This document shows, piece by piece, positions 1 to 30,374 of a DNA stretch of 30,374 bases. A program made the position numbers and the translations under genes. The notes under the pieces are model-generated. The model worked only from the letters and a program-made list of their open reading frames with translations. It did not search any database and had not been told where the DNA came from. This stretch comes from Candidatus Xenobia bacterium. GTDB taxonomy: Bacteria > Vulcanimicrobiota > Xenobia > Xenobiales > QWHO01. Within the stretch, counting starts at the first letter, position 1; the number at the start of each line of letters is the position of its first letter. The stretch spans positions 1 through 30,374 of the forward strand of contig BTUM01000089.1 of assembly GCA_045863235.1 (NCBI GenBank), read 5' to 3'.

Positions 1-140
1 CCGCCGCGGGTCGGTCGCTGGCCGGAGTGCCCGCCGCGGGTCGGTCGCTGGCCGGAGTGCCCGCCGCGGGTCGGTCGCTGGCCGGCGTGCCCGCCGCGGG
101 GCGGTCGCCCGGCGTGCCCGCCGCGGGTCGGTCGCTGGCC
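1..140. repeat. 30-bp tandem repeat, about 4.7 copies visible, in frame (10 aa unit)
   Basis: Unit ccgccgcgggtcggtcgctggccggagtgc at 1-30, 31-60 and 61-90, a 27-bp variant at 91-117, and a partial copy at 118-140. Unit lengths are multiples of 3. Confidence 0.95.
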
Positions 141-445
141 AGGGGGGCCCGGTCCCGGACCGCCTGGGAGCCTGCGCCCCCGCGGGCCTGGCTGGCCGCG
201 CCCGAACCATAATTCTCCGTGAGGCCGCGCGTGAGCTGGTTGACGCCACGCCCCTCGCGGGCCTGGCCCAGGCGTGCCTCGCGACTTACCTGAATTCGAT
301 CTCCGCGGCTAGCCTGTTTGGGTGGGCCCGCCTTCGATGGAGCTCCGCCTGCCCGACTCTGAGCCGCCGAGCCTGCGCCTCGTGACGAGGATGGGCTGGA
401 CGTCCGCTTCGGGGCCCTGGGGCGGTTCTTGCTGATCGTGCTCAA
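1..445 (-). CDS. Partial CDS (N-terminal 148 aa, runs off the left edge): low-complexity Ser/Gly/Ala/Pro/Arg protein with ASDRPAAGTP repeats
   Basis: Manually translated minus-strand frame is open from TTG at 445 to the window edge: MSTISKNRPRAPKRTSSPSSSRGAG...GDRIQVSREAR...(ASDRPAAGTP)n. A perfect AGGAGG RBS (complement of cctcct 451-456) lies 5 nt upstream. It is absent from the ORF track because it has no stop in the window. Confidence 0.75.
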   Translation of the reverse strand, partial: MSTISKNRPRAPKRTSSPSSSRGAGSAAQSRAGGAPSKAGPPKQASRGDRIQVSREARLGQAREGRGVNQLTRGLTENYGSGAASQARGGAGSQAVRDRAPLASDRPAAGTPGDRPAAGTPASDRPAAGTPASDRPAAGTPASDRPAA

Positions 446-714
446 GTTAGCCTCCTGAAAGGGGATTCTTGCCTCTACATTGACCCGTCGTGATTGGACA
501 AGACTATGAACCTGCGGGGAAATTTGTGAACATTGCGTAAACGCCTGAGTTCCACCCGAAGCCAAAAGGCACGACAGGAATTCCAGGCAGTTGGGCCAGA
601 TTGGACAAATGTCGGTTGTCGGGCCATCCTGGATCGGGTTGTCCGGTTTCAGGGCCGAGGCAGGGCGCTTCAGGGCGCGCTTCGCGCTTCAAGCCATCAG
701 GGTAGAGTTCGGTT

Positions 715-1430
715 CATCCTGGCGGTATAGAGAGTTCGTTCGTCTCAGAGCCCCAGGCCTTGAACAAATGCTCGTTCACGATACCGTCTCAGAACGAGAA
801 TTCGAACACTTGCTCGATTCCGATACCGGCGGTATCGATAGTTTGTTCGTCTCAGGACGGGACTTCGAACACTTACTTCGATCAAAATACCGGCAGTATC
901 GATCATTCGTTCGTCTCAGGACGGGACTTCGAACATTTGCTCGATTATGATACCGGCGGTATCGATCATTTGTTCGTCTCAGAACGGGACTTCGAACACT
1001 TACTCGATCATGATCCCGGCGGTATCGATAATTCGTTCGTCTCAGCACTGGACTTCGAACACTTGCTCGATTGCAATACCGGAGGTATCGAGAGAGTTCG
1101 TCCGTCTCAGACGGGCCTCGAACACCTGCTCGTTCCATGATACCGGTAGCGAGAATTCGTTCGTTCAGCCGAGCGCCTCAAGCACATGCTACCGGCAGTT
1201 CGTTCGTTCAGGCCCTGGCCTCGAACACGTGCTCGTTCATGATACCGGCGGTATCGAGAGTTCGTTCGTCTCGGGCCGAGGCCTCGACACTTGCTCATCG
1301 TTCGTCTCAGGCCCAGGCCTCGAACATCTGCTCGTTCATGAGACCGGCGGTATCGAGAGTTCGTTCGACCCAACGTCCCAGGCCCGGGCCTCGACCACAT
1401 GCTCGTTCGTGATACCGGCGGTATCGAGAG
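715..1430. repeat. Degenerate tandem array of ~63-bp palindromic units (about 12 full or partial copies)
   Basis: Consensus GATACCGGCGGTATCGAtagTTcGTTCGTCTCAGgaCGGGacTTCGAACAcTTGCTCGatcat. Unit starts at 715, 780, 822, 886, 949, 1012, 1075, 1139, ~1190, 1241, ~1298, 1340 and 1411. Core units are 63-64 bp. Confidence 0.95.
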
Positions 1431-1644
1431 GCCTTACCTCAGCGCTATCGCCCGGGTGCTCAAACCGCGGAACCCGCCCGGAGCTTGGTCGATCAGCCCC
1501 CAGGGCCTGAGCTTTGCCGCGGACAAACGATGCTACGGCGACAGCTCCCCCCAACGTGAGACGCTGCTACCAGTCCACAGATACCACCCGCTCTAGGACC
1601 ATCCAACAGAAGTAGACTGTCTCCAAATGGAGAATTCCTTCTGA

Positions 1645-3981
1645 ATGCGCCCCGGCTACATCCTGGCCTTGCTCATCCTTCTACTCGGTTGTGGGGGTCC
1701 TGTTGCCGAGCTGGCGCAGCCTGTCCAACTCGAGGTATCGGCCTCCAATCCCGTGATCCTGCCGGGCACGCAGACCCGTCTGCAGGCGCGGGCCATCTAC
1801 GACGACGGTAACTGGCGCGACGTTACAGACCAGGTGGTATGGTCCTCCTCCAGCGGCGCTGCCAGCGTAGCGGCTGGACAGGCCACCGGGCAATTCCCCG
1901 GGGAGGCGGAGCTGACGGCCGCTCTGGACGGCCTGAATGGCTCCACGGCCATCCTGGTCACGGACGTGCCGCTGTCGGGCTTGCAGCTCGGGCTACCCGG
2001 GCCGGCTCTGCCTGGAGGTGTAACCATTCCTGCCCGGGTCACCGGACACTTGCGCGACGGCACTTCGTTGGACCTGACCTCGCAAGTGGACTGGAGCTCG
2101 AGTCACCCCGAACGCGCCGCCGTCAGTCCGGATGGACTTTCTACCTGGGCCCCGGGCGAGGCGGTGATCTCGGCTCGACTCGGAGAGATCAGCACACAGC
2201 AGACGGTTTCGGTCACCTCGGCGCAACTCGTCTCGATCCAGGTGACCCCAGACCAACCACAACTGCCCATCGGGCGCCGGCTCTTGCTTCACGCCATCGG
2301 GACCTACTCCGACTCGAGCACGATCGACCTCACCGAGCAGGTGACCTGGGCCTCACTCAATCGAAACAGCGCTGTCATCTCCAACCAGGCAGGCCGGCGC
2401 GGAACCGTGACCGCTGTGGCTCTCGGCACCTCGACGGTGCGAGCCAGCCTGGGGAGTGTCCAGGGCAGCACCACGCTGACCGTGACCGAGGCCGAGCTGG
2501 TGTCGCTTCAAATATCGCCCGCTCTCACCCGCCTGCCCACGGGTTGGGTACGCCAGATGGCCGCCACCGGGCGTTTCAGCGACGGATCCGTGAGGGACGT
2601 CAGCCACGAGGTGACCTGGAGCACCGACTACCCGACTCGCCTGGAAGTTGACGCTGGAGGCCGGATCCGCGCCCTCGCCAAAGGGAATGCCAATGTCGTG
2701 GTCCGCCAGGGAACAATCGTGCGCAAACTGCGGCTTTCGGTCGACAATGCGCGCCCCGCGCCCTTTCCCGTAGTGCTTCGCAACGCCGTGCAGGCTGCCA
2801 GGCGCATCGTCATGGCGGGGAGCATCCGGATCGATGGCGTGCAGGCCGTCAACGATGGAACCCCCGCTCCTGCGAGCCTTTTCGGAGGCGACAGCGTCAG
2901 TTGGACGCCACAAGGGGGGACGGCCCTCATGACAGGCCAGGTGCGATCGTCCGGAACGATCGACCTCCAGGGCTACCCGCCTGCGGGGGGGGCGTGGCCC
3001 GGGTCTGCCGGCCCGGAGTTCCCAAGCTTTGACATTCCCGCACTGGTCGCCGCCCACAGCACCAGTCCGTTGCTCAGCCTGTCACCTTTCGGGACCGTCA
3101 CTTTGCCTCCGGGAGACAGTTTCTTCCTCGGGAACCTCACTCACAATGGCGACCTCGTGCTCGAGGGGGCCAGCCTCTACGTCGACGGAGATCTCAGCGT
3201 GAACGGCACCGTTTCCGGCCATGGTCAGGTGGTCGTCAGCGGCCAGACCAGCTTCTTCGGGTCTTCCTTCATGAGCACGCGCCAGCCAGGCCTGCTCGTA
3301 TTGAGCCACGGCCCCATCGTGCTCAAGGGCTACAATGGCACTGCGGCTTTGTCCGCTCTGGCCGTGGAGCCCAATCTTGCCCTGGCTCGCCAGACTCTGC
3401 GAGAGCTGCAAATCGCTCTGGCCGACCCGACCACGTTGCTGGGCCCGGGCTCGAGCGTGGACCTGATGGGGGCCACCCTGGGCCAGCCGACGGGCGCCAC
3501 CTACTCTGGCCGGCCCAACGATCTGCTCGGGCAGCTTCTCAGCGTCGTCTCGGCTCAGCCCGCCGGTCGCTCGCGAGACTTTCTCGTCAAGCGCCTGGGG
3601 TTGCGGGATATCTTCAGCCGTTCCCAGCACAAGGCGACCAGCATCGACGCCTTCCTCAGCCAGGGTCAGCAGACCGCCATCGTGGACGCAGTGAACGACA
3701 GTATCTACAAGCGCTCCCAGGCTCTGCCTGCCCTGCGGAGCGTGCTGGCCCAGGTCGATCCCGACCGTCCTGGCGCAGCCTGCTTCCAGGGCCTGCTCTA
3801 CAGTAACCAGGCCATCGCCCTGCTGGATGAAGTGGACGTGGTGGGGGCAGTGGTCGCACGCGACAATGGGATGGGTGTGGTGAGCTGGCTCCCCGATGGC
3901 CAGCCCCTTGACCCGGGCGAGGTCTACCTGGGTCCGGGCGCCCGTGTGCTCTTCGTGCGGGACTCTTTTTGGGAAGAGTAG
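1645..3981 (+). CDS. Lipoprotein with ~4 bacterial Ig-like (Big_2) domains and a C-terminal Gly/Val-rich beta-solenoid-like domain
   Basis: Hydrophobic signal ending in lipobox LLLGC. Four repeats of the Big_2 pattern (e.g. LVSIQVTP...A.GTYSD.ST.DLT.QVTW.S....A.VS...G.VTAVA.G.STV.A.LG). Confidence 0.85.
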   Translation: MRPGYILALLILLLGCGGPVAELAQPVQLEVSASNPVILPGTQTRLQARAIYDDGNWRDVTDQVVWSSSSGAASVAAGQATGQFPGEAELTAALDGLNGSTAILVTDVPLSGLQLGLPGPALPGGVTIPARVTGHLRDGTSLDLTSQVDWSSSHPERAAVSPDGLSTWAPGEAVISARLGEISTQQTVSVTSAQLVSIQVTPDQPQLPIGRRLLLHAIGTYSDSSTIDLTEQVTWASLNRNSAVISNQAGRRGTVTAVALGTSTVRASLGSVQGSTTLTVTEAELVSLQISPALTRLPTGWVRQMAATGRFSDGSVRDVSHEVTWSTDYPTRLEVDAGGRIRALAKGNANVVVRQGTIVRKLRLSVDNARPAPFPVVLRNAVQAARRIVMAGSIRIDGVQAVNDGTPAPASLFGGDSVSWTPQGGTALMTGQVRSSGTIDLQGYPPAGGAWPGSAGPEFPSFDIPALVAAHSTSPLLSLSPFGTVTLPPGDSFFLGNLTHNGDLVLEGASLYVDGDLSVNGTVSGHGQVVVSGQTSFFGSSFMSTRQPGLLVLSHGPIVLKGYNGTAALSALAVEPNLALARQTLRELQIALADPTTLLGPGSSVDLMGATLGQPTGATYSGRPNDLLGQLLSVVSAQPAGRSRDFLVKRLGLRDIFSRSQHKATSIDAFLSQGQQTAIVDAVNDSIYKRSQALPALRSVLAQVDPDRPGAACFQGLLYSNQAIALLDEVDVVGAVVARDNGMGVVSWLPDGQPLDPGEVYLGPGARVLFVRDSFWEE

Positions 3982-3991
3982 CCGCGATGCC

Positions 3992-4477
3992 TCAATAATC
4001 GTCCTTGCCGGTCAGCTCCATCTCGAAGCTGTCCGCCTCCTGGGCGACCCCTTCGGCAAAGGCCGAGAAGGTCTCCAGGTCGGCGTCGGCCGGAATGCGG
4101 GAAACGTAGAGCACCAGCTGCTTGGTGCCCTCGGACTGAGGCAGGATGGCCCAGCTGCCCAGTTTGGTTTGCAGGCTGTCGTCGAGCAAGGCGCGAGCTA
4201 CCTCGGCAGGGATCTCCCCTTCGTAGATCCCGGCCGCCGACCAGATCTCACGCATCTCCAATTTGCCCACGGTGAAGGTCTTGGAGCGCACGACCAGCAG
4301 CTGGGTGCGTTCACCCTCGGTCTGCATGACCAGCTGGTAATCCCCATCCTCGTCGGTCTTGTAGGACCATTCCAGCTTCTTGAGGGGTTCCTCGACCCGC
4401 GGGTCAGGCGGAAGACCCTGAGCCAACAACGAGCTGGCCAGGGCCAGGACGAGCAGGGACCGGAGGGTCAGAGCCAT
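3992..4477 (-). CDS. Exported hypothetical protein, probable YbjN/CesT (type III chaperone-like) fold
   Basis: Signal peptide MALTLRSLLVLALASSLLA. The pattern YKTDEDGDY...RTQ...LL..S...KLGSW...AD.FE..LTG.D resembles YbjN-like proteins. Overlaps the end of the upstream ATPase gene by 10 nt, suggesting an operon. Confidence 0.55.
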   Translation of the reverse strand: MALTLRSLLVLALASSLLAQGLPPDPRVEEPLKKLEWSYKTDEDGDYQLVMQTEGERTQLLVVRSKTFTVGKLEMREIWSAAGIYEGEIPAEVARALLDDSLQTKLGSWAILPQSEGTKQLVLYVSRIPADADLETFSAFAEGVAQEADSFEMELTGKDDY

Positions 4478-6417
4478 CCCATCATGGTGTCGTCGACGCG
4501 GGCCTCTTCCAACTTGAGTTGGGAGACCTGAGGCTCGGCCGCCTCCACTGCAGGCTCCACGGCAGCCACTCGCGGAGCGCCCTCGCGAGCCACCAACCCC
4601 ACATCCTGGAGGCGAGCGATGGATTCACGGAAGGGATGCAGGTGCTCGGACGAGCCGGCCTCGAGCAGGGGCCCGAGCAGGTTGACCATCCCCTCGGCCA
4701 GGTAGTTGCGCACCAGGTCGTTGACCACCAGGATCTCGGTGGCAACCACGTTGCCCTTGCCATCGGCTCGAGGGAGCATACGCAGCGAAATGACCGCTCG
4801 CAGGGTGGAGGCGAGCAATATCTGGACGGTCTCACGAGCGGCACCCTCGAAGGAGTTCAGGATCCACTCGATGGCCCCCACGGTGGTAGGCGAGGCCAGG
4901 CTCGAGAGGACCAGGTGGCCACTCTCGGCGGCGACCAACGAGGCATACATCGTCTCCGCGTCGCGGAGCTCGCTGAGGGCCACCACGTCCGCCTGCTGGC
5001 GCAGGGCGTGGTTGAGGGCCTCGGTGAAGCTGTTGGCGTCGGTGCCAACCTCGCGCTGGCTGACCACGCTCTTCTTGTCCTGGTGGTAGTACTCGATGGG
5101 ATCCTCGATGGTAAAGATCTGGATCCGGCGGGTGGCATTGATGGCATCGACCAGCGAGGCCAGGGTGGTGGTTTTGCCGCTCTGGGGAGGGCCAGCCACC
5201 AGGATGAGGCCGTCTCGGTGTCCGGCCAGTTGCTCGAGCAGCACCGGCAGGCCCAGATCGGCCAGGGCGGGCACGCGGGCCGCCAGCGGCTTGAAGACGC
5301 CGCAAACGCTGCCACGCTGCAGGTAGGCGTCCAAGCGGAAGCGCACCCCCAGCGCACTGCAGGCCACGGTCACGTCCTTGCGATCAAGCAAGAGCTTGCG
5401 ATGCTCGGCCGGCATGGCATTTAAGATCAGCGAGCGGCAATCTTCGGGCCGCAGAATGTGATCTCCGATGGGCACCCACTGGCCGTGCAGACGGGCAACC
5501 GAAGGCGAGCCGGTCTTCAACAAGAGCTCGCTGGCCTCGTGCTTGAGCACGACGTAAAGCAGGTCGTCGAGCGAAAAATCAAGATCGGGGGGAGGGGCCA
5601 CCTTGTCGGCGCCGTCAACCGAAGTCGGGGCCGCCGGCGCCGCCGCAGCCGGCTCACTGGCTTTGATCTGGGCGAGCAGGCTGGCCATGGCGGCGAGCTT
5701 GCTGTCCAGCTCATCGAGCCTCTCGCGCTCGATCTTCTTGAGCTTGGCCTCCAGGCCATCGAAGCGCTCGACCTCGAGCTCCTTGACGCGGCTCTCGAGC
5801 TTCTCGAGCAGATCCAGGTTCTTCAGGCGCGACTCGAGCTCACCGATTCGCTCGAGAACTTCCGCCGAGGGGGCTGCCGCGGCCCCGTTGCTGCCTCGCG
5901 ACTCGAGCTGAATCAAACGGGGCTCGAGCTGGGCCAGTCGATCCTCGAGCTCGAAGGCAGGATTTCGATCAACCCGCTCTTCCAGCTCAGCCAGCCGGAC
6001 CAGGACGTTGGGGTCGGTAGCCGAGGGACCGGACTCGCCGCTGCCGGCGGGGCGTGCCTCCACCTCAGCCAGGCGCTCCTCGAGCTTCTTGACCTGGACG
6101 AGGGGGTCTTCCTCCTCGGGAACATCCTCCAGGTCGGCCTCGATCGTGGCGACCTGTTTCTTGAGCGTCTTGATCTCTTTCTTGAGCTCGAGCAGCTCTT
6201 CCGGGGCGGCTCCTCCTCCGCCACCGCCGCCACCGCCTTCGCGGAGGGCCTGGACCACCATCCACAGGTCATTGACCTGCTCGGAGGTAACCGCGCGGAT
6301 CTCGGATTTCAGGGCCGCTACCAGCCGCTCGGGAATGCCCTGCAGCGTCTCCAGCCGACTTTCCCTTTCAGGAGGCATGCGAAGCCTGACCTTTCCTTCT
6401 GACCTGAGGGCCAGCAT
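4468..6417 (-). CDS. PilT/PilU-family type IV pilus ATPase-like protein with a ~270 aa N-terminal coiled-coil extension
   Basis: Walker A GPPQSGKTT, Asp box TIEDPIEY, SQREVG, Walker B region DVVALSELRD, AESGHLV, RFR motif. The N-terminus is heptad-rich (RLAELEERV, LEKLESRVKELE). Confidence 0.85.
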   Translation of the reverse strand: MLALRSEGKVRLRMPPERESRLETLQGIPERLVAALKSEIRAVTSEQVNDLWMVVQALREGGGGGGGGGAAPEELLELKKEIKTLKKQVATIEADLEDVPEEEDPLVQVKKLEERLAEVEARPAGSGESGPSATDPNVLVRLAELEERVDRNPAFELEDRLAQLEPRLIQLESRGSNGAAAAPSAEVLERIGELESRLKNLDLLEKLESRVKELEVERFDGLEAKLKKIERERLDELDSKLAAMASLLAQIKASEPAAAAPAAPTSVDGADKVAPPPDLDFSLDDLLYVVLKHEASELLLKTGSPSVARLHGQWVPIGDHILRPEDCRSLILNAMPAEHRKLLLDRKDVTVACSALGVRFRLDAYLQRGSVCGVFKPLAARVPALADLGLPVLLEQLAGHRDGLILVAGPPQSGKTTTLASLVDAINATRRIQIFTIEDPIEYYHQDKKSVVSQREVGTDANSFTEALNHALRQQADVVALSELRDAETMYASLVAAESGHLVLSSLASPTTVGAIEWILNSFEGAARETVQILLASTLRAVISLRMLPRADGKGNVVATEILVVNDLVRNYLAEGMVNLLGPLLEAGSSEHLHPFRESIARLQDVGLVAREGAPRVAAVEPAVEAAEPQVSQLKLEEARVDDTMMGWL

Positions 6418-6491
6418 ACTTTGATCGCCGGGCCTCGGGACTTGACTTCAGAGGGCTTTTCGAAGTGCCCCGGCCTTCTCCCTCCCGCCCC

Positions 6492-8114
6492 TCAACCCCG
6501 CAGGGCAGCCCAGAGAAGTCGAAAGAAATTTCCCCAACCGGGGCGGCCCTGGAGAGCGCAAAAACGTTTGCCAACCTCGAGCAGGTTGCGGTGGTTGGCG
6601 AACCAGACCGGCGTGGGCCAGACGCGGAAGGGAGCTTCCACCACCGACTTCTCCACCTCGTCGAGCAGGCGGCAGTTGTGCACGAAGCCTCGCCCGGAAA
6701 CGATGTCTTCCAGAGGATGGCCCGGGTATGCGCCCCAGCTCAGCTCCATCAAGCCGAAGAGAGCTCCTGTCCAGACGTTGACTCCGACCGAGCCGTAGCG
6801 CAGGCGCCCCAGGGCGCGTCGGTAGGCCTGGGGATGGTCCCGCATCGTCTTGGGGTGGATCAAGAGGTTGCACGACAGGGTTCCCCAGACCCTCTCGTTG
6901 CAGAAGTCGACCGCTTGCTCGAGGAACGTCTCCGGGTCGCCCGCGTCCAAGGCCACTTCCCCCATGGCCCCGCAAAAGAGCTCCTTCGAGCAGACATACT
7001 GAGAAGACTCGGGCGTGATACCGCAGGCCAGCAACCAGGGATTCGCCTCCCCGAAGGCCTCGACCTGAGGGTAGGCGGCACGAAAGTCAGCCATCCGCCC
7101 CTCGGCGCCCGGGTAGTAGGGATGCCGGGTCGGGATGCGAGCCAGGTGAGCCTTCAAGCGCCGCAGCAGCTCCTCGCGCAGAGGCCAGCGGCGGGCGGTC
7201 ACCAAGATCTGGGCGGCCACGCAGTTGAAGCCGGCGTTGTTGACCTTCATCGAGGCCAGGTGGCGAGCCTGATAGGCCAGATCCGACCGACTCCAGGGCC
7301 CGGGAACCACGATCACAGGGGTGACGCAGCCGAGCTCCGAGGTCACCGGAACGGTCACCCGGGGATGGCGCGAGGCCTTTCGGCGCTGGCGCTCGTCCGA
7401 GTCGCTTCCCCAGACGATGGCGTCGTGAGTGCGATCAGAGCCGGTCAGGTGGATCGCCTCCACAGCCGGATGCTCCACCAGGCGGGCCCCCAGCTCGGGG
7501 CCACCGTAGACGACGGCCAGAAAGCCATCCGCGATCAGGCTGGCGAAGGCCCGCTCGAACAGGGGTCCCAGGTAATCATTGACCGGGTTCATTTTGAGCA
7601 CCACCACCTGGTTGTCCACGAACATCTTGGAGAGAACGTCGGTGGGTCCGATAGAAGAGACGTTGCCGGCGCAGAGGACCAGCCCCAGCTTGACCTGCTC
7701 GCCCAGGTGGCCCTGGGAGGGGGAATTCAGCCAGACCTCGCCTCGAAAGCCCATCCAGAGCAGCTTTTCCATGAGCGAGAGGGGCATCACCCGGGCTTTC
7801 CAGCGTGCGCCTTCCTGACGGATGGGCGTCGGGGGACGGCCTCCCTGGCTGAGCGCCTCCTCGAGCAGGCTCAAACAGCGCAGGACCAGCGATGGACCGG
7901 CGAGCCACTCCTCCCCCGCCAGCTCGGGCCCGAGCTCTTTTGCGCGACAGCCCGCCTCAGCCCATTCGGCCGCCACCTCGAGCACACCCTGACGGCAGGC
8001 GCGCAGATAGCCCAGGCGACGGGGAAGATCACAGGCCTCCCAGACCAGGCGGGCACTCTTGAGGCGCTCCATCTTCGCCTCGAGGACGTCGGGATCGGTG
8101 GCGGGCAGCGACAT
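6492..8114 (-). CDS. Aldehyde dehydrogenase family protein
   Basis: GNV, LKMNP, HLTGS, SELG (catalytic Glu), NAGFNC (catalytic Cys), ELF. Start placed at ATG 8114, preceded by GGGAG. Confidence 0.9.
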   Translation of the reverse strand: MSLPATDPDVLEAKMERLKSARLVWEACDLPRRLGYLRACRQGVLEVAAEWAEAGCRAKELGPELAGEEWLAGPSLVLRCLSLLEEALSQGGRPPTPIRQEGARWKARVMPLSLMEKLLWMGFRGEVWLNSPSQGHLGEQVKLGLVLCAGNVSSIGPTDVLSKMFVDNQVVVLKMNPVNDYLGPLFERAFASLIADGFLAVVYGGPELGARLVEHPAVEAIHLTGSDRTHDAIVWGSDSDERQRRKASRHPRVTVPVTSELGCVTPVIVVPGPWSRSDLAYQARHLASMKVNNAGFNCVAAQILVTARRWPLREELLRRLKAHLARIPTRHPYYPGAEGRMADFRAAYPQVEAFGEANPWLLACGITPESSQYVCSKELFCGAMGEVALDAGDPETFLEQAVDFCNERVWGTLSCNLLIHPKTMRDHPQAYRRALGRLRYGSVGVNVWTGALFGLMELSWGAYPGHPLEDIVSGRGFVHNCRLLDEVEKSVVEAPFRVWPTPVWFANHRNLLEVGKRFCALQGRPGWGNFFRLLWAALRG

Positions 8115-8269
8115 TGGCGGAACTCCCACGGCAGAGCTTGGAGTTTGAGACTTCGCCGACCGCCTTGCGGGCCCTCCGGATGTGTCGAATGTCCTATCCC
8201 AGCAAGCTCTGGCTTTCCGATTCCTTTCAGGCGGAAACGATAGACTGCCAGCAAGAGGAAGTGGAGTTC

Positions 8270-8587
8270 ATGGCCGAGACAACGAGAAAGACCGAATCCG
8301 AAGCGATCGCCAGCAGCATCGCCAACACCAATCTCAGCAAGATCGGGTTTGAAGTGTACCAGCCCAACCGTTCGGGCTCCAGCTTCACCTCCGCCTTCGC
8401 AGATGACGATGCCGCCCCCGAAGAGGCCTTCCTGGAGGCCTGGGTCAACGCCGGCACGCCCGACTTCAACGCCAACTCCACCCCCATTCCGCAGGCCGAC
8501 GAGCTGGCCCGCCGCTACGGATTCAATGCCCCGCTCATCAACGGCAATTTGATGCGCATGCTCTACACCCCCGAGTCCGACAGCTGA
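8270..8587 (+). CDS. Small acidic hypothetical protein (105 aa)
   Basis: ATG 8270 preceded by GGAG. GC3-rich codon usage; divergent from the ALDH gene. No family recognised. Confidence 0.7.
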   Translation: MAETTRKTESEAIASSIANTNLSKIGFEVYQPNRSGSSFTSAFADDDAAPEEAFLEAWVNAGTPDFNANSTPIPQADELARRYGFNAPLINGNLMRMLYTPESDS

Positions 8588-8675
8588 GCGGGCCCACCGG
8601 GCGATACTCGCCGGGGCGAGGAAGCCCCCGAATCCAGCAGGGCCCGCGTGCCGGGACGAGGAAGCCCAGAGGGCG

Positions 8676-9872
8676 ATGGCAGATCTGCCCCCCGAGATGC
8701 TGGGGATCCTGGGTGAGCTGAAGAACGAAGGCAGGGTCGATTCGTCCGGCATCTTCACGCTGGACCTGAGCAAGGCCATCGACAAGCTCTCCGTCTACCA
8801 GCTGCCCCAGCAATACTTCTATATCCCCAAGATGGTGCAGGCCGCGGTGGCGGGCGGAGCCTCCTTCGTACAGGCCAGAATCAACGAAACCAGAGTCCTG
8901 ATCGAGTTCGACGGGCACGCCTACGGCGAGGATGAGCTGCGCAACCTGTTCTCATACCTGTTCAGCGAGAAGGATTCGACCCAGCATCGCCATCGGCGCC
9001 ACATGGCCACGGCCATCAACACGGCCGTGGCACTGGAAGCGCGGGCAGTGCGCATCGAGTCGGGCCGGGGCGACGCGGTGGTGCGCCAGCGCTGGCTGGC
9101 CCACAACCACAACGAGATCCAGAAGGTAGAGAAGCCCTGGCCGGCCTACGAAGTGCGCACTCGCTTCTTGCTCTATCGCAGCCTGGCCGACATGTCCAGC
9201 AAGTGGTGGCACACCGCCGGCAAGGTGGACGTGATCGACCTTTTGACCAAGCACCAGCGGGCCATGACCCCCGAGCAACAAGAGCTGCTGGCCCGGGTGC
9301 ACTACTGCCCCATCCCGGTCTTTCTCAATGGGCGCCGGCTCAACTTCCCCCGCTTTGGCGAGCCGCCTTTCGGAGTTGGCCTCGACCGCCTGCTCAACTC
9401 CCGCAATTACACCGGGGGGCGGATCCATAAACAACATCACCTGGTGGAGCGCTACATCAGCCTCAACCAGGCCGGACCTTGCCAGCTGGGAGCCCCGATC
9501 AGCACGGCCAGCCATACCGAGACAGTGGTGCTGGAGCCGGGTGAGGCCCCCTGCCCGGCTCTGCTCGCCCTGGAGATGGGCCAGTACCAGCACGAGAAGC
9601 TGGCCCGGCTGGTGTTCGTGCTGGACGGCGTGATCGTGGGTCAGAAGGCGGTACGCACCGACACTTACGGGGCCGTGGGAGTGGTGGGAGCGGAGGGCCT
9701 GACCTTCGATCTCTCCCAGTTCAGCATCGCTGAGGACGAGCGCTTTCAGGATCGGCTGGCCTGGCTCAAGACCCAGTTTCGCGAGCTCCACGAGCGGCTC
9801 AAGAAGAAAGCCGAGAATGGCGAGCTGAGCCAGATTCCCACCGACCTTCTGCAGGCCCGCCTCACCTGGTAG
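8676..9872 (+). CDS. Hypothetical protein with degenerate GHKL/HSP90-like ATPase N-terminal fold
   Basis: DSSGIFTLDLSKAIDKLSVYQL...YIPKMVQAAVAGGA..V...I....V.I.FDG mirrors the GHKL N-box and G1 topology. CPIPVFLNGRRLN resembles the end of HSP90/MutL-type N-terminal modules. Confidence 0.55.
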   Translation: MADLPPEMLGILGELKNEGRVDSSGIFTLDLSKAIDKLSVYQLPQQYFYIPKMVQAAVAGGASFVQARINETRVLIEFDGHAYGEDELRNLFSYLFSEKDSTQHRHRRHMATAINTAVALEARAVRIESGRGDAVVRQRWLAHNHNEIQKVEKPWPAYEVRTRFLLYRSLADMSSKWWHTAGKVDVIDLLTKHQRAMTPEQQELLARVHYCPIPVFLNGRRLNFPRFGEPPFGVGLDRLLNSRNYTGGRIHKQHHLVERYISLNQAGPCQLGAPISTASHTETVVLEPGEAPCPALLALEMGQYQHEKLARLVFVLDGVIVGQKAVRTDTYGAVGVVGAEGLTFDLSQFSIAEDERFQDRLAWLKTQFRELHERLKKKAENGELSQIPTDLLQARLTW

Positions 9873-9891
9873 CCAATCTCTCCAGGTGAGC

Positions 9892-11124
9892 ATGTTCCGG
9901 GCCCTGAGGCACCGCGACTACCGCCTGTTCTGGATGGGCCAGACCATCTCCCAACTGGGAGGCTGGATGCAGACGGTGGGCCTGGCCTGGCTGGTGCTGG
10001 AGCTGACCGACTCGCCTTTCATGCTGGGGCTGATCTTCACGCTGCAGTATGCTCCCCACCTGGTCATGTCGCTGCCCGCGGGCGCCCTGGCCGACCGCTT
10101 TCCCAAGCGCAAGCTGGTGCTGGTCACCAACCTGGCTCTGGCGCTAATCTCCTTCACGCTGGCTCTGCTGATACACCTGGATCAGGTGCAATTCTGGCAG
10201 GTGGCGCTGCTCACTGGTCTGACCGGCCTGGTCAGCTCTCTGGAGGTCCCTGCTCGCCACTCCTACCAGATCGTGCTGGTGGGACGCCACGACCTGATGA
10301 ACGCGGTGGCGCTCAATTCGGCCAGCTTCAACCTGGCCCGCATCGCCGGCCCGGCCCTGGCCGGAGTGCTGATCGCCCGCATGGGAGTGGAGCCGACTTT
10401 CTTTCTCAACGCGCTCAGCTTCGTGCCCCTGATCTGGGCCCTGCTCCTCATTCGTTCCCCCGGACTGCCCGAGGGACAGCACCAGAGCGTGCTGACCGAG
10501 GTCAAGGAGGGCTTGAGCTACGCCTGGAGGACCCCCCAGGTCTCCATCCCCTTGCGATTGATGCTGGTCATCAGCGTCTGCGTCATCAACCACACCGTCC
10601 TGGTGCCGCTCTTGGCCCGAGACGTGCTGCAGGGCGGCCCGGAAGCGGTGGGCTGGCTGTTCGCCGCGCTGGGCGTGGGGGCCCTGGCGGGCGGACTGCT
10701 GGTGGCGGCGGAAGTGCGCCAGCGGCCGGCCATCCTGTCCCTGGCCCTGACCGCGGTGCTGCTCTCGGTTCTCTATGCGGCCGTCGCCCCGGTGCACACG
10801 CTGGCGCCAGCCATGGCTCTGCTGTTCTTGCTAGGCTTCGTGCAGATCCGATTTACGGTGGGCTGCAACAGCATCCTGCAGGTGGTGACACCCGACCCCC
10901 TGCGGGGGCGGGTGTTGAGCCTCTACTCACTGGTATTCCTCGGATCCACGCCTGTCGGCTCGCTGCTGAGCGGGCTGGTGGCCCAGACCTGGGGGGTGGC
11001 CGCGGCCTACGCCCTGGGTGGCCTGGTGGCGGTGATGGCGGTGCTGGCCCTGAGCCCGGCCCTGCAGACCCTGGGACGGGTGCGCCGTCGACGCCGGTCC
11101 TTGCGGGTTGCCCTGCGGGGCTAA
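9892..11124 (+). CDS. MFS transporter (MFS_3/DUF894-like, 12 TM)
   Basis: FRALRHRDYRLFW.GQ.IS..G.WMQ, MFS motif A GALADRFPKRK, NAVALNSASFNLARIAGPA, LRGRV. ATG 9892 follows AGGTGA. Confidence 0.92.
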   Translation: MFRALRHRDYRLFWMGQTISQLGGWMQTVGLAWLVLELTDSPFMLGLIFTLQYAPHLVMSLPAGALADRFPKRKLVLVTNLALALISFTLALLIHLDQVQFWQVALLTGLTGLVSSLEVPARHSYQIVLVGRHDLMNAVALNSASFNLARIAGPALAGVLIARMGVEPTFFLNALSFVPLIWALLLIRSPGLPEGQHQSVLTEVKEGLSYAWRTPQVSIPLRLMLVISVCVINHTVLVPLLARDVLQGGPEAVGWLFAALGVGALAGGLLVAAEVRQRPAILSLALTAVLLSVLYAAVAPVHTLAPAMALLFLLGFVQIRFTVGCNSILQVVTPDPLRGRVLSLYSLVFLGSTPVGSLLSGLVAQTWGVAAAYALGGLVAVMAVLALSPALQTLGRVRRRRRSLRVALRG

Positions 11125-11158
11125 GCGAGAGGTCCCTATCGTTTTTTTCACCAACCTG

Positions 11159-14026
11159 CTAGGCAAGCAACCCCGCTCCCCTCAGCTTGAGTCGCCAGTT
11201 GGCCGAGCGCAGGCAGTCGCGCAGGGGCTCGTCCACCCGCCAGAACCGGTCGGCCCCGGAAAGCACCTGCTGGAGCACATCGGCCGTCCAGCACGGATCT
11301 CCCAGGCAAGAAAGCTCCTCCACCGCCAGGGCTGCGCTCTCCGAGCGCAGCAGCAGAACCACCCGGCGCCTTCTGGCCTGGCGCAGGACGGCCAGAGCCA
11401 GCTCGCCGCTCAGAGTTGCATCCACCACCAGCGCGTCGGCCTCCAGGTCCTCGGCGGTGGGCTCGAGGTGTTCGGCGGGGGCGGTGAGGTAGTTCGCGGT
11501 GGTATCGGGAGCACGCTCGGCACAGAGCACAATGACGCCCTCGAGACGTTCCAGGAAGTCTGCCGTGAGGCGTGAGCGCAGCCGGAAGTCGGGACAGGCG
11601 ACCAGGGTCAGGCCGGCACCGGTGAGATCTCCCGGGGCGCTCAGGCGGGGGGAAAGCTCGCCCTCCAGGGTCAGAACCATCATCCCCGGACGGTAGGTCA
11701 GGCCGCAGCCGAACTCCCTCCCGTCGTGAACCAGCTCGATGCGGCCCCGGGAGGGTTGGTCGAGCTCTGGCTTCAGGCCGGCCAGCGTCAGCAGGCGACA
11801 CAGGATGGGCGCCCGCACGTGAGCGGGGGGGCTCATCACGACCTGCAGCTTGCCGCCGATCCGGTATTCCACCGTATCGGTCAGTCGGATGGAGGTGGCC
11901 CCGTCGTTGATTGCCCTCGATACGATGAGGTTGACCACCCGCACGATAGGCGCCTCGTCCACCAGGTCCTTGAGCTTGTCCAGGGCGACCTCCTCGTCCA
12001 TCGGGCCGAAGTCCTGGGCCGAGATGTCTTTGACGGTCTGCTCCACCTCCAGCGGCTGGGCGAAGTGGGAGGTCGCCAGTTCGACCTTCTCGCTCTGGTC
12101 TACCAGCACGAAGGCCGTGAAGGCGGTGAGCAACTTGAAGCGCACGGCCATGTCCACGATCTCGCGAGCCGAGCCGTGGCCCAGGCGGAGGCGATCCTCC
12201 AGGGCCCGCACCCGCTCGCGAGCCCACAACAGAGGCAGCCCCGATCCTCCCAGCGGGGTGGGTTGCAGCAGGACGCGATACTCTTCGCCGGAATGAGCCC
12301 AGCGACCCAGCACCTCGATCGGGCCCTGCCCCATGCAGCGACCGGACAGCAGCGTGGGCCGGGCCGCGAACAGGTCCCCCGGGCGGCCGGGGGCGAGGCT
12401 CTCAGGCAGGTAGTTGAGTCCCCGGTCGACCAGACGCAGGTCGGTCACGACGGCTCGCGACGTCTCCTGCTCCAGGCGACCCAGCGCCCTCGGAAGCTCG
12501 TGGCCGTCGGCCAGCAGCTCGCAGGTGGCCCGGGAGATCTGGGCCAGCTCGCGCAGGAAGGCGTCGTTGACGGACGAGCCAAGCCCCAGTGTGAAGATGC
12601 GGCAGGGAAGCTCCTGGCGGCGAAGCCAGGCGTAGATCTGGGGCTCGTTGCCCACCATCCCGTCGGTGAGCAGCACCGCGCAAAGCAGCCGGCCTGGCTC
12701 CGGTTTGTATTGACGGAGCAGCCGCTCCAGTGCGGACAGGATCTCGGTTCCCCCGTCCGAGCGCACCGAGTCGAGCCAGCGAAAGGCGGCCTCGCGCTGA
12801 TCCATCCCCCAGAAACGGTCGCCGCCGAAGGTCTCGAGCCGGTCGTTGAAAGCCAGGATGGCAAACCGCTCATCGGCCTGAAGCTGGCCCAGAAATCCTC
12901 GCACGGCCTGGCAGGCGGTCTGCATGGTGTGGGTGCCCATGCTGCCCGAGCGGTCGACCAGGAACACCACGTCGCGCGGCAGTCCGTGGGCCGGGAAGTG
13001 AGCGGGCGGAGCCAGGCTGAGCAGAAAGTGCTCACCTTCGGTGTAGAGGGCTGCCACCGGCTCCTGGCTCTCGAGCTGAAAGCGCAGCACGAAGTCGCGG
13101 TTGAGCAGCTCTCTTTGGCGGGACAGCTGCACCACCGTGCAATCCTCGGTGAAGTGGGTGGCGATGCAGTGCTGGCTGGAGAGGATGCGATCGGCCCGGC
13201 CCTGCAGCACGACCTGAATCTCGAGGCGGGTGTCGGCATGCACCCCGGCCGGCAGGCGCGGGGCCACAGTCGCTCCGTTATCGGCATAGCGTGGCGCCAC
13301 CACCAGGGGGAAGCGAAACACCGTCTCGGTCTGGTGCTGTTCGAGCCACTCGGCGTAGTCCAGGCGCACCTCCACCCGCTCGCCGGCTTGCAGGTTGCCA
13401 ACCCGGGCGATCAGGACGTTGTCGCTGTTGAGCTCGAGCAGGGCGGCCCGATGACCGGCCTGCAGGCCCTGCACGAACTGTTGACGGGCCCGGGCGCGCT
13501 CTTTGACGTGGCCGGTCAGCACCCGCTCCCCGACGCGCATCTCGAAGCCGTGCACCGCCGCTCGGGCGGGCACGGGGAAGAGGTAGGAGACGTCCATCGC
13601 CTCGTCGGACGGGTTCTCGAACACCATCTCCAGCTCGACCCTGGCCAACGGCCCGGCGATGCGGGCCCGGGCGCTCAGAGCGCGCAGGGGCAGCTCCTGG
13701 CCCAGGACCTCGGCACCCAATCCCAGGCAACGGGCCACGAAGGATGGGGAAACCGGCACCGGGTCGATGTCCCAGCCAGTGATCAGGCGGATGTCGTCGA
13801 TGGCGATCAGGTTGCCAGGATCGACCATCCCCAGCCGCAGGCAGTTCCCCTCCAGGCCGAGCGGCACCAGTTGGTAGCGGTGCATCAAGTGCTCAGGAAG
13901 CTCGCGCATCAGCTCGGTGACGGGCGGTCCCTCGGGGCTCGAGGCGCTCACTCCCATCAGAAAGCCGGGCACTGGCACCGGGCCCGTCCAGGGCTCCTCG
14001 AAAAGTGGCAGGAACTCGTCTGACAT
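11159..14026 (-). CDS. Chimeric protein: GSPII_N (PilB N1) + VIT + vWA + PilB N2 + eroded ATPase domain (955 aa)
   Basis: LPEHLMHRYQLVPL...LRLGMVDPGNLIAIDDIRLITG (GSPII_N). LPLRALSARARIAGPLARVELEMVFENP...YLFPVP..AAV.GFEMRVG (VIT). DVVFLVDRSGSM...GGTEI...LLTDG (vWA MIDAS). EAPIVRVVNLIVSRAINDGA...YRIGG.L..VMSPP (PilB N2). Start ATG 14026 preceded by GAGGGGAG. Confidence 0.85.
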   Translation of the reverse strand: MSDEFLPLFEEPWTGPVPVPGFLMGVSASSPEGPPVTELMRELPEHLMHRYQLVPLGLEGNCLRLGMVDPGNLIAIDDIRLITGWDIDPVPVSPSFVARCLGLGAEVLGQELPLRALSARARIAGPLARVELEMVFENPSDEAMDVSYLFPVPARAAVHGFEMRVGERVLTGHVKERARARQQFVQGLQAGHRAALLELNSDNVLIARVGNLQAGERVEVRLDYAEWLEQHQTETVFRFPLVVAPRYADNGATVAPRLPAGVHADTRLEIQVVLQGRADRILSSQHCIATHFTEDCTVVQLSRQRELLNRDFVLRFQLESQEPVAALYTEGEHFLLSLAPPAHFPAHGLPRDVVFLVDRSGSMGTHTMQTACQAVRGFLGQLQADERFAILAFNDRLETFGGDRFWGMDQREAAFRWLDSVRSDGGTEILSALERLLRQYKPEPGRLLCAVLLTDGMVGNEPQIYAWLRRQELPCRIFTLGLGSSVNDAFLRELAQISRATCELLADGHELPRALGRLEQETSRAVVTDLRLVDRGLNYLPESLAPGRPGDLFAARPTLLSGRCMGQGPIEVLGRWAHSGEEYRVLLQPTPLGGSGLPLLWARERVRALEDRLRLGHGSAREIVDMAVRFKLLTAFTAFVLVDQSEKVELATSHFAQPLEVEQTVKDISAQDFGPMDEEVALDKLKDLVDEAPIVRVVNLIVSRAINDGATSIRLTDTVEYRIGGKLQVVMSPPAHVRAPILCRLLTLAGLKPELDQPSRGRIELVHDGREFGCGLTYRPGMMVLTLEGELSPRLSAPGDLTGAGLTLVACPDFRLRSRLTADFLERLEGVIVLCAERAPDTTANYLTAPAEHLEPTAEDLEADALVVDATLSGELALAVLRQARRRRVVLLLRSESAALAVEELSCLGDPCWTADVLQQVLSGADRFWRVDEPLRDCLRSANWRLKLRGAGLLA

Positions 14027-14195
14027 GGCGACTTCTCCCCTCAGGTCCGGTTCGGGCAAAAGAGCCGGCTCCCGGGCGCGGGAGCCTGGAGTCGGGCCGA
14101 AGACACCTGGGAGCAGCCTGCCGTTCGGTTCCGCCGGGACAGGCCGTATGCCAGGGATTCGCCCTCCCCCCCGCGCCCGGGGCTGACTCGAGCTT

Positions 14196-14594
14196 TCAAG
14201 CCGAGCGGTAGCGCTGCTCGCGCCAGCGCTTGAAATCTTGCAGGTCAAGCGCGATGGCGCGGCAGACGTGGCCGAACACGTCCTCGAGGCTGTCTCTCCC
14301 GCGCAGGAGGTCTCCGAGGTGGGTGGAGGCAGTGGTATAGTTCAGGGCGCTCAGAGCCAGGGTGACCGAGCCGTAGGCCGGCCCGCGGCACTCGCCGGTA
14401 TAGTAGGCCCAGACGAGGGCGGGGAGGGAGGTGACGTCCTCGGCCAGGGGCTCGAGCCGGCCGCCTGGCTCGACCGTGCGCTCGAGCAGCGTGCGCGCCT
14501 GGTGCAGCTGGCGCAACAGGGCATCGCGGTCTTTCAGCAGGCGCGGGGCCAGCTTCACTGCGGTCTTCCAGGTGTGGCTCTTGGGTTCCGGCAT
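14196..14594 (-). CDS. YkvA/DUF1232-like protein (degenerate)
   Basis: L.EDV..L..LVWAYYTGE.R.....SV.L.LSALNY......D....D.LED....V...I..DL.DF..W matches the YkvA layout. RBS GGGAGG present. Confidence 0.55.
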   Translation of the reverse strand: MPEPKSHTWKTAVKLAPRLLKDRDALLRQLHQARTLLERTVEPGGRLEPLAEDVTSLPALVWAYYTGECRGPAYGSVTLALSALNYTTASTHLGDLLRGRDSLEDVFGHVCRAIALDLQDFKRWREQRYRSA

Positions 14595-14626
14595 TCTCTC
14601 GACCTCCCCGACCGTCTTCGCTTGTC

Positions 14627-14635
14627 AGCTTACCA
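14627..14635 (-). promoter_or_regulatory. Putative extended -10 (TGGTAAGCT) for the ykvA-like gene
   Basis: TGn-TAnnnT about 33 nt upstream of ATG 14594, with an RBS in between. Confidence 0.4.
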
Positions 14636-14654
14636 GGGTCAGGGCCGGGAGACC

Positions 14655-14694
14655 GAGGGGGAAATCCCTCAGGGGGGGGTAGGGTAAACCCTAC
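14655..14694. promoter_or_regulatory. Two related palindromes (GAGGGGGAAATCCCTC; GTAGGGTAAACCCTAC), putative regulator binding sites
   Basis: Perfect 7-2-7 inverted repeat at 14679-14694 and an imperfect copy at 14655-14670, both intergenic. Confidence 0.5.
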
Positions 14695-14703
14695 GCCGCT
14701 GGG

Positions 14704-15750
14704 TTAGAGGGGGAACTCGAACACGAAGGTGGAGCCCTGCGGGCGGGCGCTCTCGTAGAACAGGCGGCCTCCGTGGGCTTGAGCTACCAGCCGGCAGAAG
14801 TAGAGCCCCAGACCCAGTTGCTGGCGGCCGCCGCCGGCCACCACCGAGAACTTCTCGAACAGGCGTCCCACCTGATCTTCGGGGATACCGGGGCCCTGGT
14901 CGCGCACTTCGAGGCGGGCCAGGTGGCCGCCGTAGCGCACCTCGACCTCCACCCGGTCCCCGCCGTACTTGCGGGCGTTGCTGAGCAGGTTCTCCAGCGC
15001 CCGGCCGAGCAGGCGGGTATCCCACTGACCAGGGGGCTCCTTGTCGGGCAGGTCGAGCAGCAGCCGGCCCTCGGGGAAGTGAGGGGCCATCCAGGGCGAC
15101 TCCACCAGGTCGCGCACCAGCTTGCCCAGCGTGGTCTCCTCGAGCTGCAGGGCCAGCTGGCCGTGCTCCATGCAAGCGGTGGTCAACAGCTCGTCCACCA
15201 GGCTGTCTACCCGGTGCAGCTGGCCGGCCAGCACCTCCAGGTCCTCGGGGCGAAAATCGCGCTGCAACAGCTCGAGATACATCCGCATGGTAGCCACCGG
15301 GGTGCGCAGGTCGTGCACCAGCAGGCGGGTCAGCTCCTCGCGCCGCTCGATCTCGGCCGCCAGCTCGTCTTGCTGGCTTTTGATGCGCAGCATGGAACGG
15401 GCCCGGGCCCGCAGCTCGGCGCCCGCCACAGGCTTGTTGACGAACTCGTCGGCTCCCGAGTCGAGGCCCTTGACCAGGTCCTCGCGCCGGTTCAGGGCCG
15501 TGACCAGGATGACCGGGATGCGCTTGAGCCGGGCATCGGCCTTGAACTTGCGACACAGCTCAAAACCAGTGGTACCGGGCATACAGACGTCCATCAGCAC
15601 CAGGTCGGGGATCAGCTCCAGGGCACGCTCCAGGCCCCGAACGGGGCCGTCGGCCTGCTCGATGCGGTATCCCTCGCGCATCAACTGCATCTGCAGGGTC
15701 TCGCGCGAGGCCCGCTCGTCGTCGATGATCAGCACCGTGGGCCGGCCCAT
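14704..15750 (-). CDS. Hybrid response regulator/histidine kinase (REC-HisKA-HATPase), no sensor domain
   Basis: IIDD, LMDVCMP, NKP (REC); HDLRTP (H box); ENLLSNARKY, DQGPGI, LFEKF, GLGL. Confidence 0.93.
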   Translation of the reverse strand: MGRPTVLIIDDERASRETLQMQLMREGYRIEQADGPVRGLERALELIPDLVLMDVCMPGTTGFELCRKFKADARLKRIPVILVTALNRREDLVKGLDSGADEFVNKPVAGAELRARARSMLRIKSQQDELAAEIERREELTRLLVHDLRTPVATMRMYLELLQRDFRPEDLEVLAGQLHRVDSLVDELLTTACMEHGQLALQLEETTLGKLVRDLVESPWMAPHFPEGRLLLDLPDKEPPGQWDTRLLGRALENLLSNARKYGGDRVEVEVRYGGHLARLEVRDQGPGIPEDQVGRLFEKFSVVAGGGRQQLGLGLYFCRLVAQAHGGRLFYESARPQGSTFVFEFPL

Positions 15751-15788
15751 TGCGGGGAGCTTCCTGTCGGCTCGCGAAGACCCTCCCC

Positions 15789-16931
15789 GTGGATCTTGAG
15801 CGCCAACTCGAGCAGTTGACCCGCGACCTGCAATCGCTTCAGGAAGAGCAGCGGCGCGATCGCGAGGAGCTGACCCGAGCCCTGCAGGCCCAGAGCGAGT
15901 TTCTGGCCAGCACCACCCACGAGCTGCGAAGCCCGCTGCATACCGTGCTGGGCATGTCCGAGGCCCTGCTGGAAGAGACGCTGGGTCCGCTCAACGAGAG
16001 CCAGCGCTCCTCGCTGGAAACCATCTATCAGAGCGGACGCCACCTGCTGGGGTTGATCGACGACCTGCTGGACCTGTCGCGCCTGGAGGCGGGCAAGCTG
16101 CGCCTGGAGTGCCGCCATCTGAACGTGGCCGATCTGTGCCGAGGGACGCTGGATCTCGTGGACAGCGGCTCGGTGACTCTGGATGTGGAGGAGTCGCTCG
16201 AGGTCTGGGCCGACGAGGGGCGGCTGAAGCAGATCCTGGTCAACCTGCTCAGCAACGCCCTCAAGGCCAGCGGGGCAGCCCACCTGACGGTGGCCCACGA
16301 CCGGGAGCGCGAGGCGGTGCGCTTCACCGTGTCCGACCAGGGTCCGGGTATCGCCCGTGAGGACTTCTCGCGTCTGTTCGTGCCCTTCGGACAGCTCGAC
16401 CAGAGCCAGCCGGGCACGGGTCTGGGGCTGATGATGGTGCAACGGCTGGCCGAGCTCTCGGGCGGCAGCGTGACGGTGGAGAGCCAGCCCGGCCAGGGCA
16501 GCCGCTTCAGCGTGGCCCTGCCGCTCTCGCCCCGGGCCACCGCAGTGGAGCCGAGCGCTCCTGAGGGTGGCCCGCGGGTACTGGTGATCGACGACAATCC
16601 GGTCGATCGGGTCTTCTTCACCGGCCTCTTGCGTCGAGCCGGCTACCGGGTGGAGCAGGCCGAGGACGCCATCGTGGGGCTGGAGATGGCCCGCTCGAGA
16701 GTGCCGCAGGTGCTGCTGGTGGATCTTCGCATGCCGCGCCTGGGCGGGCTGGACGCTATCCGGCTGCTGCGGGCCGACCCACGCATGGCCCGCAGCCGCA
16801 TTCTGGCCGTTTCGGGATTGACCGTGCCGGGCACCCGCGAGGCATGCCTTGCGGCCGGGGCCCACGCTTACCTGGAGAAGCCGGTCAATCCGGAGGAGCT
16901 GCTCGAGCTGGTTCAAGCCAGCAGCTGGTAG
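15789..16931 (+). CDS. Hybrid histidine kinase (coiled coil-HisKA-HATPase-REC), no sensor domain
   Basis: HELRSPL, NLLSNALK, DQGPGI, GTGLGL; C-terminal REC VIDDN, LVDLRMP, LEKP. Start is uncertain; GTG 15789 avoids overlap with the divergent gene. Confidence 0.9.
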   Translation: MDLERQLEQLTRDLQSLQEEQRRDREELTRALQAQSEFLASTTHELRSPLHTVLGMSEALLEETLGPLNESQRSSLETIYQSGRHLLGLIDDLLDLSRLEAGKLRLECRHLNVADLCRGTLDLVDSGSVTLDVEESLEVWADEGRLKQILVNLLSNALKASGAAHLTVAHDREREAVRFTVSDQGPGIAREDFSRLFVPFGQLDQSQPGTGLGLMMVQRLAELSGGSVTVESQPGQGSRFSVALPLSPRATAVEPSAPEGGPRVLVIDDNPVDRVFFTGLLRRAGYRVEQAEDAIVGLEMARSRVPQVLLVDLRMPRLGGLDAIRLLRADPRMARSRILAVSGLTVPGTREACLAAGAHAYLEKPVNPEELLELVQASSW

Positions 16932-17533
16932 CGCCGGGCCGCCTCCAGGGCCTCGGCCAGGTTGCGCACTCCCAGACGAGCGAAGATCTCGCTGCGGTGC
17001 TTCTCCACCGTCTTGACGCTGAGGGCCAGCTGGTCGGCGATCTCTTTGGTGCGCAGCCCCCTGGCGGCCATCAGGAGGATCTCGAGCTGACGGGCCGAGA
17101 GCTCGGGCGGCTCGGCGCCGCGCAGCGACTCGGCCAGGGCCATGGCGGCGTGGGAGTCGTAGTAGTTTCCGCCCGTGCCCACCTGGCGCAGGGCCCGCAC
17201 GATCTCCTGGGCAGGCGCGGTCTTGCTCAGGTAGCCGCGCACCCCGGCCCGCACCAGCAGCTGCACTTCGCGGGCTCGCACCAGGCTCGAGACGATCACC
17301 ACCCCCTGGTCGGGACGGGCGGCCAGCAGCCGGACGGCCGTTTCCAGCCCCCCGATTCCGGGGAGGTGCAGGTCGAGCGTCACCAGGGTGGGCTCGAGCT
17401 GCCTGACCAGCTCCAGAGCCTCTTCGCCGGTGCCGGCCTGACCGACCACGCTCAGATCAGGCTCGCTGTCGAGCAACCGGGTCAAACCCTGCCGCAGCAC
17501 CTCATGATCGTCTACCAGCAGTACGCTGATCAT
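16913..17533 (-). CDS. NarL/FixJ-family response regulator (REC + LuxR HTH)
   Basis: VLLVDDHEVLRQGL, TLDLHLP, GYLSK; LSARQLEIL...GLRTKEIADQLALSVKTVEKHRSEIFARLGV. Confidence 0.95.
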   Translation of the reverse strand: MISVLLVDDHEVLRQGLTRLLDSEPDLSVVGQAGTGEEALELVRQLEPTLVTLDLHLPGIGGLETAVRLLAARPDQGVVIVSSLVRAREVQLLVRAGVRGYLSKTAPAQEIVRALRQVGTGGNYYDSHAAMALAESLRGAEPPELSARQLEILLMAARGLRTKEIADQLALSVKTVEKHRSEIFARLGVRNLAEALEAARRYQLLA

Positions 17534-17605
17534 CCCGGGGATATAGGTCAGGTGCTGGGAATTCTCCTCTGATCCAGGCGCGGGGGGATCCGAGTTTAGC
17601 TGGCG

Positions 17606-18589
17606 CTACGCCGTCGGGCACCTCTCCTTGGACAAGATGACACTGTCGTCGCCCGGCTTTCCCTTGGCGTCCTTGTCGCTGAAGAACATGATATGGGCTT
17701 GCTGCACCGACTCCATCGCCCCGCCGATGACGAAGCCGGACAGCCCGCCGTCGGAATACATGAAGCCGCGCAGGCCCTCCTTGATGAAGGCCGCGGGCAC
17801 CGCGCCCATGGCGTTGCGGTACTTCTCGTCGATGGGACCGCGGGCCAGGCCCGTGCGCATTCCGACCCACTCCATGCCCTTGCCCGAGTCCTCGGCCAGG
17901 TTGCGGAAGAACTGGGAGAACCGCGGTCCGAAGAACGGTCCCACGGCGCCCGCGAGGCCTGCGCCCAGGGCGGCCATGGGGACGGTGGTGGGAGCAAAGC
18001 CGATGGCGGCCAGACCGGCTCCCGTAGCCGCGCCCACGCCGGCGCCGATGAGAGCGCGCTGCCAGCCCTTCTCGTAGCGAGCTCCTGCGGCGGCGCCGAT
18101 GCCTCCGGCCACTTTGGCCGGGCCATCGATGAAGAAGGCGGAGATCATAGTGGCGTTGCCACCGGCGTCGCGGATCTCCGAGCGACCGTCCGAGCGGATG
18201 GTCTGGAAGCCGCCCAGCAAGCCGCCCAGCACGCCGGCATTGACCAGCGGCTGGCCGCTCATGGCGCCCACAGCGGTTCCCAGCGCGGCTCCCACGGCGG
18301 TGCCGCAGATGACGCCCAGCACCTGGCTGCCGGTCTTGTTCTGCACGAACGAGCCGGTCAGGGCCGAGCCCGCCCCGGCCACCACGCCGGCCGGACCCAT
18401 TAAATAGAAACCTTCCGTGCCTCCCTGGAAGAAGGCCTGAAAGTAGTTGGCCGACTTGAAGTTGCCGGCGGTCGACTCCCGCGCCGAGGTATAGTCGTCC
18501 ATCCAGGCGACAGCTTTCTCGACGGGATTCTTTGGAGGCTCGGGGCAGGGGGCAGTAAGCGAGGAGGTCACGGTAGGCGTGATCAGCAT
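17606..18589 (-). CDS. Glycine-zipper-rich hydrophobic hypothetical protein
   Basis: 327 aa ORF with multiple GxxxGxxxG hydrophobic helices and a Pro/Ser/Thr-rich N-terminus without a Sec signal. Confidence 0.75.
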   Translation of the reverse strand: MLITPTVTSSLTAPCPEPPKNPVEKAVAWMDDYTSARESTAGNFKSANYFQAFFQGGTEGFYLMGPAGVVAGAGSALTGSFVQNKTGSQVLGVICGTAVGAALGTAVGAMSGQPLVNAGVLGGLLGGFQTIRSDGRSEIRDAGGNATMISAFFIDGPAKVAGGIGAAAGARYEKGWQRALIGAGVGAATGAGLAAIGFAPTTVPMAALGAGLAGAVGPFFGPRFSQFFRNLAEDSGKGMEWVGMRTGLARGPIDEKYRNAMGAVPAAFIKEGLRGFMYSDGGLSGFVIGGAMESVQQAHIMFFSDKDAKGKPGDDSVILSKERCPTA

Positions 18590-18595
18590 GGCTTC

Positions 18596-18604
18596 ATTGT
18601 AACA
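18596..18604 (-). promoter_or_regulatory. Extended -10 TGTTACAAT, leaderless promoter, overlapped by the palindrome CATTGTAACAATG
   Basis: TACAAT ends 6 nt before ATG 18589 and there is no RBS. Perfect 6-1-6 inverted repeat at 18595-18607 in an AT-rich spacer. Confidence 0.6.
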
Positions 18605-18653
18605 ATGCTGATCCGTCAGAGGATAAGTAAATTGTTAATGCCTGGCCAGGCGG

Positions 18654-19226
18654 TCAAGGTTTTCTCAAGGTTGCCCTCTGAAGGCTTCCCAGGGGGAAGG
18701 CCTTGACTCCGTGGGCCGACTCGCGAACCGGTTCCTTGCCGAAGGACTGCATTTCCAGCTTGAGCTCGTCACCCTCGAGCTCATAGCGAGCGGTGATCCG
18801 GTTGCGGCCCACCTCGAACTGGCTCGTCAGCACTCCGTCCTGGTAGTAAGAGTCGATCAGAATGCCGTTCTTCTCGTCCACCAGGTAGTGGCCCCGGGAC
18901 GGATCCACCGGCACGAGCTCGTAGGGACGCTCGGGCTGCCCCTGGTAGCGCAACGACCAGCTGTACTTGCCCTGCTCGCGGGGTTGGATGTCGAGCTCCA
19001 CGCCCACCTTGTCGGTGCCTGGAACGCCGGTGACGCTCATCTCTCCCACCCAGCGCCCGACCCAACCTTGCGGGAAGGGGCTGGCTACCGCTTTGAGGAG
19101 CTGAGCCCGCGTGGGGGGAACGAACTCCGGCGCCGAAGAGGGGACGAACCGGTCGGGGGAACGCTCGGGGGACGCCTGAAGGGGCAGGCGCGCGAGCGAG
19201 GGAGCCGAACTGACCAGGCCGATCAT
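18654..19226 (-). CDS. Hypothetical protein: low-complexity N-terminal extension plus beta-barrel-like domain
   Basis: FPQGWVGRWVGEM...Y.W.L.Y....R.YEL...D...G.Y.VDE.NGI.ID.Y is an alternating beta-strand pattern. Start probably ATG 19226 (or GTG 19229). Confidence 0.7.
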   Translation of the reverse strand: MIGLVSSAPSLARLPLQASPERSPDRFVPSSAPEFVPPTRAQLLKAVASPFPQGWVGRWVGEMSVTGVPGTDKVGVELDIQPREQGKYSWSLRYQGQPERPYELVPVDPSRGHYLVDEKNGILIDSYYQDGVLTSQFEVGRNRITARYELEGDELKLEMQSFGKEPVRESAHGVKAFPLGSLQRATLRKP

Positions 19227-19269
19227 CACGGATCGATTCTGGAGGAAGGGCCTCAAAGCGACCTGAAAG

Positions 19270-19524
19270 ATGACCTTAGGTGAACGGATTCGGCAAGCCC
19301 GCGAGGAGCACGGCTATCGACACCAGGACCTGGCGGTGGCGCTCTTGACCACGCCGGCCACGGTGGCTCGCATGGAGCAAGACCAGGAGGCCGAGATCCC
19401 GGTGGTGGCCATCGAGGTGCTGGCCCACCTGACGGGCTACGGCAGCTCGGGCGACTTTCTGGCCAAGTGCGAGAACTATGCCGTCGATCTCGAGCGCAAC
19501 ATGCTGCTGGTGGGCGAGCCTTGA
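19270..19524 (+). CDS. XRE-family helix-turn-helix protein
   Basis: MTLGERIRQAREEHGYRHQDLAVALLTTPATVARME matches the HTH_3 pattern. Confidence 0.8.
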   Translation: MTLGERIRQAREEHGYRHQDLAVALLTTPATVARMEQDQEAEIPVVAIEVLAHLTGYGSSGDFLAKCENYAVDLERNMLLVGEP

Positions 19525-20270
19525 AGAACCTGGAGCTGGGCGAGATCCGCGAGATCTTCCTGTCGCACCGCAAGTGGCTCGAGAGCGAGGGGGCCGAGGG
19601 GCGCAAGGCCGAGCTGGAGCCCTTCCATCTGTATGGCCCTCCCTTGCGCGGTTTCGATTTCAGCCAGGCTCGCATGGCCGGATGCCAGATGCCTCTGGCC
19701 GACCTGCGCTACGCCCTGATGGTGGGCACCGACCTGGAGAGGGCCGTGCTGCCGGGCCTGGAGGGCTACCAGATCGGGCTGACCTCGGCCAACCTGCGGG
19801 GGGCCAACCTGCGGGGCGCCTTTCTACTGGAGGGGATCGGTCTGGGGACGAACTTCGAGCGGGCCGACCTGCGCGAGGCCACCCTGACCCGGGCCGACCT
19901 GCGGCGGGCCAACTTCAGCCGGGCCGACCTGCGCGAAGCCAACCTGACCGAGGCCCAGTGCCAGGACGCGCGCTTTGACCGGGCCGACATGACCGAGGCC
20001 AACCTGCTCGAGTGCGACCTGCGCGGGGCCAGCCTGGAGGGGGCGATCCTGGCCCGGGCCCAGCTGGCGCGAACCAATCTTTCGGGGGCCAACCTGCGCG
20101 GGGCTGACCTGCGCCAGGCCCAGATCGGCAACGCCCAGCTGGTGGGGGCCGACCTGCGAGGGGCTCGGCTGGAGGGGGCGATCTACGAGCGCAAAGCGTT
20201 ACTGGCGGCGCAGCTCGATGAGCCGCTCCGCAAAAGTCTGGAGGGGCGGCCTCAGCGGTCGGAGTTTTGA
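19521..20270 (+). CDS. Pentapeptide repeat protein
   Basis: Many A(N/D)LxX repeats (ANLRG ANLRG, ADLRE ATLTR ADLRR ANFSR); N-terminal H.KWL.S.G..G..A.L. TTG 19521 overlaps the XRE stop codon (TTGA). Confidence 0.92.
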   Translation: MKNLELGEIREIFLSHRKWLESEGAEGRKAELEPFHLYGPPLRGFDFSQARMAGCQMPLADLRYALMVGTDLERAVLPGLEGYQIGLTSANLRGANLRGAFLLEGIGLGTNFERADLREATLTRADLRRANFSRADLREANLTEAQCQDARFDRADMTEANLLECDLRGASLEGAILARAQLARTNLSGANLRGADLRQAQIGNAQLVGADLRGARLEGAIYERKALLAAQLDEPLRKSLEGRPQRSEF

Positions 20271-20406
20271 GCCAGCAGCTCGGGCGTCCGCTCCCACCCG
20301 GGGCACCAGCATCCGTTTGTCCCCGGCGGGAACGAACCCGCGTTCGGGCTCGGGTTGGTGCGAACGGCCAGGGAACGGCCGCCCCGCGGGGAAGAATTCA
20401 GCACCG

Positions 20407-21408
20407 GTGAACACCAAGACCCTGCTCCAGCCGATCATGATCGGCGACGTTAAGATCGATCCCCCGCTCTTTCTGGCCCCTATGGCCGGGCAGACCAACC
20501 ATCCCTTTCGGCGCCTGGTGCGCGAGCTGGGCGGGGTGGGGCTGGTGTGCACCGAGCTGATCTCCAGCATGGCGATCCACTACAAGAGCAAGCGCACCTT
20601 CACCATGTTCGACTGGCACGACAACGAGCGTCCGGTTGCCGTGCAGCTCTTTGGGGGCGACCCGGCGGTGATGGCCGAGGCGGCCCGCATCGTGGAAGAG
20701 CGGGGCGCTGACATCGTGGACATCAACATGGGCTGCTGGGTTCCCAAGGTGGCCAAAGGGGGGGCGGGAGCCATCTTGCTCCGGGACGTATGCACCGCGG
20801 CCAGCGTGGTGGAGGCGGTGGTGAAGGCGGTCAAGATCCCCGTCACGGTCAAGATCCGCACCGGTTGGACCCCGGAGGAGATCACCGCCGTGCCCTTCGC
20901 GCGCGCCGCCGCCGGGTGCGGGGTGAAGGCCATCGCGGTGCACGGACGCACCGCCAGCCAGGGCTTTTCGGGCCTGCCTGACTGGTCCATCATCGGCCAG
21001 GTCAAGGAGGCGGTGGGCGACCTGCCGGTCATCGGAAACGGCGACGTGACCAGCGCCGCCCTCACCGTGCAGATGCTGGAGGAGACGGGTTGCGACGGGG
21101 TGATGATCGGGCGAGCGGCGCTGGGAAATCCGTGGATCTTCCGCGACATCATGCTCGAGCTGACCACCGGCCAGGCTCCCCCGCCCCCCTCCCCCGGCGA
21201 GCGAGCCCGGGCCGCCCTGCGCCACGCCCGGCTGGCCTTGGAGACGCTCGATCTGCCGCCGGGGCAGATCGTACGCGAGCTGCGCGGGCAGTTGACCAAG
21301 TATCACCTGGGCACGCGGGGAGCGGCCAAGATTCGCGAGGGGATGTTTCGCGCCAACACGCTGGCGGATATCGAGGCGTTGCTGGCGCCGATCGCCTCGC
21401 AACCGTGA
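20407..21408 (+). CDS. dusB: tRNA-dihydrouridine synthase B
   Basis: LAPMAG.T...FR, VQLFG, DINMGC, PVTVKIRTGW, VHGRT, GNGD, GVMIGRAALGNPW. Start GTG 20407 or ATG 20437. Confidence 0.88.
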   Translation: MNTKTLLQPIMIGDVKIDPPLFLAPMAGQTNHPFRRLVRELGGVGLVCTELISSMAIHYKSKRTFTMFDWHDNERPVAVQLFGGDPAVMAEAARIVEERGADIVDINMGCWVPKVAKGGAGAILLRDVCTAASVVEAVVKAVKIPVTVKIRTGWTPEEITAVPFARAAAGCGVKAIAVHGRTASQGFSGLPDWSIIGQVKEAVGDLPVIGNGDVTSAALTVQMLEETGCDGVMIGRAALGNPWIFRDIMLELTTGQAPPPPSPGERARAALRHARLALETLDLPPGQIVRELRGQLTKYHLGTRGAAKIREGMFRANTLADIEALLAPIASQP

Positions 21409-21444
21409 TCAGCGAATTCTCGGATTGATCCGACGGGCGGTCGC

Positions 21445-21453
21445 TGCTATAGT
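21445..21453 (+). promoter_or_regulatory. Putative extended -10 TGCTATAGT for the MBL-ccsBA operon
   Basis: TGn-TATAGT lies 12 nt upstream of ATG 21466, in the short intergenic gap. Confidence 0.5.
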
Positions 21454-21465
21454 GTCCGTGATCCG

Positions 21466-22305
21466 ATGGATGTTGGCAGCTACCAGGTCGAATTCCTTTC
21501 CGATGGAGACTTTGCGCTCGATGGCGGGGCCATGTTCGGCGTGGTTCCTTATCCTTTGTGGAGCAAGAGCCATCCGCCCGATGAACGATTCCGCATTGCC
21601 GTCACGGCGCGCTGTCTTTTGCTGCGCGGACACGGGCGCACCATCGTGGTGGACAGTGGGAACGGCGACAAGCTGAGCGCCAAGCAGCAGGAGATCTACA
21701 AGATCGAGCCCAAGAGCGGGCGGCTGCTGGCTTCGCTGGCCCGCTTCGGCCTCACGGGTGAGGACGTGACCGATGTGCTGCTCACCCACCTCCACTTTGA
21801 CCACGCTGGCGGCCTGACGAGGCCGGGCGATCTCCAGCTGACCTTTCCAAGAGCCCGCCACTACGTGCAGAAGGAGCACTATGCCTGGGCCTGTCACCCC
21901 TCCTTGAAGGACCGGGCCAGCTTCATGCCCGAGAACTATGAGCCGGTGCGCGAGGCGGGGCTGCTCGAATTGCTCGACGGGCCCGAGAAGCTCTTTGCGG
22001 ATCTCGAGCTGGTGCTCTTCCACGGCCATACCCGAGCCCTGCAGGCTGTACTGGTGCACGGCGATCCGCCCCTGTTCTACCCCAGCGACCTGATGCCCAC
22101 CTCGGGACACGTGCGGCTCGCCTTCAACATGGGCTACGACAACTTTCCCCTGACCACCATCGAGGAGAAGCAGACCTGGCTGCCCCGGGCCGCTCGCGAG
22201 AGGTGGCGGGTGGTCTTCGAGCACGACGCTCATGTCGAGTGGGCCCACCTCGAGGAGAAGAACGGCGACTTCGCGCTGGCCGCCCCCGTGGAGGTAACCC
22301 GGTGA
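21466..22305 (+). CDS. MBL-fold metallo-hydrolase (YtnP-like)
   Basis: LDGGAMFGVVP, THLHFDHAGG, GHT, SDLMP, MGYD..P..T..EK, FEHD. Confidence 0.92.
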   Translation: MDVGSYQVEFLSDGDFALDGGAMFGVVPYPLWSKSHPPDERFRIAVTARCLLLRGHGRTIVVDSGNGDKLSAKQQEIYKIEPKSGRLLASLARFGLTGEDVTDVLLTHLHFDHAGGLTRPGDLQLTFPRARHYVQKEHYAWACHPSLKDRASFMPENYEPVREAGLLELLDGPEKLFADLELVLFHGHTRALQAVLVHGDPPLFYPSDLMPTSGHVRLAFNMGYDNFPLTTIEEKQTWLPRAARERWRVVFEHDAHVEWAHLEEKNGDFALAAPVEVTR

Positions 22306-24062
22306 TCCGCAAGGTCTATCGCTTTCTGGCTTCGATCAAGCTGGCCGTGGTGCTGCTTTTGGCCCTGGCCGTCATCCTGGGCACGGCCACCTTCTACGAG
22401 TCGCTCTACGACACCAAGACAGCTCAGTATCTGGTCTATGGCAGCCCCTGGTTCGCGCTGTTCCTGGCCACGCTCTTCATCAACGTGCTGTGCGCCACCA
22501 CCATCCGCTATCCGTGGAAGGGCTACCAGACGGGGTTCGTGATCACCCATGTGGGCATTTTGACCATTCTGGTGGGATCCATGGTCACCATGGTCTACGG
22601 AATCGACGGCCAGATGGCCATCGAGGAAGGCGCCTCCTCTGAGCGGGTGACCCTGGATGCCCCGGTGCTGCTGTTCGGAACCGAGTCGAGCTCGCTCAAG
22701 GAGATTCCGGCCGAGTTTCGTTGGAGCCCGCCCCGGGAGGACCGCCCCTATCGCTACGAGCTGGGCAACGGCATCACGGCCGTAGTGGACGGCTACTACC
22801 ATCACAGCCTGGCTGAGCCGGTCTACCGGGCCGCCCCCGGGGGCGAGCCGGCGGTCAAGATCGAGTTCACCAGCTCGCGTTTCGGCGCGCTGGATAACTG
22901 GCTGACCCCCTCGATGGGAGTGGTGACGCTGGGACCGGCCTCGGCCCGTTTGCAGACCCTGGCCGAGGGGGAGCCGCCCCCTGCCGCCACCCCCGACCAG
23001 GGCGAGTTCGGCGACCTGCAAATCCTGGTCGACGAGCAGCCCTTCCTGCTGCCGGTCAAGCCGCTCTTGAAGAGCTCGCGCCGTCTCCAGGGCACGCCCT
23101 ACTCCGTGCGGGTCATCCGCTACCTGCCGATGGCCGTGGTGCGGGACAACAAGCTGGTCAACGGCGGCGAGCAGCCGCGCAACCCCTGCGTCGAGCTGGA
23201 GATCAGCAATGCCAAAGGGGAGAAAGAACGGTTCTACCTCTTCTCCAACCTGCCCAACCTGAACACCAAGTTCCAGCAGACCGGCCCCGACTTCCGGGTG
23301 CGAGCGCTTTACAACTTCAGCCCCGAGCACGAGATGGCCGAGGACGGCCACGCCCACCAGCAAAAGGCTCCCAAGCGCCACCTCGACCTCTACCTCACGC
23401 CCGCGGGCAAGCTTTTCTACCAGCTCGAGAACGGCAAACGGGGCGAGTTCGTGCCCGGGCAGCCGGTCAGCCCGGGCTGGATGGACATCAAGCTTACCCT
23501 GCGCGAGGTGCTGCCTTCCTCGAGCAAGGAGACGGTCTACCGCGAGTTCAAGCTGCCCAAGGACCAGAAGGACGGGCCTCCCCCGGCCATCCGGGTGAAG
23601 CTCGAGGGCTCGCAGAAAACCGACCCGTTCTGGCTGCAGTACGGCGAAGTGCGCGAGATCAAAGATGCGAGCGGAAAGCCGGCCTGGTTCGGTTATGCCT
23701 TCAAGACGGTGCCGGTGGGCGTAAAGCTCGAGCTGCTCGATTTCGAGATCGGTTACGATCCCGGCACCACCAATCCGGCCAGCTATAAAAGCAAAGTGCG
23801 GGTGGACGGCAAAGAGCACACCATCCAGATGAACGAGCCCCTGCACCGCAACAACTTTACCTTCTTCCAATCCTCTTATCAGGAGAACCCCGGTGGTCCC
23901 TGGATCTCGGTTTTCTCGGTGGCCTACGATCCGGGCATCTTCCTCAAATACCTCGGCTCGATCATGTTGGTAGGGGGCATCTTTACGATGTTCTACCTCA
24001 AGCCCTACATGCAGGGAAAACGCAAGTACCAGGCCCGCCAGGCGGCAAAGGAGTCCTCGTGA
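22302..24062 (+). CDS. ccsB: Cytochrome c biogenesis protein ResB/CcsB
   Basis: FLASIKLAVVLL...GTATFYES...VYGSPWF...GFVITHVGIL (conserved TM His), SYKSKV, IQMNEPL...FFQSSY, SVAYDPG. GTG 22302 overlaps the upstream stop (GTGA). Confidence 0.85.
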   Translation: MIRKVYRFLASIKLAVVLLLALAVILGTATFYESLYDTKTAQYLVYGSPWFALFLATLFINVLCATTIRYPWKGYQTGFVITHVGILTILVGSMVTMVYGIDGQMAIEEGASSERVTLDAPVLLFGTESSSLKEIPAEFRWSPPREDRPYRYELGNGITAVVDGYYHHSLAEPVYRAAPGGEPAVKIEFTSSRFGALDNWLTPSMGVVTLGPASARLQTLAEGEPPPAATPDQGEFGDLQILVDEQPFLLPVKPLLKSSRRLQGTPYSVRVIRYLPMAVVRDNKLVNGGEQPRNPCVELEISNAKGEKERFYLFSNLPNLNTKFQQTGPDFRVRALYNFSPEHEMAEDGHAHQQKAPKRHLDLYLTPAGKLFYQLENGKRGEFVPGQPVSPGWMDIKLTLREVLPSSSKETVYREFKLPKDQKDGPPPAIRVKLEGSQKTDPFWLQYGEVREIKDASGKPAWFGYAFKTVPVGVKLELLDFEIGYDPGTTNPASYKSKVRVDGKEHTIQMNEPLHRNNFTFFQSSYQENPGGPWISVFSVAYDPGIFLKYLGSIMLVGGIFTMFYLKPYMQGKRKYQARQAAKESS

Positions 24063-25681
24063 ACAGATTGCTCATCCTCATCGTGCTGCTGCTGGTGGCC
24101 ATCCCCGCCCGGGCGGACGACTTCTCCGAGCTGCGTCGCCTGCCGGTGCAAGATGGCGGGCGCCTCAAGCCGCTGGACACCCTGGCGGCCGAAAGCGTGC
24201 GCTTCATCACCGGCAAGGCTCGCTTCCAGAACGAAGACCCGATGTGGACCTCCCTGCGCTGGATGGCCAAGCCCGAGGCCGCCCTGGACGAGCAGTGCAT
24301 CGAGTTTCGCAACCTGGAGCTGAAGAAGAAGCTGGGCCTGGATCCGGAGCGGCGCTGGTATTCCTTCAAGGAGCTCTCTGAGAACGCCGAGGTTCGCTCG
24401 CGCCAGACCGCGGTGCACAACAAGATGCGCAGCAAGGAAGAGCTCACTCCCGAGGACAAGGAATTCAACCAGCTGCTGGCCCGCATGCAGACCCTGCTGG
24501 CCATCCTGGATGGCACCCTGTGGAAAGTCGTGCCCAACTCGGTGGACCTGACCGGCCAGTGGACCAGCCTGGCCGAGCTGCGCGACATGGACGGGCCGGC
24601 CCGCGAGGCGATGGGCAAGCTCTTGGAAGCGGCCGCCACCGGCGACCCCTCCAAGGCCGCCCAGGCCAGCCCCCCGGTGTGCCAGGCGCTGGCCACCATG
24701 GGCCCCCTCCCCGCTCCCGGTACCATGGAGCGGGAAGTCCACTACAACAATTTTCACGCCTTCCGCAAGGCATGGGCGCTGTACGTTCTGGGCTTCTTTC
24801 TGATCCTGTTCGCCCCCTCGGCCCAGTCCAAGCTCTACTGGCTCGGCATGGCCTCGGCCGGAGCCGGCTTTGCCCTGCACTGCTACGGGTTCTTGCTGCG
24901 CTGCCTGATCGCCGGCCGCCCGCCGGTGACCAACATGTACGAGTCGGTGATCTGGGTGGCCTTCGGAGCCGTGCTCTTCGCCTTGATCTTCGAGACCATC
25001 TATCGCAACCGGTTCTACCTGCTGGCCGCCCTGGCGGGCGCGAGCGTGGCCCTGATCCTGGCTGACAACCTGCCGGCCGTGCTCGACCCCACCATCAAGC
25101 CCCTCACTCCGGTGCTGCGCAACAATTTCTGGCTGACCGTGCACGTGCTGACCATCACCCTCAGCTACGCCGCCTTCCTGCTGGCGTTGGGGCTGGGCCA
25201 CATGGTGGTGTGGTGCTACGCCTTCGCCCAGGATCGCAAGGAGCGCCTGAAAGCTCTCAACCTTGCCCTCTACAAGGCCATCCAGGTGGGCGTGCTGCTG
25301 CTGGCCGCGGGCACCATCCTGGGCGGCGTGTGGGCCAACTACTCCTGGGGCCGCTTCTGGGGCTGGGATCCCAAGGAGGTGTGGGCCCTGATCGCGCTGC
25401 TGGGCTACCTGGCCCTGCTGCACGGGCGCTACGCCGGCTGGCTGCGCCACTACGGACTGGCGGCCGGCTCCATCGTGGCATTCCAGGGCGTGCTGATGGC
25501 CTGGTACGGAGTCAACTTCGTGCTCGGAGCCGGGCTGCACAGCTACGGATTCGGCAACGGCGGGGTGGAGTACGTGGGCGCCTTCTGCCTGGCCGAGCTC
25601 TTCTTCGTGGCCGTCATGACCTGGCGTTACAAGATGGCCACGCGCGCCAGCCGGGTCGATCCCCCCGACCCCGCTCTGTGA
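24059..25681 (+). CDS. ccsA: Cytochrome c biogenesis protein CcsA/ResC with N-terminal periplasmic domain
   Basis: GRPPVTNMYES, PVLRNNFWLTVHV, WWD motif GGVWANYSWGRFWGWDPKE, LHGR, GVNFVLGAGLHSYG. Confidence 0.95.
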   Translation: MNRLLILIVLLLVAIPARADDFSELRRLPVQDGGRLKPLDTLAAESVRFITGKARFQNEDPMWTSLRWMAKPEAALDEQCIEFRNLELKKKLGLDPERRWYSFKELSENAEVRSRQTAVHNKMRSKEELTPEDKEFNQLLARMQTLLAILDGTLWKVVPNSVDLTGQWTSLAELRDMDGPAREAMGKLLEAAATGDPSKAAQASPPVCQALATMGPLPAPGTMEREVHYNNFHAFRKAWALYVLGFFLILFAPSAQSKLYWLGMASAGAGFALHCYGFLLRCLIAGRPPVTNMYESVIWVAFGAVLFALIFETIYRNRFYLLAALAGASVALILADNLPAVLDPTIKPLTPVLRNNFWLTVHVLTITLSYAAFLLALGLGHMVVWCYAFAQDRKERLKALNLALYKAIQVGVLLLAAGTILGGVWANYSWGRFWGWDPKEVWALIALLGYLALLHGRYAGWLRHYGLAAGSIVAFQGVLMAWYGVNFVLGAGLHSYGFGNGGVEYVGAFCLAELFFVAVMTWRYKMATRASRVDPPDPAL

Positions 25682-26457
25682 GGTGCAGCCGATTTCACCG
25701 TGAGCGGGGCTCGCTCTTGCCGGGTTCCGCGCCGGAGTGCCGACGCTGGTTGGTCATCTCGCATCCGCGTCCCTGGCCGGCCAAGATCGAGAAGCTCGCT
25801 CAGGTATCGACGCTGGGGCCGGAAATCAAGCGACTGGGCGCCAAGCTGCTTTTCGCGCACACTCGCGAGCAGGGGGCCCGGGCTATCGAATGGCGCGAGG
25901 GCGCCGTGCGGGGTGGACGATTCGCGACCGCCGAGGAGGCGCTCTTGTTCCTGGAGGGCTCCGCGCCCGGTCGCCAGGAGGAGCTTTTCCTGGTCTGCAC
26001 CCACGGCAGCCGGGATGCCTGTTGCGGCCAGCTCGGCCCCCCGGTGGCCCGGGCGCTGGAGATGCTCGGTGCCCCGGTGCTCGAGTGCAGTCACCCCGGA
26101 GGGCACCGCTTTGCGCCCACCACGCTGACCTTTCCCGAGTTCGGCTGTTATGGCAACCTGATTCCCGATGACGTTCCGGCCTTCCTCGAGCGCCAGCGCG
26201 AGGGGATGTTCCAGCCCGCCCATTACCGGGGCGCGTTGTACCTCGACAAGCTCTGTCAGGTGGCCGAAGCGGCCGTCTGGCAGGAAACCGGCTCCCGTCC
26301 CCGCGTGTCGGGTCGCGCTGGTCTGCGGGTCGAGCTCGAAGGCGTGATCGTCCAGCTTGATCCGATCGAATTCCAGGGCATTCCCAGCTGCGGAGACGAG
26401 CCCGAAACGATGGTCGAGCACCGCGTGGCGGGCATCTTCCCCGGCGTGCTACAATGA
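25678..26457 (+). CDS. Sucrase/ferredoxin-like (Apd1/Aim32-type) thioredoxin-like [2Fe-2S] ferredoxin
   Basis: GSA.....WL.I.HP.PW, LVCTHGSRDACC (C-X8-C), ECSHPGGHRFAPT (H-X-G-G-H), YRG. GTG 25678 overlaps the ccsA stop (GTGA). Confidence 0.88.
   Translation: MRCSRFHRERGSLLPGSAPECRRWLVISHPRPWPAKIEKLAQVSTLGPEIKRLGAKLLFAHTREQGARAIEWREGAVRGGRFATAEEALLFLEGSAPGRQEELFLVCTHGSRDACCGQLGPPVARALEMLGAPVLECSHPGGHRFAPTTLTFPEFGCYGNLIPDDVPAFLERQREGMFQPAHYRGALYLDKLCQVAEAAVWQETGSRPRVSGRAGLRVELEGVIVQLDPIEFQGIPSCGDEPETMVEHRVAGIFPGVLQ
26447..26455 (+). promoter_or_regulatory. Extended -10 TGCTACAAT, leaderless promoter
   Basis: TACAAT ends 6 nt before ATG 26462; no RBS. Confidence 0.6.
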
Positions 26458-26461
26458 CGCC

Positions 26462-27277
26462 ATGAACAACGTCGGCGGCAACTTCGGTCCCCAACCGCAC
26501 CAGTTCTTGAACAACGCCCAGCAGGTGGGCATGGGGGCCTTCGTCAACACCAAAGCCCTCAAGGCTCCCAGCCAGGAGAACGAGGCTGCCGCCTTACGCC
26601 ACAACGAGTCGGCTCAGCTGTCCATGGCCGCCCAGGAGCAGATGGAGCAGCAGCAGGAGGCTCAACAGCACGCCGAGCAGCAGCACGAGAAGAAGGCCGA
26701 CGACAAGCTGCAGAACGCCCGCCAGTCGGGGGCCGGGGCCGGGCACATCGAGGACCCTCAGCTGGCCAGGCTCAAGAAGGGCAAGGGGAAGAAGCCCAAG
26801 TTCAATCCCAACCCGGCCATCTCCACCCAGCCCAAGATCGACGACGCCACCATGCACCGGCTGGCCAAGGAGCTCAACGAGTCCGACGCCGAGGCCATCG
26901 ACGAGGTCGAGGAAGAGAACGAGATCGAGGATCTCGATGCCCGCACTCCCGAGGAGATCCTCGAGGGCGTCCCGCCCCACGCGGCCGCGGCCGCCAGCCG
27001 CATGGTGGAGAGCCAGCCGGTCAAGAAGATGGCTGACCTCAAGCAGATTCCCCAGGAGGCGGCCCGCGAGCTGGGCAGTCCGGAGCTTCGTCCGGTGGAG
27101 CTCTTGTCGGTGGAGCTCGAGCCGGCCCTGCTGTCGGAAGGCGAATGGCTCCCCCTGGAGCCGAGCCCGGACGAGCTTGCCTTCATGGAGCAACAGGTGG
27201 CCGAGCAGGCGATGGCCGGCAAGCTGGCCGGCGAGGATCAGATGCTGATGTCGGATCAGCAGCCGCCCATCAGCTGA
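26462..27277 (+). CDS. Acidic Gln/Glu-rich hypothetical protein (271 aa), paralog of the downstream gene's N-terminal half
   Basis: GC3-rich codon usage. Shares GGNF, ESAQLS, NARQSGA, R.PEE.L..VP.H, KQIP.E, PEL.PV and ME..VAE.AMA with 27412..29208. Confidence 0.8.
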   Translation: MNNVGGNFGPQPHQFLNNAQQVGMGAFVNTKALKAPSQENEAAALRHNESAQLSMAAQEQMEQQQEAQQHAEQQHEKKADDKLQNARQSGAGAGHIEDPQLARLKKGKGKKPKFNPNPAISTQPKIDDATMHRLAKELNESDAEAIDEVEEENEIEDLDARTPEEILEGVPPHAAAAASRMVESQPVKKMADLKQIPQEAARELGSPELRPVELLSVELEPALLSEGEWLPLEPSPDELAFMEQQVAEQAMAGKLAGEDQMLMSDQQPPIS

Positions 27278-27411
27278 TGTGCTCGCACTTTGGTCTTGCA
27301 CGTTAGCAGAATCTAACGAACACGCCGGCGCGCTGCAGCAGGTTCTTTCGGCCCGAGCGTTGAAGTTGTGGGCCAGCATTTTCCTCGCAATCCGCAGTCG
27401 GAGGGGTCCTT

Positions 27412-29208
27412 ATGGCATCGGCCGGTTCTATCAGCGCAGGCGGGAACTTCGTCCCCCCGCAGAGCGCGTTCGTCAGCAACGCCGCCCAGGCCGGCGGTCT
27501 GTCAGCCGCGATGAAAGGCCTGCAGCGGACCGCTGAAGACGACCAGGAGAAGCTCCACCACCAGGAATCGGCCCAGCTCTCGCGCCTGGCCCAGCAAGCC
27601 ATCGATCAGTCGCAGCAGCAGCAACAGGGCAAGGCGGCCGAAAACGCGCGCCAGTCCGGGGCCGACGCCGACCTCTTCGACGACCTGACCCACGACCCCG
27701 GGGAAGATACCGAGACGAAAGACCGCAACCGTCGCATGGGAGTGGGCCAGACCCAGGACGAGCGCGCCCTGGCGGCCGGCGCCAAGACCGGTGCCGCCCA
27801 GGGGAACGGCGCCCCCGGCAGCCATCACGACGAGGCGGGAGTCGAGCTGAGCGAGATCGGGCGCAGCCCCGAAGAAGTGCTCAGCGACGTGCCCGCTCAC
27901 TCGAAAGCCTTCGCACAGGGCAGCGTGGAAGCCCAACTCGCCACTCCCGCCCAGGTCGAAAAACTGACCGAGATCAAGCAGATCCCCGAAGAGAAGCGGA
28001 TTGAGGCGGATACGCCGGAACTGCAGCCGGTGGGCGCTCTGGGTCCCATCCTGGGCGACAAGGACACGGGCGAGATCTCCCACCCCAGCCCCCAGACCGA
28101 GGGTCGAGCCCCCACCAGCGTGGCGGAAGACTACCATCCCGACGCCATGAAGGCCATGGAGGCCAACGTGGCTGAGACCGCGATGGCTCAGCAGAACGCC
28201 GGTCAGATCGAGATGCACATCGCCGGCCAGAACGGCTCGGCGGGCTGGGTGCCCAAAGATGACATCGGCGTGGGAACCGAGACGAAGTCCGAGCCGCCGG
28301 TGGCGCGGGCTCGCCAGGAGCTGCTCAACTCCACGGCCGCCCTGTCGGAGTACGGCTGGGACGGCAACTTCCAGGACATGTTGCGCAATGCCAATGGCAA
28401 CGAGTTCGGAGCGGCCCACCAGGCCCGCTCCACCATGCACAGCTTCCTGGTGCAGGATCCGCAGCTCTCGCAGATCTGGAAAGAGTGCTCGGCCGACCCC
28501 AAGACCGACGGCGTGAAAGCTTTCTGTGACCGCAGCCGGGCTTACATGGACGAGTCGGGCGGCAAGTACGATGCCCGCGACCTGGATGCGGCCCGCAAGA
28601 TGGTCAACTGCATGGAGGCCAGCCACAACTACCTGCTGGCCGGCGAGGGGAAGGATCCCTATGCAGCGGGCGGCGTGAGCGCCGTCAAGACACCAGCCTC
28701 GCCCGAGCGGATGGAGCAGCTGGAAGGCAAGCTGTTCGAGCAGGTTCAGGGCATGCCAGCCTCGTTCCAGAGCGAGTTCAAGGGCGAGATGGGCAAGCTG
28801 GGCGACAAGTTCACCCCCGAGAACGCCACCGTCGCGGTGGGCAGCGTGTCGGCCGGCGTGGCCGCGCGCCAGCTCAACGGCTTCGACACCGCCTCGCTGT
28901 ATGGCCCTCCTGGCCAGAGCGAGGAGGAGACCAAAGCCGCCCAGCTGCGCGCCCAGGCCAAGCGCAACGAATGGCTCGAGCAGGGTGTGCAGGGCGACCT
29001 GACCGACGCTCTGGTCTTCGAGCAGAACAACTGGGCGGCCCAGCGCCTGCAGCAGCAACCTTCTCCGGAACTGGCCGCCTACAAGGCCAGGTCGGACGAG
29101 TACATCGGGCTGCAGACGGTCATGCGACAGGGGCAGGGGCTTTCTTCTGGCGACCCGGACGTCTTCGACAAGTCAGCCTACGCCCAGCGCCAGGCCGGCA
29201 AAGCATAG
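27412..29208 (+). CDS. Hypothetical protein (598 aa): paralogous N-terminal region plus helical C-terminal domain
   Basis: RBS GGAGG upstream, long ORF with typical codon bias, followed by a terminator. Confidence 0.85.
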   Translation: MASAGSISAGGNFVPPQSAFVSNAAQAGGLSAAMKGLQRTAEDDQEKLHHQESAQLSRLAQQAIDQSQQQQQGKAAENARQSGADADLFDDLTHDPGEDTETKDRNRRMGVGQTQDERALAAGAKTGAAQGNGAPGSHHDEAGVELSEIGRSPEEVLSDVPAHSKAFAQGSVEAQLATPAQVEKLTEIKQIPEEKRIEADTPELQPVGALGPILGDKDTGEISHPSPQTEGRAPTSVAEDYHPDAMKAMEANVAETAMAQQNAGQIEMHIAGQNGSAGWVPKDDIGVGTETKSEPPVARARQELLNSTAALSEYGWDGNFQDMLRNANGNEFGAAHQARSTMHSFLVQDPQLSQIWKECSADPKTDGVKAFCDRSRAYMDESGGKYDARDLDAARKMVNCMEASHNYLLAGEGKDPYAAGGVSAVKTPASPERMEQLEGKLFEQVQGMPASFQSEFKGEMGKLGDKFTPENATVAVGSVSAGVAARQLNGFDTASLYGPPGQSEEETKAAQLRAQAKRNEWLEQGVQGDLTDALVFEQNNWAAQRLQQQPSPELAAYKARSDEYIGLQTVMRQGQGLSSGDPDVFDKSAYAQRQAGKA

Positions 29209-29229
29209 CTGCCCTGGTCGGCTCGCAAG

Positions 29230-29259
29230 GCCCCGTCGGCTAACCGGCGGGGCTTTGTT
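29230..29259 (+). terminator. Intrinsic terminator
   Basis: Stem gccccgtcgg / loop ctaa / ccggcggggc (10 bp, one G-U) followed by TTTGTT, 22 nt after the stop at 29208. Confidence 0.75.
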
Positions 29260-29299
29260 CGTTTGCGGGCGCGATTGGGCTCCCTGAGGCAGCGAAAGT

Positions 29300-29353
29300 G
29301 CGCCTCGTGAGGCGCGGTCCGGGTGCCTCACGGCTCGAGGCGCGGTCCGGGTG
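29300..29353. repeat. REP-like palindrome with a 17-bp direct repeat between convergent genes
   Basis: GAGGCGCGGTCCGGGTG at 29309-29325 and 29337-29353; hairpin cgtgaggcgc/gtgcctcacg at 29306-29332. Confidence 0.6.
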
Positions 29354-29354
29354 G

Positions 29355-30176
29355 TTAACCGAAGAAGCCGCCCCCGAATCCCCCGCCCCCCATCATCTGG
29401 GCGTTCGGGTCGGCCACGAACCAGATGGCCTGTTCGAGGTGATAAGGTCCGATGTCGCGCGAGACGCGGGTCTGGCCGTCGGCCGACTGGGTCACGCGCC
29501 CGCTCTCTGGCAGGGTGCCGATCTGGCCCTGAATGACCTGGCTGCCATCCTGGGCCGGCCGCAGCACGCGCTGAAAGGGCACGCCGCCGATCTGTCCGTT
29601 GTGCATCTTGACCTGGCCCCAGCCACCCTGCGGGTCGCGCACGTCCTGACTCTGCTCCAAAATCTGCCAGCCGTCCACGTGTCCCTGAACCTGCAGCCCG
29701 CCGTTCTGACCGCCGGCCACGACGAGTTGCTCGTTGGCGCCCTGGTAGCGACCCGGGGCGACCTGACCGGTGATCTGGGTGCCTCCCTGCATCAACTGGG
29801 TGCTGGCCTGCTCCACAAGCTGCATCACGGGCTGGTTGGGCGGGCCCATGGTGGCGTGGGTCTGCGAGCCCATGCCGTCAGGATTCATGCGAGCCTGGCC
29901 GGCAATCTCTTGCTGCCATCCGGGCCGGTCAGCGCGGGTGATCACCGTGCGGAAGTGGGCCACGGTGCCCGCGCCCATGTTGGGGGCGGCCGCCTCCATG
30001 CCCACCAGGTCGACGTTGGGATGCAGGGCCAGTTCGACAGCATTGTTCAGCCCGTCGGAAAAGTCGATCTCGGGCACGTCCACGGCGGCTGGTTGCTGCT
30101 GGGCGGGCTGGTGGGGGCGCTGAGGGGTGGGGGCGGGTCCGAAGTTGCCCCACTGCATGCCTGGAAAGCCGTTCAT
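29355..30176 (-). CDS. Gln/Gly-rich, beta-strand-rich hypothetical protein
   Basis: 273 aa ORF with recurring (I/V).GQ(I/V)G..(F/W)...(V/L) hairpin-like segments. TGGTAGGCT lies 7 nt upstream of the ATG (leaderless). Confidence 0.8.
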   Translation of the reverse strand: MNGFPGMQWGNFGPAPTPQRPHQPAQQQPAAVDVPEIDFSDGLNNAVELALHPNVDLVGMEAAAPNMGAGTVAHFRTVITRADRPGWQQEIAGQARMNPDGMGSQTHATMGPPNQPVMQLVEQASTQLMQGGTQITGQVAPGRYQGANEQLVVAGGQNGGLQVQGHVDGWQILEQSQDVRDPQGGWGQVKMHNGQIGGVPFQRVLRPAQDGSQVIQGQIGTLPESGRVTQSADGQTRVSRDIGPYHLEQAIWFVADPNAQMMGGGGFGGGFFG

Positions 30177-30183
30177 AGCCCTG

Positions 30184-30192
30184 AGCCTACCA
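30184..30192 (-). promoter_or_regulatory. Extended -10 TGGTAGGCT, leaderless promoter
   Basis: TAGGCT ends 7 nt before ATG 30176; no RBS. Confidence 0.5.
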
Positions 30193-30267
30193 CGCGAGGC
30201 TGAAAGTGGGCTGAAACCGGCGCGCCCATCTCAGGACAGCGCCCCATTCAGGACGGTCCGCGAGAGG

Positions 30268-30374
30268 CTAAGCGGGCGGCTCGCTCGGGGGCGGGGGCTC
30301 GGGGAGCGGCGGCGGGGGTGGGGGGGCGTGCTCGAACCAGAGCAGGCCATAGATCTGGTAAGGCCCGATCTCGC
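30268..30374 (-). CDS. Partial CDS (C-terminal 34 aa), probable paralog of 29355..30176
   Basis: Manual translation EIGPYQIYGLLWFEHAPPPPPPLPEPPPPSEPPA* (TAG at 30268-30270) aligns with DIGPYHLEQAIWFVADP near the end of the downstream protein. Confidence 0.65.
   Translation of the reverse strand, partial: EIGPYQIYGLLWFEHAPPPPPPLPEPPPPSEPPA

What the first reader, a model, noticed from the sequence alone, without database searches (positions are those of the whole stretch)
11159..14026. VIT-vWA module inserted into a catalytically dead PilB/GspE scaffold
Seen in one uninterrupted ORF: PilB-type GSPII_N domain (~13900-13720); complete VIT (~13695-13345) and vWA with intact MIDAS DRSGS/T/D (~12975-12480) plus its usual C-terminal LWARERV...LLTAFTAFVLVD; then the PilB linker and N2 domain (EAPIVRVVNLIVSRAINDGA, from ~11960). 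It ends in a RecA-like remnant where Walker A is GLTLVACPDFRLRS, Walker B is DALVVDATLSGE and the His box is RRVVLLLRS. Established: native PilB order is N1-N2-ATPase, so the VIT-vWA sits at the N1/N2 junction. VIT-vWA proteins usually partner MoxR AAA+ ATPases or conflict systems, not pilus motors. Inference: an adaptor or decoy that docks on the type IV pilus/T2SS platform and recruits MIDAS ligands, possibly linked to the atypical PilT ~5 kb away. I know no description of this architecture.
Basis: partly seen in the sequence, partly recalled or inferred. Interest (0 to 1): 0.85.

Follow-up and report, generated by a model that had tools for sequence, protein, structure and literature searches.

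The report
Pilus-motor bait in protease-trap scaffolds
This bacterial gene puts a protease-trap-like protein inside a dead copy of the cell's own pilus motor, and the same short piece of the motor turns up in the trigger loop of other unrelated trap or cage proteins in two phyla, which suggests a decoy that catches whatever attacks the motor.

Summary
The fusion is real: one 955-aa ORF (14026-11159, minus strand) reading PilB N1C (MshEN_C), an ITIH-type VIT-vWA core with intact MIDAS, then the PilB linker, N2 and a remnant with no Walker A. Contigs from four runs bridge the junctions, 18 protein clusters carry PilB pieces on this core, and every region is under purifying selection (dN/dS 0.17-0.39). 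The wider pattern is the main result. Copies of the lineage's own PilB N1 and/or linker sit just behind the VIT-vWA core (where ITIH4 has its protease bait) in Eremiobacterota and, independently, Planctomycetota. They also fill the bait region of cytoplasmic alpha-2-macroglobulin-like thioester proteins (18 of 120), the variable loop of a third family (which holds ubiquitin in other members), and the front of vault-shoulder-like proteins. The only piece every scaffold keeps is the first half of the N1-N2 linker. Other VIT-vWA tails carry the PilN N-terminal peptide. Best reading (0.5): a cytoplasmic bait-and-trap decoy for a protease or other enzyme that attacks the pilus motor at this linker. 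Rivals: docking tag (0.2), sponge for Aqs1/Tip-like inhibitors (0.15), tolerated insertion (0.1). No attacker, cleavage or binding is shown. No link to the nearby PilT or a MoxR was found.

The parts
11159..14026 (-). Whole ORF, 955 aa (P0001): PilB N1C - VIT-vWA core - PilB linker - N2 - dead ATPase remnant; no signal peptide or transmembrane segment by hydropathy
13724..13927 (-). PilB N1 C-subdomain (MshEN_C, aa 34-101); the c-di-GMP-binding MshEN_N subdomain is absent; 52% identical to the genome's own PilB
12077..13696 (-). ITIH/PARP4-type core (VIT, hybrid, vWA, three-helix bundle, closing strand), aa about 111-650
   Evidence: profile match to PARP4 620-1184, ITIH4 26-602, ITIH1 40-598; fold match ITIH1 6fpy E 3e-35
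13355..13684 (-). VIT domain (aa 115-224)
   Evidence: PF08487 E 5.5e-29
12530..12973 (-). vWA domain with intact MIDAS (DRSGS 12955-12941, T427, D455)
12005..12046 (-). PilB linker core (aa 661-674), the piece shared by all scaffolds; lies where ITIH4 has its protease-susceptible region; low-confidence (pLDDT under 50) in the model
11657..11959 (-). PilB N2 domain (aa 690-790) including the Pro-Pro pair (aa 733-734), which by alignment matches the Aqs1-binding patch of Pseudomonas PilB
11162..11656 (-). Degenerate ATPase remnant (aa 791-955); Walker A position 11614-11573 has lost GK[ST]; still under purifying selection (dN/dS 0.22)

Best explanation
A cytoplasmic bait-and-trap decoy that protects the type IV pilus motor. 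SHOWN: the protein has an ITIH-type VIT-vWA core with intact MIDAS and no export signal; a conserved copy of the cell's own PilB linker sits directly behind the core, where human ITIH4 has its protease bait; the same linker piece was captured independently by other scaffolds, including the bait loop of thioester macroglobulins. ESTABLISHED: ITIH4 inhibits proteases that cut this region, through a MIDAS-dependent complex (PMC7793589); macroglobulins are sprung by bait cleavage. INFERRED: a foreign enzyme entering the cytoplasm (from a phage, predator or competitor), most likely a protease that recognises PilB N1/N2 and cuts in the first half of the linker, attacks this copy instead of PilB, and the MIDAS holds it or the event is signalled. 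The dead ATPase remnant is kept as part of the look-alike.
For: Position: profile positions 111-660 match ITIH4 26-602, whose bait is 633-713; the linker follows at once. Macroglobulin-like family: CCEQ in all 118 rows of the 120 that the cut output showed in full, fold and profile match to human, E. coli and Salmonella A2M, and the variable segment aligns with the human bait. 18 of 120 baits are PilB N1+half linker, none with N2 in the bait; the other 102 average 60% P/A/G/S/M. These 120 were found with the C-terminal half as query, so not selected for the linker. Third family: PilB N1+linker in 4 sequences (L056, L203 = L205, P0251, P0252), ubiquitin ending LRLRG[GC] at the same site in P0317 and P0383. 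Linker core kept in 24 of 24 Eremiobacterota-type VIT fusions, 18 of them found without a linker query. Independent captures: 46 of 46 inserts tested score higher against one donor type, and those with a known host match their own phylum's PilB; N1 lies before the core in Eremiobacterota but after it in planctomycetes. In 151 genomes of the family of Aporhodopirellula, 10 have a second linker copy and all 10 are fusions. Selection: dN/dS 0.17-0.39; against native pilB pS about 0.6 but pN 0.14 in N2.
Against: No attacker is identified and no cleavage or complex is shown. A PilB-cleaving protease was not found in the papers searched. The linker core is itself highly conserved in native PilB of these phyla (10 of 14 positions in 61-70 of 71 sequences), so it has a native binding role and could be kept for that reason. 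Bait loops are also the most insertion-tolerant sites. In the vault-shoulder-like proteins and at the N-terminus of this protein the PilB piece is not in a known bait position. ITIH4-like trapping is untested for any bacterial VIT-vWA. No PADLOC match for the scaffolds; the window gene has no defence neighbours among the ORFs scanned. No paired effector or signalling partner was found.
Confidence: 0.5

Rival explanations
1. Docking tag or adaptor. The PilB N1, linker and N2 pieces (and PilN peptides in paralogues) tie the scaffolds to the pilus base through PilM or the PilB hexamer, where the MIDAS or thioester acts on whatever passes or regulates the motor.
For: N1 is thought to contact the PilM stator and the linker binds the N2 patch of PilB (PMC11656802, PMC13436744). 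Six VIT-vWA tails carry the PilN N-terminal motif, which matches only native PilN among 36,694 ORFs of this genome; that this peptide binds PilM is recalled (the title of a cited reference agrees). Family f13 fusions keep a near-complete ATPase domain and lie beside pilB paralogues.
Against: N1 is missing in P0064, P0026 and L028; N2 is missing in all 18 macroglobulin baits. A tag need not replace the bait loop, yet it does so in both phyla. Patchy presence: 10 of 151 Pirellulaceae-family genomes, with four scaffolds standing in for each other.
Confidence: 0.2
2. Sponge for a non-enzymatic PilB inhibitor of the Aqs1/Tip type: the N2 patch soaks up a phage peptide that would break the hexamer.
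For: Aqs1 binds the N2 patch around P228/P229 and Tip binds N2. The matching Met-x-Pro-Pro is kept in 22 of 24 Eremiobacterota-type VIT fusions.
Against: The macroglobulin, third-family and vault-like fusions lack N2 beside the linker; Aqs proteins are reported not to be widely distributed beyond Pseudomonas; a sponge does not need an intact MIDAS (18 of 18) or a thioester.
Confidence: 0.15
3. Tolerated insertion. pilB is often duplicated in these lineages; pieces land in flexible loops or VIT-vWA lands in a spare pilB, and the VIT-vWA simply keeps its own function while the PilB parts decay.
For: Several degenerate pilB paralogues in these genomes; the ATPase part decays in a gradient from near intact to absent; bait loops vary freely.
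Against: dN/dS 0.22-0.38 on the PilB-derived parts; protein-level conservation despite about 60% synonymous difference from native pilB; one gene captured repeatedly, with the same end point, by four scaffolds in two phyla, while PilB is the only Pfam family seen inside the bait among the 120.
Confidence: 0.1
4. c-di-GMP-regulated VIT-vWA protein, with MshEN as the sensor.
For: MshEN domains are c-di-GMP receptors fused to many outputs (PMC5013675); f13 fusions and most macroglobulin baits keep both subdomains.
Against: Binding lies in MshEN_N, which this protein and its closest 16 relatives lack; this reading does not explain the linker, N2 or PilN copies.
Confidence: 0.03

Closest known systems
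Human ITIH4 / ITIH1 heavy chains (PDB 9c4f, 6fpy)
   Same: VIT-hybrid-vWA-helix core, intact MIDAS, variable segment directly behind the core
   Different: Bacterial, no signal peptide; the segment is a copy of a specific self protein rather than a proline-rich general substrate; no trapping shown
PARP4 and intracellular VWA5A/Vwa1-type VIT-vWFA proteins (clades B1/B2/D of PMC10539598)
   Same: Best sequence match of the core is PARP4 620-1184; intracellular; bacterial members known
   Different: No PARP domain; no PilB fusion mentioned in the passages read
PilB/GspE assembly ATPases (TIGR02538; native copy at C136:7935-9665 in a pilB-pilT-pilC run)
   Same: N1C, linker, N2 in native order; about 51% identity over linker-N2
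   Different: No Walker A, no significant ATPase match, 550-aa insert, MshEN_N lost
Alpha-2-macroglobulins (human A2M, E. coli ECAM/YfhM, Salmonella A2M)
   Same: For the sister proteins: fold, CxEQ thioester motif and bait position
   Different: No N-terminal hydrophobic segment in 120 of 120; bait replaced by the host-type PilB N1+half linker
Integrated decoys: plant NLR-ID (recalled) and inactive-enzyme decoys proposed for prokaryotic ternary conflict systems (PMC7159879)
   Same: A dead copy of a host target fused to a putative immune scaffold
   Different: No NLR, MoxR or effector partner found; that paper's main text has no PilB, MshE, GspE or macroglobulin mention

Membership tests
ITIH/PARP4-type VIT-vWA proteins | VIT + hybrid + vWA + helix bundle + closing strand | tested here: met
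ITIH/PARP4-type VIT-vWA proteins | Intact MIDAS (DxSxS, T, D) | tested here: met
   18 of 18 fusion proteins
ITIH4-like protease inhibitor | Flexible segment directly behind the core | tested here: met
   aa 653-691 pLDDT under 50; position
ITIH4-like protease inhibitor | Cleavage-induced, MIDAS-dependent complex with a protease | not testable with these tools
   needs biochemistry
ITIH4-like protease inhibitor | Secreted protein | tested here: not met
   no hydrophobic N-terminal segment; so not an ITIH4 orthologue, only 'works like'
PilB/GspE ATPase | N1 and N2 domains | tested here: met
   N1C and N2 present, N1N absent
PilB/GspE ATPase | Walker A, Walker B glutamate, His box, zinc motif | tested here: not met
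   no GxxxxGK[ST]; tail alone E 0.46; 58 bits against TIGR02538 cut-off 676
MshEN c-di-GMP receptor | Four-helix MshEN_N with the tandem motif | tested here: not met
   no alignment to PilB 1-60; binding site per PMC5013675
MoxR-vWA ternary conflict systems | Adjacent MoxR AAA+ gene | tested here: not met
   recalled motif absent from the window and 19 VIT-fusion loci of 2-17 kb; several loci are short
Marine sortase-target VIT-vWA (TIGR03788) | Score above cut-off, C-terminal sorting signal | tested here: not met
   322 bits against 552; tail is PilB-derived
Alpha-2-macroglobulin (sister proteins, not the window gene) | Fold, CxEQ, bait at the A2M position | tested here: met
   model made for an insert-free member (P0244)
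Alpha-2-macroglobulin (sister proteins, not the window gene) | Formed thioester and protease capture | not testable with these tools
   needs biochemistry
Major vault protein-like (fourth scaffold) | Shoulder domain and vault repeats | tested here: inconclusive
   ESM Atlas feature scores 0.95-0.97 to Band 7/MVP-shoulder clusters; no Pfam or PDB sequence hit

The most novel reading that the evidence does not exclude
Bacteria have a cytoplasmic layer of 'integrated bait' traps: ITIH-like VIT-vWA proteins, leaderless thioester macroglobulins, an unnamed third family and vault-like proteins each take up pieces of the cell's own machines as bait. Their repeated capture of the same half of the PilB linker in two phyla marks the site of an undiscovered, widespread protease or effector that disables the pilus motor, and the thioester members could be used to fish it out covalently.
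Probability: 0.4. Interest if true: 0.92.

Novelty: new variant of a known kind. Interest (0 to 1): 0.83.

Why it matters
Bacterial VIT-vWA proteins are common and I found no assigned mechanism for them in the papers read. If they are ITIH4-like traps whose tails are baits, the tails list what enemies attack in each lineage, and the trap strategy of animal plasma inhibitors has a cytoplasmic bacterial counterpart. The pattern also points at one 14-residue site in PilB, a linker only recently shown to hold the hexamer together (PMC13436744), as a likely target of an unknown weapon. It is testable now: cultured species carry members (Aporhodopirellula rubra CECT 8075, VIT-vWA form; Blastopirellula marina, macroglobulin form).

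Tried and rejected
Misassembly: rejected. The joint 12051-13756 seen in runs X1 and X3 has 60 other letters between its sides and fits a paralogue without the insert (native pilB or the macroglobulin bait), not a deletion. Recent duplication or gene conversion from pilB: not supported for N1C and N2 (pS 0.60-0.65); the 16-codon linker core has pS 0.28 on 11 sites, too few to judge. Complex prediction of the linker (aa 650-692) with two copies of native PilB N2-CTD: no answer, score 0.00, neither for nor against. Expression: RNA-labelled runs X3 and X9 cover parts of the gene, but as contigs they do not show transcription. Single origin: parsimony needs 6 changes on a 45-row core tree (85-row FastTree). 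The AU test rejected one clade for the 17 Eremiobacterota-type rows (p 2.6e-6) but not for all 21 rows (p 0.216, although the held tree was 1753 log units worse); groups were named after seeing a tree and gains cannot be told from losses, so the case for several origins rests on donor type and domain order. Viral contigs: 0 matches to the planctomycete linker pattern, 2 to the Eremiobacterota one; those two were not found to be in a linker-bearing frame and were not followed. Phylum-wide planctomycete sample: only the seed genome of 201 showed a fusion. 333 of 401 genomes in the window's phylum gave no match at 1e-10, but at most two candidates per genome were scored, so this is not absence. 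PADLOC: no match for 8 proteins. Literature searches for VIT+vWA+PilB and MshEN+vWA gave 0 papers; broader searches listed nothing on this architecture. Most subscription papers are not in the library, and supplements of PMC7159879 and PMC5013675, which could list such architectures, were not read; InterPro/CDART could not be queried.
Full report
OBSERVATION. The window holds one stop-free ORF from 14026 to 11159 on the minus strand, 955 aa. Pfam places MshEN at aa 34-101, VIT at 115-224 and vWA at 352-499. The MIDAS residues are intact. Residues 655-790 match the linker and N2 domain of PilB/GspE structures; a profile comparison with native PilB gives 99.6% probability. An AlphaFold2 model (mean pLDDT 68) has a confident core whose best match is ITIH1, a low-confidence linker and a low-confidence tail. 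Contigs from four public runs bridge the junctions. The host is an Eremiobacterota bacterium by inference: its native PilB (C136, in a pilB-pilT-pilC run) is 94% identical to a protein so named.

THE FUSION IS A FAMILY UNDER SELECTION. Ten other 90% clusters share MshEN+VIT+vWA. A search with the linker added six more fusions among 85 hits, and P0026 was recognised later. Four of five genomes of the genus carry it, and so do all four genomes of genus g26 in another family. The PilB parts decay in a gradient: g26 members keep both MshEN subdomains and a Walker A-like motif but have altered Walker B and His box; others end after N2. Among four genus orthologues, pooled dN/dS is 0.17-0.24 in the core, 0.38 in N1C, 0.23 in the linker, 0.26 in N2 and 0.22 in the dead tail. 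Against the genome's own pilB, N2 differs at 65% of synonymous but 14% of non-synonymous sites. The copy is old and kept at protein level.

THE SAME PIECE IN OTHER SCAFFOLDS. (a) The genome has two leaderless macroglobulin-like genes. One (C7) has a low-complexity segment where the other (C75) has PilB N1 plus the first half of the linker. The family spans Myxococcota, Planctomycetota, Acidobacteria and Eremiobacterota by source names. CCEQ is present in every row shown (two rows were cut from the output), the profile and the model match A2M, ECAM and TEP, and the variable segment aligns with the human bait. Of 120 baits, 18 are PilB N1+half linker (3 Eremiobacterota-type, 15 planctomycete-type), none with N2 inside the bait. 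(b) An unnamed family carries the same piece in its variable loop in four sequences; of 150 representatives 95 could be parsed, most have low-complexity loops, and two have a whole ubiquitin ending at that site. (c) In Planctomycetota, VIT-vWA proteins carry their own PilB N1+linker+N2 behind the core, in Aporhodopirellula rubra and three other genomes. (d) Six Pirellulaceae-family genomes fuse N1C+linker to a Band 7/vault-shoulder-like protein (family label from Atlas features only). In 151 genomes of that family, 149 have the linker, 10 have a second copy, and all 10 are fusions: 3 VIT-vWA, 1 macroglobulin, 6 vault-like. All 46 inserts tested score clearly higher against one donor type, matching the host phylum where the host is known. 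Different donors and different domain order show at least two independent captures for VIT-vWA; trees suggest more but cannot separate gains from losses. (e) Six other VIT-vWA tails carry the N-terminal motif of PilN, which in this genome matches only native PilN among 36,694 ORFs; one carries FliG_C.

WHAT IS ALWAYS KEPT. VIT fusions can lack N1 (P0064, P0026) or both N1 and N2 (L028, a 14-residue match only, 38 bits, the weakest case). Macroglobulin, third-family and vault-like inserts lack N2 beside the linker. The intersection is the first half of the N1-N2 linker: 24 of 24 Eremiobacterota-type VIT fusions (6 were found with a linker query) and 18 of 18 macroglobulin baits (14 by pattern, 4 by eye). 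It ends at the equivalent place in both phyla.

MECHANISM. The core matches ITIH4 26-602. ITIH4 is cut within 633-713 and then holds the protease in a MIDAS-dependent complex (PMC7793589; outline, passages and section 7 read). The PilB linker occupies that position here and the bait position in the macroglobulins. A folded host domain followed by a short exposed peptide is what a specific protease substrate looks like; the ubiquitin inserts, ending in the motif that deubiquitinases cut (recalled), have the same layout. I therefore favour a cytoplasmic decoy trap for an enzyme that attacks PilB at the linker (0.5). Anatomy, conservation and repeated capture are shown; attacker, cleavage and trapping are inferred. 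Against: the linker core is conserved in native PilB of these phyla and the linker binds the N2 patch in Pseudomonas (PMC13436744; abstract and passages), so it could be a docking peptide (0.2). Phage inhibitors Aqs1 and Tip bind N2 (PMC11656802 passages), and the Met-x-Pro-Pro patch survives in 22 of 24 VIT fusions, so a sponge is possible (0.15), though it does not explain N2-less baits. Tolerated insertion (0.1) fits the loop positions but not the selection or the repeated choice of one gene. c-di-GMP sensing is excluded for this protein because MshEN_N is missing (PMC5013675 passages).

CONTEXT. The gene lies between a short ORF plus a two-component cluster and a convergent MFS transporter; this order recurs in the genus. 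The atypical PilT (4468-6417) has a Walker A, an altered His box and a long coiled N-terminus; nothing ties it to the fusion beyond genus synteny. No MoxR-like motif is near any VIT fusion checked. The macroglobulin-PilB gene on C75 neighbours a type IV restriction-like gene and is followed by another dead PilB frame; one defence neighbour is weak evidence.

NOVELTY. No paper in the library holds VIT+vWA+PilB or MshEN+vWA; PMC7159879 proposes inactive-enzyme decoys in general but its main text does not mention PilB, MshE or macroglobulin (passages); PMC8195603 has none of the terms; PMC10539598 lists intracellular bacterial VIT-vWFA proteins with no such fusion in the passages read. Supplements and subscription papers were not seen. 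Earlier scan notes describe leaderless macroglobulins baited with actin or ubiquitin; they agree in theme but are unchecked and were not used as support. Verdict: a real, conserved, apparently undescribed architecture that belongs to a wider convergent pattern; new variant of known bait-and-trap scaffolds; interest 0.83.

Noticed in passing
L051:3931-7959 (G000:C75:23930-27958) and the overlapping frame to 29109: Leaderless macroglobulin-like gene with PilB N1+half linker as bait and what looks by eye like an N2 remnant at its end, followed by a second dead PilB frame (MshEN, N2, zinc motif); a type IV restriction-like gene lies upstream on the other strand.
   Followed up: partly
L056:3536-5032 (G054), L203, P0251-P0400: Unnamed widespread family (2,724 representatives at E 0.001) with a variable loop holding low-complexity sequence, PilB N1+linker, ubiquitin or a protein kinase; no Pfam family for the scaffold.
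   Followed up: partly
L221, L222, L223, L225, L227, L228: Planctomycete Band 7/vault-shoulder-like proteins with PilB N1C+linker at the N-terminus; VIT-vWA is the PARP4 module associated with vaults (recalled), so the two scaffolds may be linked.
   Followed up: partly
L009, L012, L016, L041, L042, P0014: VIT-vWA tails carrying the PilN N-terminal peptide, in two cases with the following hydrophobic segment.
   Followed up: partly
L041 and L042 (G022, G031): Tandem arrays of three VIT-vWA genes with different add-ons; one has an N-terminal TPR region 37% identical to the TPR protein that follows the pilMNOPQ-like cluster in this genome (C145:8280).
   Followed up: no
L032, L033, L035, L036 (G031, G016, G027): Runs of two or three pilB-like genes with degenerate motifs beside the fusion; L034 has the linker core twice in tandem.
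   Followed up: no
window 4468-6417 (-): PilT-like ATPase with a 280-aa coiled N-terminal extension, intact Walker A and altered His box.
   Followed up: partly
P0220, P0238; many Polyangiaceae-type baits: Two macroglobulin baits contain a short folded-looking segment that resembles a ribbon-helix-helix piece (by eye, recalled), and many end in a GPYR motif; possibly other self-baits.
   Followed up: no
L057:4613-6298 (G035) and L073:1279-2484 (G110): PilB N1-N2, or N1C alone, fused to unrelated C-terminal regions of unknown family.
   Followed up: no
P0036: VIT-vWA tail carrying a FliG C-terminal domain, another motor part.
   Followed up: no
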